Part shown: positions 1 to 64,000 of the stretch, piece after piece | How the letters are laid out: every line of letters begins with the position of its first letter | How positions within the stretch are numbered: the stretch's first letter is position 1 | Source of the DNA: Escherichia coli | Lineage (GTDB): Bacteria > Pseudomonadota > Gammaproteobacteria > Enterobacterales > Enterobacteriaceae | Assembly: GCF_024223415.1 (NCBI RefSeq) | Contig: NZ_CP100501.1 | DNA: 64,000 nt | Strand: one strand, 5' to 3' | Position numbers and translations under genes: made by a program | The notes under the pieces: generated by a model | The model's input: the letters and a program-made list of their open reading frames with translations, nothing else | What the model was told of the DNA's origin: nothing | The model's database searches: none

Positions 1-9266: not shown

Positions 9267-10365
9267 TGTGATTATCCTCGGTATCTGTGGCTTTCAGGAA
9301 CAGGCTGACGGTAGTGGCGTCTTTCAGGATGCCGGACGGCAGGTGCCAGCCGGTATCGGATAACACCCATGGGGTACCGCCAAAACCGAACTGGCGGAAA
9401 GCCTGGTTATTGACATCGATGGCAGCACGAGCAGCGGTCAGACACTTTTCATCCGGTGCAGCCGGTGCATCGCCGGTGGGTGCCATACCACCGTCTGCGG
9501 AATACAGCTGATGCCATCCGGTCGCCCGTTTTTGTGCGTCCGGTTCACACAGCAGTGGCGCAGTCCGGTTTGTGCTGGCCTCTCCGCCGATTACGGAGAC
9601 CGGATAAATCACCACGCTGAATTCCCGGGCCAGTTGCTTAAGCGCGGGCTCCAGAAGACGGCAGTTGATGCATGCGGGGTCAAGGAAGGCGTAGAGTGTG
9701 CGTTCATGACCAGTGGAGAGATTAATGGTGAACATACCCCGGTCCGCGTTGCGTTTAAGTACAGTGGCCAGATTACGGCGGGCTTCAGCGACCAGAGTAT
9801 TTTTGTCTGCTGTTATCGCCGGGGTAGCGGATGTCTCCTGCATTTCCTGTGATGCCGGGTGAACGATTTCATTTTTCGTCTCTGACGGGGCTACTGACCG
9901 GACAATTTCCTTGTCGATGTGTAATGGTGCTGTTTCTGTTACGGATTCTGTGACAGGTACCCTGAGAGGGGAATCGCTGTCCGGTTTCAGTAAAATATAT
10001 CCGGCTGTTACCGCTGTCAGAAGTGCCAGCACTAATCCTGCACCGTATATCAGCCCTCTCATGAAGCTGGTTTTCCGGGCAGGAAGTTCTGCATATGCCG
10101 CGCTCAGACAGCTGTCAATCGCGGAGAGCATTCTGCCGATGTGATGTCCGGGACGTTCAGTATCAACGGTATCAACAAGCAGTGTTTCGGTTATTTCACG
10201 AAAAGGGGTGCTGAAGGACAGGTGCATCAGCCTGTTATTACGGTTAATCAGTGCGCCCAGTTCTGTAACCGGCAGGATGGCAATAACCTCCTGACCACCG
10301 TCAGGGTACAGGGCGGTCAGGGACAGGTGTTTATTGTTCAGTGTTGCAGTGTAGCGGATGGTCAT
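9247..10365 (-). CDS. trbB: periplasmic thioredoxin-fold protein, DsbC-like disulfide isomerase (TrbB-like)
   Basis: CxxC motif (CINC) within LDPACINCRLLEP; TM/signal-anchor segment; start overlaps trbA stop (ATGA); true start may be internal. Confidence 0.65.
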   Translation of the reverse strand: MTIRYTATLNNKHLSLTALYPDGGQEVIAILPVTELGALINRNNRLMHLSFSTPFREITETLLVDTVDTERPGHHIGRMLSAIDSCLSAAYAELPARKTSFMRGLIYGAGLVLALLTAVTAGYILLKPDSDSPLRVPVTESVTETAPLHIDKEIVRSVAPSETKNEIVHPASQEMQETSATPAITADKNTLVAEARRNLATVLKRNADRGMFTINLSTGHERTLYAFLDPACINCRLLEPALKQLAREFSVVIYPVSVIGGEASTNRTAPLLCEPDAQKRATGWHQLYSADGGMAPTGDAPAAPDEKCLTAARAAIDVNNQAFRQFGFGGTPWVLSDTGWHLPSGILKDATTVSLFLKATDTEDNHNEPASR

Positions 10366-11696
10366 TGTGCTTTTTCCTTGTCGGCGGGATGCTGTTTTTC
10401 GGTGGTTTCGGTGGTTTCGGTGGTTTCGGTGGTTTCGGTGGTTTCGGTGGTTTCGGTGGTTTCGGTGGTTTCGGTGGTTTCACCAGTGTCAGTGTCTTCG
10501 TCGTTATCATGGCGGCGGGGTATCACGTCATCCGTGAGTGACCAGCGGGTCCTGATCTGACGTTTACGATCGCGATCTGGCTGAGGTTCGTCCCATATCA
10601 GGCCCAGCCCCAGCATGTCCCGTCGAAGCCCTTCAATGGCCTCTTCCACACAGGGTTCCGGGCAGGGGAGGCCGAGACGGCTGGCTTCATTTTCTGCCCG
10701 GGCAACGGCCACCACGCCGGCCCCTTCGATGAAGCCTTTTGTGGTGTTTGCCCGGTGAAGGGCATAGAAGAGCGTCCGGTCAACGCCCTTGAGCCACAGC
10801 CAGTTCGGAGGCGTCAGGCGCAAATCATGTGCGTAAAGCCAGACCAGACCGCTGCGAACGTAACGGTGCTGCCTGAGCCACTTTTGTGCGCCTTCTGTTT
10901 TGATGACCCGGATAAAGGCGTTTCTGGCCAGTGAATACACCGGCGTGCTGAAACGCCCCTGGTCCCGTTTACTTTTGAGCCTGCAGGAGAGATTGAGGTT
11001 GTTCATCAGGGCTACCGCTGCTTTCCGGTCACCGAGGAAGAACTGCAGGCCAAAGATGGCAAAGAGCGCTTTTTCATGTGGGGCCATGTCTTTCCAGCTG
11101 GTCAGTGGTTGCCCCAGTTGCGCCATGAAGCACTGGCGTGTGGACGCAACATCGAGCTGCATGTTGCGGATAAGGTTGTTCTGCTCCACAAAGGCTTCGG
11201 GGGTTAGTGCGACACGGCGCTCGGGACGTTTTTGTCCGTGGAAGAGTCTGTTGTTGTCTCCGTCAGCCAGAACGGGGGCGATCGCCGGTGACAGAGCTGA
11301 AAAAATATGGGGCAGTGTGTGGATATTCAGTGGCCTGCGGGTAAAACGGGGCTGGGCCGGATGGTGAAACCACATCCACAGAAAGCCGAATGTCATGGGA
11401 AGCAGAATCAGCCAGAGGATCCCCACTGTCCGGGACATAACATCCAGCCACTGGCTGAAAGTGATGGTTGCCGCGTTGTTAGCAGTGATGGCCAGCAGGT
11501 TGTAACGGGGGACGGCAAAGTTGTGAAAGGGCCCCCAGTCAATCATGCCCCACAGTGTGTGCAGGATCAGGCAGGAGGCGAAGACGATTTCAGGTAAAAA
11601 GCGCCAGATGATAATCGCAAAGAGCAGGCATATGGCACCGACGATATACCATATAGCCATTGGATCTTCGGCGGCAGACGTCTGTTGGTAAGACAC
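10362..11696 (-). CDS. trbA: TrbA-like inner-membrane transfer protein (DotM/IcmP-like partner of the coupling protein) with C-terminal TTE tandem repeat
   Basis: 444-aa product with N-terminal TM helices; gene order trbA-trbB-trbC; C-terminus contains (TTE)x9 encoded by a 9-bp repeat. Confidence 0.6.
   Translation of the reverse strand: MSYQQTSAAEDPMAIWYIVGAICLLFAIIIWRFLPEIVFASCLILHTLWGMIDWGPFHNFAVPRYNLLAITANNAATITFSQWLDVMSRTVGILWLILLPMTFGFLWMWFHHPAQPRFTRRPLNIHTLPHIFSALSPAIAPVLADGDNNRLFHGQKRPERRVALTPEAFVEQNNLIRNMQLDVASTRQCFMAQLGQPLTSWKDMAPHEKALFAIFGLQFFLGDRKAAVALMNNLNLSCRLKSKRDQGRFSTPVYSLARNAFIRVIKTEGAQKWLRQHRYVRSGLVWLYAHDLRLTPPNWLWLKGVDRTLFYALHRANTTKGFIEGAGVVAVARAENEASRLGLPCPEPCVEEAIEGLRRDMLGLGLIWDEPQPDRDRKRQIRTRWSLTDDVIPRRHDNDEDTDTGETTETTETTETTETTETTETTETTETTEKQHPADKEKAQ
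10401..10481. repeat. 9-bp tandem repeat GGTGGTTTC x9 (encodes ETT/TTE repeats at the TrbA C-terminus on the minus strand)
   Basis: Read directly from sequence. Confidence 0.85.
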
Positions 11697-11847
11697 GGGG
11701 ATTCCTCCATAGATGAATGGATAAATTTCGGGATTAAGTCGGGTGGCATGAATGCGAATCAGCGCCGGTAATAACCGGACAGGAATGAATTCAACAGGAC
11801 ATTTTTACAGAGAAGAGCGAACGGCAGAAGGTGGTGGGAGACAGGTA

Positions 11848-11879
11848 CAAAAAAACCGACTGGTGAGGCCGGTTTTTTT
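11848..11879. terminator. possible bidirectional terminator-like hairpin between the nuclease gene and trbA
   Basis: AAAAAACCG ... CGGTTTTTTT inverted repeat with A/T runs on both sides; weak call. Confidence 0.25.
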
Positions 11880-12478
11880 GCGATTCCGGGGTGGAGTTGG
11901 TGGCTCTGACCGGAGGAAGTCTCTTTTCAGCTAACAATGAGAGAGCTGTTGTGACAGGCAATGTAAGAGTAAGCAGCAGTGATTTCCTCCATTGACGGAG
12001 AAACGGATGATTAACCTGTTAATCATCGTTCTCAGGGCGGTTGTTGCTGTGGCTAACGCAGTGATAGCTCTCCGGGAACTGGTTGACTGATAATCCCGGA
12101 AACGTACTTAAGGGCAGAGGGTCACCTCCTTCTGCCCTTTAACAAAATATGCTCAGGTTAAAAATCGAAAACCTTCCTGCACTTCCTGTGCCTGTTCCCG
12201 TGAGCCAAACATGAGCCGGCTTTTACCCGGAACTCCCCAGGAAATATATTCTACATCCACCCACCATTTTCCGTATTCTTCATACGGTCCGGATATCACT
12301 TTAGTGACAAATGCATCAATCAGGTTCATTTTTACACCTTTCTGTTATTCTGCTTATTACGACCAGCAGACAGCAAATATTAAAAATAACGCGGCGGTAA
12401 AAATGGCAATTTTTTTCATGCTGTATTTTTGCCATTTATTTTCTTTGAAATGGTTTTTTTCTTCATATCAGCAAATAA

Positions 12479-12946
12479 TTATTTCTTATTCTGTTTTCTC
12501 CAGGTCCATGGTGGTACCGGATTTTTATCTGCCCATAATCCCCGCTTCAGGGCGCGGGCATCACGCTGGAGCGGCGGGAGAGTATAGTCATTATTGTAGT
12601 CCGGGTACACCCAGGCAGCGCCGTTACGGACCTGCCAGCGATTTGCTTCTGTGCCGTCAGCGGTATAGACCCGGCCGAGAATACGGCCATACCTGTCTGT
12701 CTGCGCGTATTGCACGGTTACGGGCTTTCCGGCCACCAGGTCCTTCAGCTGAGTGGCTGACCAGCGTCCAAAGGGCTGTTTCTTTTCCGGTGCATCAATA
12801 TTAGCCAGACGGACCCTGACAGGCTTTTTGTCCTGTAATATTTCCAGCGTATCACCATCAAGAACGCGGATGACGTGCCCCTGAATCTGTGCGGCACAGA
12901 GAGAAGCGGAAAAAATAATGGTGAGTGAAAAGATATATTTTATCAT
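12479..12946 (-). CDS. secreted thermonuclease (staphylococcal nuclease/SNase-like)
   Basis: Signal peptide MIKYIFSLTIIFSASLCAA; SNase-type motifs LDGDT, NIDAPE, DRYGRILG and C-terminal GLW. Confidence 0.8.
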   Translation of the reverse strand: MIKYIFSLTIIFSASLCAAQIQGHVIRVLDGDTLEILQDKKPVRVRLANIDAPEKKQPFGRWSATQLKDLVAGKPVTVQYAQTDRYGRILGRVYTADGTEANRWQVRNGAAWVYPDYNNDYTLPPLQRDARALKRGLWADKNPVPPWTWRKQNKK

Positions 12947-13048
12947 TTCATCGTCTCCTTTTTATTTATGAAAACAGGTGCAATTAATATTGCGAAATAA
13001 TAACGTTCAGGTGTGTTTTTTTTGGCAGTGTGATACTTCACGCAGGGC

Positions 13049-13729
13049 ATGAATTCCAGTACGCTGATATCCGTGATGATACGGCAACAGATATCCGGTG
13101 ACGGTATGCAGGAACATATTGATTATCAGATTGAGAAATATCAGTTCAGGGCCAGGAATGAGTCACCGCGACTGATGCGCCAGTGGGAAGATGTCATGCG
13201 TGAATGCCGTGATACCGGAGCAGGAGCCAGGGAGCGGCTGCGGATTGCCTTACTTAATGTTGATTATGTGACCAGTTTTGAACTGCCGTTTCGTCTGCTG
13301 TTAACCCGGACACCGCAGATGATTGACAGCGTGCGGCGGGAATGGCAGCTCAGCCAGAAAAAAGTCGTATTCAATGAGCGGCAGCGGGGATGTGTATACA
13401 GTCTGCAGAATGACTTATCCGGCGTGCCGGATAGCTTCAGTTACAGTCTTGCGACGCGAATACGGCGGGTGGACAGCTATGGCATGACGACGCGTTGTTT
13501 CACTGATATAGCCGGGCAGGTTAAAGCCCCGACAGCACGGCTGAAACTGGCGCTGGAAAGCGGGTTAATTGTCACCGCGCTGGATGGTCTGTTCTGGCTT
13601 GGTATTCAGCGTATTGCCGCAGATGTGCAGCGGCTGCGTCAGTCCGGAATGACAATCATCACCCGGGATGTTGAGGTCTCAGACTCGCTGACCGGAACCA
13701 CACGGGTTGTTTCCGGGTACAGACTTTGA
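13049..13729 (+). CDS. hypothetical protein (226 aa), only sizeable plus-strand ORF in this part of the backbone
   Basis: Long ORF with non-repetitive composition; no family recognised; start codon uncertain. Confidence 0.4.
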   Translation: MNSSTLISVMIRQQISGDGMQEHIDYQIEKYQFRARNESPRLMRQWEDVMRECRDTGAGARERLRIALLNVDYVTSFELPFRLLLTRTPQMIDSVRREWQLSQKKVVFNERQRGCVYSLQNDLSGVPDSFSYSLATRIRRVDSYGMTTRCFTDIAGQVKAPTARLKLALESGLIVTALDGLFWLGIQRIAADVQRLRQSGMTIITRDVEVSDSLTGTTRVVSGYRL

Positions 13730-13930
13730 TTTATGCAACAAAGTATCGCAGCGTCGAATATGAGCTATGGCCAGATTTTTGTTAATCGTGGTTGTTGCAA
13801 CATGTAAGGCGAATGACCACACTATTCTGGTACGCTCGTAATCACGCTGAAATTCTGCTTCCTGTCCTGCCGTGATGAGTTCCGACCAGGACATACGGCG
13901 AAGTGTATGTCTGTCAGTAATATCCGTCAT
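13679..13930 (-). CDS. hypothetical protein (83 aa), member of a translationally coupled small-ORF array
   Basis: Start overlaps the stop of the upstream ORF (ATGA at 13927..13930). Confidence 0.4.
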   Translation of the reverse strand: MTDITDRHTLRRMSWSELITAGQEAEFQRDYERTRIVWSFALHVATTTINKNLAIAHIRRCDTLLHKSKSVPGNNPCGSGQRV

Positions 13931-14142
13931 GAGCTCTCAGCCTCCTCCTTCGTATTTCCGTCAGAAACACAAACGCCCCGCAGAGAAAATTCGCCAACAT
14001 TCTCCTTTTTAATGGCGCGCAATGCATCGCGGCAGGCCCGTTCGGTATGAAAGGCCTGGCTGTGCACCGCCAGTGTGGGCTGACGGGCATCACCGGAAGA
14101 GACATTAAAGGGCGATGAAAGCCAGAAAATCAGTAGCCACAT
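13927..14142 (-). CDS. hypothetical small protein (71 aa) with signal-peptide-like N-terminus
   Basis: N-terminus MWLLIFWLSSPFNVSSG; closely spaced with neighbours. Confidence 0.4.
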   Translation of the reverse strand: MWLLIFWLSSPFNVSSGDARQPTLAVHSQAFHTERACRDALRAIKKENVGEFSLRGVCVSDGNTKEEAESS

Positions 14143-14145
14143 GCG

Positions 14146-14529
14146 TCACACCTCGTCCTTTTTATGCGGGTATCTGGACAGAATATTGAGCGCCTGTAAT
14201 GGCGCTTCATGCATTTCACGGATACAACGGGCATCGGTGATATTTTCCCGGTAATGTGTGGTTTCCAGCATCATATGATGCATATGGAGCATCCGGGCCA
14301 GGGCTGCGCGGAGTTCTTCAATATGTTGTTCATGGGAATGCTGGCGGGGCTGTATCCGGCAGAGAGGGATAACCTCCACATCATCCGGGTGCGCGCGAAG
14401 CCACGCGTCAGTGACTGCAATGTCGTCAGTGTAAAACCATGTGCCGGATGTCCCGTTGGCCAGAAAACGCATTTTCCAGGCTTCTGGGGTGGCGGTTGTG
14501 TTGTTATCTTTCATGGTGCCACCACTCAT
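14146..14529 (-). CDS. hypothetical protein (127 aa)
   Basis: ORF with start overlapping the stop of the upstream ORF (14526..14529). Confidence 0.45.
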   Translation of the reverse strand: MSGGTMKDNNTTATPEAWKMRFLANGTSGTWFYTDDIAVTDAWLRAHPDDVEVIPLCRIQPRQHSHEQHIEELRAALARMLHMHHMMLETTHYRENITDARCIREMHEAPLQALNILSRYPHKKDEV

Positions 14530-14717
14530 TCAACAGGCTTAATGCTGTCCAGGCGCAGTCTGCTCAGACTGTCGTGGCTGCCACAGCGGCGTCCAGTGCT
14601 TTTGCTGTAGCACTCCTGCCCCCTGATACACCATGCCGTTGGCGTTTCGTAGAGGCTGACACGTCGGGTTTTATCTTTAATGATGAGAAGCCCGGTGTGA
14701 GTTTTTGTCTTTTTCAT
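14526..14717 (-). CDS. hypothetical small protein (63 aa)
   Basis: First ORF of the coupled array; lysine-rich. Confidence 0.35.
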   Translation of the reverse strand: MKKTKTHTGLLIIKDKTRRVSLYETPTAWCIRGQECYSKSTGRRCGSHDSLSRLRLDSIKPVE

Positions 14718-14971
14718 CGGTGGGGTACAAACGCAGAAATTTTGTTGTCATTACATCATCAGTTTTAGCCTGCAGAGACGCTGAAAAATCAGCGTTTTCA
14801 GACCCTGTTCAGGTTAGTGAATATTCTTGCCTGGCCTTTCGGCAATATCAATCCCCTGATGTGTGCACACGTAGTCACTTTCCGGCTTTATTTCTGTCCC
14901 TGACACAAAATACGTGGTGGCATGAAAAGGATTGTGGCGGACAGGAAAACGATTAGAATAGCGGCGGGCGC

Positions 14972-15265
14972 TTGAGGCTGTATGCCGAAAGCGTTTTGTG
15001 GACGGCATGTAGCAGAAAGCCCCAGGCGATTTTTTTATCAATCAACCCAGGGCCCACTGTAATGCCTAGACAACATTATAGTAGCCCGATGACGGCCGAA
15101 AGGCAATGGAGGGGCTGCGATGCCACAACGAACGTTTTTAATGATGTTAATCGTCGTCTGTGTGACGATACTGTGTTTTGTCTGGATGGTGAGGGATTCG
15201 CTTTGCGGATTTCGTATCGAGCAGGGAAATACGGTGCTTGTGGCAACGTTAGCCTACGAAGTTAA
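14972..15265 (+). CDS. pndC: pndC/mok-like leader reading frame overlapping the Hok-type toxin gene
   Basis: ORF in a different frame that overlaps pndA almost completely, as in hok/mok and pndA/pndC loci; start uncertain. Confidence 0.5.
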   Translation: MRLYAESVLWTACSRKPQAIFLSINPGPTVMPRQHYSSPMTAERQWRGCDATTNVFNDVNRRLCDDTVFCLDGEGFALRISYRAGKYGACGNVSLRS

Positions 15266-15272
15266 ACGTTAA
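15120..15272 (+). CDS. pndA: Hok/Gef-family type I toxin PndA (50 aa)
   Basis: Translated by hand: MPQRTFLMMLIVVCVTILCFVWMVRDSLCGFRIEQGNTVLVATLAYEVKR; not in the ORF track because it is short. Confidence 0.85.
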   Translation: MPQRTFLMMLIVVCVTILCFVWMVRDSLCGFRIEQGNTVLVATLAYEVKR

Positions 15273-15409
15273 CGGGCAACACGGCGGTAGAGAATCTGCC
15301 GCCGGATTGTTGCGAAGGCTGACCTCAATGCGCCTTGTTTGTCTTTTTTACCGGACGACTGCTGGTTGCTGCTGTCCGGCAGCTATTATTTTTTCCGTCC
15401 TGTGCGTCA

Positions 15410-15625
15410 TCAATTATGACAGTCGCTCTCATTTAGTTGTCTCTGGTTAGATGTATTATTATATATTTTCGGGGTAATTCGATAAAAGTTATCCACTTCA
15501 GCACCAGACTGAATGATATATGCAATAAGATCTAAACGATGAATCTCGTATCGTGTACGTAACTCCATTATTTCACGCCATGGAGTACCATGTCGTGCTG
15601 GAAAATTGCTGCGGGATTCAGACAT
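15410..15625 (-). CDS. hypothetical small protein in the AT-rich stretch downstream of excA
   Basis: ORF only; position corresponds to where I would expect an excB-like gene; weak. Confidence 0.25.
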   Translation of the reverse strand: MSESRSNFPARHGTPWREIMELRTRYEIHRLDLIAYIIQSGAEVDNFYRITPKIYNNTSNQRQLNESDCHN

Positions 15626-15898
15626 GATTTTATCTTTATGTTTTCTAGGTACTGCCTTGAGTGTGTGGATATGATAATTATTTATAATGATATTGTTATC
15701 TTTTATAGATAACTGATATGCAGAATTGTATTGATTTTGTCTACAGTGGGCAAGACAGTGCTAAGAATTTGTGGGGAAAACATAGAGACTCCATGCTGCG
15801 TCCTGAGATAGACGGCAGACAGGCATTCTGCCTGAAAAGAAAAAGCCGGTTCAGAGAAAACCGGCTGACGGATTATCGTCTAACAGTTGATAGCTACC

Positions 15899-16546
15899 TC
15901 AAAATACTTCTGCAACAGGAACACCGGCAACTTTTTCCCACTCTTTAACCCGATACCGGATCATCTGTGGGAAACGTTCCTTGTACTCATATCCACGTGC
16001 AGCCATGGTGTGCATGGTGTTGGCCAGCGTCCTTGCTGAGATGCCGGAGATCTCAAGAGGAATCATCGGCAGACTCACATAGGTGGTGTGGATTTCCAGC
16101 TTGCCGTCCTCAGCAACCGTGCGGGTAAAGTTGTGAATATCCAGACCAATCACATCCATCACATTGTTTGGATAAATACGCACATACAGCATGGTGCCGT
16201 TTTTAATGTCGATCCCGAAATAACAACTCTTCGAGAATGACAGTTGCTCATAATCGCTGGTCGGCGCAAAGGGACTGCTTTCTTTTATCTGCTGAACAAC
16301 CTGCTGGACTTTCTTTTTCTTCGCCCTGGTTCTTAGATATAGCCAGAGTAATGGGAGGATAATCAGCGTTGAACATCCATATGTTATCATATAGATATTA
16401 GGGGAGGAGTATCTGGCGTAGCTAATACTTAATGTACCTAATATTGCATATATTAATAGGAATGGTATTCCAATAATAAAATAAGCATTGCGGATCAGGT
16501 AATAATATGCCCACCAGGAAGGATATCTGTTTTTTGTTGTACTCAT
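15899..16546 (-). CDS. excA: entry-exclusion ExcA-like inner-membrane protein
   Basis: 215-aa product with N-terminal TM helices, AT-rich gene immediately downstream of traY as in R64 (recalled). Confidence 0.6.
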   Translation of the reverse strand: MSTTKNRYPSWWAYYYLIRNAYFIIGIPFLLIYAILGTLSISYARYSSPNIYMITYGCSTLIILPLLWLYLRTRAKKKKVQQVVQQIKESSPFAPTSDYEQLSFSKSCYFGIDIKNGTMLYVRIYPNNVMDVIGLDIHNFTRTVAEDGKLEIHTTYVSLPMIPLEISGISARTLANTMHTMAARGYEYKERFPQMIRYRVKEWEKVAGVPVAEVF

Positions 16547-16633
16547 AATAAACCTCCATATTCACCTGAATGTATTTTAATCTCTTCAGGTGAATATGGC
16601 AATGGTATTTTAGTGGTTTTTCGATATTTTCAT

Positions 16634-18793
16634 TTATTGTTTTATTCCGTCTTTATCATCTCTATTAATATTTTTCAGTTTTTCTTCACGAACGCCAGGT
16701 GTTCTGCGCATATTGGTATTACCTCCGGCAATAATATCTTTGACGGATGAAACCATATTCCCCAGCATATTAACACCGTCACGTCCGCCCAGAAAATTAA
16801 TCACATGGTCAGGCAGATAAGCCTGAAGCGCAAAAACGGCCGCAACCAGCGTGGTACAGACTCGGGCATAAATCAGCAAAAATCCTGCCATGCTGAATAG
16901 CCCCGTCAGGGAGTCTGTCTGTACATTGGCCAGTGCAGCTCCAAACAACGAATTTAGAATGGTTCCGGCAGCAATGATAGCGACTGACGCAAAGAAGAAC
17001 CCGAATACCATCAGCAGCGGTCTGATCATGCTGTCTATCAGGTAGATGTAACCGTAAGCGGCCCGGCTTCCCCGGTCCTGGCTTGTTCCCAGGTGGGTGG
17101 CCGCCCAGAGGGGGCCAGCAGCACATCCAATCAGCACGCTGACTATCCAGTTACCAATGCCGGTCATCCAGAAGATAAACGGAATAAACGGCAGGTAAAT
17201 GGATAACGAAAAGCCGGCACAGAACAGCAAAAACAGCAGGAAGTAGAGCGGTGGAGCGGCTGCTTCCATAAAAGCCTTTGCAGCCTCAGGTAAGCCCGTA
17301 ACGGTATTAACCAGCCGACCAAAAATGGAGTTGCTGCCGGCAGTCGAAAGCACCCTGACTGTGGTATAACCCGCCCAGATGCTTTCAGTAATGCCCATAG
17401 TGTAATCACCGATATTTTTCATTTTTATCAGTGGGTTTAGTTGGTCAGTGGTTGTGCCGGTTTTTGTAAAGATTGTTGCTACATTATTTGTAAGTTCTAC
17501 TCCAGGAATTGAACTTAAAATAGCACTTTGCGGATCGTTACTGCCTGCGCTGTTATATTCATTTGCTGATTTTAATGTTCCCAGTGCAGGAGTATACGTT
17601 GAGTTCTGTAGCTGTGCCTGGTAAGCCCCCTTGACTTCCTTCAGGAACTCCGTATCCCCGGCTTCGCCCAGTGACGAGACGCCACTCACAGTAGGAGCGC
17701 GGTTGGCCAGGTCTTCCAGTCGCTGGTTGGCGGTGGCAAAGGTCTGGTACCAGGCGCCCAGGGCAACCCAGCCGTAGGTGGTCAGGTAGGATTTCAGCTG
17801 CTCCCTGCGCTCAGTTTCTGCGTTATCTGCCGGCAACGCCTTCTGCACCGTTTCTTCATACCGGTTGGCAGCCTTCTGAATACGGCTTTCAATATCCGGC
17901 AGGTTGCCGTTACCCGTGTCGCGTCGGGTCCGGTACGCTGACACAAATTCCTGCGCCGCGCTGTCCAGGTCACGGAGCATGGTATCCATGGCGGAGCGCT
18001 GTGCCGTCAGAACCCCCTGATATTCCGTTTCAATGAAGGGATTGAAAAAATGGGCCAGCGCGGACTGCTTGTTACTGCCGTTTCCTTTCACGGAGAGACT
18101 CACACTCCCGCAGGTGGCGCTGCCATTTGAGACGGTGACGGTATATCTGCCATTCTCTGTCCGTGAGGATTCGCTCATGGGCGGCGTTGATGAACGTGCG
18201 GTACGGTTAAAGTCATCGAGGCCCGTATTCATGGCGTGTTTGCACAGTTCCATCTCCAGTATTCCCCGTGCTGCCGTGCGGGTGGAGACATGTACTGGCT
18301 GTACGGTCATTGAATAGCCTTCAGCGATGTTTTCTGCCGCTGTCTGAACCATGATATTGGCGGAACCGATGCCCATGATGGATGCGCCCCACAGCATGAC
18401 CAGTTGTGCCAGACTCCAGCCGGAAGCGGTGGGCACAATCATCATAAAACCGCTCACAATACTGAGCATTCCGACGACGTCCCGTCCGTTGTTAAAGACA
18501 TTGCCCTGGTGTCCCGTGCGGACAGCATGACGGATACCAATAAACAGAAACCAGACTATCCCCATCGTGGCGATAATTGCGTTAAACACCATGAACAGGT
18601 TGCCAATGATGGTGTTGCTGCTGGCTGTCAGGGGATTTGTGACCACATCACCAAAAATGGTGACCAGTGCCTGGCGCGACAGGTCATCCGGATTGGTGGC
18701 GGCACTCACAATGTCCTGATAGGTGACGAAAGCCTGTGCAGGTACGGCAGCCAGCGCCAGACCTGCACTCAGTGCTCTGGGTATGATTTTCAC
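16634..18793 (-). CDS. traY: TraY, polytopic inner-membrane protein (DotA-like) of the type IVB system
   Basis: 719-aa multi-TM product; position between traX and excA; size close to recalled R64 TraY. Confidence 0.7.
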   Translation of the reverse strand: MKIIPRALSAGLALAAVPAQAFVTYQDIVSAATNPDDLSRQALVTIFGDVVTNPLTASSNTIIGNLFMVFNAIIATMGIVWFLFIGIRHAVRTGHQGNVFNNGRDVVGMLSIVSGFMMIVPTASGWSLAQLVMLWGASIMGIGSANIMVQTAAENIAEGYSMTVQPVHVSTRTAARGILEMELCKHAMNTGLDDFNRTARSSTPPMSESSRTENGRYTVTVSNGSATCGSVSLSVKGNGSNKQSALAHFFNPFIETEYQGVLTAQRSAMDTMLRDLDSAAQEFVSAYRTRRDTGNGNLPDIESRIQKAANRYEETVQKALPADNAETERREQLKSYLTTYGWVALGAWYQTFATANQRLEDLANRAPTVSGVSSLGEAGDTEFLKEVKGAYQAQLQNSTYTPALGTLKSANEYNSAGSNDPQSAILSSIPGVELTNNVATIFTKTGTTTDQLNPLIKMKNIGDYTMGITESIWAGYTTVRVLSTAGSNSIFGRLVNTVTGLPEAAKAFMEAAAPPLYFLLFLLFCAGFSLSIYLPFIPFIFWMTGIGNWIVSVLIGCAAGPLWAATHLGTSQDRGSRAAYGYIYLIDSMIRPLLMVFGFFFASVAIIAAGTILNSLFGAALANVQTDSLTGLFSMAGFLLIYARVCTTLVAAVFALQAYLPDHVINFLGGRDGVNMLGNMVSSVKDIIAGGNTNMRRTPGVREEKLKNINRDDKDGIKQ

Positions 18794-18867
18794 GGTAACT
18801 CCGGAACCGAAGGGGATGCCCGGGCATCAGCCCCCGGAATGAGGAAAAGAAATTGCAGACCGGACGG

Positions 18868-19437
18868 TCAGTACTGCCGGTGGGTAATGGCCAGCCATGT
18901 GGCCTGTTTCCAGCCGTGCCGGGCCTGCAGGTAATCGGGGAAGGTGCCCTGTTCGTCCTCGCTGACCCGCCGTTCATTCAGCTGCCAGAGGCGGTATGAC
19001 GCAATCAGGGCTTTTGAGGCACACAGTGCTGCAATGGTGCTCATCAGTAACAGGCAGACCAGGATACGTATCAGGGTGATGACCGGCAGTGCGGTGGCCG
19101 CAAGGGCCATACCACACAGCAGAAGTACCGGTATCATCATCAGCCAGAATCCTGTCCGCCAGAACATCCTGCGACGTCGCAGACGCCGGTCCAGTTCGTC
19201 GACCGTCAGTCCGCTGGCCCTGACCGCTTCCTCCCAGGTCATACAGACCGGACTCTCCGGTTGCCGGTCGGGCATGAGGCGCTTCAGGCGCGTTTTATGC
19301 TGGTCCAGCATATGGCGGCAGCTGCGCAGCATCCAGCGGGTTTCTGCCAGTGGTGCGAACAGATTTATCCCTATATCACCGATGCGGCGGAGACGGGGGG
19401 CCGGTTTTTTTTCGTCGATGCTGTTGTCGTCTTTCAT
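18868..19437 (-). CDS. traX: TraX-like membrane protein
   Basis: 189-aa product with central hydrophobic segments; synteny traW-traX-traY. Confidence 0.6.
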   Translation of the reverse strand: MKDDNSIDEKKPAPRLRRIGDIGINLFAPLAETRWMLRSCRHMLDQHKTRLKRLMPDRQPESPVCMTWEEAVRASGLTVDELDRRLRRRRMFWRTGFWLMMIPVLLLCGMALAATALPVITLIRILVCLLLMSTIAALCASKALIASYRLWQLNERRVSEDEQGTFPDYLQARHGWKQATWLAITHRQY

Positions 19438-20639
19438 CTTACGCTCCCCTGGCTCATGGCCTGTGACAGTTCGCCAAGGCGCTGTCCGTAATACTGCCGT
19501 GCGGCCAGCGCAAGTTGCTGCCCGGCGATAACGTTACCCTGACGAATCTGCTCTTTCAGGTCGTTCATCTGCCAGTTCAGCAGGGCGGTGGTGCGCAGCA
19601 GTTCACGGAGAAGGTTATCGCCTTCCATGCCCTGCAGATCCTGCTGCCAGTCGGTGTTTGCATAGCGTCTGCCGGCTTCAAAGGCCTCAAACTCCCGCTG
19701 GCTCATGTGACCACGGGTGCGGGCCTCTGATGATGCGGTCCGGTCAAAATATGCCGCAGCGGATGGTGACTGCAGGGCTTCAGTCAGCGCTCCACGGGTG
19801 GCCTCATTAGGGGTGCTGTCAGCTATCAGTGACAGTTGCGGATGAGAGGCGGCATCGATGATGCCGTTGTATTCATTCTGCAGGCCCACATACGTGCGCC
19901 CGGTCTGTGTTCCCACTTCACCTTTCCCCGGGGCACGACCCGCTGACGGTCTGGCGGTGTTTTTCATGTAAGCCGTGGCAGCATCAATCTGTTTCTGATC
20001 CCAGGTGAGGGCGGCAGGGGTATCTGCTGTGCCTGCACCCTGATAGAGCGATCGCACCTGGCTGTCTCCGCCCGGCAGCTCGCCCACGGCAGGGCAGACA
20101 TCGGTTCCGCCAAAGCGGGCATATTCAGCTTCCGTGCAGTAACCGGCATGAATGCCTGCACTGTCATATGCCTCGCGGGTTGGTGAGTCTGCTGCCCGGG
20201 AGAGACGTTCACGGATGAGTTTACTGCTGACGCCTCCTCCCTGACTCAGACGTGCAGCCGCAGACGCTGCTGCACGGCGACTTTCAGCTGCAACTCCGGA
20301 GGCGGATTCACTGCAGATGGAGTCCGGCACGCTGAAGCTCTTCCGGGCTTCCTCAAGCCGGCGGGTTTCATTACTGAATATCATCTGCTGACGGGTGGCC
20401 TGCCCATCCTGTGCGATGACAGAGGCCAGCTTCTCTGAACTCTGGTTGATGGCTGTGCCGGTGGCTGTCTGCATACGGACCATCTCTGCCATCACGCCCT
20501 GAATGGCGGCCAGCTCCGGCATGATTTGTGTGGTGACAGGCTGGCTGGCCACTACGGTCACAGAATAGGCGTGGGTGGACGGGATAACCGCACAGCCTAC
20601 CAGGAGTGCAAGCAGTGTGGTTGCTGGTTGTCTTTGCAT
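19434..20639 (-). CDS. traW: TraW-like protein with N-terminal signal sequence (start taken at MQRQPATTLLALLVGCAV...)
   Basis: ORF track extends to 20744 via an upstream alternative start; the internal ATG gives 401 aa with a signal-peptide-like N-terminus. Confidence 0.6.
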   Translation of the reverse strand: MQRQPATTLLALLVGCAVIPSTHAYSVTVVASQPVTTQIMPELAAIQGVMAEMVRMQTATGTAINQSSEKLASVIAQDGQATRQQMIFSNETRRLEEARKSFSVPDSICSESASGVAAESRRAAASAAARLSQGGGVSSKLIRERLSRAADSPTREAYDSAGIHAGYCTEAEYARFGGTDVCPAVGELPGGDSQVRSLYQGAGTADTPAALTWDQKQIDAATAYMKNTARPSAGRAPGKGEVGTQTGRTYVGLQNEYNGIIDAASHPQLSLIADSTPNEATRGALTEALQSPSAAAYFDRTASSEARTRGHMSQREFEAFEAGRRYANTDWQQDLQGMEGDNLLRELLRTTALLNWQMNDLKEQIRQGNVIAGQQLALAARQYYGQRLGELSQAMSQGSVR

Positions 20640-21217
20640 TCTTTTTTCTCCGTTTTCAGGGGATACAGGATGTCTGGTACGCGGTGACTGTGTGATTCCG
20701 GCAGCGGAGCCAGCGGGAAACACTGGAAGCGGCGCGTGATCCATCCCTGACGGTTACGGTTATCGATGAGCGTGAAGGTACGACGCTTCACGCGTTTCAG
20801 TGTCGGGGTGTCGCTTTCCATGACCGGCCAGTCTCCGGCTGTGAGTGCCGGTGTGCCGGGGACATCCGGCCACAGCCAGGTGTTGTCAGACATCAGCGCC
20901 GTGAGAGGCGAGGGCAGAAGCCAGTGAATGACATGCTGTATATCAAAAGGCGGTCGCTCCGGCACGTTAACCTGCCAGGTGGCCGTTGTTATCAGCGTGC
21001 CTGTCTCTCCGGGCAGGGCCAGGCGAATACCACTCATCTCCCCGTCAGCCCGTCTGTCACTGGCAAAAATGACCCGGGGATTGGGGGACGGTCGCAGTGT
21101 GAAGCAGGCGGACGGCAGGGTGAAGCTGAAACTGTCACCGTCCACGCGCAGCGTTTTCAGGAAGACCTGTCCCCGTGCAGGACGCCGGCAGCGGGGAGTG
21201 ATGTGTATGCTGTACAT
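20597..21217 (-). CDS. traV: TraV-like protein
   Basis: 206-aa ORF between traU and traW; start codon uncertain. Confidence 0.5.
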   Translation of the reverse strand: MYSIHITPRCRRPARGQVFLKTLRVDGDSFSFTLPSACFTLRPSPNPRVIFASDRRADGEMSGIRLALPGETGTLITTATWQVNVPERPPFDIQHVIHWLLPSPLTALMSDNTWLWPDVPGTPALTAGDWPVMESDTPTLKRVKRRTFTLIDNRNRQGWITRRFQCFPLAPLPESHSHRVPDILYPLKTEKKECKDNQQPHCLHSW

Positions 21218-24200
21218 CAGAGGTGATATCCCTGCTTACGGATGAGTTCCGCAGCCAGATCATGGATGACGTTTTCACTGTCATGTGTACGGGCGCGGTG
21301 TTCTATCAGTGAGGTGGCTGAACCACGGGGAAAGTTTTCTGCCAGGATCTGGCGTGCCCGCAGTGACCCGAGCTCCTGCGTCAGCGCACGTCTCAGGGCG
21401 CTGTCTTTGGGTGAGGAATTCAGAGCCCACAGCTCCAGTGGACCGAGAGTGAATTTCAGGATCCGGGCCAGCGTACCGTTTTTTACACGGAACACAGCCA
21501 GTACCGGGACACCGCTGCCATCCGGTGCAGCCCCTTCCGGCATTTTCAGAAAGCGCCGCAGGGTGACTTCAGGGACACCAAAATTATCCCGCAGAAACGG
21601 AATTTCGTCAGGGCGGTAACGCAGCAACCAGAGGGTGTTGGCGGATTTGAGAACTGCCGGTGGATAGTCCTGCAGTAGCTGGGTGCTCAGCACTGTGCGT
21701 ATCCCGAACTTACGCTGCTCCAGCTCCTGGGTGTCCAGGGCTTCCCAGATGAAGTTGATCCCTTTTGCATTGTGCAGTTCGTCATAGACTTTGGTCTTGA
21801 CCTCCTGATCAAGCTGTTCAATGCGGCGGAAAATCACCTCATGGTAGCGTGGGTCGAGATTTTTCCGTATTTCCTCCTGATACTGCGGCAGGACAAAATC
21901 CCCGCCGGCGATTTGTCCTGCCAGCAGGTACATGATGCCGGTGCGCAGACGCCCGGCAGGTGTCTTGTCACCGGCCACATTGTTCAGATCAACGGCCACA
22001 ACGCGGGTGTCGGGGCTGAGCATAAACCGGGTACAGCCGGACATCATCGGGTAGTCACTGTGTCCCTGATCGAGGGCACGGCGGATGTAGTCCAGTAACA
22101 ATTCTGCTGAGTTATCGCGCTGAACTGTGCCGAACACATCCCGGATGGATGGCTGTCCCAGCAGGGCGGACATTTCAGCCAGCAGGGGCATGGCCTGGTA
22201 GTGTGCCCGCTGGGCTGCGGGGATATTGCCAGCCATATGCAGCATGTCCCTGATTTCAAACCAGGTGGCAGCATTCCACCATCCAGAGTCATGTTGTTCT
22301 GCGATGCCACTCTCTTCCAGGGCGAGATCCACAAGGGGCTCTGTTCCTGCACGGTACAGTCTGGGGTTGTTTTCGCCATACTCCCTGAAGGCCAGATCCA
22401 CCAGGTTGCTTATGATTTGCCGGGTGTCACCGGGATTACAGGGCTGACCGGTGCCGGTATCCACGCACAGTGCGCAGAGTACAGATACCATGAAGTTCTT
22501 TTCCGGGGTGGCGGGTTTTTTAGCACCGTACATCACATCAAACAGGTTACGGGTGTGTTCCGGATCATTGCTCAGAATGATCCCCACGGCTTCGTCCTTT
22601 CTCTGCTCCGGCAGGCTGTCACGGATAAGCTGTACCAGTCCCTGTGCACTGAATCCCTTGTCGATATAGGCAATGAAAGGCAGGTTCTTCTGGGCTGAGG
22701 CTATCTGGATCTCCGACAGTGCGTTGATGAGTACCGATTTGCCCAGACCGGGTGCGCCGGGCGTCAGTTCCGTGTGCTTGTTCTGTTGTGACGATGCCAG
22801 TGCGACCTCCCATGCAGAGCCGTCCTCGGTGTGCATCATCAGATTTCCCTGTCCCCGCCAGACAGAGCCTGCCCTGTTCAGGGGAAACAGGGAAAGGGCG
22901 TGTGAAAGGGGCGGGTAAAGGGGGATCGGGCCGGAGCTGTGGGAGGCTGCCAGAACCGTGTTCACCCAGGCACGTCTCGGATCACCGAAGGTGGTGGTGG
23001 TGCCGCATACCCCCCAGCCTTCCAGCGCAGATTTCAGGAGAGCCTGGTTACGGGTACAGACTTCCCGGCTGTTTCCCCATGTGGTGGCAACAATGGTCAT
23101 GATACAGACCGGATCATGTTTGTTGATGTCATTCAGCATCATCACCGAGTCATACATGGGCCGGAGAGGGGAAATAAAGCTGCTGTAGGTTAGCAGGGTT
23201 TTCTTGACCCCAAGCGCCTTCATGCCGCCGGGTATCAGATCCATCCGGATACGCCAGGGGATTGCGCGGGGCACATCCCTGACCAGCTGGTTGAATGTCC
23301 GCAGATTCTGGGGTGGCAGGGTAATGGCGACCATACCGTGCCAGAGGTCACCGGCCTTTATCAGGCTGCCGTGTGTTTCAGGCTGTGTGGTGAATAACTG
23401 CAGATTCAGCGACGGTGCGTGGAATACAGAGGTATCCTCGCCCTGTCGCCAGCCGGCAGGACGGGCATCTTCAGGCAGATGAGGCTGCCATACTGCAGGT
23501 GTGCTGTTGCGCTCCAGTTGACGGCGGATTTCCCGTCCCACTTCATGAATATCCATCAGGCGAACCAGCAGACCATCAGAATCATGTGTCAGGGCCTGCT
23601 CCAGCGTGTCCAGAAAGGCGTCATGCCGTATTTTGAGTGCGGAAAGTGTCCAGCGCCATGGATCCTGCGCAAATCGGGCTGGCGGAGCGTGTTCAGCGAG
23701 TTTCCTGATACGGGTCTGGTGGTCCTTGCGATCGGTCCGGCTCAGCAGTTCTTCAGAGCTCCAGACGGTCAGCCAGCAGCGTTCCCGGACAAGCCAGGGG
23801 GTGAGCGTGGTGACTTTTTCATCCAGAACGTCCTGAAGCAGGATCCCCGTACGTGCGATGGATTTTCGCTGGGGTAAGAGCATGGCTTCGATTTCATCCC
23901 TTCCACGCTCCGGATCGCGTTCGAAAACAAAACTGATTTTGTGACCGGTGTTTTTATAGGCAGTGTTCATTCGCTCTGCCAGCGCTGTAATCAGTGATTC
24001 CAGTGTGCCGGGGGCTGTCAGGTCCGGGTTTTCATCCATTTCTTTCAGGGCACCGCTGATTTCAAAGACGGAAAGGTAATACCCCTGTTTTGTGGTGGCA
24101 ATGTAGGGGGCTTTCAGCCAGGGGCGGCGTTCGCGGTCCTGTTGGTCCAGACCGATGACGGTGTGCAGATCACAGTAATCGGGGAAGAATGCGGAAACGG

Positions 24201-24273
24201 AATACCGTGACAGGGTACTGATACAGTCTTCAATGGCAAAAATAATGCGGTTGATATTCATGGCATGGAGCAC
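21217..24273 (-). CDS. traU: TraU, DotO/IcmB-like type IVB ATPase
   Basis: 1018-aa product with Walker A-like GAPGLGKS; size and position match recalled R64 TraU. Confidence 0.8.
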   Translation of the reverse strand: MLHAMNINRIIFAIEDCISTLSRYSVSAFFPDYCDLHTVIGLDQQDRERRPWLKAPYIATTKQGYYLSVFEISGALKEMDENPDLTAPGTLESLITALAERMNTAYKNTGHKISFVFERDPERGRDEIEAMLLPQRKSIARTGILLQDVLDEKVTTLTPWLVRERCWLTVWSSEELLSRTDRKDHQTRIRKLAEHAPPARFAQDPWRWTLSALKIRHDAFLDTLEQALTHDSDGLLVRLMDIHEVGREIRRQLERNSTPAVWQPHLPEDARPAGWRQGEDTSVFHAPSLNLQLFTTQPETHGSLIKAGDLWHGMVAITLPPQNLRTFNQLVRDVPRAIPWRIRMDLIPGGMKALGVKKTLLTYSSFISPLRPMYDSVMMLNDINKHDPVCIMTIVATTWGNSREVCTRNQALLKSALEGWGVCGTTTTFGDPRRAWVNTVLAASHSSGPIPLYPPLSHALSLFPLNRAGSVWRGQGNLMMHTEDGSAWEVALASSQQNKHTELTPGAPGLGKSVLINALSEIQIASAQKNLPFIAYIDKGFSAQGLVQLIRDSLPEQRKDEAVGIILSNDPEHTRNLFDVMYGAKKPATPEKNFMVSVLCALCVDTGTGQPCNPGDTRQIISNLVDLAFREYGENNPRLYRAGTEPLVDLALEESGIAEQHDSGWWNAATWFEIRDMLHMAGNIPAAQRAHYQAMPLLAEMSALLGQPSIRDVFGTVQRDNSAELLLDYIRRALDQGHSDYPMMSGCTRFMLSPDTRVVAVDLNNVAGDKTPAGRLRTGIMYLLAGQIAGGDFVLPQYQEEIRKNLDPRYHEVIFRRIEQLDQEVKTKVYDELHNAKGINFIWEALDTQELEQRKFGIRTVLSTQLLQDYPPAVLKSANTLWLLRYRPDEIPFLRDNFGVPEVTLRRFLKMPEGAAPDGSGVPVLAVFRVKNGTLARILKFTLGPLELWALNSSPKDSALRRALTQELGSLRARQILAENFPRGSATSLIEHRARTHDSENVIHDLAAELIRKQGYHL

Positions 24274-24564
24274 TCCGGTAAGGATGAATCATCACTGTCT
24301 GATATTTTTTGATGCCACAGCAGGGGATGTGGCATGAAAAAACAGCAGAGGAAATAAATAATCTGTTGAGGGACAGGTGCGTATTTCTGTGTGATTACAG
24401 TAAATAATAAAAATGTAATAAGGTGGAAACACGCTGTCAGCTTAGTGAATTTACAGGCGGATAAGTGATTTTATTAATATGTACAACAATAGATTTTCTT
24501 CTTTTATTTTGTATAAATACCGGTGGGACATAAAAGAAACGGAGACTGCAGAGACAGAGATGAA

Positions 24565-24596
24565 GGGGTTCTACGCCGGAACCGCCGAAATTTCCG

Positions 24597-24602
<6 letters not shown>
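24565..24602 (+). repeat. Tn3-family terminal inverted repeat (tnpA-proximal end)
   Basis: Begins GGGG; tnpA stop codon lies inside it. Confidence 0.8.
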
Positions 24603-27027
<2,425 letters not shown>

Positions 27028-27118
27028 TTTTATAATCCGCCTATTTATTAGGCTGACGTTGTCTCATATAACTGGTACGATATCAATCTCTTTTATCCCC
27101 CCTTAAACGTACATTAAT
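27028..27118. promoter_or_regulatory. putative res/divergent promoter region between tnpA and tnpR
   Basis: Position only (intergenic between divergent tnpA and tnpR, as in Tn3/Tn5393-type elements); subsites not resolved by eye. Confidence 0.35.
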
Positions 27119-27694
27119 ATGACTGGAATCAAGATTGGCTATGCTCGTTGCTCCACAGACCAACAAGACCTAACTGCCCAGATAGATGCGCTGATAAATC
27201 TAGGCATTTCCACTGACAGGATCTATACAGACAAAGGACTGACTGGTTCAAACCGACAGAGGCCGGGCCTAGAACAGGCGCTTGCAGCGGTTCGAGAGGG
27301 AGATACGCTAGTTGTTCCAAAACTAGATCGTTTAGCCCGTTCAGTACCTGATGCAAGAGGTATTGCTGATATCCTACAAGCTCGAGGAGCGAAACTCGCT
27401 CTAGGGGACAGTATCTATGATCCAACAGACCCGATGGGGAAAATGTTCTTCAATATTCTTGCTACTTTTGCAGAGTTTGAAGGAGACCTTATTCGACTAC
27501 GAACTAAAGAGGGGATGGCTGTTGCCCGTTCAAAGGGAAAATTGAAAGGAAAACAGCCTAAATTATCTGAAAAACAACAAAAAGAACTATGCCGTATGCG
27601 TGATACTGGCCAGTACTCTATCAGCGATCTAGCGGAACTATTTACCGTCTCGCGTGCAACGGTTTATCGAACACTTTCACGAGGACAAAAATGA
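27119..27694 (+). CDS. tnpR: serine recombinase/resolvase TnpR
   Basis: 191-aa product with N-terminal catalytic region IGYARCSTDQQDL and C-terminal HTH (ATVYRTLS). Confidence 0.85.
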   Translation: MTGIKIGYARCSTDQQDLTAQIDALINLGISTDRIYTDKGLTGSNRQRPGLEQALAAVREGDTLVVPKLDRLARSVPDARGIADILQARGAKLALGDSIYDPTDPMGKMFFNILATFAEFEGDLIRLRTKEGMAVARSKGKLKGKQPKLSEKQQKELCRMRDTGQYSISDLAELFTVSRATVYRTLSRGQK

Positions 27695-27905
27695 CCGATT
27701 TAACTACACAGCAACATCTAGTAAAAATTGTCCATGATTATGCCTGCCCTCAAAAGGGTCATGGACAGTCCATCAAAGGTTCAAATGGATTACATCTGCA
27801 TTCAATACCCAGATTACTTCCGCTTTGCTAAATGGATAGAACGGTTGGCGTAGGGTATTGTTGATGGTGTAATTAAAGTTCCTAAAGATCATTAAAATAT
27901 CAGAT

Positions 27906-27936
27906 CGGAAATTTAGGCGGTTCCGGCGTAGAACCC
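27906..27936 (-). repeat. internal third copy of the Tn3-family terminal repeat (one mismatch), same orientation as the 30024 end
   Basis: CGGAAATTTAGGCGGTTCCGGCGTAGAACCC on the plus strand, followed by a partial AGAACCCC duplication. Confidence 0.7.
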
Positions 27937-27953
27937 AGAACCCCTTATCCGAA

Positions 27954-28817
27954 TTATTGTTCAGTTAACTTCATTTCGACAAGTAAAGGTAAATGATCTG
28001 AGACAGATGCATATGGCTTACTTTCAGGGGTCGCTCTATCTGACGGTTTAGGAATATATACATCTTTAATGTCCCATTTTTGAGCATTTGATGTAAGTAT
28101 ATAATCAATTTTCCTGTCTGGATTCCATGATGGTGCCGTGTACTTCAATTCCTTATCAGTGTCATTGAACCATGCTGTTAAATCCAAGTACTCTGTTGAT
28201 TGAGGTGGTAAATTAAGATCACCCACTATAATTGGAAGTGCATTTTTAAACTGCCAAGAAGAGAATTTTGTTTGAAGAGTTCTTACTTGCTCTGCTCGTA
28301 ATGGCTGCGTAGTGAAGTCCAAATGAGTAGTTACTAACATAACAGGCGCAGGATAATTAGGGACATCAACTTCTACAGCACAGGCCGCTCTTTGCTCCGC
28401 ACCTTTGATGTTAGGTAGTTCCATCCTTTTACTCAATTTCAAATCATACTTAGACAGTACTGCTGTACCATATTCCCCACCATCATGATCTATAGCCTTG
28501 CAGAAGTAATAATTCATTCCCAACTTATTAGCTATATACTCTGCTTGATTGACTGGGTTAGAACCCTCTTTACTAAAGTTCTTACCAGAACGCCTAGTCA
28601 TGTTATCAACTTCTTGCAGTCCAATAATATCAACATTCATTTTACGAATTGCTTCTACAATGGCATCAGTACTCCCCATTCTAGAGGCCATTATGTTATA
28701 TGACCCAACACGAATACTATCGGTATCTGCTGGACCATCCATGAGGCGATCAGAAGCTAAAGTTGAAGAGGAAAGAACTATAAACCCTATAACCGCAGCA
28801 ATGCTTGTTAATTTCAT
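27954..28817 (-). CDS. secreted endonuclease/exonuclease/phosphatase (EEP) family protein, low-GC cargo gene
   Basis: Signal peptide MKLTSIAAVIGFIVLSSSTLA; EEP-like motifs VGSYNIM near the N-terminus and SDHLPL near the C-terminus; composition much more AT-rich than the tra genes. Confidence 0.7.
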   Translation of the reverse strand: MKLTSIAAVIGFIVLSSSTLASDRLMDGPADTDSIRVGSYNIMASRMGSTDAIVEAIRKMNVDIIGLQEVDNMTRRSGKNFSKEGSNPVNQAEYIANKLGMNYYFCKAIDHDGGEYGTAVLSKYDLKLSKRMELPNIKGAEQRAACAVEVDVPNYPAPVMLVTTHLDFTTQPLRAEQVRTLQTKFSSWQFKNALPIIVGDLNLPPQSTEYLDLTAWFNDTDKELKYTAPSWNPDRKIDYILTSNAQKWDIKDVYIPKPSDRATPESKPYASVSDHLPLLVEMKLTEQ

Positions 28818-28818
28818 T

Positions 28819-29149
28819 TGGATTTGCCCCTATATTTCCAGATACCTGTTATCACTTAACCCATTACTGGCTTGCTGCCGTAGATATTCCCGTGGCGAGC
28901 GATAACCCAGTGCACTATGCGGATGCCATTCGTTATAATGCTCGAACGCCTCTGCAAGGTTCTTTGCTGCCGTTAACCCGTCTGGTTTGGGCATGACACT
29001 GATGTAGTCACGCTTTATCGTTTTCACGAAGCTCTCTGCTATGCCGTTACTCTCCGGACTCCGCACCGCCGTGCTCTTCGGTTCAAGCCCCAACATCCGG
29101 GCAAACTGCCGTGTTTCATTAGCCCGGTAGCATGAACCATTATCCGTCA
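28819..29149 (-). mobile_element. IS2 remnant (one end and the 3-prime part of insD), fused to IS1
   Basis: TGGATTTGCCCCTATATTTCCAGA terminal sequence at 28819; interior near-identical to 2294..2620 of the complete copy; ends 1 bp from the EEP gene start codon. Confidence 0.85.
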
Positions 29150-29444
29150 TCCATATCACCACGTCAAAGGGTGACAGCAGGCTCATAAGACGCCCCAGCG
29201 TCGCCATAGTGCGTTCACCGAATACGTGCGCAACAACCGTCTTCCGGAGCCTGTCATACGCGTAAAACAGCCAGCGCTGGCGCGATTTAGCCCCGACATA
29301 GCCCCACTGTTCGTCCATTTCCGCGCAGACGATGACGTCACTGCCCGGCTGTATGCGCGAGGTTACCGACTGCGGCCTGAGTTTTTTAAGTGACGTAAAA
29401 TCGTGTTGAGGCCAACGCCCATAATGCGGGCTGTTGCCCGGCAT
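28830..29444 (-). pseudogene. chimeric reading frame: IS1 InsB N-terminal part fused in frame to IS2 InsD C-terminal part
   Basis: Product begins [21 protein letters not shown]...VVIWMTD (IS1 InsB) and continues [22 protein letters not shown]... (IS2 InsD). Confidence 0.8.
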
Positions 29445-29693
29445 CCAACGCCATTCATGGCCATATCAATGATTTTCTGGTGCGTACCGGGTTGAGAAGC
29501 GGTGTAAGTGAACTGCAGTTGCCATGTTTTACGGCAGTGAGAGCAGAGATAGCGCTGATGTCCGGCGGTGCTTTTGCCGTTACGCACCACCCCGTCAGTA
29601 GCTGAACAGGAGGGACAGCTGATAGAAACAGAAGCCACTGGAGCACCTCAAAAACACCATCATACACTAAATCAGTAAGTTGGCAGCATCACC
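29150..29693 (-). mobile_element. IS1 remnant (left end, insA and the 5-prime part of insB)
   Basis: IS1 terminal repeat GGTGATGCTGCCAACTTACTGATTTAGTGTATGATGGTG (reverse complement) ending at 29693; insA intact; junction with IS2 at a shared CCGTCA. Confidence 0.85.
29363..29638 (-). CDS. insA: IS1 InsA
   Basis: 91-aa product [43 protein letters not shown]... recognised as IS1 InsA. Confidence 0.85.
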
Positions 29694-29985
29694 CGCGAAT
29701 TATTAAATAAATACCATGGGCTCTCTCGTATTAGCCAAAAATTAAGGCAAAAAGGCTCGAGACCTTAGTAATAGAACAAGAGCTTGAAGATACCGATGTC
29801 AATTGGTTTGAGACGTGCCTTAAAGCAAAAGAAAAAAAGTTTGGCAGCAGCTTCCCCCAAAATCAGAGTTAGAAAACAAAGATGATTCGTGACCTTCTAT
29901 ATTAAGGTCACTCGTTATCAATGATATTAGAGTGCATAAGCAAATAGAAAGAACATACCAGTCAATTACTTATACTTTCTTTGAC

Positions 29986-30435
29986 TCAATGTCGGAAATT
30001 TCGGCGGTTCCGGCGTAGAACCCCATGAAGTTGTTTTCTCCGTTTCCTTAATGAAAATTCAGCCAGAGGCGCAGCAGGATGATTATGTAGTGCACTTAAT
30101 GCCCTGTTGAACTGAAGTATTCCGGCAATATCCATCCATGAGAGATATTTATCGACGCTCACTGTGACGGTGATGCAGTCATGGGTACGGGATTTTTCAT
30201 GAATTTCTGCAGCCAGAAAGAGCAGCCAGCCGCCGTTAAATGCCGGGTGGCGGAGAATGAACCGGGCAATCTCTTTTTCAACTCCATCAGGCGGAATATC
30301 GTCCGTCAGTGTCCGGATAATAAAGTGCCGGAATGCATCAGCGGTGAACTGATATGCGGCAGAGAGGGTATCCATTTTTGTTCCTCTGTAAGTTGAGAGG
30401 GCCGGCAGAACGTCACCGGCACCGGTGTGTGTCAC
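29986..30435 (-). pseudogene. transfer-region gene (traS/traT-like position) whose 3-prime end is replaced by the transposon terminus
   Basis: The last 13 codons are encoded by the transposon terminal repeat; start overlaps the upstream ORF stop (ATGA); naming within traS/traT is uncertain. Confidence 0.5.
29987..30024 (-). repeat. Tn3-family terminal inverted repeat (cargo-side end)
   Basis: Exact reverse complement of the repeat at 24565; followed by the ATGAA duplication. Confidence 0.8.
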
Positions 30436-31250
30436 ATGACGTACTTTTTGTCAGGAAACGAATCCGGCAGCAGGATAAGCGCCACACCGTCCATTTTCTC
30501 CCGCAACATTTGACGCTGTGCCGGCGGCCAGCGGCGCAGTGCATCAGCAAAATCCGCCGGACGCCAGGTGCGAAATTTCTCCTCAACGGCCAGGCGGTTC
30601 TGTACCAGGGCATTCAGTACGGCCCGTCCCTGTCTGACTCGCTTACGCTCATCGCTGAAAATTTCCTTCAGTGCCCGTGCATTGAGAGCAACTACCGAGG
30701 CCGGATGCAAATCAGGGAGCCAGACCATCACCCCCTGTGCGGCAGCGTAGCCGTTCAGGCAGTGCCAGGCGTGGCAGAAGGCACAGAGATGAAAGGGCGG
30801 GCCTTCCGGCTGCAGCAGTTCACTTTCATTTTCGCTGAGTGCATCTGTTGTGACGATTTGTGACTTTTCCACATGACGCAGGGCCAGTCGCCTGGCCGAC
30901 AGGCGGGCCTGTGCCAGGGACCGCTCCGCATCCTGCAGGGTTCGGGTGTGTTTCTTTTTTTCGTCAGCGTTTTCCGGTACCGGATGTTTTTTCAGGCGCA
31001 TCACCCGGGTGAGGTTTTTTTCCAGCAGGACGACCGTATCCCGGCAGGTGTCAGCCATCTGCTGTAATGGCCATGAATCCTCCAGAATGAAGCGGTGAGT
31101 GACGGTCCTGCGACAGCAGGGACAGCGTCCGGGTGTTGAGAGCACGGGTGGTGGCAGCAGGGATTCACCGCTGAATACCGTGTCCGGTTGCGGGAGCGGG
31201 AAAAGCCAGCGTTCCCGGGCCGGGGCGATGAGTGGCGGTGTTTTGTTCAT
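30432..31250 (-). CDS. hypothetical transfer-region protein (traS/traT-like position)
   Basis: 272-aa ORF between traR and the disrupted gene; cysteine cluster CPCC and a CxxC-like pair near the N-terminus; start uncertain. Confidence 0.45.
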   Translation of the reverse strand: MNKTPPLIAPARERWLFPLPQPDTVFSGESLLPPPVLSTPGRCPCCRRTVTHRFILEDSWPLQQMADTCRDTVVLLEKNLTRVMRLKKHPVPENADEKKKHTRTLQDAERSLAQARLSARRLALRHVEKSQIVTTDALSENESELLQPEGPPFHLCAFCHAWHCLNGYAAAQGVMVWLPDLHPASVVALNARALKEIFSDERKRVRQGRAVLNALVQNRLAVEEKFRTWRPADFADALRRWPPAQRQMLREKMDGVALILLPDSFPDKKYVM

Positions 31251-31472
31251 ACGTTTTTCTCTCTGTATACAGGGTGACGGCAGCCAGAATCAGTGCTGCG
31301 ATGGCGGTGGAATAACACTCTGCAAACACAAACTCCTGATTATCCCGGTTGTCGCGGGCAATCACGTTGCCGTGCTCTGTTCTGAGCAGGGTGAAAGGGG
31401 GCAGCTCACAGGACATGGTCTGGTCCTCTTCATTGTGTGAAGACGGCACCGGGAAACCGGTGCCGTTGTGGA

Positions 31473-31871
31473 TTAACTGATGGAGACCGGAGAAAGACCG
31501 AGCGTTTTCTGTCCGCTGCTCATCATTTCCGGTACGACGGCAAGACAGGCACCGACCACAATGGACAGTATGCAGGCCAGCCCTGCTCCGGGTTTTTTAC
31601 CGATTTGTTTGAGGCCAAGCAGGCCGGCAATAAAGAGCACCAGGCCAATAACCTGAGCGATGGTCACAAATGAACTGCTGGAGCCTTTTGCACCATCGCC
31701 AACGGTTTTGATCATATCGAATAGGGTGTTTGCCATCGCTGTGTGGGGCAGCAGTATCACGGGAAGCAGAAGTAACAGGCGTATCAGCCGGTCACGGCAG
31801 GCCACCAGGCATAACTGAACATAAATAAATGCAGCGCACAGACGCGCCGCCATGGCACGGAATCGTGACAT
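31473..31871 (-). CDS. traR: TraR-like small inner-membrane protein
   Basis: 132-aa ORF with two hydrophobic segments; synteny after traQ; true start may be an internal Met. Confidence 0.5.
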   Translation of the reverse strand: MSRFRAMAARLCAAFIYVQLCLVACRDRLIRLLLLLPVILLPHTAMANTLFDMIKTVGDGAKGSSSSFVTIAQVIGLVLFIAGLLGLKQIGKKPGAGLACILSIVVGACLAVVPEMMSSGQKTLGLSPVSIS

Positions 31872-31917
31872 ATAGTCTCCTTAACTAACAGACTGAATTA
31901 CTGAAAATGAATGTGGA

Positions 31918-32448
31918 TCAGAAGGCGAGACCAAGACTCGCCAGAGAGGCATCGATGACGCGATCGATAAAAACCAGCAGAACGCCGGCAACAAACTTGA
32001 CGTTTCCTTTGCTGATGGACTCACTGCTGCTCAGGGCGGTATGCCCGTCCAGCAGGGATTTACGCCAGATGGAAATGCCGTTCATGGCAAATCCCACTCC
32101 GGCCAGTTTTACCAGTGAGAGCATGGCATTGGCGGCACCGGCAGCGGCACCAAAGGTGGTTGGTTGTACATAAGCGATAGGGCCGAAGGAATCTGCCCTG
32201 AATCCCATCTGGGTACCCCCGGCATTGATGAAGGATGGCAGGGCGACCAGCATGCCGCAGATGACGATACCGGCGATAAATTTTCCCGGTCCCATACTGT
32301 GACGCCCTTCTGCCCGGGCGCGCATCAGATGACCAATCAGGCCGATAATCCCCAGCAGCTCTCCCCAGGTGAAGAGAAACTCCATGCCTGCACTGAATAT
32401 ACCGCTGGCAAAGTTCTCTATGGCTGTCAGGGCATCAATGCTCATCAT
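31918..32448 (-). CDS. traQ: TraQ-like inner-membrane protein
   Basis: 176-aa hydrophobic product; size and position match recalled R64 TraQ. Confidence 0.6.
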   Translation of the reverse strand: MMSIDALTAIENFASGIFSAGMEFLFTWGELLGIIGLIGHLMRARAEGRHSMGPGKFIAGIVICGMLVALPSFINAGGTQMGFRADSFGPIAYVQPTTFGAAAGAANAMLSLVKLAGVGFAMNGISIWRKSLLDGHTALSSSESISKGNVKFVAGVLLVFIDRVIDASLASLGLAF

Positions 32449-33158
32449 CGTAATGTACCGGCAGAGGTGATGACTGAGCGGCTGGACGGTTCAATCCGGG
32501 TGATGGTGATATTCCCCAGCCTGTCACCTTCCCGTACTGCCCAGGCGCTACCCTGCCAGCGGATCCAGGCCATTCCTTTTTCCACCGACATGATTTGCAT
32601 GCCCTGCAGGCGGGAAGGCGGGGTTTTCGTTGACTGGCCGTTATTCCCGGTCGGGATTTGCAGTGGTCCCTGCATCTGCAGGGCATGCACCTGCTTACGG
32701 GTTTCATCAAGCAACTGACGGGTTTCCTGTGCCCAGGCCTCATCTTTCCGTATGGTGTCGCCAAGGGTTGTGATGCTCTCTTTCAGCATGGTCAGGGTAC
32801 GTCGGATTTCCTCATCCCGCCTGTCCAGCTCTGCTTTCAGGTCACGGGCAAGCTGCTGCATGTCTGCCTGTGGGGTGACAGGAGGCGCGGACATGGTGTT
32901 TCCGCTCCCGGTCTCCGTTATGGGCATGGGCTCTGCCCAGCTTTCGGCTGCGGGCGGTGTGACAGCGAAGCCTGCATCTGCAGGGGGCTCTGAGGGTGTC
33001 CGCAGAAACTTGTACCAGACTGCGGCCAGGATGATGAGGACACAGCCGGCCCAGACTGGCAGGCTGTATCCCATATACTGGCGTTTCAGGAAGGATTTGC
33101 CGGATGCCGGTGTCGTTGTTTCGCCAAAACTGCCGGGATCTTCATGTTCGTTTTTCAT
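32445..33158 (-). CDS. traP: TraP-like protein with N-terminal TM anchor
   Basis: 237-aa product; overlapping stop/start with neighbours; synteny. Confidence 0.6.
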   Translation of the reverse strand: MKNEHEDPGSFGETTTPASGKSFLKRQYMGYSLPVWAGCVLIILAAVWYKFLRTPSEPPADAGFAVTPPAAESWAEPMPITETGSGNTMSAPPVTPQADMQQLARDLKAELDRRDEEIRRTLTMLKESITTLGDTIRKDEAWAQETRQLLDETRKQVHALQMQGPLQIPTGNNGQSTKTPPSRLQGMQIMSVEKGMAWIRWQGSAWAVREGDRLGNITITRIEPSSRSVITSAGTLR

Positions 33159-34486
33159 GGATGACTTTCCTGTTGTATTCCGTAACGTTGCCGCATTTCG
33201 TTCTGTTTACGCATGACAGCTGCCTGGATCCTGTCAGACGCCTGACGCTCTGCTTCTTCCTGGGTGAGCGGGCGTCCGGAGGGCGGTGGCACAGAAGGGG
33301 CAGTGCCGGAGGAGGGGGGACTGATATCGTTGCTCATGACCGGCTCAACAAACAGAATGGAGACAACCTCTCCGCGTGACACTGTCACCTGCCGGTAAGG
33401 TTCGCTCTCCGCCTGGCGGGTCAGCAACTGACTGCCCCGTTCGGCCATGCCGCCTGCAATGACGCCAGCCAGCGCCTCGCCATCAGGCATTCCCACCCTG
33501 CCAGTAATGCTGCCGTAGTTTCCCTGAATGACCTGTGTGTTGGCGTCTTTGTAAAGACTTCCGACACTGCCCACCCCACCGAGCACAGACGGCAGAACGA
33601 TATGCTTAAACCAGCGGTGGTTCACGTCGCTGGCCACGGATGACATGCCGGTATGTTCATTCAGGGCATATGCATTGACTTTCAGAAACATGCCCCGCCA
33701 CATCATCCGGTCAAAGTGGATATCCATTCCCTTGCCGGCGAGTCTGGCGTCCTGGCTGTAGAGGACGGCCCCGGCCCATGGGCCGGCAGGTACGGAGGCC
33801 ACCACGCGGGAGACAGCATTGTCAGAGTCCACTTCCGTATCAATGAAGGCAGGTACGCGGGTCAGTGCCGGTATCAGCTGTATCCCTGTACGAGCTGCCG
33901 GGGTTGCCAGACTGGCCTCCTGCAGACGTGGTTGTGGTGATGTGCCGGTACCGGGTGGTGAGGCGTGTGAGCTTATCCCGGGAGCACCAGTGGCACCCCA
34001 CATTGCAGCCGCCACTACCGGGGGGCGGGCGTCAGGATGCTGTGTGTTGATGCGGGCAAGCAGTTTTTGTAACGCTTCCCGCTGTTTTTCCCGGGCTGTT
34101 TGATCTGCCTGAGGGGGCGTTGATGGTTGACCAGAACCCTCGGCCTGGTCAGCAGGCTGAGTATCCCTACTTTGATTCTTTCCGTGATCAGTATCCAGTC
34201 CCCTGGGCAGACTGGCGATGAACGTCTGGTTATTACGTAATGCTTCTGCGGCCCCGCGCTCATTGTCAGCACGCAGTAAATCCCGGTAGTGCTGTGACTC
34301 CACCACGGTCCGCCCGCTGCCTGTTGTCGTGCTGTTGATATTGACTGACGAGAGCGATGCGCTGTTTTCGGGGGAAAGCCAGGTGAGCAGCAGGTATCCG
34401 CCCCCGATGATAATCACGCTCCCGAGAACCAGCAGGGCTGACAGTTTTTTGCCGGACTTTACGGCTGTGTCCTGTTCTGCGCTCAT
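33155..34486 (-). CDS. traO: TraO-like protein (DotG/IcmE-like core component)
   Basis: 443-aa product with N-terminal TM anchor and a Pro/Gln-rich linker; synteny. Confidence 0.6.
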   Translation of the reverse strand: MSAEQDTAVKSGKKLSALLVLGSVIIIGGGYLLLTWLSPENSASLSSVNINSTTTGSGRTVVESQHYRDLLRADNERGAAEALRNNQTFIASLPRGLDTDHGKNQSRDTQPADQAEGSGQPSTPPQADQTAREKQREALQKLLARINTQHPDARPPVVAAAMWGATGAPGISSHASPPGTGTSPQPRLQEASLATPAARTGIQLIPALTRVPAFIDTEVDSDNAVSRVVASVPAGPWAGAVLYSQDARLAGKGMDIHFDRMMWRGMFLKVNAYALNEHTGMSSVASDVNHRWFKHIVLPSVLGGVGSVGSLYKDANTQVIQGNYGSITGRVGMPDGEALAGVIAGGMAERGSQLLTRQAESEPYRQVTVSRGEVVSILFVEPVMSNDISPPSSGTAPSVPPPSGRPLTQEEAERQASDRIQAAVMRKQNEMRQRYGIQQESHP

Positions 34487-34489
34487 GAT

Positions 34490-35569
34490 TTACTCCAGTT
34501 CAGGGGTGACGTGAATGGACTGACCATTCACGGAGAAGGTGAGTAAGGGAGTCACCGGCAGTTTCCACAGACGCGTACCGTCAGCAGATGCCAGCGTCTG
34601 TTCAAATTCATCCCGCAGCATGGCCCGCGATCGCACGAGCAGATCATCGCCGTGCTGCCAGATGGTGGTGCCCGGAACATTTCCGGAGAATTTCAGCCGA
34701 CGCACGGTGGGATCATCGGGAGGAACACCGTCCAGAAAGGCCTGCAGGGTGGCATCATGCAGGGCAATCTTCTCTGATGGTACGGCTACCACAGGACTGG
34801 CAGGTCCCTGACGGGGAATGCGCAGATCCAGACGGCTGTCGATCTCCTGACTCAGGGTATTGGTGTCGGTTTCACCACTGGTGATATTCAGAATGACCGG
34901 TACAGACAGTCCTTTGAGGTAGACCGTTACATTCCCTGCAGCCCAGGCGCGCAGGGGGGTGACGGAGACCATATTGCCGTTGAACTGCACATCAAAGTGA
35001 CCGGGTGCCGCGTTATAAGGCGGATCCGACTGAGGCCACGGGGAGCCGTTGATGTCCGTGAACGTTACCACGCTGACGTTATGCAGTGCGGTTCGGACAA
35101 GCGGCAGACTGGCCCCGGGTGACAGATTTACCGTGAGGGAGCTGATACGGGGCACCACACTGGTGACAGGTGCGCTGATGGCCCGTTCGTTATCGGCCAT
35201 TCGTCCCCGCAGTTCCCGAATTTCACCTGCATTCAGGGGGGAATCCAGTGATGCGGCTTCCTGAACAAGAGGAGAGGCAGGTGGCGGCAGGGGGCCTGTG
35301 AGTTGTGTGGCTGGCGGGGGGCCGCCTGCGGGGGCGCTCCCGGGAGCCTGTCCTGTCTTTCCGCCAGCCTGTGGGGTTCGTGCGTTCTGCCAGCCCGGGT
35401 TATCTGCAGCCGTGACAGTGCCGCACACAATAAGCAGTGCGCCAAGAAGATGATGTATTTGCATGATATGAGTCTCAGGTTCCTGATGCGGCGTTACGGG
35501 AAACCATCTGGCTGATTTCCATGCCGCCGGGTTTGATTCGTGGGTCAACGCGCCGGACAGTGATTTCAA
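34490..35569 (-). CDS. traN: TraN-like periplasmic/outer-membrane protein (DotH/IcmK-like)
   Basis: 359-aa product with signal peptide; synteny. Confidence 0.6.
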   Translation of the reverse strand: MKSLSGALTHESNPAAWKSARWFPVTPHQEPETHIMQIHHLLGALLIVCGTVTAADNPGWQNARTPQAGGKTGQAPGSAPAGGPPPATQLTGPLPPPASPLVQEAASLDSPLNAGEIRELRGRMADNERAISAPVTSVVPRISSLTVNLSPGASLPLVRTALHNVSVVTFTDINGSPWPQSDPPYNAAPGHFDVQFNGNMVSVTPLRAWAAGNVTVYLKGLSVPVILNITSGETDTNTLSQEIDSRLDLRIPRQGPASPVVAVPSEKIALHDATLQAFLDGVPPDDPTVRRLKFSGNVPGTTIWQHGDDLLVRSRAMLRDEFEQTLASADGTRLWKLPVTPLLTFSVNGQSIHVTPELE

Positions 35570-36170
35570 AGGTGAAGGCCTGCTCGGGGCGGGTGCTGGT
35601 CTGACCGACCAGACGCATCCTGACCGGATACTGGAATTTCCAGAACCAGATGCCGTTTTCCATCTGGCCCTGATTCACCAGCGTGCCGGCCCCGATGGTG
35701 GCTGTGAGGTTAAATTTCTCCTTTTTAATGGTGTCCAGAATGTTGGAGGCCTGAAGAGCATTCACATAGCCGGCAAAACCGGCTTCGGAAAAGCGTGGAG
35801 CCAGTGTCGTGATTTGTTTCCTGTAGTGGACAAAATCCAGATTAAAAGCTTCGCTCAGCGTCATGCTGCCAAACGTCATGACGTCGCTCTGACTCCAGGC
35901 TGGCTGACTGGTGGGGGCCAGGCGGACCAGCCGGCCATTGTCGGTGGCAAAGTATTCGCGCGTCACGTCGGTGGCATGCCAGTACTGTATGATATTGCCG
36001 GTCAGACTGATGACGAGAGCTGCGCTGCTACACAGCAAGGCCCTGACCAGTCCGGGAACCAGTGCGGCCCGTTGTTCTGACTGTGCGATGGTTCTGAGCA
36101 CGGGGTTATAAATATCTCCGCTGTTATCCGCTTCCGGTGAGACAGGGGAGGTGGGTTGTGCTTCGCTCAT
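35475..36170 (-). CDS. traM: TraM-like protein (DotI/IcmL-like)
   Basis: 231-aa product with TM anchor; synteny. Confidence 0.55.
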   Translation of the reverse strand: MSEAQPTSPVSPEADNSGDIYNPVLRTIAQSEQRAALVPGLVRALLCSSAALVISLTGNIIQYWHATDVTREYFATDNGRLVRLAPTSQPAWSQSDVMTFGSMTLSEAFNLDFVHYRKQITTLAPRFSEAGFAGYVNALQASNILDTIKKEKFNLTATIGAGTLVNQGQMENGIWFWKFQYPVRMRLVGQTSTRPEQAFTFEITVRRVDPRIKPGGMEISQMVSRNAASGT

Positions 36171-36181
36171 GGTGCTCCTGT

Positions 36182-36532
36182 TCAGAGGTTATAGTCTTTC
36201 CAGGGGTCGATATTCCCCGGCAGATGTTCATTCACCCGATCCACGACGGCATCACAGACCTGGTTTTCCAGGTCGCGGAGGAGTTTGTCCAGGCTGGGGA
36301 ACTGCGGAAGAGTGATGCTGACGTCCTTGATGCGGGACAGGCAGGACTGCAGGGAAGAGGCGACGTCATTCTCCCGCTGTGACCATGCCTGGCTGGCTGT
36401 GCGCGCCCGCTCCCAGGCGGCTCTGCTGCCGGCTTCGGCAGCGGCCCCCGCCCGGCAGGTGGCGGCACCTGCCACCGGTGATGCCAGGGTGATGCCGGTC
36501 AGTATGACCAGCAGCGTTTTTTTCATGTTCAT
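36182..36532 (-). CDS. traL: TraL-like small secreted protein (start taken at MNMKKTLLVILTGITLASPVAGAA)
   Basis: ORF track extends to 36703 overlapping the sog 3-prime end; the internal Met gives a 116-aa protein with a clear signal peptide. Confidence 0.6.
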   Translation of the reverse strand: MNMKKTLLVILTGITLASPVAGAATCRAGAAAEAGSRAAWERARTASQAWSQRENDVASSLQSCLSRIKDVSITLPQFPSLDKLLRDLENQVCDAVVDRVNEHLPGNIDPWKDYNL

Positions 36533-36548
36533 GGTCGTCCTTACCGGC

Positions 36549-39500
36549 TCATCGGCCGGGGCTGTGAGATTGTGCCTGTTGCAGAGTTTTTTCCTGCCTG
36601 TCCTCCGCCTTTTGGCTGTCAGACCACTCTTTCCAGGTCTGCTCAAAACCCAGAGAGCGGAAAAGCTTGTCCGGCTGCTCTTCCGGTTTGTGGATGGCGG
36701 CAAACAACGGGGAGTCCTGTTGCTTCAGGTGAAACTGCATCAACTGTGGGGCAGGACGCTTAGGGCCGTCCGCATCCCGGTTGATGGCCTCACCGTAACC
36801 GGAAAACTGAAGGCCCCTGTCGGTCATGGCGTTGATGACCAGCTGACGGCTGTCCGCTGTCGGGGTGGCCAGTGCCGGGTAAAGGGTGCCGTTCAGGCGG
36901 ACCACGCCCTGCATGTATTCGTCGGCGCTTTGTAACAGCAGCAGATCCAGACGCTGGCTTTGTTTGTCGACGGAGAAGATGAGCGGCGTCAGTGTGGCGG
37001 GCGGTGTTCCGTTAAGTGGAACCCGCAGTGCCGGGTCTCGCGGTGCAGCGGCTGGCTGGCGGTCCTCCCCCAGATACAGGGTGTCGGGTACTTTGTCGGG
37101 GAGACGTACATCCTGCATGAGCTGTGGCCATCCCTGCTGTAACAGGGTCATCATCTGGCGGAATGTGGCCGCCGGATATTCCCGGATGTACTGGCCTTCA
37201 TGCGGGTTATCATGCGATACGCTGATCCCGTTACAGACCGGTTTCATGGTCCAGATATTTCGCACCCATTCCGGTTTGCCCTGTGATGAAGGTGATCTCT
37301 CCCGGGCCTGCAATGTCAGCGTGACGGGGTCGCCTTTCTGGTGGTTTTTGACCAGTTCTTCCAGGCCTTTTCCCCAGTATTCCCGTTTGCCACTGCGGTT
37401 GGTGAGCTCCACAAAAAAGCAGCGCCCTTTTCCGGGCGCATACTCTTTTTCTCCGTAGTTTGTCAGGACGGCAGTCACACTTTCACCGGGTCTGAGTTTG
37501 CCGGGGGGCTCTTCCTCCGGTGTGTCGGGTTGCTGTGGCTGTGCACTGACAGCGACGTTTCCTGCTGACGATGACGGGGCGGCTGGTTGTTCCGGTGTGT
37601 CGGCCCGGGGGGCTTCAGCTTTTGCCGTGACCGGCGCTTCCGGATGCGGTGTTTCAGCCGTACTGCCTGCAGTTTGCTCTGTTTCTGCTTTCGGTGACAC
37701 AGGGGGGGCCGGTTGTGCCATTGTTGTCTCTTCCGGTGACAGGCGGTTGAGTTCCGGCGTGGGTCTGTGGGTGACGATGGCATCATGCGCCATCCCTTTC
37801 TCCTGGCGGAGTTTTTCCAGCGCAGCCCTCTGGGTCGGGAGTTTCATGCGAACCTTGATGTCGTATTCGACAATCAGTTGCATGGCTTTTTGTTTAAAGG
37901 CATCACTGCCGGTCAGCTCGATAACGCCGCCATAGAAATTGGTGGCCACAGCAAGGGCAGCCAGAACCTTTTTGTCATCCGCGCTGGCGCCATCCACCAT
38001 TTCCAGACGGTTGAGTTTATCCAGGAATGCCGGTTCGCCGTCGACGCGGTAGAGCGCAGTATTGTCGGGTAACTCTTCGTGCTCAAGATTTTTAATAATC
38101 TCGTCCAGGTTGTGCCGCTGCGGACTGTCGGGACGGCGGGGCGCAAAGATAATCGTGTCCGGTTCCGTTGACGATGTGTCTTCCGGGCTGTTTTCCGGTG
38201 GTGATGGTGGTGCGACCTCCTCTGTTGCTGTTTCAGCCTCCGTGGGCTTTTTCTCCTGAATAACGGAAGGTTCTGAGGTGCGTGATTTCCCACCGGTCAG
38301 AAAACGGCGCAGACGGCTGAAAAGCGATGGCGTTTCAGGGTGGGCTGCTTCATTCGCTGTGCTGGTCTCAGTGGCAGACACAGGACGCTCTTCCTGCAGT
38401 TTATCTTCAGCCGTCGGTTCAGCGGTGGCCTGCCGGACTGGCTGAGTTTCTGCAGGTTCAGAAGGTGAGGCTGTTTCTGCTGTGCCGGTGTTGTGAACAG
38501 TGGCAGCAACCGTGGCATCGGCATTGAGCTCCTCAGGCGGTGCGTCACGGTTGTTATCGGGGACGGCAGAGGCACTCTTTTCACTGGTATCCGTTGCAGA
38601 CAGAACATCCTCTTCCTGCGGTTTATTTTCTGCCGTTGCTTCAGGGGTTGCCTGCTGAACAGGCTGAGTCCCGGCAGGTTCAGAAGGTGAGGCTGTTTCT
38701 GTTGTATCGGTGTGGTGAGCCGTGGTCATCACAGTGGCATCAGCGTTGAGGTCTTCCGCAAATGCGCTCCAGTCGTCAGCGCTGGCCATGGAGACCTGCA
38801 GTTGTTCTTCAGTCTGCGTTGTGGTGGTGTGCTGTGTCCCGGTCGCGTCGGAGACGGAGGTTTCCGGTGTGTCGTCACCTGGGGAGAGCTCTTCTGCCTG
38901 TACGCTCTGGTTGTCAGCGGTGGTGGCAGAGGCATTTTTTTCACCGGTATCAGCGGCAGGTATAACGCTCTCCTGAGGTTTGTCTTCTGCTGTTGGTTCA
39001 GGGGAGGACTTCTGAACAGGCTGAATCTCTGCAGGTTCAGGAAGCGTTCCTGTTTCTGCTGTGTTGGTGTTGTGAGCGGTGTCTGTACCTGTGGCGTCTG
39101 TATTGAGGTCTTCCTGGTCGCCAGCGGTAGCCGCAGAGGTATTCTCTGTGCCGGTATCAGCGGCAGACGCAATATTCTCCAGTGGTTTATCCGGGGATAA
39201 CGTCTCCGTAGTTACTGACTGCAGGGATGCATAGGCGGCATAGTCATCTTCATATGCCTGGTTTTCTGTCTCTTCAGTGTGGATGTCATAAGGCGTATCC
39301 GGTGTCGCCAGCACCGTTTCCGGGGCTGTGCTCTGTTTGTTTTCAGGGGACATTTGTGGCTTCTCATCTTTTACCGGTGTGAATATCAGGTTGCCGATCA
39401 CGACAGCTTCACGGTGGTCGGCAGTGTCACTGTTGGGTGTGGGGATACCGATATGTTTTAACTGTGCGTTCATGACATGCTGAAAGTCGTCCCGTCCCCG

Positions 39501-40580
39501 GCTGGCGTCCAGGTCATTGAAATCGGTCAGTCCCTGTGCTTTTTCCTCCTCCGTAAAGGCCGGAATAATGACTTCGCCATTCGTGACTTCTGCGGCTTTT
39601 GTTGCACTAAAAACCCCCTTGTTAATTTCCCGTTGATGATCGTTGTCGGCACAGAAGACAAAGGGGCTGTCAGTCCAGATTTGGCGGGCATTTTCTGCCA
39701 CGGCAATCATATTGCCGGCATCAACTGTCATCAGAACCGGAAGGCCGGTGGCTTCGTGCAGGGAGGCGGCAGTAGCGTAACCTTCCGCAAATAACAGGGG
39801 ACGGCCATTTTCCGGGGTTCCGAAGGTGAACCAGTTGCCGGTTTTCTCGGAGTCTTTCAGAATGCGGGCATCCTTCCCGCCGGTGACCGGAATACGCTGG
39901 TACGAACGTATTTCCCCCCGGCCGTTGCTGAAGGGAATAACCAGCTCATTTTTATTGTTCAGCCGCACGCCAGGCGCGGCCCGGATGCCCTTGCGCGTCA
40001 GGTATTCATGTGCTGTTGCCTGTGGCAACCCGTTAATATAGGAGCGGGCATACCGGGCCTGTTTGTTGTACTGTTGCTGCAGTTTACGTGCGTTATCATC
40101 GCGCTGTTGCTGAGCGAATGCCCGCAGATGCAGTCTGGCCAGAGGATCGTGTTGTTCTCCGCCGGAAAATACCCAGTTTGTGGGACTGTCATCGGCGCTC
40201 CGGTAGTCGCGGTACCAGCCAGCGGGGCGCCCATCAAGATAGGCTTTGTATGCGCCACTTTTGGCCCCTTTTTTGTCATCCCGGGTGGCGACTCTGTGTA
40301 TGGCGCCATCCATCTGTGGCAATCCCTGAATAACCAGCCCGGCGTTTTCCAGGACCTGAGCAAATTCGGTGACCGGATCGCCGGCATCCATCGACAGTTC
40401 CTGCGGCCGGGGTAACCAGCGCTCCAGCAGAGAAAGTTCGGTACCTGCCCGGGCATACCAGAGTTTTTTTTCTGGATCCCATGCGACAGCTTTGCGGCCA
40501 TTTAACGGGGGTACTGCATTTTTTACGGCTTCTGTCTCCTCAGGCGGGACAGCAAGCCAGGTACGATATCTGGACTTCAT
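36549..40580 (-). CDS. sog: Sog-like conjugative DNA primase (N-terminal TOPRIM primase domain, long repetitive acidic linker, C-terminal domain)
   Basis: 1343-aa product; primase-like motifs (LLFAEGYATAASL, FCADNDHQ); position between traK and traL; internal tandem repeats of about 60 aa. Confidence 0.75.
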   Translation of the reverse strand: MKSRYRTWLAVPPEETEAVKNAVPPLNGRKAVAWDPEKKLWYARAGTELSLLERWLPRPQELSMDAGDPVTEFAQVLENAGLVIQGLPQMDGAIHRVATRDDKKGAKSGAYKAYLDGRPAGWYRDYRSADDSPTNWVFSGGEQHDPLARLHLRAFAQQQRDDNARKLQQQYNKQARYARSYINGLPQATAHEYLTRKGIRAAPGVRLNNKNELVIPFSNGRGEIRSYQRIPVTGGKDARILKDSEKTGNWFTFGTPENGRPLLFAEGYATAASLHEATGLPVLMTVDAGNMIAVAENARQIWTDSPFVFCADNDHQREINKGVFSATKAAEVTNGEVIIPAFTEEEKAQGLTDFNDLDASRGRDDFQHVMNAQLKHIGIPTPNSDTADHREAVVIGNLIFTPVKDEKPQMSPENKQSTAPETVLATPDTPYDIHTEETENQAYEDDYAAYASLQSVTTETLSPDKPLENIASAADTGTENTSAATAGDQEDLNTDATGTDTAHNTNTAETGTLPEPAEIQPVQKSSPEPTAEDKPQESVIPAADTGEKNASATTADNQSVQAEELSPGDDTPETSVSDATGTQHTTTTQTEEQLQVSMASADDWSAFAEDLNADATVMTTAHHTDTTETASPSEPAGTQPVQQATPEATAENKPQEEDVLSATDTSEKSASAVPDNNRDAPPEELNADATVAATVHNTGTAETASPSEPAETQPVRQATAEPTAEDKLQEERPVSATETSTANEAAHPETPSLFSRLRRFLTGGKSRTSEPSVIQEKKPTEAETATEEVAPPSPPENSPEDTSSTEPDTIIFAPRRPDSPQRHNLDEIIKNLEHEELPDNTALYRVDGEPAFLDKLNRLEMVDGASADDKKVLAALAVATNFYGGVIELTGSDAFKQKAMQLIVEYDIKVRMKLPTQRAALEKLRQEKGMAHDAIVTHRPTPELNRLSPEETTMAQPAPPVSPKAETEQTAGSTAETPHPEAPVTAKAEAPRADTPEQPAAPSSSAGNVAVSAQPQQPDTPEEEPPGKLRPGESVTAVLTNYGEKEYAPGKGRCFFVELTNRSGKREYWGKGLEELVKNHQKGDPVTLTLQARERSPSSQGKPEWVRNIWTMKPVCNGISVSHDNPHEGQYIREYPAATFRQMMTLLQQGWPQLMQDVRLPDKVPDTLYLGEDRQPAAAPRDPALRVPLNGTPPATLTPLIFSVDKQSQRLDLLLLQSADEYMQGVVRLNGTLYPALATPTADSRQLVINAMTDRGLQFSGYGEAINRDADGPKRPAPQLMQFHLKQQDSPLFAAIHKPEEQPDKLFRSLGFEQTWKEWSDSQKAEDRQEKTLQQAQSHSPGR

Positions 40581-40643
40581 GTCGTTCTCCGGGGATTAAA
40601 GATGAGGGCGTTGTGATACGCCGGGATGATGGACAAAAGAGGG

Positions 40644-40934
40644 CTATTCTGGTCCGTGCCATTCACGGGGTAATTCTGTGCGGTGTCGGTACCACCAGGG
40701 ACGTCCTGATGCCTGCTTACCCTGAAGCAGGCTGTACAGACGTATACAGAGGGTGCGGACTGTCCAGCCGGAATATCCCAGGAGCATAAAAAACAGCAGA
40801 ATGCCGCTGCACACCCAGAATGTCGTTTTTGACGGATACGGAAACAACAGCAGGTAAATCATGGTAAACGGCAGGGGGACACCATAAATGTTGAGCGGTG
40901 GAGTTACATCCCGCCAGAAGCCTTCGCGTTTCAT
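40644..40934 (-). CDS. traK: TraK-like small membrane protein
   Basis: 96-aa hydrophobic product between traJ and sog. Confidence 0.6.
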   Translation of the reverse strand: MKREGFWRDVTPPLNIYGVPLPFTMIYLLLFPYPSKTTFWVCSGILLFFMLLGYSGWTVRTLCIRLYSLLQGKQASGRPWWYRHRTELPREWHGPE

Positions 40935-42142
40935 CGGGGGAACTCTCCGGCCGGGATGAAGAGCGCTGCTTCTGATTTCTCAATGCGGTCGTTCTGATAC
41001 ATGGTCAGAACCTGATCCCTTATCCGCCGTTTTTCCTGACGAATGATTTCGTCAATGTAATGTCCCCATGTTGCATGGGATTGTCCGGAGAGCGTATTGC
41101 GCAGTTCGTCAGTCATGACGATGTATTCCCGGACAGCCTGCCTGCCGCCGTCATTTGTTCTGACCAGTACCTGCACCAGAATGAACTGTACGAGGGAAAG
41201 CGTGGCTGCAGCCATCGAATCCCTGATTTCAGGAGGAAACAATCCCAGCAGGCGGGCAAAGGTTTCTCCGGGTGATTTTGTGTGCATGGTGCCGATACAA
41301 AAGTGTCCGGTATTACCCGCCTGGACTGCGGCATCTGCTGTTTCATAATCCCTGATTTCACCGATACCAATGATGTCCGGATTACGGCGAACGGCAGAGC
41401 GAAGTCCTGCAGCAAAACTTTCCACATCGCGCCCGATTTCGGCCTGATGGGGAGGCAGAAGGTCATTCTCTCCGCCCAGAATGTATTCCACCGGATCTTC
41501 ATAGGTCACTATTTTGCGATCGGGGAAATTTTTCAGAATGTGGCGATACAGTGCCGCCGCCAGTGTGGATTTCCCGGAGCCGGTTTCTCCGCAGATGAAG
41601 CCCAGGCCGGTTTTTCTGAGCATGGCATCCAGCAGATCCGGTTCAATATTCATAGTGAGGATGTCCGGAATATCTGACGGGATCACCCGCATGGTGACGG
41701 AAATGGCTTTTTCTTCTGTTGCCGATGTTCCCTGTATCAGGTGGCAGCGCAGGCGAACACGCTGACCTCGTTGCAGGCCATAGCGACCGGAGGCATCTCC
41801 GCTGACCTGAATGGTACGATCCACGGGATGACCTGACAGAACCCGGGGAAGAACCTCCCGCCCAAACAGCTCATCACTCAGTGCCATCATGATGGAGGAC
41901 GGAAGGGGATTTACGGATGAGCGAACCCGCCGTCCAAAGCGACTGACGGATACCGGTGAACCGCCGGTCAGATCAATATCACTGACGCGGTGGCGGGCAC
42001 ACCAGGCAAAAAAATGGCGAAACTCTTCTGCCGTAAAACGGGAGAAGGGGAAGGTACCGAAGTCATCTGGTGATATCATTTTTCTCTCCTTCGGTGCTGA
42101 CAAGAGGGCGCCAGCGCGATTTCTGCAGCGTAAATTCAGCAT
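40931..42142 (-). CDS. traJ: TraJ, DotB/PilT-like secretion ATPase (start probably internal at MISPDDFG...)
   Basis: Walker A GETGSGKST and PilT/VirB11-type motifs. Confidence 0.75.
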   Translation of the reverse strand: MLNLRCRNRAGALLSAPKERKMISPDDFGTFPFSRFTAEEFRHFFAWCARHRVSDIDLTGGSPVSVSRFGRRVRSSVNPLPSSIMMALSDELFGREVLPRVLSGHPVDRTIQVSGDASGRYGLQRGQRVRLRCHLIQGTSATEEKAISVTMRVIPSDIPDILTMNIEPDLLDAMLRKTGLGFICGETGSGKSTLAAALYRHILKNFPDRKIVTYEDPVEYILGGENDLLPPHQAEIGRDVESFAAGLRSAVRRNPDIIGIGEIRDYETADAAVQAGNTGHFCIGTMHTKSPGETFARLLGLFPPEIRDSMAAATLSLVQFILVQVLVRTNDGGRQAVREYIVMTDELRNTLSGQSHATWGHYIDEIIRQEKRRIRDQVLTMYQNDRIEKSEAALFIPAGEFPR

Positions 42143-42899
42143 GTGTTTTCAGGCGGCGGACGCGATCGCCAGTGATGAGTTTTTGCCCGTTGCCGGTAAC
42201 CGTCTGCATCTGCTCTGTGACATCTGGACGTGTGATCATGCCCTGACGCCACAGAAGGGCGTAAAGCATCATGCCCCGGTAATCACGGGTCAGGCGCTTC
42301 TGATTAGCTTCCAGTGTGAGATCTGCGTTGAGGCGCCCTTCCTGCCATCCCTGACGTAAGGCGTTTTCCCATAGTCTGCGTTGTGCCCGGTCTTCCGGCA
42401 CAACCCGGCCTTCAGTGCCTGGTGTGGCGGTGGTTGAGAGTCCTTTCAGCAGCCAGTCACGCCATCCAGGAGGATTACTGACAAAGCGTTCCGGGCGGAG
42501 GATAGTCCAGACACGGGAGGCTGTTCTTATCTGGTCCGGTCTGATGTGTGCAACATCCTGCGCTTCATCGATAACAGGAGGCAGCCAGCCTTCCTTGCTG
42601 ATGAGAGGCCGGAAATCATACAGGGCATTCAGGGTACTTTCCCGGGCATTCAGTGCCTGAATCAGTTCCCATGAGCGCTGTGCTTTTCCACCACGGAATC
42701 CCAGCGTTCTGCCGGCATCCGTGAGCATCTGACGACGGGTATCTGAAATACCATCATCCTGGTTGCCGGAGGGCGTCAGCCATGCACGGATATCCGGGGG
42801 CGGTGCGTTTTCTGTCATGACGGCAGAAGAACGGTGATGCTGTCCGGCACAGCCTGTAAGCAGGAGAGCAGACAGCAGGAGACACAGGTGTGTTTTCAT
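42063..42899 (-). CDS. traI: TraI-like lipoprotein (DotC-like)
   Basis: Lipobox LLTGC at the N-terminus; 278 aa; synteny. Confidence 0.65.
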   Translation of the reverse strand: MKTHLCLLLSALLLTGCAGQHHRSSAVMTENAPPPDIRAWLTPSGNQDDGISDTRRQMLTDAGRTLGFRGGKAQRSWELIQALNARESTLNALYDFRPLISKEGWLPPVIDEAQDVAHIRPDQIRTASRVWTILRPERFVSNPPGWRDWLLKGLSTTATPGTEGRVVPEDRAQRRLWENALRQGWQEGRLNADLTLEANQKRLTRDYRGMMLYALLWRQGMITRPDVTEQMQTVTGNGQKLITGDRVRRLKTHAEFTLQKSRWRPLVSTEGEKNDITR

Positions 42900-43348
42900 T
42901 TTTTCTCCGGCGTCATAAAAGACAGATGTAAACGCCCGGCTGACTGCGAGAGTGTTGCCCGCCAGGCAGTCTGGGCTTCAGTGAGACGAAGGACATCAGC
43001 AAAGGTCATGTCGCGGACGTGCAGTGAGACGGGTAAGGGGAGACGGACGCCGCTGTAGCTGAACTGCTGGCCGCGCAGACGGGCCAGTTCGTTGAGCAAT
43101 TCCAGGGCATCGCCTTCCCAGTCAAAGGAAACACGGTCGCTGTGAGCCTTCAGACTGCCGCCGGACTGACGCTCCGGAAGGGCTGCAGAGTAAATTCCCT
43201 GCCCCCATAGCTGATACTGCGCATGCCGGGCGACGGCGACATCAGAGGCAGCACCATACTTTCTGGTCGGAGCTGTATTATCCGGGGGGAGATGGCAGCC
43301 GTTCAGGCAGAGTACGGCGAGACATCCCGCAGGTATCATACGGTTCAT
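42896..43348 (-). CDS. traH: TraH-like lipoprotein (DotD-like)
   Basis: Lipobox CLNGC; 150 aa; synteny. Confidence 0.65.
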   Translation of the reverse strand: MNRMIPAGCLAVLCLNGCHLPPDNTAPTRKYGAASDVAVARHAQYQLWGQGIYSAALPERQSGGSLKAHSDRVSFDWEGDALELLNELARLRGQQFSYSGVRLPLPVSLHVRDMTFADVLRLTEAQTAWRATLSQSAGRLHLSFMTPEKK

Positions 43349-43706
43349 GGTGTATTTTTCCTGAGCAGTGAAAGAAGAAAGCGTTGTGGGGAGGATTTAC
43401 TGGTTCGTGTTTTTGCTGAATGGCTGGAACACCTCAGAGGGTGACAGTGCTACCCGGATACAAATATCGTTTGCTATCACGATATTACATTCGTTAGCTG
43501 TCGGATCCCGGAACGGTTCCACCATAAAGGCTTTGTTTTCGATATGCGTTTTATTTTTGTTAAACATGCATTTCCTCATGCGAAAATGATATGTCAGATA
43601 ACAGCCAGATCAGAGGCAGCACTACAGGTCTGGCTGTGTCGTTTGATGGTCGGAAAACGCGAGGATGCAGGTCTGGATACCCCGGTCAGTACCGGGGCAG
43701 AGATGA

Positions 43707-44957
43707 TCAGAATGTGAACTGCAGTTGTGCAACGGCACCGTAGTTGTTGTCTGTGCCTGCTATACCCGCCACATCAATATGGACGACATCAAATGGTGAG
43801 ATACCCAGCCCGGCGGTGAACGCACTGCCATCATTGCTGGCCAGATTCTGGCGGTAGCCTGCACGTAACTGTGCCCATTTCCAGGCATTAAATTCAGCAC
43901 CAATGGCAGCAAACTGACGTTTACTGTCTGATGTGAAGCCACTGGCCGGGGTCAGGTCAACATCCAGTGCTGTAGTGAACATGTCGTTGTGCCAGGAGAC
44001 ACCGGCAGTCACCTGCGGGCGGATCCTGAAAGTTTCAGTGACACCGTTCACTTCTTTTGTCTCAATACTGCGGGGGAGCAGGTTCTGTGCGACCAGACCC
44101 AGTGTCCAGTTGTCATCCAGGTCCATGCTGGCCCCGATATCAGCGTTAATGCCGTTTCTGGTGTTGTGGTAACGGTCGCCTTTGAAAGCGCTGCTGTCGT
44201 AATTTTTAACCAGCACGTTGTAGCTAAACAGGTCAACACGCTGGAATTTTGGTGTGAAGCCCAGAGACCACTTTTGTCCGGCCGTTTCCAGTTCAGTAGC
44301 CAGAGCAATACCCACATCGGTGACCAGTGCGGCACGGGCAAAAGCCTGAGAGGTCAGTCTGTCTTTATCCACATCCTGACCGTTACTGTTTGCAATGCTT
44401 TCCAGATAGTTCAGGTCGGCATCACTGACTTTACCGTCGACACTGACCGTACCGTAGCTTTTCAGCATCAGAGCGGCAGCGAGGGTGTCACCGGGAAGAG
44501 TCGCCACAGCAGATGTTCCCACCTGTGCGTCAGCATGCGTGTGACGGAAGTCCTGAAGTCGCGTCTTCAGACGTGCAGCAGTCTGCGACACGTTGCTCTG
44601 ACTGTCGATGGCACGATCAAAGGCTTTCCAGTCATCACTGATTTTGTCTGCGTTGTCACTGATATTACCCGGATCGGACAATTGCCCACCAACGGACGGA
44701 ATCAGAAGACTGAAGTCATCTTCCGGACCGGCTTTTGTCAGCAGGGCCGGGTTTGCCAGAGGTGCCACACCGTAGTGAGAGGAGGCTACCCCGGTTCCCC
44801 CCATTGCATCATTGCGGGCTTCAAAATATGAAGTTGCGGCTGTTGAATTAAAGGAAAATAAAACAGCAGATGCGATGAGAGTTCGGGTAATGTGCATATT
44901 CATCATCATTTCAGTTTCCTGGTTTGAGGTGTTTTGGGTACAGCAACGGTATGACAC
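43707..44957 (-). CDS. outer-membrane beta-barrel-like transfer protein (traF/traG region); start probably at the internal Met cluster preceding the signal peptide
   Basis: Signal peptide MHITRTLIASAVLFSFNSTAA; C-terminal ...AVAQLQFTF with terminal Phe typical of beta-barrel proteins; letter assignment uncertain. Confidence 0.5.
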   Translation of the reverse strand: MSYRCCTQNTSNQETEMMMNMHITRTLIASAVLFSFNSTAATSYFEARNDAMGGTGVASSHYGVAPLANPALLTKAGPEDDFSLLIPSVGGQLSDPGNISDNADKISDDWKAFDRAIDSQSNVSQTAARLKTRLQDFRHTHADAQVGTSAVATLPGDTLAAALMLKSYGTVSVDGKVSDADLNYLESIANSNGQDVDKDRLTSQAFARAALVTDVGIALATELETAGQKWSLGFTPKFQRVDLFSYNVLVKNYDSSAFKGDRYHNTRNGINADIGASMDLDDNWTLGLVAQNLLPRSIETKEVNGVTETFRIRPQVTAGVSWHNDMFTTALDVDLTPASGFTSDSKRQFAAIGAEFNAWKWAQLRAGYRQNLASNDGSAFTAGLGISPFDVVHIDVAGIAGTDNNYGAVAQLQFTF

Positions 44958-44998
44958 GACTGTGCCATTAAAAATTTACTGGTTTTTTCTCTGCGTTA

Positions 44999-45820
44999 TT
45001 ACCAGGGTAATAACGGTATACTGAATAACTCAGCAGGTAATATTTTTCCTGTCATCAGATATTCTGCCTGTGCCGGACGAAGCGTTACGGTCCGGACGGA
45101 TGTCTTTGCATATAAATTGCGGGCAGTGTGAAACCAGTTTTCTTTTTCCTTATTCATTCTTACAGGTGATAAAGAAAGTACAGGATAAATGATGGCTTTA
45201 TTAATTTCTTTTTTCTTGCGGAACAGTACACCGCAATATTCCTGTGAATGAACACCGGCAAAAGGAAAACTGTGCCAGATAATAATATCCACATTATCGC
45301 TGGCTGAAATAAGCTGGCAGAACGCATCCTGTGTTGCTGGCCACTCACCGGCACGGCTTAAAGGATAACGTACCCTGCCGTTCAGCCATTCCGGGTTGAG
45401 ATAAAACCAGTCAGCCAGAGCAGTCAGAATCTCTCCTGTCAGATAATCTGCGAGTTTGTCCGGGTCACGGAAAACGGCAGGACGGATATTCCAGGGAGCC
45501 AGTAACGTTGTCATCGTTGTTACGCAGACATCATGTGCCTGCATGATGTGTTCTGTCCGGCAGATAAGACGGTGAACGATGTTTTCAGCCGGGAGAAACA
45601 TTTCAGTTAATGCATCTTCGACCAGGATACGCGTCAGGTCGGATACAGAAAGGGAGAGTTGCTCGCTCATTATTCCGAGTGCTTCTCTGACGCCCTGCGG
45701 ATAACGGATCTGCAGGGGAGTGGACTGCAACTGGCGGTTATTGAGCAGAGCTTCACTAATCCGGGCCCTGTCAATGGAGAGCATCATGCGGGCAGCAATG
45801 CCTGTGCTGTTGGGTTTCAT
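44999..45820 (-). CDS. hypothetical transfer-region protein (traE-like position)
   Basis: 273-aa ORF, first gene of the tra block downstream of rci; no motif recognised. Confidence 0.45.
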   Translation of the reverse strand: MKPNSTGIAARMMLSIDRARISEALLNNRQLQSTPLQIRYPQGVREALGIMSEQLSLSVSDLTRILVEDALTEMFLPAENIVHRLICRTEHIMQAHDVCVTTMTTLLAPWNIRPAVFRDPDKLADYLTGEILTALADWFYLNPEWLNGRVRYPLSRAGEWPATQDAFCQLISASDNVDIIIWHSFPFAGVHSQEYCGVLFRKKKEINKAIIYPVLSLSPVRMNKEKENWFHTARNLYAKTSVRTVTLRPAQAEYLMTGKILPAELFSIPLLPW

Positions 45821-46079
45821 TTCACCTCCGTGCGGTTCATATGTTAAGTCTAAAGAGCGTGTTTACTGAACGGAAACGAGTTATTTCGATCGTTATGATC
45901 GAGTGTGTTTCAAGAGTGCTTTTAACTCTGTTTTAAGCGTGAATGAAAAGGATTCGGACAGGACGTGATTTAGTATGCCGCTGGTCTGGCATTATGCTGC
46001 AGAGCAGACGGAGTCAGGAGATTGAAAGTATTTCGTTATATAATCTTTTCCTTTTCGGGATGAAATCAACGAGGTTCGT

Positions 46080-46400
46080 ATGAAAATTAAACAGCATAAA
46101 GAAAAACTGGAGATTATAAGGGATATTATTCGAGAGACGCTGTTGGGTAATGCTGCTCTTATTGTTCTGGCAGCCATGGTTCCGGTTGTACTGGTGAAAC
46201 CATGGGATTCGATGACATTTATTTTTATGGGGGCCGTGTGTGTTTCTTTTGCAGTCATTCTGTTTTGGCTGGTTTATATAGTTTGTTTGTATATAGGAAC
46301 GCTTGTAAAGAATATTTTTATAAGGATTTTTGCTTTTTCTATTTGGGCCCTTTCTGCTGAGGGGGCAATTATTTATAACATGATAAAGATATTATCATAG
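46080..46400 (+). CDS. hypothetical small membrane protein (AT-rich)
   Basis: 106-aa ORF with three hydrophobic segments; opposite strand to the surrounding operons. Confidence 0.35.
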   Translation: MKIKQHKEKLEIIRDIIRETLLGNAALIVLAAMVPVVLVKPWDSMTFIFMGAVCVSFAVILFWLVYIVCLYIGTLVKNIFIRIFAFSIWALSAEGAIIYNMIKILS

Positions 46401-46491
46401 AAAAGTTGTTTATATATTGGCTCTATGTAAAAAGAATGGTACCTCTGCCAGAGTTCCCGGCGTTATTTTTATGTGTTGGGGCCATGAATGT

Positions 46492-46812
46492 TTATTTGGC
46501 ATCCCTTATCTCGCCCATTAGCAGGCGGATACGCAGCCAGGTGTCATGATCCAGAACAGGTGATGGTGTTACCATGCAAGCACAGTGCCCGATGGCGAGC
46601 GTATCAAGGAAGCGTTTTGCATCGCTGGCACTTTCATATTCACCAGTATGGATCAACATCCACCTTTGCCCCAACGCTGATTCGGTGTGAATTGGTTGCG
46701 AGAATGCGATTGTGTAAACGTCTTCAATTGTAACGATACGATTATTATCCGCAGTGGCTGCACGGGAGGATAAGTGTTTCATAAAGGGTCTCATAGCGTT
46801 AATTTTGAACAA
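46492..46812 (-). CDS. hypothetical protein immediately downstream of rci
   Basis: 106-aa ORF; start close to the rci stop. Confidence 0.35.
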   Translation of the reverse strand: MFKINAMRPFMKHLSSRAATADNNRIVTIEDVYTIAFSQPIHTESALGQRWMLIHTGEYESASDAKRFLDTLAIGHCACMVTPSPVLDHDTWLRIRLLMGEIRDAK

Positions 46813-46823
46813 AAATTATTTGT

Positions 46824-47993
46824 TCAGGAGGAGGATATGAAAATACTGTTCGCTTTTGTCATGAACTGGCTGTTTGTTAACGGACAAATCATGACCCGTT
46901 CATCAATGTTTGCGGGTAGCTCGCCTGGTGTGGGGACGCGTTCACCCCGCTGAGCAGCCTGGGCCAGTGCGCGCAGCAACAATACGCTGGCGTGAGATAT
47001 TGCCAGTTCCCGGGTTTCAGCACGGCTTTCAAGGTCGAAATCGTGCAGTGTCACAATGAACACTCCGTTTCTGTTTCTGACAGTTGCAGGGTAGGGAACA
47101 AAATAAGGGGAAATTTTGCTGGTCTGTTTACGCCTTGCATCGAGTTTACTGACCAGGTGATATGCCCGGAGATGTGTGTACCGTTTCAACATGTTCAGGG
47201 AGCGGTGACCGGAAATGGCTGCAATCTCCATAACGTTCAGTGTGCCGAGCTCGAACAGACGGCTGATGGCCTCATGGCGGAGATCGTGAAAATGCAGATT
47301 TTCTATTTTCAGATCCAGAAGAGCGGTACGCCAGGCGCTTTTGAAACCGGACGAGGTGTAATTGAACACATTGCCGTTTATCTGTTGTGGCAGAATTTGC
47401 AGGTAGTTACGTGCTTTCCGGGAGAGTGGTACGTCGCGTGGTGAGCCATTTTTCGTTTCAGGAAGATGCGCCACGCCGTGCTGCAAATCGAGGTGTTCCC
47501 AGCGTAATGAGAGAATTTCTCCCTGGCGCATTGCTGTTTCCAGAGCCAGATGGAAGATAACGTAGAGCTGCGGATTTTTGTCCCTGAAATAGCGGGAAAG
47601 GCGGCGTTCTTCACCAGAAGTCAGTCGGCGGTCGCGGCCATTACTGATTTTCGGTTTTCGGACCAGTTCAACAGGATTCATACGGCATGTTCCCCATTCC
47701 ACACGGGCGATATTGAATAATGATGATAAAAGGGCAAGTTCAAGACGGACGGTATTTCCGGTGATTTGACGCCCTGTTCGTGGGTTAATTTGAGCTAAAC
47801 GCTGATCCCGGTAACCGGCGATATCAATGGTAGTGATTTCATCCATATAGCGCTCGGCCATAGGGTGACGTTTAATCACATTGACGCGATAAAACTCCTG
47901 CAGATGACCTTTTTTATGGACGGAAACGGTTTTCAGGTATTTGTCCAGCGCCCGGTTGAGAGTCATTTTGCGAATTTTGATTTTTCGAAACAT
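46824..47993 (-). CDS. rci: shufflon-specific tyrosine recombinase Rci
   Basis: Start taken at [30 protein letters not shown]...; C-terminal catalytic region with HxxRH and Tyr ([10 protein letters not shown]...LKRYTHL); adjacent to 19-bp sfx repeats. Confidence 0.85.
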
Positions 47994-48055
47994 ATCTGCC
48001 TTCCACGATAAAAACGGGGAAGGTAGGAATAGTGAAACGGAAATGCAATATCGCC

Positions 48056-48074
48056 GTGCCAATCCGGTTTGTGG
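48056..48074 (+). repeat. shufflon sfx 19-bp repeat (GTGCCAATCCGGTTTGTGG)
   Basis: Matches the recalled sfx pattern GTGCCAATCCGG followed by a variable arm. Confidence 0.8.
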
Positions 48075-48281
48075 CTTGGAGGCAATAAAGTGAACTATTC
48101 TGCCTGTAAATGGTATGAAGCGACCTCCGCACATTTTATCGGTGGCAGAAGTGGAGGTTCTATTTATTACAAGCCGATTCAGTGCCCTGCCGGGTACGTC
48201 ATGACAGGTACAAGAATGTACGGCATCGGAGATGGTGTTGATGAAGAGCACGTCGATGCTTACTGTTGCCCTTTTGGTTAG
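48069..48281 (+). other. alternative PilV C-terminal coding segment carried on the invertible shufflon segment (silent in this orientation)
   Basis: Cys-rich ORF on the opposite strand inside the sfx-bounded segment. Confidence 0.6.
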
Positions 48282-49525
48282 ATTCCGGCACCAGGAAGGT
48301 TGAGGCATGTGACTGATATGGTCCCACCAGACTCATAATTTCCCCAAGCATAATTACTCACATACCAAACGTTGTTTTGGTCGGAATATACCTGTTGAAA
48401 ACCACCAAAGGGTGAGCCATTCAGGTAAGTCCATGAGCAATATGCATGGACCCCGAGCCTTAAATTACGAGTGTTTTTAGCTATGTTGTAGGTCTGCGTT
48501 GTGAATTGAATTTTAGGAGCGCCCCAGGTACCGGATTGGCACGAAAGTATTGCCCCTTTACTGTCGCGGCCTACAAGTCCGTCCGGTGAGCAGGAAGTAC
48601 CTGCGGTGGCTGTTTTTTCCAGCTGTAAATACTCACCTGTGGAAAGACGACCGTCAGACCGGATCGTTCCACCGCTGACTTTGCCCCCTTTGATTTCACC
48701 ACCGGTGGTGATCCCTTTGTTATTGACGGCGCGTATCCACTGGCTGTCCGTCATGGTGAAACCGCCTCCGTGCGTCGTGTTCATCCACCCCTTGTTGTTT
48801 CTGGTGATAAGCCAGCCGTCTTCGCTGGTTATATAGCCTTTCACCGTGGCTTTCTGACCATTGAGGTTACCGGCGTTATTGATGTCATTTCCGCCCATGT
48901 TGATAGCTGTGTGCATCTGGTTCAGCTCTGATCTCCCCGGGACCTGGAAACGATACAACCTGTCGCTTTCCTGCAGATCATCACCCGTCATGACGACGGC
49001 AATGTGACCTGCCGAACAGGTGAGTCCGTAATCCCCCGGTTTGTCTGTCCAGGCGCCGAATGCGCCGGTTGCTGTTCCGTTTTTACCAATATAACCACCC
49101 AGCCCGGGAAGCAGTCCTGCCACACTGCGCAGACCATCTTCTTTGATATTCTGCCCCCCTGTTGAGCAGGTCAGGGCTTCAAGACGTCCTGTAGTCTGGT
49201 TACGGCGGATACCCGTGATATAACTCTGCCCAAACGGAGAATGATTAAATCCCTGTTTCAGGTATCCCTTGCGAATCAAATCATCGGCTGTAAAGTTTGC
49301 CGGAAGGCTGCCGTTGTGCAGAGTGGCATTGTTATCGGCAATGTAATTTCTGGCTGCGGTATTGTAGGCATCTGCATGAGAAGCAGCACTCTGGTAAAGC
49401 TGTTCATTCAGCCAGTTTTCTATTTCGGAATAAATCAGCGGCGTGGCGATACCAATCACTATCAGTCCCGCCAGTATTTCAAGCAGAATAAAACCTTTGT
49501 CGTCATCGTGTCTGAACTTTTTCAC
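48278..49525 (-). CDS. pilV: PilV thin-pilus adhesin/minor pilin with shufflon-encoded C-terminus
   Basis: Prepilin-like N-terminus ([17 protein letters not shown]); Gly-rich body; 3-prime 80 codons lie inside the invertible segment. Confidence 0.8.
48524..48542 (-). repeat. shufflon sfx 19-bp repeat in inverted orientation (reverse complement GTGCCAATCCGGTACCTGG)
   Basis: Read directly; lies at the constant/variable junction of pilV. Confidence 0.8.
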
Positions 49526-50229
49526 GTGAATATCTCCGAAGTGCGGAAAACGGAATCAGGGAGGAGGGTTAGTGCATACAGTGATGCGCAGAGAAACGGG
49601 GCGAACGGCAGTGCCTGCTGATGTCTGTGACGGCAGAAGAGGAGGATAAACAGAAATGCCCCGGAAGCTGCGGCGGTGATTAGCAGCGGCGTGTGTTGTG
49701 GCTGTGTCCACATTGCAATTCCTGCTATCAGGAATACATCACCAAGGCCGAGTGCTTCTGTTCCTTTTGCCGTTATGAAAAACTGCCGTAGCAGGTATGT
49801 CATGCCGAACCAGAGTGATGCGTTGAGGAGGCTGTATGTGAGCTCCTCCAGGCTGTACCTGAACGCTGCCCCCAGAACAATCAGTGAAAGCGTGAATATC
49901 CGGGGAAGCCGACAGACGGCGATGTCCGTCAGCGTCATTACAGTTAATAATCCCGTCAGAATGGAAAGGAATAACAGCCCCGTGGCTTCAACACCATATG
50001 CGCCGTTGAGGCTGACACTCACTATGGCCAGAAGGCAACACACGTACACCACCGGCCTGGGCGGCCGGGTGTCGTGTACTGCTGACAGGTAGAGAGCGGC
50101 GGTGATGTATGCAAGATAAAGAATAACCGCCAGGATGATGATTATTATTGTCATGCTCAGTAATGCGCTCACCGTCACCTCGTATTTATTAATATTGTCT
50201 GAAATACCGGTTGTGGATTTTTCGGGCAT
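49522..50229 (-). CDS. pilU: PilU prepilin peptidase
   Basis: Polytopic membrane protein in the expected position between pilT and pilV; start may be internal. Confidence 0.65.
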   Translation of the reverse strand: MPEKSTTGISDNINKYEVTVSALLSMTIIIIILAVILYLAYITAALYLSAVHDTRPPRPVVYVCCLLAIVSVSLNGAYGVEATGLLFLSILTGLLTVMTLTDIAVCRLPRIFTLSLIVLGAAFRYSLEELTYSLLNASLWFGMTYLLRQFFITAKGTEALGLGDVFLIAGIAMWTQPQHTPLLITAAASGAFLFILLFCRHRHQQALPFAPFLCASLYALTLLPDSVFRTSEIFT

Positions 50230-50665
50230 ATATCATGCGCCGGGCTGTGTTATTTTTGCTGAATCCTGCGTTGTAACTGCCAAGGCATTCCCAGTTAACG
50301 CCGCAGCGTTGAAAATGGCGGGCCAGTATCCAGGCACCGGTATGAATATTCAGGCAGGGCTTTTTAAGCAGTTCATCCTTGTTTTTAATGACGCCCAGTT
50401 TTTTCAGTTCAGGAATATGCACTGAATTAATCTGCATTATTCCGTAATCCGTACTGATGATTTTTCCGGATTTGTTTTTATTGTGATTTATCGCAGTGGC
50501 GACCAGGCCGCTTTCCTGCTGTGCAATGGTTTTCAGAAGCTCAGGGGCAATCAGGTAACGTTTTCCGGCCTGAATAAAACAGGAATCGAGATGATTATTA
50601 TTCATCACAGATGCGATTGATGTGTGACTGAATAAAAGCAGGACAGAGAGATATAACCATTTCAT
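50189..50665 (-). CDS. pilT: PilT lytic transglycosylase (SLT domain)
   Basis: Signal peptide; SLT signature IAQQESGL ... DYGIMQIN. Confidence 0.75.
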   Translation of the reverse strand: MKWLYLSVLLLFSHTSIASVMNNNHLDSCFIQAGKRYLIAPELLKTIAQQESGLVATAINHNKNKSGKIISTDYGIMQINSVHIPELKKLGVIKNKDELLKKPCLNIHTGAWILARHFQRCGVNWECLGSYNAGFSKNNTARRMIYARKIHNRYFRQY

Positions 50666-50723
50666 TATGATAATCCCGGCAGTGACAGCATCCTCTGGTA
50701 TTTAAGGATGCTGTCCGGAAACA

Positions 50724-51260
50724 TTAGCTGTTTGTTTCAAGGGTGATGTTATTTTTGTCGTTACTACATACTGTTACGGGATCCACAGTAGCCGGGGCGG
50801 TATTCATGATTTTGGTAAACATGGATGAACTGCGCAGGCTGTTAATGAGTTCCACGCAATTTTCTTTCGGTACATTATTGCTGGTAATCGTATAACCATA
50901 CTTATCTGCCGTTGCCTTAATGGTGACATCACCGCCCCAGGCATTTTTGGCCTTGTTACCACCGGCGATCATATCGGCCGGCAGGGAACCACTCTGCGTC
51001 AGCGTTTTGATATAATCACTGCTGGTATATTGTCCCTGGAACTTGTACTGCTTCATTTTGGTTGCAATGGTCTGCAGGTTTTTCAGTTCGCGCTGGTTAT
51101 CACTGGATGACATGGTACTGGACATCTGACTTATTGCGAGAGCAACCACAATACCGATAATAATCAGTGCGCTGGCAATTTCCAGTAAGGTTAAACCTTT
51201 ATCCTCCTCTTTCTCTTTTTTTAAAGCAAAATAAGAATAAAGACATGATCTGAAGTTCAT
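50724..51260 (-). CDS. pilS: PilS type IVb major prepilin
   Basis: Long leader followed by GLTLLEIASALIIIGIVVALA, typical of type IVb prepilins. Confidence 0.75.
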   Translation of the reverse strand: MNFRSCLYSYFALKKEKEEDKGLTLLEIASALIIIGIVVALAISQMSSTMSSSDNQRELKNLQTIATKMKQYKFQGQYTSSDYIKTLTQSGSLPADMIAGGNKAKNAWGGDVTIKATADKYGYTITSNNVPKENCVELINSLRSSSMFTKIMNTAPATVDPVTVCSNDKNNITLETNS

Positions 51261-51309
51261 ATATCACTCCTGGTTTATGGGATGTTTCAGAAATATTCTG
51301 TATGCGGGA

Positions 51310-52476
51310 TTATTGTTTCAGCATGTCGCTGATACTGTAGATGGCAGATATCATGTTAAGAATAAAAAAGAAGACAAAACCTCCTGATATACCAGTAATA
51401 ATTAATCCAATTCGTTTTACCCGTTTTTTTGCTTCCTCCAGCCACTGATCGGCATAGAGTGCCATGGTTGCCACACTGTCCTCCCTTTCGGAGTTCAGGA
51501 GCAGTTTATTGATGCATATTCTGGACGGAAAATCGTAACCGGAATTTCGCATTGCTGTGGCCAGATTCTGACCGGATAATACATGTTTTCGTATTGCCTG
51601 AATTCTCTCCTTTAACCATTTATTCTTTTCTGCACCTTTTTCCATTCGGAGCAGCGCCTGCGAAAGAGGAATATTAATCTGCAGCATGGATGAAATACTG
51701 AACAGATAATTCACCCCGTGTAAGGTCTGATACAGTGACCAGGGGGGAGCCTTGTCCAGCATCCTCCGGCCGGGGCCGGTATACCGGCTGAATGAAAAAC
51801 GGATCAGAAGCGTCAGGGCGAAAATGGTCCCACAGAGCCAGAATCCGTACCCGATGAAAAATTCCGACATGCCGGCAAGCAATTTCATCTGGAATGACCA
51901 TTTATCTTCTGAAGCAAACGCACTGACGATGGGGATGATACGGGTATGGGCGTTGTACATATTCACCACACAGAGCGAAAGCAGCAGAAGGGGGTAGAGG
52001 CAGACGGCAATGAGGCTGGATGTCATTTCCCGCCGGGCTTTAACGGTTCTGGCCACCTGGAAAAGGGCGTCGGCAATATTCCCGCGCTCTTCCCCGTTTC
52101 TGATTAACGTGGCTTCCTCCGGTGGCACCCAGGTGAACAGGGCACCGGATAACATGCCGCTGGCTTTGATGGACGCGATGCATTCTTTTGCCAGAAAATA
52201 CATGCCGGATGTGCCTTTCTTTTCACCAAAATCGGTTTCGATCTCGCAGAGAAATTCGAGGGCACGCAGGGACGGCGTTCCGTCACGTATCATGCCGCCC
52301 AGGGCTTCGTAGAACTCCACCCGGTTCAGGGCAAAGGTTTTTCTGGCCATCCAGATGGTCAGCGCTGTCAGCTCAATGTCGGTGCTGTTGAGTTTTTCCA
52401 GAAATTTCATATCAGTGCAGCAGCGTATAGCTGTCCTCATCGACGGGAGAGATGTAATGGGCCGCCAGCGGATCAA
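51310..52476 (-). CDS. pilR: PilR inner-membrane platform protein (GspF/PilC-like)
   Basis: 388-aa polytopic membrane protein directly downstream of the ATPase gene. Confidence 0.7.
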   Translation of the reverse strand: MIRWRPITSLPSMRTAIRCCTDMKFLEKLNSTDIELTALTIWMARKTFALNRVEFYEALGGMIRDGTPSLRALEFLCEIETDFGEKKGTSGMYFLAKECIASIKASGMLSGALFTWVPPEEATLIRNGEERGNIADALFQVARTVKARREMTSSLIAVCLYPLLLLSLCVVNMYNAHTRIIPIVSAFASEDKWSFQMKLLAGMSEFFIGYGFWLCGTIFALTLLIRFSFSRYTGPGRRMLDKAPPWSLYQTLHGVNYLFSISSMLQINIPLSQALLRMEKGAEKNKWLKERIQAIRKHVLSGQNLATAMRNSGYDFPSRICINKLLLNSEREDSVATMALYADQWLEEAKKRVKRIGLIITGISGGFVFFFILNMISAIYSISDMLKQ

Positions 52477-53920
52477 CCTGTCCGCTGTTGATTTTTCCCA
52501 GCAGATGCTGATTACGGGTCATTCCGCCCAGTTCCCGGTGCCAGTAGGTTCTGGCCTCGATACGCCCCTTTTCCCGGTACAACTGGAAAAAACGCGCATC
52601 CGGGGAGATAACTTCTGCGATCACCGTTCGCCCCGTCACGCCACGCCAGCAGTGCGGGCAGCCGTCATGGTTTCGCAGATATACCTGGTCCGGGTTACAG
52701 ACGCTTTCCACCAGGCGCCGTTCATCATCCGTGCGCTCGGTAGCCACCTCATGCCAGGGGCGACGGCAGTGCGGACATATCAGCTGAACCAGACGCTGGC
52801 TCAGCAGGCCAATGAACAGTTGCGGGTCGGCAATCATCCTGGCCTGTACCCCCTCCATCTCAAGACGTTCGAGGATGTTAATCGGGTCGTTCGCATGAAT
52901 GGTGGTCAGCATCAGATGGCCGGTCATGGCGGCTTTTATTGCCGTAATGGCGGAATCGTGGTCGCGGATTTCACCGTTCAGGATCCCGTCGGGGTCAAGA
53001 CGCAGTGCCGATTTGATGGAGTCCACCCAGCCCTGCGCGGTATCCATGACGGCGGTCTGAATGGCACCGGGTATACGGCCCTCTGGCGGGGATTCAATGG
53101 TGAACAGCCTGCGACGGGGCAGAAGAATACCGCCGGTATTGTTGAAGCCGTACTGTTCAAGGTACGCCGCAGAGGCGGTTCTCAGCGTGGTGGATTTTCC
53201 TGAGCCGGTGGGGCCTGAGAGCGTGATAATGCCTTCAGGGCGCTGCAGAATGCGGCGAAGAGTGCGCTCCTGGTCAGGGTGATAGCCCAGCATACTGAAG
53301 GTCGGGATTTGCTGACTGTCATCCTTGATCAGACGGAGCACAGCATAGAGGCCGCCCACACAGGGGTAGTGGGAGTAGCGTGCACCAAACAGACCGGCCA
53401 GTTTCAGATACTGCTCTGAAAGACGTGCATCCTGAGGCACCCCGGGATCAAACTGTGTGCCCTTGATAACATCGGTCATGCCGGAATAGGTGGCCCCCAG
53501 TAATTCGAGGCCTTCTTCTTTCCGGAGGATATCGAGCACTTCCAGTTCGCCGTGAACCCGGGCTTCCACATAGGTGAAGTCCGTGTTGTCTCGTCCCGGG
53601 GTCATATGAAGGTCTGAGGCACCAAGAGAGGCAGAATGGCGGATATAGCCGAGCATTTTTTGCTGTACCGGGTTAATGACGCTTTCATCACCGGCGGTTG
53701 TGGTGTCCTGTCTGAGGCGGGCTATCACATCCAGGGTGGTGAATTCAAAGTCTCCCACACGCCCCTGATGACGTGCGCGCAGGCGGGTCAGATATTCCTG
53801 GACGGCACGCAGATGTTTTTTTCCCTCCACGACCCTGACCCGCAGATGACCGGTTTTATCTGTGTCGATAGCCACATAATCCAGAATGTCATCCGGTGGC
53901 AGGTCTGCAGGATCCAACAT
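52412..53920 (-). CDS. pilQ: PilQ type IV pilus assembly ATPase (GspE/PilB family)
   Basis: Walker A SGPTGSGKST; tetra-Cys motif CPHC...CPHC. Confidence 0.8.
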   Translation of the reverse strand: MLDPADLPPDDILDYVAIDTDKTGHLRVRVVEGKKHLRAVQEYLTRLRARHQGRVGDFEFTTLDVIARLRQDTTTAGDESVINPVQQKMLGYIRHSASLGASDLHMTPGRDNTDFTYVEARVHGELEVLDILRKEEGLELLGATYSGMTDVIKGTQFDPGVPQDARLSEQYLKLAGLFGARYSHYPCVGGLYAVLRLIKDDSQQIPTFSMLGYHPDQERTLRRILQRPEGIITLSGPTGSGKSTTLRTASAAYLEQYGFNNTGGILLPRRRLFTIESPPEGRIPGAIQTAVMDTAQGWVDSIKSALRLDPDGILNGEIRDHDSAITAIKAAMTGHLMLTTIHANDPINILERLEMEGVQARMIADPQLFIGLLSQRLVQLICPHCRRPWHEVATERTDDERRLVESVCNPDQVYLRNHDGCPHCWRGVTGRTVIAEVISPDARFFQLYREKGRIEARTYWHRELGGMTRNQHLLGKINSGQVDPLAAHYISPVDEDSYTLLH

Positions 53921-54016
53921 AAGGCCTCCTTACGGGCAGCGGCGCCCGGAAAATATGTTTTCTGTTATTAAGCGAGGGAAATAATCAGTTCTTCTGCGGA
54001 GAGAATCTGGACATTT

Positions 54017-54691
54017 TCAGCACAGGCTTAACAGTGTAAAAATGATTACGCCTCCAAAAGCGAATAACAGGGGAATGTTTTTCTCCGGCTGTGTTGATCT
54101 CAGCGTTAATACCGGTGTGGCGAGAGCGTAAAAAATAATACCTGCGGTATAAATAAAATAAGGTGTGATGCCGGACAGATTACATACACTGGCGAATATC
54201 ATAAGCATGACGGCAACTACCGATAAAATAATGGAAGTATTCTTCCATTCACCAGATGGTGTAAGTGAAATGATATCGCCATCCTGTTTATAGTTCGTGT
54301 TCAGCTTCAGGAAATGACGGATATCTTTCAGCGTGTTCAGTTTCTGCTGGATCTCTTCCACAAGTTCCTGTCTGTCGGTTTTTTCACGGAGCAGCTGGAA
54401 TTTTGTCTCCCTCAGTACAGATATAATACGGTCCACCTGGCCGGGGGAGGGATAGTAATGATGTTCGAGCATCCACCGGATATCGGCGATTAACCGGTCA
54501 GTTACCGGTGTATTACCGTTGTTAATGAGAGGTGTTTCGTGCATCCACTGAAATATGCGGTAGATATGTTGCTTAACAAAAATAAAATCATCGGTGGTTT
54601 TATTCTCCAGCATGAGATATATCCCGTCGAGTGTTAATAATAAAACGTCCCGGGTGTGAGGTGATTTGTGATGTATTGTACGGAATATCAT
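54017..54691 (-). CDS. unassigned ORF between pilP and pilQ: soluble N-terminal domain of about 150 aa followed by two C-terminal TM helices
   Basis: 224-aa ORF, same strand as and close to neighbours; no pil homolog recognised. Confidence 0.45.
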   Translation of the reverse strand: MIFRTIHHKSPHTRDVLLLTLDGIYLMLENKTTDDFIFVKQHIYRIFQWMHETPLINNGNTPVTDRLIADIRWMLEHHYYPSPGQVDRIISVLRETKFQLLREKTDRQELVEEIQQKLNTLKDIRHFLKLNTNYKQDGDIISLTPSGEWKNTSIILSVVAVMLMIFASVCNLSGITPYFIYTAGIIFYALATPVLTLRSTQPEKNIPLLFAFGGVIIFTLLSLC

Positions 54692-54708
54692 TTCTGCACT
54701 GTAATCGT

Positions 54709-55263
54709 TTACGCAGGTGATATATCACACCAGAGTAAATACAGCGGAATGAAGCTGTAGAGTGACCAGAAAAGCCCGACGGGATCTTTTGCCCACAGGC
54801 ATAAGAATGTCAGTCCGGTGCACCATGCGCCGGCAAGTGCCGCGCATAATTCAGCGCCTCCGGAATTGCCGCTCTTCATCATATAACAGAGCGCGATCAG
54901 CAGTGGGATAATGAAGACGAGCGGCAGGACAAAGGATTCGGCTGCGGATATCCATTCCCGGTAACGCCAGCGGTCGTTTAATCTGTCGGCATCATATTTC
55001 AGACAGTTGCTCAGGAACGCCAGATCGTTCATGAGGGGGGCGTCCTGGCCATACTGCGCCGCGAGGCGCATTCTGGCACCCCACAACCGGGCACTCAGGG
55101 CACGGAGTTGTGCCGGGGTGACCTGTTTTCCCCGACAAAGTTGTACCTGTAATTGTGTTGCCTCGTGGACAATATCTGTGTGGTTCACCCCATATTCTGC
55201 AGCGGCTGTTTCCAGGTCACGGATGATCAGGCTGAGCCAGGATATCAGTTCACTGATGTTCAT
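54709..55263 (-). CDS. unassigned ORF between pilP and pilQ: soluble N-terminal domain of about 115 aa followed by C-terminal TM helices
   Basis: 184-aa ORF, 17 bp upstream of the next ORF; no pil homolog recognised. Confidence 0.45.
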   Translation of the reverse strand: MNISELISWLSLIIRDLETAAAEYGVNHTDIVHEATQLQVQLCRGKQVTPAQLRALSARLWGARMRLAAQYGQDAPLMNDLAFLSNCLKYDADRLNDRWRYREWISAAESFVLPLVFIIPLLIALCYMMKSGNSGGAELCAALAGAWCTGLTFLCLWAKDPVGLFWSLYSFIPLYLLWCDISPA

Positions 55264-55311
55264 TGTCGTTCATCCTTTTGTACGGACAGCCGCCTGTACT
55301 GGCGGCCGGTT

Positions 55312-55764
55312 TCATGGTCGCAGGGTTTTTCTGATGCCGGACTGCTCCAGTACCACACTGTCCGGTGTGATTTTCTCCACGAGATAAGGGGTTCCGGGGA
55401 TGTTCTGGCCCGTCTTCACATCGGTGATGTGTCCACCCGAAAGTTCTATCCGGGCGCTCAGCTGAGGCTGTACACCAAATATTTCTGTCAGACGGGGGGA
55501 TGTCGCCGTCGACGGGGCAGTCGGGATGGCGGACGTGCTTTCCTGCGGACGACCGGGCTCTGCGGGAATACCCTGCTCCAGCATGCGCAGTTCATGACGG
55601 ATTTTCTCTCTCGCCAGCATGGCTTCATACAGGGCTGTTTCGTCCTGTATCCGCTCAATCTGCAGTTGCCGGGGACTCTGTTCCTCTGCGTTTCCGGTTG
55701 TGGCCATTGCCGTTGCCGGTAACAGCAGCGCTGAAACCAGAAGGGCTTTTGTTTTAGCGTGCAT
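55312..55764 (-). CDS. pilP: PilP-like periplasmic protein
   Basis: 150-aa product with signal peptide MHAKTKALLVSALLLPATAMA; synteny after pilO. Confidence 0.6.
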   Translation of the reverse strand: MHAKTKALLVSALLLPATAMATTGNAEEQSPRQLQIERIQDETALYEAMLAREKIRHELRMLEQGIPAEPGRPQESTSAIPTAPSTATSPRLTEIFGVQPQLSARIELSGGHITDVKTGQNIPGTPYLVEKITPDSVVLEQSGIRKTLRP

Positions 55765-57049
55765 AATATTTACCTGTAAATTGATAGTGGAAACGACCGT
55801 TCTCCAGTTGTCGTGTGACAGAGATAAAACGGACAGAAGGCGCCTTCAGACGTTCAACCAGCTGGTATGCCGGGAGTAGCGTCTGTATCTGAAGGTCATA
55901 CTCTTTCCACGGAGGCTGGATAATATTTCCGTTTTCATCGGTGACGCTGTTACTGACCTCCTGCCAGTCCAGCGTCAGTGGCATTGACTGAGCAAGCGTG
56001 GTCAGTTGTTCTTGCAGGACAGAGCTTTCCGGCAGAGCATCAACGTCGACGGGATGTTCAGGCAGGCGGAAGCTGACTGGCAGGCCAATGCCGCCGGTCT
56101 TTCCTTCCGGCATCACAATAAAGGGGCGGGTGCCCGTCATATCACTGATGCGCCGGATGAAGTCAGTCACTGTCGCGCCAGCTGTATTAGTGTACGAGGC
56201 GCGAAGATTGCCGCTGCCGCCGTCAGTTGAACATTCAGCCAGCGAATAACGCCATCCGGAGGCAGACAGTGGCAGTGACGTCCATATGTCAGCACATCCC
56301 TGGATAAAGGCGTCGGTTTCGGGGAGTCCGGGCCAGGGGGGACTGATTTGTTCCTCTGTGACCTGTCGGGCAGCTGCTGCCTGCGCGGCTTGTTCAGTCT
56401 TCCACCGTTCATAATACTGCCAGCCGTACCATGCAGCGCCGAGAAGGGCGATGATCAGCGAGACAGTGATGAACTGCGCTCCCCGGGATACCGGATTCAG
56501 GCGCGCGGCAGCCGGATGTTTACCAGAGCCGGTCAGGGTGGACAGCGGCAGGGCCTGATTCTGATCGCCTGCTGAAAATGCCACCGGTTCATAGCGTGTC
56601 CAGTCCTGCTCCGGTTCGGTGTTGATGGAAAGAAAGGTATCCCGGGCTTCACGGACCTCTTCTCCGCTTCCCACCAGGTCACTGACGAGAACACCGTCGA
56701 CAGCGGAAACAAAGCTGTAGCGCGGTGTTTCTCCGGGTAACGTCAGTTCCGTGATGGCATAGCCGCCCTGTTCAAGCAGTGGCAGGATCAGCAGGGCGAG
56801 GGAGAAGCACTGACGGGGTTTTCCGGGCAGTATGCGGCGACTGGCTGTGGCCACCATGGTGTGGGTATCGGCATCTTCATTACTGAGATACTGACAGGCC
56901 AGGAAAAGGTCGGCTTTCTGTGCCCGGGCAAAGTCGCGGGCATGCCGGTACTGTGAGGGCAGTGTTTTCCATTCCAGACCGGCCAGAAACACATTGCGCC
57001 CTGCCGTCAGCGGAAACACCTGCCGCTCTGTCGGTGAAATATCCGTCAC
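55754..57049 (-). CDS. pilO: PilO-like pilus assembly protein
   Basis: 431-aa product with a central TM segment; synteny after pilN. Confidence 0.6.
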   Translation of the reverse strand: MTDISPTERQVFPLTAGRNVFLAGLEWKTLPSQYRHARDFARAQKADLFLACQYLSNEDADTHTMVATASRRILPGKPRQCFSLALLILPLLEQGGYAITELTLPGETPRYSFVSAVDGVLVSDLVGSGEEVREARDTFLSINTEPEQDWTRYEPVAFSAGDQNQALPLSTLTGSGKHPAAARLNPVSRGAQFITVSLIIALLGAAWYGWQYYERWKTEQAAQAAAARQVTEEQISPPWPGLPETDAFIQGCADIWTSLPLSASGWRYSLAECSTDGGSGNLRASYTNTAGATVTDFIRRISDMTGTRPFIVMPEGKTGGIGLPVSFRLPEHPVDVDALPESSVLQEQLTTLAQSMPLTLDWQEVSNSVTDENGNIIQPPWKEYDLQIQTLLPAYQLVERLKAPSVRFISVTRQLENGRFHYQFTGKYYAR

Positions 57050-57069
57050 GATCGTCCTCCTTGTGAAAA

Positions 57070-58689
57070 TCAGATGATATTGGGCGTGATCAGCACCACG
57101 AGAATGGTGTCGTCGTTTTCACTGTTGATCCCACCGCCAAGACCGAAGAATCCCGGCGTGCCTACACCCTGTTTTCCGCTGCGACGTCCTGACTGCTGGA
57201 AGCCACTGATAATGACCGTCTGCCCGGATTTCAGATCCACGGTCTGATTGATGGTTTTCAGATCCACATTCGGCAGCTGGGCTTTACTTCCACCGCTCTC
57301 ATAATTCTCAATAACTGGTTTGTCGGAGAGACTCATGGAATAGAGCAACTGCAGTGTCTGTGAGTCCGGGAGAATGAACGGCAGAAGGGTCATGTTAAAA
57401 CCGGTGGTGATGGTGGCCGCATTCAGGGAGGTGGATGAGCCGACATTGGCAGTGGTATCCGTCGTCACACTCTCGATGTAACTCTGCTGATTGGCGATCT
57501 GCATTGGCACCGGCGTCAGGTTTTTGGTGACGGCAGAGTTCTGGGTCACCACACTGACATCCCCCTGGGAAGACAATGCTTTCAGGAAGGCTTTTGAACC
57601 GGTGAGTTTACCGTCCACAATGGAAACACCACCTGTGATGGCATCACTGGCTGCACTGGTGAATGTGCTGCCGAGACTCAGTCCCAGCGTTCTGTCGCTG
57701 AAGACTGCGTTCCAGTCGATACCGGCCTGCTCATTGCGGGTTTTCCGGATACTCAGAATTTCCACATTCAGCACTACCTGACGTCTCATCTCTTCATTGC
57801 GTTTTTCAATGAATGCCCGGACCGTTTCCAGAACCTGTGGATTATCTGTGACGGTGATAAAGCCCGTGGACATGAACATGCGTCCGATACCCGGGGTCAG
57901 CATTGATGTGACCGCATTTTTCACATCCTGATACAGCGCAGACTTCATATCCACGGTGGTGGTCTGGGTATTGCTGGCATCACCGGAAATGGCATCTGAT
58001 GCACTGCCTCCTGATGAGCCGTTTGAGGACATGGTGCCGCTGACCACAGTGGCGTTATAGGTCACCTGACTGTCCATATAAGTGATGGGGAAGGTCTGTG
58101 TCTCGAGATAATAGAAGATGATATGCGAGCCGTCATAGCGCCAGGATATACCGAGACGGGAGGAGACCGCATTCAGCAGGGTCGTCAGGCCGGAGGCATT
58201 CAGTTCAGACAGTGCTGCGGTATTTCCCGGCAGACGGGATGATGGCGTGTCAGATGCGCCAATGGCGGCAAGGGGAACCATGCCGCTTGCATCCGGTGGG
58301 GGTAACGCGCCCTGGATTTGTTGTGTGCTGCCGGTTGTGGATGTATTCAGGTATGTCAGTACATCAGGTGTGATCCGTACAGGAATATGGCAGCTTTCCG
58401 TGATCCGCTGAACCACCTGCTGAAGGGTGATGCTCTGACGGGTATGAATGACAATGGGACAACCGGGAACGGTTTTGCCGGTGTTTTTATCCATGACCGG
58501 ACGGGGATTGATCCATTGTCGTGATGATTCCTTAACAACCGGCGTCCGGGTTCGCAGATCAGACATCATTTCCCGTGCCCGTTGTTGTTCCGCAACGGCT
58601 TCCTTTCTTGTGCTCTCAAGCTCTCTGTAACTGGCACAGCCCTGTAACAGAGCGGCGGCAATCATAATGGCAAGAATTTTTTTATTCAT
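57070..58689 (-). CDS. pilN: PilN secretin-family outer-membrane lipoprotein
   Basis: Lipobox LLQGC; 539 aa; C-terminal region resembles secretin domains. Confidence 0.7.
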   Translation of the reverse strand: MNKKILAIMIAAALLQGCASYRELESTRKEAVAEQQRAREMMSDLRTRTPVVKESSRQWINPRPVMDKNTGKTVPGCPIVIHTRQSITLQQVVQRITESCHIPVRITPDVLTYLNTSTTGSTQQIQGALPPPDASGMVPLAAIGASDTPSSRLPGNTAALSELNASGLTTLLNAVSSRLGISWRYDGSHIIFYYLETQTFPITYMDSQVTYNATVVSGTMSSNGSSGGSASDAISGDASNTQTTTVDMKSALYQDVKNAVTSMLTPGIGRMFMSTGFITVTDNPQVLETVRAFIEKRNEEMRRQVVLNVEILSIRKTRNEQAGIDWNAVFSDRTLGLSLGSTFTSAASDAITGGVSIVDGKLTGSKAFLKALSSQGDVSVVTQNSAVTKNLTPVPMQIANQQSYIESVTTDTTANVGSSTSLNAATITTGFNMTLLPFILPDSQTLQLLYSMSLSDKPVIENYESGGSKAQLPNVDLKTINQTVDLKSGQTVIISGFQQSGRRSGKQGVGTPGFFGLGGGINSENDDTILVVLITPNII

Positions 58690-58719
58690 GGGAGATCCGT
58701 GATTTATTCAGATTCGTGA

Positions 58720-59157
58720 CTAATTCATCCAGAGGATGACGTGATCGGGGATCACTGACGGAAGTGTGATGGAAAGCGCTCTGCCGGCAGTGTCCAGCAG
58801 TCGGCCGTTTTCCACCCTGCCGAGCAGAGCAGAGTCATGACTCTGTTCCCTGAGGGCGGCCATCAGGCCCGGGGTTTCTGTGGCCCAGACAAAAACATGT
58901 TGCTGGCTGATGATATGACTGACGGTATCCGTCCCGGGAAGCCCGAGCTGAGCGGATGTCAGCCGACCGCCGGCAGTCCGTCGTTCCGGATGCAGGTACA
59001 GGTAATCATTGATGGCGTTCATATAACGAATGAACGTTGCAGCCTGTTGTGAGGTTTCTGCTGCCTGGTGACGGTGTTCGCTGCGGGAGAGCTGACTGCT
59101 GAACCAGAAATTGCCTGTGGTCGTGATGACCATGATGAACACGATGAACCAGCCCAT
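58720..59157 (-). CDS. pilM: PilM-like protein
   Basis: 145-aa product with N-terminal TM anchor; synteny. Confidence 0.55.
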   Translation of the reverse strand: MGWFIVFIMVITTTGNFWFSSQLSRSEHRHQAAETSQQAATFIRYMNAINDYLYLHPERRTAGGRLTSAQLGLPGTDTVSHIISQQHVFVWATETPGLMAALREQSHDSALLGRVENGRLLDTAGRALSITLPSVIPDHVILWMN

Positions 59158-59161
59158 AAGG

Positions 59162-60232
59162 TTATTCCTGCGGACGGTCTGTCACCCGCAGCAGACATTG
59201 TGCTGTACTGGTCCGGGCATACAGCGGTTTTTCTGCCGGGGTGTAGAGTGCGAAGAGCTGCTCCAGCGCCTGGCGGAAACTGCCGGTGAAAACCAGAGGG
59301 GCATCGATGCTGTAGTTGACGGGCGTTTCCCAGCGCAGCGTCCAGGTGCCGTGGGGACATTTTTCGGATGATGTCCAGCGGGCCAGTCCGTCTTTCAGGG
59401 TGGTCCCCTTTTCCATTTTCCACTGCCGTGGCGGTATGACCTTCTGCGGTGGTGGCACTACTGGTTTCGTGGCCACCGGGGCTGGCGTGGTTGTTCTGCT
59501 CTCTGGTGTTCCGGATGTCCCGGTGGTGGTCTGAGCCCGGGAAACGCTGACGGCAGGTGTCCCATGTGTCGGGCCTGCCGGCGTTGCGGTGCTGCCCCTG
59601 AACGGATTACGCGGTGTATCTGCTGCTTTCTGTGAACCCTGCGGTGCCGTGACGTCGACCGGCGGTGTTGCAGTGGTCGTGACAGTCAGTATTTTCCGGC
59701 TCCAGTCCATATGTCCGTAAAGCTGCTGGCCGGCCAGCAGCGCATTCAGTGCCCGGTGCCACTGGTCATTAACGGACCAGACGGGGAGGCGTTTGTTCAG
59801 TGCCGGTGTGGCGGCATTCTGCTGGCGGAACTGCCAGCCGGTTGGCAGCAGCTGGCGTATCCAGTCACTGACGGAGCGCTGACGTGCTTCACGTAAATAA
59901 ACGACGGATGAGGGACCGGGCTTACCGGTCATAACCAGTGCGGGCAGCTGTGTGGCCTGAAGGAGTGGGCGGGGAGGCAGTGCGGTACTCTGGCTGCTGA
60001 CAGTGGTTGAGGGTGTCGCCGTTGTTGTCGGACGGGGCGGTGTCACAGGGCGGGTCACCGGTGGCGGAAGCAGACGTTTTTGCGTATGGGCGATAATGGC
60101 AGCGCTTTCGCGAATTTGTCCGTCGACGAACACCAGAGCCGGAGGCGTGGTGTCAGGAACAGGCGTGGAATTAAATGCCGTACAGCCGCTGAGTAATGAC
60201 GGCAGAAGGAGTGTAAGTGATTTCTTTTGCAT
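59162..60232 (-). CDS. pilL: PilL lipoprotein with Pro/Thr-rich linker
   Basis: Lipobox LLSGC; 356 aa; first gene of the pilL-pilV block. Confidence 0.65.
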   Translation of the reverse strand: MQKKSLTLLLPSLLSGCTAFNSTPVPDTTPPALVFVDGQIRESAAIIAHTQKRLLPPPVTRPVTPPRPTTTATPSTTVSSQSTALPPRPLLQATQLPALVMTGKPGPSSVVYLREARQRSVSDWIRQLLPTGWQFRQQNAATPALNKRLPVWSVNDQWHRALNALLAGQQLYGHMDWSRKILTVTTTATPPVDVTAPQGSQKAADTPRNPFRGSTATPAGPTHGTPAVSVSRAQTTTGTSGTPESRTTTPAPVATKPVVPPPQKVIPPRQWKMEKGTTLKDGLARWTSSEKCPHGTWTLRWETPVNYSIDAPLVFTGSFRQALEQLFALYTPAEKPLYARTSTAQCLLRVTDRPQE

Positions 60233-60353
60233 AGAATATAATCCGGTATATTACGGGTTACGGTATAAGACAGGTGGCGGGTAACTGGCCTTCAGATGAA
60301 TATCATTTCATCGGGTTATTGATGATGAACCTTAAAAATCACAGAGGTGATGC

Positions 60354-60749
60354 ATGATAAAGAAGATGTGGCGTTATTTACGGCAAATTGATAAGTATGA
60401 ATTGCTGCAGCAGGTGATTTCAGTACATGAAGTGGAACTGCTCAGGAAAATGATGACAGATTCATTATTAGGGTGCTCAGTAGGATATGTGTTTTCGAAA
60501 ATACTGAAGATATCCTTTCTGCGTTTTATTCAGTCTGAGGGGGGATGGGATATTATTACTTACTTTTTGTGGATGCTGGGAATACTTATTGTCATGGCCG
60601 CGCTGTTTATCTGGATGTGCGCCGCTGTATGCTATGAGCTTCGGATGTATAAAATAAAAACAGGAAGGGAGAACGATATATTATTCTGGGTGTGGATTCT
60701 TCTTTTTGATGTCGCGGTTGTATTTTCGCTGGGTAATGTTATCTGGTGA
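60354..60749 (+). CDS. hypothetical membrane protein (AT-rich module, plus strand)
   Basis: 131-aa ORF with GAGG Shine-Dalgarno; short soluble N-terminus plus TM helices; convergent with the next ORF. Confidence 0.4.
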   Translation: MIKKMWRYLRQIDKYELLQQVISVHEVELLRKMMTDSLLGCSVGYVFSKILKISFLRFIQSEGGWDIITYFLWMLGILIVMAALFIWMCAAVCYELRMYKIKTGRENDILFWVWILLFDVAVVFSLGNVIW

Positions 60750-61181
60750 TTATGGGTTCAGTGACATATGGAAAAAGATAAGTGCGAACATTGATACTGA
60801 AGAATAATATATCCAGGAATAGAAAAACATGAATTTCGGAGATGGTTTCTTCTGTCTCCTGTTTTTCAGGGGAGTCTGTGGGTCAAATGTTATCAGCGTC
60901 ATTAAAGGATACCCTTTCATAAGAATAAAAATATAGACGCATAAATGAGCGTAAAGAGGTAACCTGTCCTGCCAGAACAGAATCATCATGATGACGGCAA
61001 GATGAAATGTCGTTACATTGATATAATAAAACCAGCTGTATTTACGCAGATACTGTTGGATATTCACGCTGTCAGCATGCGGTTCTGGTGAACAATTTAT
61101 GCAAAAACAGAAGAAAGAAATGATGATGAACACGGTCAGAGTGACCGGTAATACAGTCACAAGCAGAAAGAGTATGGACAT
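60750..61181 (-). CDS. hypothetical polytopic membrane protein (AT-rich module)
   Basis: 143-aa strongly hydrophobic product; GGAG upstream; 3-prime end touches the preceding ORF. Confidence 0.4.
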   Translation of the reverse strand: MSILFLLVTVLPVTLTVFIIISFFCFCINCSPEPHADSVNIQQYLRKYSWFYYINVTTFHLAVIMMILFWQDRLPLYAHLCVYIFILMKGYPLMTLITFDPQTPLKNRRQKKPSPKFMFFYSWIYYSSVSMFALIFFHMSLNP

Positions 61182-61253
61182 AAAAATATCTCCGTCAGGA
61201 TAGTGTGATTATTCCTTTATGGTTCCATAACCCGGCGTAGCTCCGTCGACTGG

Positions 61254-64000: not shown

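Follow-up and report, generated by a model that had tools for sequence, protein, structure and literature searches.

The C-terminal variants of the pilus protein PilV act as adhesins for recipient LPS-core structures in liquid mating (PMC5430464), and they are exchanged by the shufflon, a DNA inversion system acting on the 3' end of pilV. The recombinase Rci binds the conserved right arm of an sfx site, recruits a second monomer to its non-conserved left arm and exchanges strands at the 7-bp core between them (PMC11852207, PMC5350095). Since the sfx sites are asymmetric, Rci inverts rather than excises the intervening DNA (PMC11852207, PMC5350095). Forms with only two sites are still called shufflons in the literature (PMC5350095, PMC3817090). 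Such two-site shufflons occur in 3 of 7 IncK2 plasmids, where they were confirmed by PCR and Sanger sequencing (PMC5350095), and a one-segment shufflon is known in the IncZ plasmid pO26-CRL125 (PMC3817090). PMC3817090 also cites S. Typhi and ICESe4 among the known one-segment, two-site shufflons, and the IncI2 plasmid pMRY15-131_2 has two PilV forms (PMC5430464).

Here we analyse a stretch of 64,000 nucleotides of Escherichia coli DNA (the window), whose best matches, for the most part E. coli plasmids of poultry and human origin, identify it as the part of an I-complex plasmid (IncK2/Z, MOBP, MPF_I) that encodes transfer and pilus functions. A preliminary description of the window had proposed a shufflon reduced to a single invertible segment. 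We conclude that the locus is very probably a working, minimal one-segment shufflon on an I-complex (IncK2/Z-type) conjugative plasmid, switching between two PilV forms, PilV-C and PilV-C'.

The rci-pilV junction and its recombination sites

The features of the locus, in coordinates of the window, are:

46824-47993, minus strand: rci, the shufflon-specific tyrosine recombinase, an uninterrupted ORF of 389 codons whose true start is the ATG at 47993
48056-48074, plus strand: sfx-L, the rci-proximal site, GTGCCAATCCGGTTTGTGG, a perfect match to the consensus
48056-48067: conserved 12-bp right arm of sfx-L, GTGCCAATCCGG
48068-48074: 7-bp core of sfx-L, TTTGTGG
48075-48086: variable left arm of sfx-L, running on into the segment
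48524-48542, minus strand: sfx-R, the pilV-proximal site, GTGCCAATCCGGTACCTGG, a perfect match to the consensus
48531-48542: right arm of sfx-R, GTGCCAATCCGG
48524-48530: core of sfx-R, TACCTGG
48068-48530: invertible DNA from core to core, 463 bp, homologous to R64 segment C in an alignment with R64, pCh101, PS16002 and p1534306_1
48278-48541, minus strand: PilV-C, the currently fused C-terminus, ending NLPGAGI before the stop
48057-48281, plus strand: PilV-C', the silent alternative C-terminus, ending CCPFG before the stop
48543-49525, minus strand: constant region of pilV, with a type-IV prepilin leader (...|FILLE) followed by the Shufflon_N domain
48278-49525, minus strand: whole pilV as sequenced, 415 aa
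49522-60232, minus strand: thin-pilus (type IVb) operon upstream of pilV, comprising pilU, pilT, pilS, pilR, pilQ, two ORFs and pilP-pilL

The surroundings of the two sites are those of a shufflon on an I-complex plasmid. The rci gene had been described as apparently intact, and the open ORF bears this out: its product shares 75% identity with R64 Rci across 373 aa, C-terminal extension included, matches the Pfam Phage_integrase model (PF00589, E=1.4e-24) and retains the catalytic residues R156, H236, R239 and Y272. In PilV, the Pfam Shufflon_N matches (E=2.5e-60 and 1.3e-47) end at residue 332, that is, at sfx, the sfx-encoded CQSGTW starting at residue 329; up to this motif the constant region shares 42% identity with R64 PilV. 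The pil operon continues beyond its two ORFs with pilP, pilO, pilN, pilM and pilL, every ORF being open, in a gene order that agrees with the R64 and pCh101 annotations. NCBIfam matches within it include the PilN secretin, PilP, a GspE-like ATPase, a GspF-like protein, a pilin and a transglycosylase, and tra/trb genes flank it. The locus thus combines an adjacent Rci, inverted sfx sites, an in-frame pilV 3' end and a type IVb pil operon of an I-complex plasmid; with one segment only, it is not a multiple inversion system in the sense of at least two segments.

Both sfx sites conform to the consensus 19-mer GTGCCAATCCGGTNNNTGG, which consists of the 12-bp arm and a 7-bp core, TNNNTGG, and has 16 specified bases. 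They stand inverted between rci and the constant part of pilV, with the conserved arms pointing outward as in R64, at exactly the coordinates given in the preliminary description. About 3e-5 chance occurrences of the 16-base pattern are expected in 64 kb on both strands, so that chance does not account for a perfect inverted pair, 487 bp apart, where rci meets pilV.

A search of the whole window for the 12-mer GTGCCAATCCGG on both strands, with up to 2 mismatches, returned 4 matches against 7.3 expected by chance. Two are the perfect copies at 48056 (+) and 48531 (-); the other two, at 57499 and 62185, have 2 mismatches each, are distant from the shufflon and are at chance level. A scan of 46500-50000 with the 19-mer consensus, allowing up to 7 mismatches, found no third site better than 5 mismatches in 16 between rci and pilV. 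Two candidates for degenerate sfx were considered, one within the segment (48414-48432; 5/16 mismatches) and one at the junction of the two ORFs (48277-48295; 6/16 mismatches). Both were rejected, because genuine sfx sites are always perfect and such scores are at chance level window-wide; the consensus is matched perfectly by all 7 R64 sites and by every sfx in 16 related plasmid loci. The earlier count of only two sfx sites thus withstands a systematic search.

The two sites differ in their cores, TTTGTGG and TACCTGG being unlike at three positions. The sfx-R 19-mer is found unchanged three times in R64. The sfx-L core is absent among the R64 cores; the site with this core corresponds to 'repeat-h' of IncK2 plasmids, where it was first named (PMC5350095). 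Across the plasmids compared, a given core stays attached to one and the same end of a segment: TTTGTGG is invariably found beside the start of C'.

As a side observation, the inverted repeat of pECOED-type plasmids runs 11 bp past the sfx arm on both flanks, reading GCAATACTTTC GTGCCAATCCGG (locus positions 2830-2864 and 3482-3516). The window shares only GCAATA of this extension, since its rci-side flank reads GCAATATCGCC.

The invertible segment and its two PilV C-termini

The segment measures 487 bp with both sfx included; the repeats enclose 449 bp, and the conserved 12-bp arms 463 bp. Its earlier description as 'about 470 bp' was a fair one. It does carry the two opposing C-terminal options that had been recognised in it. 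The sfx is read in frame, encoding CQSG(T/L)W, and the C and C' ORFs are convergent, both in frame with it, C being the expressed option and C' the silent one. PilV as sequenced continues past sfx into an 81-residue tail. In silico inversion between the 12-bp arms yields an uninterrupted PilV-C' of 402 aa.

The comparison with the R64 C-termini that had been suggested identifies these options as C and C'. PilV-C, counted from the sfx cysteine, is identical to the R64 segment C ORF at 86 of 86 aa, and PilV-C' to the convergent R64 C' ORF at 62 of 75 (83%). Annotated homologues are labelled 'shufflon protein C' in pZPK-H21 and 'shufflon protein C'' in CP104418; NCBIfam has no model for the variable C-termini. 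Both options being homologous and their annotated homologues being named C and C', we regard the segment as the homologue of R64 segment C. The ligand of PilV-C is GlcNAc(b1-7)Hep, and that of PilV-C' is Glc(a1-2)Glc or Glc(a1-2)Gal (PMC5430464). By analogy with these assignments, C and C' would give distinct recipient specificities in this plasmid as well; with only 83% identity, the receptor of this C' may differ from that of R64. A promoter and terminator scan of the region gave nothing above shuffled expectation.

In the mechanism that we propose, Rci, encoded just downstream of pilV, would bind the 12-bp arms of both inverted sfx sites, and strand exchange at the adjoining 7-bp cores would flip the 463-bp piece. 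Because the sfx lies within the pilV reading frame (CQSG-x-W), each flip would give the adhesin at the tip of the thin pilus a different set of ~70-85 C-terminal residues. The sequenced orientation would produce PilV-C of 415 aa and the other orientation PilV-C' of 402 aa. A donor population would then be a mixture of two adhesin types, which, by analogy with R64, would recognise different recipient LPS-core structures in liquid mating. The earlier suggestion that a one-segment shufflon restricts the switching of recipient specificity to two states agrees with the presence of two sfx sites, one segment and two C-termini. The pilV gene should accordingly be annotated here as one of two phase-variable forms.

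The window itself shows one orientation only, and evidence for inversion comes from its relatives. The C segment next to rci is oriented as in the window in some IncK2/Z relatives (H58-H63) and is reversed in others (H146-H149). CP088704 contains the very junction predicted for the window after inversion, ...CCTCCAAGCCACAAACCGGATTGGCACGAAAGTATTGCCCC..., with the same type of pilV constant region and with C' fused to it. In the pECOED-like plasmids, the sequence of the 655-bp segment is identical in the four plasmids that were aligned, and by the length of pilV (413 or 457 aa) three plasmids have it each way. Comparison of sequences thus indicates, indirectly, that inversion of this segment, with these cores, takes place in related plasmids and that one-segment shufflons flip; that this very copy flips we infer.

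A different reading is that the switch is a frozen remnant, as reported for S. Paratyphi C, which no longer flips and expresses PilV-C permanently. It could appeal to the single orientation seen, to the two cores being unlike at three positions, and to the existence of locked derivatives such as pJNQH940-1, with one sfx and no rci. Yet neither the 12-bp arms nor the invariant core positions show any mismatch, the product of the intact rci retains every catalytic residue, and the silent C' ORF is uninterrupted and identical to copies in other plasmids. As for the cores, those on either side of the C segment of R64 are likewise unlike at three positions (TCGGTGG and TACCTGG), so that unlike cores are no obstacle to inversion, and in relatives C segments found both ways have the pair of TTTGTGG and a TA(C/T)CTGG-type core at their ends. 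With perfect sites and an intact rci, we consider a frozen switch very improbable and retain the working two-state shufflon as our reading.

Another possibility is that the switch is working but serves mainly as a governor of expression, rapid inversion lowering PilV synthesis and thereby modulating pilus-mediated aggregation, with the C-termini secondary. Such a role was reportedly proposed by Tam, Hackett and Morris (Infect Immun 2004/2005) for the one-segment shufflon of S. Typhi. The S. Typhi architecture is alike, with rci downstream of a single segment that two inverted 19-bp repeats enclose (bioRxiv 10.1101/2025.10.13.681940). Against this stand the position of the present element in the thin-pilus operon of a conjugative plasmid, the identity of the C option with an R64 adhesin that has a defined LPS ligand, and the published work on R64, pCT and TP114, in which PilV variants set recipient specificity (PMC5350095, PMC9045228). 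An effect on expression is compatible with the switching of adhesins and is secondary in a conjugation pilus; as the principal function of this shufflon we hold it to be unlikely.

Related plasmids and the origin of the one-segment state

Counting sfx sites between rci and pilV in each record gave the following:

R64: 7 sfx, 4 segments
PS16002 plasmid (NZ_CP141250) and pZPK-H21: 8 sfx
p1534306_1: 6 sfx
pCh101, CP088704 and CP061259: 4 sfx
pLS45-2: 2 sfx
pECOED and five pECOED-like plasmids: 2 sfx, one 655-bp segment
Salmonella plasmid pJNQH940-1: 1 sfx, no rci

The R64 count bears out the four segments given for R64 in the preliminary description. Most IncK2/Z relatives have 2-4 segments. Among the pECOED-like plasmids, sampled for the window's type of pilV constant region, 6 of 9 have 2 sfx and one segment (NC_011754, CP088549, CP088788, NZ_CP103647, NZ_CP053733 and NZ_CP082096); pLS45-2 shares this architecture. 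A further pECOED-like locus, in the Salmonella Enteritidis plasmid pJNQH940-1 (NZ_CP136142, locus 2137-3000), retains one sfx only and has no rci annotated, which fixes its PilV in a single form; it shows that complete loss of a shufflon does occur in nature.

Closest to the window among the records is pCh101 (NZ_CP127318), whose backbone is 98-99% identical over 41 kb and whose rci and segment C are identical to those of the window at 1743 of 1743 bases. With its 4 sfx, it has segment C in the same place and orientation, and an extra A-type segment (582 bp) follows. These 582 bp, which in pCh101 separate two sfx of direct orientation, are exactly what is missing from the window.

Some further differences between the two plasmids lie outside the shufflon. 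pCh101 has an IS2 insertion upstream of rci that is absent from the window (45900-46080, against pCh101 locus 7033-8261). Its PLSDB gene table, which is incomplete, shows a split pilR and no pilQ (locus 14253-15352, against 51310-53920 of the window); the pilR and pilQ ORFs are intact in the window, whose pilus operon may be more intact than that of pCh101. Elsewhere in the window, a perfect 9-bp tandem repeat, (TTTCGGTGG)n, of ~10 copies lies at 10397-10482 within a trbA-homologous ORF (10362-11696, minus strand), where it encodes a short peptide repeat that could vary in length. Long inverted repeats at 1-1375 and 5214-6569 bracket ~3.8 kb, with identities of 100% over 48 nt, 95% over 418 nt and 93% over 882 nt. 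They overlap ORFs 488-1333 and 5256-6146, where the best plasmid matches list IS3-family transposases, and may be two diverged IS copies in inverted orientation.

A difference of exactly one sfx-bounded unit, 582 bp, from the nearest relative is also what an assembly artefact could leave: the real plasmid would have at least two segments, for example C and the A-type segment of pCh101, one of which the assembler collapsed or dropped, given a shufflon that varies within the culture and has repeated sfx at its borders. Misassembly of shufflons is documented (Brouwer et al. 2015, as cited in PMC5430464 and PMC7341882), and a Citrobacter werkmanii draft contig of 1262 bp, BBMW01000028, starts and ends exactly in sfx, so that short-read assemblies do break there. 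Further, no record of the same C-only shufflon in either orientation was found in PLSDB or among RefSeq complete E. coli genomes, and a metagenome pattern scan for the one-segment architecture gave 0 matches; among public records the C-only structure of this window is without independent confirmation. An sfx scan of a genome collection (298 Gb) returned 118 stretches, nearly all of them single chance matches in unrelated phyla. A 16-base pattern should turn up about that often in this amount of DNA, and the scan was of little use as a census; real sfx arrays among the stretches came only from Citrobacter and a few metagenome-assembled genomes.

On the other side, the junctions in the window are clean and both reading frames are kept. 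Two-sfx shufflons of IncK2 plasmids have been verified by PCR and Sanger sequencing (PMC5350095), and two-sfx shufflons recur in many independently sequenced complete plasmids, pECOED included. Moreover, the window is not simply pCh101 minus a segment, because its pilV flank is of a different lineage. We therefore regard an artefact as unlikely, though it is the main caveat to the one-segment state.

The lineage of the pilV flank also bears on how this state arose. The tract 48617-48740, 75-200 bp beyond sfx-R, has 20 substitutions relative to pCh101 and 1 relative to pECOED; the differences from pCh101 alter 5 PilV residues at positions 275-303. The pilV constant region beside sfx is 99.2% identical to that of pECOED-like plasmids. 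From its sequence, the tract looks like a patch of recombination or conversion abutting the shufflon. The segment itself (48075-48523) is a mosaic. Its C' half is identical to that of the IncK2/Z plasmids PS16002, CP088704, CP061259 and pLS45-2; its C half is identical to R64 and unlike these four plasmids. The breakpoints lie near the convergent stop codons, at ~48280-48320, and pLS45-2 has kept the C' half next to a second half of unrelated sequence.

We considered a clean deletion by Rci-type recombination between directly oriented sfx of a parent resembling pCh101; the difference of 582 bp fits, but the 20 substitutions past sfx argue against it. Since the pilV sequence beside sfx belongs to a different lineage, the history must be more complex than a clean sfx-by-sfx deletion. 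Most likely, recombination at sfx or close to it removed or replaced neighbouring segments and so left a single one. Of the earlier description of the shufflon as 'reduced', what stands is its plausibility, pCh101 having one more segment and most relatives two to four; the polarity, loss as against gain, is unproven.

A more speculative version of this history is that shufflon ends are traded as cassettes between co-resident I-complex plasmids, and that one-segment forms are products of such trading rather than of simple decay. One crossover would occur at sfx, through intermolecular recombination by Rci, and the other by homologous recombination nearby. The combination of a pilV tract of pECOED lineage with rci and segment C of pCh101 type, and the differing lineages of the C' and C halves, make such an exchange conceivable, though on balance we think it improbable.

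Comparison with described shufflons

Which bacteria can receive an I-complex resistance plasmid, in liquid as well as in the gut, is set by the shufflon. With PilV-C and PilV-C' as its only choices, a plasmid is expected to reach fewer or other recipients than relatives that choose among six to eight; this is relevant to forecasts of plasmid spread. For plasmid phylogeny, differences in the shufflon are unsuited.

Compared with R64 (IncI1), the locus has the same sfx arm and core pattern, the same order of pilV, shufflon and rci, the same in-frame CQSG-x-W and a homologous segment C. It differs in scale, with 2 sfx, 1 segment and 2 C-termini as against the 7 sfx, 4 segments and 7 C-termini of R64. 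Closer in size are pTMSA970, pTMSA992 and p5312.29, IncK2 plasmids of the same plasmid group that also have two recombination sites (Seiffert et al. 2017, PMC5350095). Their sites are two copies of repeat-e (core TTCGTGG) around a different segment, whereas the window combines repeat-h and an R64-type TACCTGG site around segment C. The pECOED-like IncK2/Z plasmids likewise have two sfx and one invertible segment, with both orientations on record; their 655-bp segment encodes a different pair of C-termini, and their rci DNA is 93% identical to that of the window. In the IncZ plasmids pO26-CRL125 and pO111-CRL115, the distance from rci to pilV is ~446 bp longer than in the window and the segment content differs (Table S1, PMC3817090); this spacing rules out that the window is either of these plasmids. 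By description, the S. Typhi SPI-7 and IncI2 pMRY15-131_2 systems likewise have Rci and one invertible unit, and switch PilV between two states. The S. Typhi switch resides on a chromosomal island and acts in adhesion and self-association, and pMRY15-131_2 has a different sfx variant and different segments.

One-segment, two-site shufflons are thus already published for IncK2, IncZ, IncI2 and S. Typhi, and they are common in public IncK2/Z plasmids. The observation made in the preliminary description is real and was correctly interpreted, but it is an ordinary one: segment C standing alone between repeat-h and a TACCTGG site is a minor permutation of known parts.

Follow-up and report, generated by a model that had tools for sequence, protein, structure and literature searches.

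A paralogous gene pair between pilP and pilQ of an IncK2-type Escherichia coli plasmid and its relatives in conjugation operons

In plasmid R64, pilP and pilQ of the thin-pilus (pil) operon are separated by a gap of 10 nt, and no gene lies there. In the 64,000-nt stretch of Escherichia coli DNA analyzed here (contig NZ_CP100501.1; referred to below as the window), two co-oriented genes, which we call A and C, occupy this junction. A preliminary description of the window, which had correctly noted that R64 has no gene at this position, proposed that the two encode either undescribed pilus accessory proteins or an inserted membrane module such as an exclusion, immunity, or abortive-infection pair. 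The question raised by this locus is therefore whether A and C belong to the machine whose operon they share or are cargo carried within it.

The host plasmid and genes A and C

The window derives from an IncK2-type E. coli plasmid. A 1.5-kb stretch around A and C matches about 110 E. coli plasmids at 99.9 to 100% identity; MOB-suite types these plasmids as IncK2/Z, MOBP, and MPF_I, and they include IncK2 poultry reference plasmids such as pTMSA1088. IncK2 plasmids carry blaCMY-2 epidemically in poultry and in humans (PMC5350095), and anything coexpressed with the IncK2 mating pilus could affect plasmid spread or host cost. The gene order on the minus strand of the window is pilL, pilM, pilN, pilO, pilP, A, C, pilQ, pilR, pilS, pilT, pilU, pilV, and rci. 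The earlier assignments of pilL to pilV match the RefSeq annotation of the near-identical plasmids (99.9 to 100% identity), in which A and C are both labeled "hypothetical protein." This pil operon is far from that of R64 (45% amino-acid identity for PilQ, 40% for PilN, 34% for PilP, and 23% for PilO), a distance in keeping with published work that divides I-complex plasmids between two clusters, IncI1 and B/O/K/Z (PMC10286972).

The two open reading frames (ORFs) reported earlier between pilP and pilQ are indeed present and co-oriented, at positions 54709 to 55263 (184 aa) and 54017 to 54691, and the reported gaps of 48, 17, and 96 nt follow from these coordinates. The length of 224 aa given for the second ORF does not stand. 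Homologues of C from six other contexts begin to align at the Met encoded at window position 54613, the upstream ATG at 54691 is replaced by ACA in a sister allele, and the NCBI annotation pipeline (PGAP) also gives C as 198 aa. Together, these observations indicate that C most likely spans positions 54017 to 54613, so that the gap between A and C becomes 95 nt instead of 17 nt (Table 1). The sequence AAGGA lies 9 nt 5' of the ATG of A, and a weak GGGA lies 8 nt 5' of the ATG of C, with AGGA at that place in the sister allele.

Table 1. Coordinates of the pilP-pilQ junction in the window and of related features at other loci
Feature	Coordinates	Strand	Remarks
pilP	55312..55764	(-)	Upstream neighbor, outside the cassette; annotated in 99.9%-identical pTMSA1088
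Left spacer	55264..55311	(-)	Contains GC hairpin GCCGCC-AGTACA-GGCGGC and AAGGA, the ribosome-binding site of A
Gene A	54709..55263	(-)	184 aa
A-to-C spacer	54614..54708	(-)	95 nt; slot of antisense gene B in other cassette copies; includes the nonconserved ATG at 54691
Gene C	54017..54613	(-)	198 aa; the earlier 224-aa ORF, with its start corrected
Right spacer	53921..54016	(-)	Small hairpin CGGGC-GCCGCT-GCCCG at its end, with TAAGGAGG, the ribosome-binding site of pilQ
pilQ	52412..53920	(-)	Downstream neighbor, outside the cassette
Direct repeat of the chromosomal ICE	L007 9776-9948 and 11951-12123		pilO 3' end and pilP 5' end
Fourth small membrane ORF	L004 10863-11165; L005 12106-12384; L011 9963-10253		IncF copies of the cassette

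Both proteins had been read as a soluble N-terminal domain followed by C-terminal transmembrane helices, and Kyte-Doolittle hydropathy and AlphaFold2 agree with this reading. Hydrophobic segments were found by the Kyte-Doolittle scale at residues 111 to 129 and 139 to 157 of A and at residues 128 to 146, 153 to 171, and 180 to 198 of C, and in the AlphaFold2 models of both proteins, four helices at the N terminus precede long helices at the C terminus. Hydropathy and AlphaFold2 together predict a four-helix N-terminal domain of about 100 to 120 residues, with no signal peptide, in A as well as in C; after this domain come two predicted membrane helices in A and three in C. The N-terminal helical domains probably face the cytoplasm. 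A also carries a conserved C-terminal motif, KDPVGLFW..YSFIPLY.

The lower GC content of C relative to pilQ, likewise noted in the preliminary description, was recovered (43.0% versus 57.5%), but it is not unique to C, as pilS and pilT are also at 43%. Promoter-like sites occur at chance level (5 seen versus 3.4 expected). Terminator-like sites number 9 versus 3.6 expected; on the operon strand there are three, all of them weak, with 3 G-C pairs each, and within the coding sequences of A and C. Given their co-orientation with the pil genes, the short spacers, and the lack of a convincing terminator, transcription from the pil promoter probably continues through A and C.

On sequence evidence, A and C are distant paralogues. 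Their family profiles align over 132 collinear columns with an hhalign probability of 87.8%, which becomes 96.4% (E = 1.2e-9) once distant members join the C alignment, and the HMM profile of each matches the family of the other, down to E = 5e-11. In Foldseek searches of AFDB50, the nearest neighbors of A and of C outside their own family are, reciprocally, members of the other family, and a distant locus (L026) likewise carries a tandem pair of family members. The paralogy of A and C, their constant adjacency, and their architecture point to an A-C complex of the inner membrane, in which the two proteins probably cooperate as a hetero-oligomer.

Selection on these genes was assessed with Nei-Gojobori estimates of dN/dS. 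The values were 0.24 to 0.29 for C and 0.44 to 0.62 for A (three comparisons each) and 0.22 for gene B of the fuller cassette described below (one comparison); core pil and tra genes gave 0.05 to 0.32 in the same comparisons. These values indicate that A and C are both real, maintained genes under purifying selection, with A evolving fast, above all in its fourth helix. The preliminary description had allowed that the ORFs might lack conservation and ribosome-binding sites; instead, dN/dS is below 1, and both genes are preceded by the sites noted above.

Relatives in transfer operons and the pilP-pilQ junction of sister plasmids

About 15 independent contexts of A and C relatives were recovered. 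Relatives were seen in Enterobacterales only, and every recovered context lies inside a conjugative-transfer or mating-pilus operon, with the genes co-oriented with the host operon. The commonest home of the cassette is between traU and trbC in F-like plasmids, a position found in MPF_F (F-type) plasmids from Salmonella, E. coli, and Klebsiella as well as on metagenomic contigs. One I-type (MPF_I) plasmid has the cassette directly upstream of traH/traI/traJ, another has it between traK and an LPD7 gene, and in other MPF_I operons it follows a DUF6750 gene within the traR-traU interval. One integrative and conjugative element (ICE) with a TraI_2 relaxase in the E. coli chromosome carries it between pilO and pilP. 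Among PLSDB plasmids positive by tblastn, nearly all are predicted to be conjugative (163 of the 164 with A and 147 of the 149 with C).

The order A, C is the same in the other contexts, and most of these loci carry a further gene, B, between the two on the opposite strand. B encodes a protein of 224 to 296 aa whose N-terminal part has membrane helices and whose C-terminal domain is basic and bears the motif RYGGKTRYR...H.N.F...R; the ICE, most IncF copies, and loci L014 and L028 have it. A profile of B matched ICE, IncF, and MPF_I copies of the cassette but found no match in the window, where only 95 nt separate A and C (Table 1). B is also absent from the sister allele and from one IncF-type locus, and it is frameshifted in three other loci, in two of which A and C are both intact. 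Decay also affects A and C elsewhere: locus L005 has an IS3 insertion in A together with a truncated C, and locus L006 has a frameshift in C. In every context, the GC content of each cassette gene is constant, at 51 to 54% for A, 36 to 38% for B, and 42 to 44% for C. The IncF copies have, in addition, a fourth small membrane ORF (92 to 100 aa, with a ...KLFPFAL... motif) between C and trbC (Table 1). It is absent from the window and may be a further cassette gene.

Searches for known relatives of these proteins gave little. By BLASTP, A and C were similar to none of the 14 Pil proteins of R64 (best E, 1.4 to 2.0), and their family profiles compared with R64 PilJ and PilK by hhalign reached a probability of 0.1 to 1.1%. 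A PADLOC scan of A, B, and C returned no family at E ≤ 1, scans of the three against Pfam, NCBIfam, and PHROGs yielded nothing usable, and PDB sequence searches with four profiles gave no natural match. A and C had no Pfam or NCBIfam match to the type II toxin-antitoxin proteins RelE/ParE. Profiles of A, B, and C run against the 49-kb tra/pil region of R64 (L013, which includes excA and traS) did not match ExcA or TraS; a match of the B profile to R64 TraD (E = 0.001 to 0.004) was set aside as too weak for use. A phage origin was likewise rejected, as no relative was present on IMG/VR viral contigs. In the literature on the pilP-pilQ junction, on ORFs between traU and trbC, and on I-complex pil operons, we found no description of A, B, or C genes, and the one relevant transposon screen, on a related plasmid, concerned a plasmid that has no cassette and assayed surface mating alone (PMC10286972). 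The family is undescribed, yet it fits a known kind, namely, accessory cargo within conjugation operons. The analysis defines an unannotated protein family that is confined to conjugation operons and has moved among F-type, I-type, and type IVb pilus loci, which makes it a natural marker by which exchange between transfer systems can be traced cleanly.

Plasmids with the window-type pil operon have five states of the pilP-pilQ junction. The first is A-C as in the window, and the second is a further A-C allele at the same junction, with amino-acid identities to the first of 86% (A) and 83% (C). In the third, the first ~210 nt of A are followed by an antisense relE/parE pair and then by the same right-hand spacer; an example is the IncK2/Z-typed plasmid pS19_651-b (NZ_CP075854; L002 4142-4921), which keeps a 72-aa N-terminal remnant of A and both spacer ends. 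The remaining two states are "empty." One is a deletion scar (NZ_CP027600; L024 775-885) in which the ribosome-binding site of A is joined to the last ~35 nt before pilQ, and the other, of ~103 nt, consists of the hairpin and the last ~65 to 70 nt of the right spacer and occurs in p3521 (NC_014843; L025 779-905) and pMS7163B. Based on an evenly spaced sample of 977 hits, we estimate, rather than count, that the cassette is present in about 110 plasmids, relE/parE in about 16, and an empty junction in about 325.

A different arrangement was observed in NZ_CP027341 (L003 4138-4663), in which the match to the window stops within A and traY and excA are annotated next. This layout implies a large deletion in which the 3' end of A, C, pilQ to pilV, rci, and much of tra were lost.

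In the ICE copy (L007), a 173-nt direct repeat, its two copies 94% identical, flanks the cassette and the plasmid-type spacer ends that the cassette retains on both sides (Table 1). The direct repeat and the spacer ends suggest that the ICE copy was derived from a plasmid pilP-pilQ junction, inserting by recombination from a plasmid-derived intermediate, and, as this copy has B, that its plasmid ancestor had B too.

Weighing the explanations

Because the cassette has been deleted or replaced in sister plasmids, we read A and C as cargo rather than as a component of the thin-pilus machine. We put it at somewhat better than even that they are dispensable mobile cargo of transfer operons, forming an inner-membrane pair. 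Of the two proposals in the preliminary description, it is thus the inserted membrane module that is favored, since the same genes occur in F-type and I-type tra operons and at another pil junction in the ICE and since the junction is empty or otherwise filled in sister plasmids. Undescribed accessory proteins specific to the thin pilus found no support, given the sister plasmids without A and C and the homologues in unrelated operons, and the picture of thin-pilus assembly is unchanged. The A-C pair of the window is the remainder of a small portable cassette whose fuller form is A, antisense B, and C. One copy entered the pilP-pilQ spacer of the B/O/K/Z branch of the I-complex plasmids; a B-containing copy apparently passed from this plasmid junction into the E. 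coli chromosomal ICE along with the plasmid spacer ends, and the plasmid pilP-pilQ copy lost B later. Against the cargo reading, A and C are intact at the same junction in two diverged I-complex lineages, which fits co-option by the thin pilus as well.

What the cargo might do is more tentative. The A/C complex may be protective or modulatory in cells expressing the transfer apparatus and take no part in building the pilus, a possibility that we hold with low confidence. Candidate roles would include immunity to the membrane protein B of related elements, an exclusion-like function, and the damping of envelope damage. Weakly in favor of such a role are the patchy distribution of the cassette, the toxin-antitoxin pair that has taken over the same slot, the rapid evolution of A, and the loss of B while A and C persist. 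On the other hand, persistence at traU-trbC across very diverged F-like systems suits an accessory role in conjugation as well as a role in conflict, A, B, and C match no defense, toxin, immunity, or exclusion family in the databases scanned, and the higher dN/dS of A could be mere relaxed constraint. We also consider, as a speculative and rather unlikely scheme, that A-(B)-C is an unrecognized conjugation-coupled membrane system of F-like and I-type plasmids that acts as a two-state switch. Because B is antisense, read-through from the transfer operon would shut down its expression, leaving B to the transfer-off state and the A/C pair to the transfer-on state. Such a switch could govern immunity or exclusion, the integrity of the donor envelope, or how susceptible the cell is to pilus-dependent invaders, and the IncK2 version would keep the transfer-on half only. 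A, C, and the antisense B form a short list for direct deletion and expression work.

The main rival to the cargo reading is that A and C are nonessential inner-membrane modulators of whichever transfer machine hosts them, acting on assembly, pilin handling, or expression of the F pilus and its type IV secretion system (T4SS), the I-type T4SS, or the thin pilus. The strict association with transfer operons across MPF_F, MPF_I, and type IVb pilus loci, together with the long stay at traU-trbC, supports modulation as well as it supports protection, and some copies sit in fixed slots, for example, after the DUF6750 (TraR-slot) gene. Purifying selection on A and C points the same way, and F-like and IncM tra operons offer a precedent in small membrane ORFs that are not essential yet change how efficiently the plasmid transfers (PMC6112013). 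However, the three machines have no common components that would be an obvious target for one protein, R64, pCTX-M3, p3521, and pMS7163B all transfer well with no cassette, and the cassette decays repeatedly, so that we judge modulation unlikely, if still worth serious attention. A narrower version, in which A and C are accessory proteins of the B/O/K/Z-type pil operon integrated with PilO, PilP, PilQ, and PilR, would explain why they lie within that operon, co-oriented, with short spacers and no terminator, and why they are intact at pilP-pilQ in two diverged plasmid lineages. It is very improbable, as most sister plasmids with the same type of pil operon have no A and C (by the rough estimate, 110 with and ~325 without), a toxin-antitoxin pair has replaced them in one lineage, their homologues are mostly in the operons of unrelated machines, and they are similar to no Pil protein.

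At the other extreme, A and C might be functionless passengers left after the loss of B and retained only because their deletion would disturb the translation of pilQ. B is missing from the window, the pilQ ribosome-binding site is supplied by the right end of the cassette region, A evolves fast, and pseudogenized copies exist elsewhere, all of which this explanation would accommodate. We nevertheless find it improbable: both frames are intact in ~110 plasmids and in a second allele whose proteins have diverged by 14 to 17%, dN/dS is well below 1, and clean deletions that preserve the pilQ ribosome-binding site exist, so that retention is not forced. A last alternative, which the preliminary description had itself raised, is that A and C are the pilJ and pilK of R64 in a new place. 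The sizes are roughly alike (150 aa for R64 PilJ and 196 aa for PilK), and no clear pilJ or pilK is seen in the pilI-pilL interval of the window. This equivalence was ruled out at the sequence level (BLASTP E ≥ 2 and hhalign probability ≤1.1% against both), and we give it practically no credence.

Comparison with known systems and further observations

The cassette resembles, in kind, the small ORFs of F-type tra operons (trbA, artA, trbE, trbJ, trbF, trbI, and others), which encode short inner-membrane proteins, are mostly co-oriented with the operon, and are dispensable for transfer. artA is antisense to the F tra operon, as B is in the fuller cassette. The two sets are unrelated in sequence: when ORFs from all six frames of four IncF tra regions, which include trbA, trbE, trbJ, trbF, trbI, traQ, and trbB, were searched with profiles of A, B, and C, only the cassette genes matched. 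The cassette also differs in crossing F-type, I-type, and type IVb pilus operons, which the small F tra ORFs do not.

The relE/parE pair of pS19_651-b is comparable in another way. It occupies the same pilP-pilQ slot between the same spacer ends and, like A and C, is dispensable cargo of the pil operon. In contrast to A and C, its products are soluble, unrelated proteins encoded on the opposite strand, and it stands in place of the entire C gene and the 3' part of A. Exclusion proteins (ExcA of IncI and TraS/TraT of F) are also comparable with A and C, as membrane proteins of the transfer region that bring a conflict-dependent benefit and tend to diverge quickly, but A and C have no similarity to R64 ExcA or R64 TraS, the two proteins of this kind that the comparison covered. 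Another IncK2/Z-typed plasmid encodes ExcA beside TraY.

The product of orf36 in the IncM plasmid pCTX-M3 has been described as a 221-aa protein with three membrane helices and no homologues, encoded within the tra operon; the gene is not essential, and deleting it increases traH transcripts and mobilization (PMC6112013). This description is like that of C, yet no member of the A/C family is detectable on pCTX-M3, and a link to its orf36/orf38, which are alike in description and position, was rejected on this ground. At the orf36 site of pCTX-M3, between traL and traM (NC_004464; L029 40436-41030), RefSeq annotates antisense genes of the Hha and H-NS families, and the phenotype of the orf36 deletion may be due to these genes.

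R64 PilJ and PilK are, like A and C, small proteins encoded in a thin-pilus operon, with poorly defined roles; unlike A and C, they are encoded upstream of pilL, in the pilI-pilL interval of R64, and the two pairs share no similarity. The corresponding interval of the window holds two AT-rich membrane-protein ORFs, one of 131 aa at 60354-60749 (+) and one of 143 aa at 60750-61181 (-). Neither is similar to R64 PilJ or PilK, and RefSeq calls only the plus-strand one.

The ends of the cassette have features of their own. A GC hairpin (GCCGCC-N6/7-GGCGGC) lies at window positions ~55282 to 55299 (-), just 3' of the pilP stop codon. Its stem is invariant and its loop variable in every B/O/K/Z-type (cluster-2) junction variant and in the ICE, into which it moves with the cassette. 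No T-run follows it, so it is not an obvious terminator. Short GAA-N2-ACA motifs are present at both cassette ends in the window.

At the far end of the operon, the longest ORF of the rci recombinase gene in the window (46824-48308, minus strand) encodes 494 aa and begins directly 3' of pilV. In pTMSA1088, RefSeq gives Rci as a 389-aa product, and the distance between pilV and rci is ~2 kb. On this difference in spacing, the shufflon arrangement is apparently unlike between the window plasmid and pTMSA1088.

Follow-up and report, generated by a model that had tools for sequence, protein, structure and literature searches.

A convergent pair of orphan membrane protein genes in the variable pilI-pilL slot of IncK2/Z plasmids

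The window, by which we mean the whole 64-kb stretch of DNA that was analysed, is an IncK2/Z plasmid of the I-complex. Plasmids of the IncK2, IncB/O, and IncZ groups rank among the major carriers of blaCMY-2 and ESBL genes found in poultry and humans, and the thin pilus that they encode is what drives their transfer, both in liquid and in the gut. The segment under study lies between two pil genes, both of which had been named correctly in the original prediction. On its left is pilL (59162..60232, minus strand), assigned from the open reading frame (ORF) list and from the PGAP product in identical and sister plasmids as the gene for a 356-aa TcpQ-family lipoprotein, and on its right is pilI (61254..61496, minus strand), which encodes an 80-aa protein of PF10623. 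Among the conserved structural genes of the thin-pilus operon, pilL comes first, and its product in the window is ~40% identical in amino acid sequence to PilL of plasmid R64.

Two ORFs lie between these flanks. ORF131 (60354..60749, plus strand; ATG at 60354, TGA at 60747-60749) encodes a 131-aa protein and is preceded, 4 nt before its start codon, by the Shine-Dalgarno sequence AGAGGTG (60343-60349, plus strand). ORF143 (60750..61181, minus strand; ATG at 61181-61179, stop codon at 60752-60750) encodes a 143-aa protein, starts 72 nt after pilI, and is preceded, 8 nt before its start codon, by the Shine-Dalgarno sequence GGAG (complement of 61190..61193, minus strand). Both ribosome binding sites were read from the sequence and agree with the earlier expectation of plausible sites. 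The ORF coordinates also confirmed that the genes are convergent and that their stop codons abut (60749/60750). The strand switch noted earlier holds for ORF131, which opposes the operon, but not for ORF143; since ORF143 is co-oriented with the pil operon, only ORF131 switches strand. Hydropathy analysis predicted two to three membrane helices in ORF131, with a basic N-terminal helix of ~36 aa, and four membrane helices in ORF143, consistent with the claim that both products are small and hydrophobic. PGAP annotates ORF131 as a "hypothetical protein," and ORF143 is unannotated in RefSeq, the annotation field being "none" throughout the matches listed that share the arrangement of the window, here called type A. 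A literature search found no paper that discusses ORF131 or ORF143.

The segment is AT rich as predicted, but the tract is wider than had been noted, extending from the pilL start (60233) to ~61750 and taking in pilI and the spacer between pilI and traC. GC content in 200-bp windows was 0.37 to 0.41 over 60200-61199, compared to 0.59 to 0.645 in pilL. Thymine occupies 44 to 46% of second codon positions in both ORFs, and GC2 is 0.30, such that the low GC content is partly due to the hydrophobic proteins that are encoded. GC3 of the module was 0.47 and thus also below the backbone median of 0.59. AT richness had been taken as a sign of horizontal acquisition but is poor evidence of recent foreign origin, since hydrophobic coding accounts for a large part of the bias, pilJ and pilK, which occupy the same slot in R64 (IncI1), are equally AT rich (0.34 to 0.40 GC), and no donor was found outside this plasmid lineage.

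To judge whether the ORFs could arise by chance, the 1,021-bp segment was randomised 5,000 times under a first-order Markov model. A pair of ORFs of at least 143 and at least 131 aa appeared in none of the 5,000 randomisations, and the longest ATG-initiated ORF reached at least 131 aa in 1% of them. Moreover, each ORF has distant protein relatives in which motifs and the reading frame are preserved. In plasmids here called type B, exemplified by pO104_H7 and pSTEC2018_607-b, the same slot between pilI and pilL holds a 295-aa protein that resembles ORF143 twice over in tandem and a convergent, 141-aa antisense relative of ORF131. ORF131 and the 141-aa protein are 34 to 37% identical and share 41 invariant positions, including LLR..MTDSLL.CSVG.VF and EGG, while ORF143 is 25 to 30% identical to each half of the 295-aa protein and shares with it the motif RYL..Y.WF.Y.N. 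The type B pair thus belongs to homologous families and keeps the slot, the leader, and the convergent layout with touching 3′ ends, but it differs from type A in having no DNA similarity, in its doubled partner, and in a gene overlap of 8 to 11 nt where the type A genes abut. Synonymous divergence between alleles A and B was saturated (dS of ~1.7). The dN/dS ratio of the pair was 0.3 to 0.56, indicating weak constraint relative to pilL (0.13 to 0.37), and was ~1.0 in one antisense-gene comparison. We conclude that ORF131 and ORF143 are real, uncharacterised small membrane protein genes.

Searches for relatives outside the plasmid lineage were uniformly negative. The ORF131, ORF143, 295-aa, and 141-aa proteins matched nothing in Pfam, NCBIfam, PADLOC, or PHROGs at an E value of ≤0.001 or over curated cutoffs, and R64 PilJ and PilK, run against the same collections, likewise gave only subthreshold noise. 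PDB sequence profiles gave no match to the pair, and Foldseek against PDB and AFDB50 returned nothing below an E value of 1, the AlphaFold2 models being of low confidence (pLDDT of 65 and 49). Word-indexed and exhaustive profile searches found no homologue beyond the plasmid lineage: the ORF131 family comprised just two full-length clusters in a profile search of 1.84 billion representatives, and the ORF143 family was confined to plasmids of the Escherichia coli group. A weak match of ORF131 to FtsX (E value of 0.007) was rejected as subthreshold and was not reproduced in allele B, and profile comparison led us to reject homology between the ORF131 and ORF143 families themselves. At the nucleic acid level, Rfam indicated no RNA family in 59000-63800, with replicon control elements at 63838-63988 only. 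An ops element for loading of RfaH or NusG paralogues was sought because a NusG-like gene, traB, lies upstream, and none was found near the module, matches being at chance level.

The segment is near-identical in ~98 plasmids, and its DNA matches were all plasmid borne, in constant context, and at a median of one place per genome. In every full-length type A match listed, ORF143 was 432 nt with no change in length, and 43 of the 46 listed matches of at least 99% identity were 100% identical; intact variants at 90 to 92% identity were also found (P0020 and P0021). Retention of ORF143 nevertheless says little about selection because type A plasmids are almost clonal. ORF131 was full length in 53 of 60 complete-genome records among the matches listed (62 matched). 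It was interrupted by frameshifts at a run of six G residues (60539..60544, plus strand; codons E62-G63-G64) that is a recurrent frameshift site (variants P0009 to P0012 and P0005), by a 134-bp deletion (L008), and by a 306-bp in-frame deletion (L022), and junction variants were also seen. Phase variation at the G run was considered and rejected as a conserved feature, as allele B has no such run. These losses suggest that ORF131 is dispensable or costly.

To place the segment among its relatives, the region upstream of pilL was compared across plasmids. pilL was present at ≥90% identity in 462 PLSDB plasmids, and any relative of ORF131 or ORF143 was present in 148 of them. Even plasmids with a ~94% identical pilL have a different pair or none in the slot. 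Matches covering at least 80% of the type B pair were found in 48 records, and all 13 of those listed have annotations for both genes. Some type B plasmids also carry a copy or remnant of ORF143: an intact ORF143 lies beside the B pair in four loci (L009 to L012), in one of which (L009) the ORF143-like modules number three in tandem, the most seen, and the antisense gene is N-terminally truncated while the 295-aa gene is intact. In L003, ORF143 has decayed to a remnant, and L004 and L005 lack it altogether. Two further forms, types 0 and 0′, lack the B block, which the alignments indicated was deleted in two independent events. pCT and pMS7163B belong to type 0, the most frequent form of all, whose contiguous junction was found in at least 245 PLSDB plasmids with pilL ~94% identical. 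Citrobacter plasmids have other, unrelated genes upstream of pilL, and neither these nor a 111-aa protein of types 0 and B is related to PilK.

Homology between the window and sister plasmids of type B breaks exactly at 60333/60334 and at 60749. The original prediction of an acquired cassette therefore stands insofar as the segment behaves as an exchangeable unit with sharp breakpoints, while its recent foreign origin is weakened by our finding no donor outside the lineage. Most relatives with the same pilL lack the pair, which is therefore accessory. Moreover, the B block has been deleted from most relatives, the conjugative plasmids pCT and pMS7163B among them, and the pair would therefore seem to be neither a core component of pilus assembly nor an indispensable addiction module; thin-pilus function of pCT in liquid mating is mentioned in the literature (PMC5350095). 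TraDIS data (PMC10286972) were uninformative as functional evidence, as pMS7163B is of type 0. Judging from the alignments, an old feature of the lineage appears to have undergone allelic replacement and to have been deleted repeatedly, rather than to have been inserted into an R64-like operon. We conclude with high confidence that IncB/O/K/Z plasmids have a hypervariable pilI-pilL slot where their thin (type IVb) pilus operon begins, and that the segment studied here, the IncK2/Z (type A) form of this slot, holds a cognate pair of lineage-restricted orphan inner membrane protein genes.

We next consider how the two genes might be expressed. A leader running from the pilL start to the cassette breakpoint (60233..60333) is conserved in types A, B, 0, and 0′. 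A standard promoter scan of the segment found no consensus promoter for ORF131. A lenient scan and the leader alignment pointed to a −10 hexamer, TATAAT (60237..60242, plus strand), that is directed towards ORF131 and overlaps the pilL start region; it reads TAAAAT in types B and 0 and is a candidate only because no good −35 element accompanies it. Downstream, a terminator-like hairpin on the plus strand (GGAGATGG-loop-CTGTCTCC followed by TGTTTTTC; 60838..60868) lies 90 to 120 nt 3′ of the ORF131 stop codon within the ORF143 coding sequence. Its role as a dedicated ORF131 terminator is uncertain, given that L009 and L003 conserve it equally well with no antisense gene adjoining it. A terminator scan found no terminator-like site on the minus strand between pilI and pilL, such that read-through from pilI to pilL is feasible. 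Together with the liquid-culture mating of IncK2 plasmids (PMC6803427), this result makes it unlikely that the module interrupts transcription into pilL, as had been proposed.

One way in which the layout could matter is if the two strands are expressed in opposition. ORF143 would most simply be translated from the pilI-to-pilL transcript, whereas ORF131 would be transcribed against the flow of the operon from its own start within the conserved 120-bp pilL-ORF131 leader. The ORF131 mRNA would then be fully complementary to the read-through transcript crossing towards pilL, and expression of ORF131 and of pilL to pilV could become reciprocal, through either transcriptional collision or an RNA duplex. 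The basic N-terminal helix of ORF131 is predicted to be cytoplasmic, and both proteins may act jointly in the inner membrane as a dispensable, apparently costly modulator of a pilus- or mating-associated membrane function. A pilL promoter inside the conserved leader is an alternative that could make read-through and collision unnecessary, and the slot may be just a permissive site with no functional link to the pilus. We lean, somewhat beyond an even judgement, towards a lineage-restricted cognate membrane pair in which expression of ORF131 is opposed to read-through of the pil operon. The mechanism as a whole, in which an antisense ORF131 transcript is reciprocal with pil read-through and the products modulate the membrane, is put forward tentatively and is itself rather doubtful.

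Some rival explanations concern where the segment came from and whether it does anything. A recent foreign cassette that interrupts transcription from pilI to pilL would explain why GC and GC3 fall below the backbone, why ORF131 lies on the opposite strand, and why homology breaks so sharply. It is nonetheless very improbable given that the arrangement is old, with two alleles at saturated synonymous divergence, that the segment has no transposase and no meaningful terminal repeats, and that the donor search, the terminator scan, the composition of R64 pilJ/pilK, and the mating of IncK2 plasmids all point the other way. Mobile insertion as such (IS, transposon, or integron cassette) was rejected, as the segment contains no transposase or integrase gene and its repeats are at chance level; the only flanking inverted pair, of 11 nt (60312-60322/61224-61234; 91% complementarity), belongs to a set of 17 pairs at chance level and has its left arm within the conserved leader. 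Diverged orthology to R64 pilJ and pilK is the explanation that we credit least. The slot is the same, R64 PilJ (150 aa) and PilK (196 aa) are likewise small proteins with N-terminal membrane helices encoded by AT-rich DNA, ORF143 shares the operon strand with their genes, and a QQYL..Y motif is common to PilJ and ORF143. The hhalign probability of the ORF143-family profile was, however, 6.6% over 17 residues against PilJ and 0.2% against PilK, and tblastn of all four type A and type B proteins against R64 returned nothing below an E value of 2. The R64 slot has no convergent gene to correspond to ORF131, and the four helices of ORF143, which has no soluble domain, contrast with one to two helices and a soluble C-terminal domain. 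PilK is reportedly required for formation of the R64 thin pilus (Yoshida et al. 1999; Sakai and Komano 2002), whereas ORF131 and ORF143 are missing from most relatives with the same pilL. The original prediction that the segment occupies the pilJ/pilK position with nonhomologous content was thus upheld, and the segment is not a conserved pilJ/pilK region. The ORFs could instead be decaying or without function, remnants that persist in a permissive spacer prone to recombination only through their linkage to the pil operon, as their recurrent deletions and frameshifts, relaxed dN/dS, orphan status, and absence from most relatives would suggest. We find this improbable, since the ORF131 frame and its 41-residue invariant core survive saturated synonymous divergence, the pair is full length in 53 of 60 listed type A records, the B pair recurs in 48 records, and both alleles preserve the convergent architecture, with good ribosome binding sites on both genes.

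Other explanations grant the pair a function. Entry-exclusion proteins such as F TraS, SXT/R391 Eex, and IncI ExcA are small, polymorphic inner membrane proteins, and the pair might by analogy reduce redundant mating or thin-pilus contact between cells that carry the same plasmid. Consistent with exclusion or self-recognition, the pair is dispensable for transfer, as exclusion genes are, and its small hydrophobic proteins, AT-rich and lineage-specific genes, transfer-region location, and two deep alleles between conserved (~94% identical) flanks form a suggestive pattern. Nevertheless, ExcA is already encoded (it is annotated in pMS7163B and R64), BLAST found no similarity to ExcA or to anything else in R64 or pCT, and we know of no exclusion genes in convergent orientation; exclusion seems improbable. 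A toxin/immunity pair, as raised by the original prediction, is a somewhat better but still unlikely candidate. Genes for immunity to pore-forming colicins face the colicin gene, and type I toxin-antitoxin loci have antisense RNAs that overlap at the 3′ end; the pair resembles such loci in its touching 3′ ends, from which overlapping transcripts are expected, and in having a small polytopic inner membrane partner. ORF131 is lost while ORF143 is intact, so ORF131 is not an essential antidote or immunity protein, but the reverse polarity is compatible with the data: ORF131 and the 141-aa protein would be membrane-damaging toxins, ORF143-type modules the cognate polytopic immunity proteins, the deep alleles specificity groups, and extra ORF143 copies orphan immunity genes. 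In favour of this polarity, two alleles, with comparable divergence in both families, each keep the convergent touching pair together as a unit, the partner family expands in tandem, ORF143 is kept intact beside the B pair, the antisense gene is truncated in L009 while its partner is intact, and joint loss of both genes is tolerated. ORF131 is repeatedly inactivated while ORF143 is intact, with no counterexample to ORF143 as protector in the listed type A records, although the near-clonality of that clade makes the asymmetry weak evidence. Against it, searches of Pfam, NCBIfam, PADLOC, and PHROGs linked the pair to no family of toxins, antitoxins, immunity proteins, or defence proteins, and neither a colicin, a small toxin, nor a known antisense RNA is present. 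Both partners are membrane proteins of 131 to 295 aa, and ORF131 is a multipass protein with no secretion signal, whereas type I toxins are usually <60 aa. ORF143 made only from the pil transcript would also leave a toxic ORF131 unopposed whenever pil is off, and in some loci ORF143 is a remnant (L003) or absent (L004 and L005). A broader version, to which we give a similarly low probability, is a polymorphic system of two membrane components, whose specificity alleles number at least two (A and B), in which an antisense multipass protein is countered by tandemly expandable four-helix modules. Such a system would act between plasmid-bearing cells, in toxin/immunity or in kin discrimination/exclusion, and its expression would be reciprocal with that of the thin-pilus operon by virtue of the convergent layout.

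The head of the pil operon is thus a hot spot at which cassettes are exchanged and deletions recur. Of the two genes there, ORF143 is well conserved and missing from RefSeq annotation, and ORF131 is a convergent gene that operon transcription must cross or compete with. Should the pair modulate pilus expression, membrane stress, or cell-cell compatibility, it might account in part for behavioural differences between lineages, IncK2 being of type A and the IncK1 plasmid pCT of type 0; if the pair has no measurable effect, the slot is an ordinary accessory region. The slot variants A, B, 0, and 0′ provide a typing marker for the history of recombination within the I-complex.

Two genes encoding predicted membrane proteins occupy the slot between pilI (61254-61496, minus strand) and pilL (59162-60232, minus strand) of the thin-pilus operon. 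ORF131 (60354-60749, plus strand, 131 aa) and ORF143 (60750-61181, minus strand, 143 aa) are convergent, their stop codons abut at neighboring bases (60749/60750), and each is preceded by a Shine-Dalgarno sequence, AGAGGTG 4 nt upstream of the ORF131 ATG and GGAG 8 nt upstream of the ORF143 ATG. Hydropathy and AlphaFold2 secondary structure predicted a basic N-terminal helix and two to three membrane helices in ORF131 and four membrane helices in ORF143. When the 1,021-bp segment was randomized 5,000 times under a Markov-1 model, an ORF of at least 131 aa arose in 1% of the randomized segments and the ORF131/ORF143 pair in none. GC content was 0.37 to 0.41 over 60200-61199 versus 0.59 to 0.645 in pilL. 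T made up 44 to 46% of codon position 2 (GC2, 0.30), and thus the AT bias is due in part to the hydrophobic residues encoded; GC3 was 0.47, still lower than the 0.59 median of the backbone. In PGAP annotation ORF131 is a hypothetical protein, and ORF143, a well-conserved ORF with a good Shine-Dalgarno sequence and diverged paralogues, has no RefSeq/PGAP annotation in any listed type A plasmid (the slot version found in the window). The original prediction of a markedly AT-rich module with two convergent ORFs, small hydrophobic products, and ribosome-binding sites was confirmed as an observation, with a wider AT-rich tract (60233 to ~61750) that takes in pilI and the pilI-traC spacer; its interpretation was partly supported.

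By type, the window is an IncK2/Z plasmid of the I complex; its minus-strand order is traB (NusG-like), traC, pilI, ORF143, pilL, pilM, pilN, and onwards, with ORF131 on the plus strand between ORF143 and pilL. Of 200 PLSDB plasmids that matched the segment, the best 30 had it at 99.8 to 100% identity, and all except one of these were predicted to be conjugative; the examples examined typed as IncK2/Z, MOBP, and MPF_I, and every match in complete E. coli genomes was plasmid borne. The pilM-pilL interval 58800-60199 was ~5% divergent from the nearest type A relatives, the module (60233-61399) had only 0 to 1 mismatches, and no PLSDB plasmid was more than 97.2% identical to the window pilL, a sequence pattern that points to a recombination mosaic adjoining the module. 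Many sister plasmids carry YqiJ/NfeD-like and flotillin (SPFH) genes between traC and pilI, where the window has just 354 bp of AT-rich noncoding DNA (61497-61850), and in one Citrobacter plasmid an SPFH/NfeD pair likewise precedes the pil genes (plasmid loci L001 7345-9680, L003 1-2219, L009 1309-3650, L013 5572-7913, and L016 1-642). At the window end, the replicon control region (63838-63988) matched the Rfam repZ pseudoknot (167 bits, E = 8e-39) and, more weakly on the opposite strand, a CopA-like antisense RNA.

Among 462 PLSDB plasmids with this pilL at ≥90% identity, just 148 carried a relative of ORF131 or ORF143. Type A (~98 plasmids) has pilI, ORF143, convergent ORF131, and pilL. In type B (~50 plasmids), a 295-aa protein gene converges on the gene for a 141-aa ORF131 relative (allele B), with a 3′ overlap of 8 to 11 nt. 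The 141-aa protein shares 34 to 37% identity with ORF131, 41 positions being invariant, and the 295-aa protein consists of two tandem ORF143-like modules, each 25 to 30% identical to ORF143 and sharing its RYL..Y.WF.Y.N motif. Type B loci L009 to L012 retain an intact ORF143 beside pilI and so have three successive modules, and L003 keeps only a remnant of ORF143. In type B plasmid L004 (NZ_CP024887.1, 2094-2794), the traC-pilI interval carries 380 bp of inserted sequence relative to the window, which generates a 169-aa two-helix ORF, and only approximately the first 27 codons of pilI are left, fused upstream of the 295-aa gene. Type 0, which includes pCT (IncK1) and pMS7163B, has pilI, a 111-aa gene, and pilL, with a contiguous junction in 245 PLSDB plasmids. 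Because the first 33 codons of the type B antisense gene are still present, type 0 is a 1.8-kb deletion derivative; as expected from its junction, the first ~104 nt of that gene alone are left in ~177 complete-genome records. Type 0′ is an independent deletion that extends from the antisense start codon on the left to a point on the right 14 nt away from the right end of the type 0 deletion. The 120-bp leader adjoining pilL is kept in all slot types, and DNA homology between the window and type B ends sharply at two points: 60333/60334, which is 20 bp upstream of the ORF131 ATG, and 60749, at the ORF143 stop. We conclude that the pair is a lineage-restricted, accessory, exchangeable set of genes in a variable slot and that conjugating relatives do not need it.

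ORF131 and ORF143 are real genes under weak constraint, with dN/dS values of 0.3 to 0.56 for the small membrane genes and 0.13 to 0.37 for pilL, and of 0.33 between ORF131 and allele B, where dS was saturated (~1.7). Inactivation of ORF131 recurred. Two independent deletions in type A plasmids inactivated it, one of 134 bp that removed the start in L008 (NZ_MG825371.1; equivalent to window 60296-60429) and one of 306 bp, in frame, that left a 29-aa mini-ORF in L022 (NZ_CP126939.1; ~60359-60664). In public assemblies, frameshifts recurred at the G6 run 60539-60544 (codons E62-G63-G64; variants P0005 and P0009 to P0012), and other junction variants also inactivated the gene; in allele B the EGG motif is encoded with no homopolymer. 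Of 62 matching complete-genome records, 60 were listed, and 53 of these had full-length ORF131. ORF143 length was unchanged in all listed type A records (46 were listed at ≥99% identity, 43 of them at 100%), and therefore ORF131 is not an essential antidote to ORF143.

The slot is the one occupied in R64 by pilJ (150 aa) and pilK (196 aa), both on the operon strand; in the window only ORF143 is on that strand. No long antisense ORF was annotated or evident in the R64 slot. Neither protein showed homology to PilJ or PilK by profile-profile comparison or BLAST, so the presence of other genes here, as originally proposed, held, and cryptic orthology behind the shared position is highly improbable. 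A SLATT-type membrane model from PADLOC, RTasSLATT, matched R64 PilJ (L007 31333-31785) weakly and below threshold (E = 0.0024). Unrelated genes fill the slot in the Citrobacter plasmids pCTEL-1 and pUMH14_1, and a Cys-rich 111-aa protein does so in many B/O/K/Z plasmids. This soluble 111- to 122-aa type (WP_001335624.1), absent from the window, is encoded in the pilI-pilL interval of types 0 and B (L013 4798-5133, L015 40986-41321, and L003 2637-3005) and is unrelated to R64 PilK. IncI2 plasmids lack pilI, pilJ, and pilK altogether (PMC9045228). Across type IVb conjugative pilus operons, therefore, what lies upstream of pilL is hypervariable. No significant match to either family came from Pfam, NCBIfam, PADLOC, or PHROGs, and none from PDB sequence profiles or from Foldseek, for which the models were of low confidence (pLDDT 65 and 49). 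When 1.84 billion representative proteins were searched exhaustively with a profile, the ORF131 family yielded only two full-length clusters plus fragments; the ORF143 family was confined to E. coli-group plasmid proteins, and no paralogue of either was found elsewhere in the window, R64, or pCT. The acquired-cassette proposal stands as to exchangeability, with sharp breakpoints. R64 pilJ/pilK DNA is equally AT rich (GC, 0.34 to 0.40). We conclude that the pair is neither R64 pilJ/pilK nor a mobile element.

That a foreign insertion blocks the pil operon, as the strand switch had suggested, is very unlikely. No terminator-like site was found on the minus strand from pilI to pilL, and therefore read-through from pilI across ORF143 and the ORF131 complement into pilL is feasible; moreover, IncK2 plasmids mate in liquid culture (PMC6803427). 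No consensus promoter was found for ORF131, and a conserved candidate −10-like hexamer directed at it overlaps the pilL start (TATAAT in type A, TAAAAT in types B and 0). A plus-strand terminator-like hairpin (60838-60868) lies within ORF143, 90 to 120 nt beyond the ORF131 stop, and is conserved to the same degree where no antisense gene abuts. No ops element was found near the module and no Rfam family inside it. Our tentative reading is that ORF131 transcription would oppose the pil operon, that its mRNA, complementary to the pil read-through transcript, would make expression of the two reciprocal, and that both proteins may act jointly in the inner membrane, modulating it in a way that is dispensable and apparently costly. 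The leading specific rival, though doubtful, casts ORF131 and the 141-aa protein as membrane toxins and ORF143-type modules as an immunity array. In its favor are the tandem module expansion, L009 with its orphan copy of ORF143, and the asymmetry of the losses, but homology lends no support and a logical difficulty arises if ORF143 depends on pil transcription. The toxin/immunity pair originally suggested thus survives only in the reverse polarity, with ORF143 as a possible antidote to ORF131. An exclusion-type function for these membrane proteins and functionless decay of the two genes are also unlikely.

Variable accessory genes heading conjugative type IVb pilus operons are already known; what sets this slot apart is its conserved convergent gene together with a deep two-allele structure. 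If true, a polymorphic toxin/immunity or kin discrimination reading would make the ORF131/ORF143 pair more significant.
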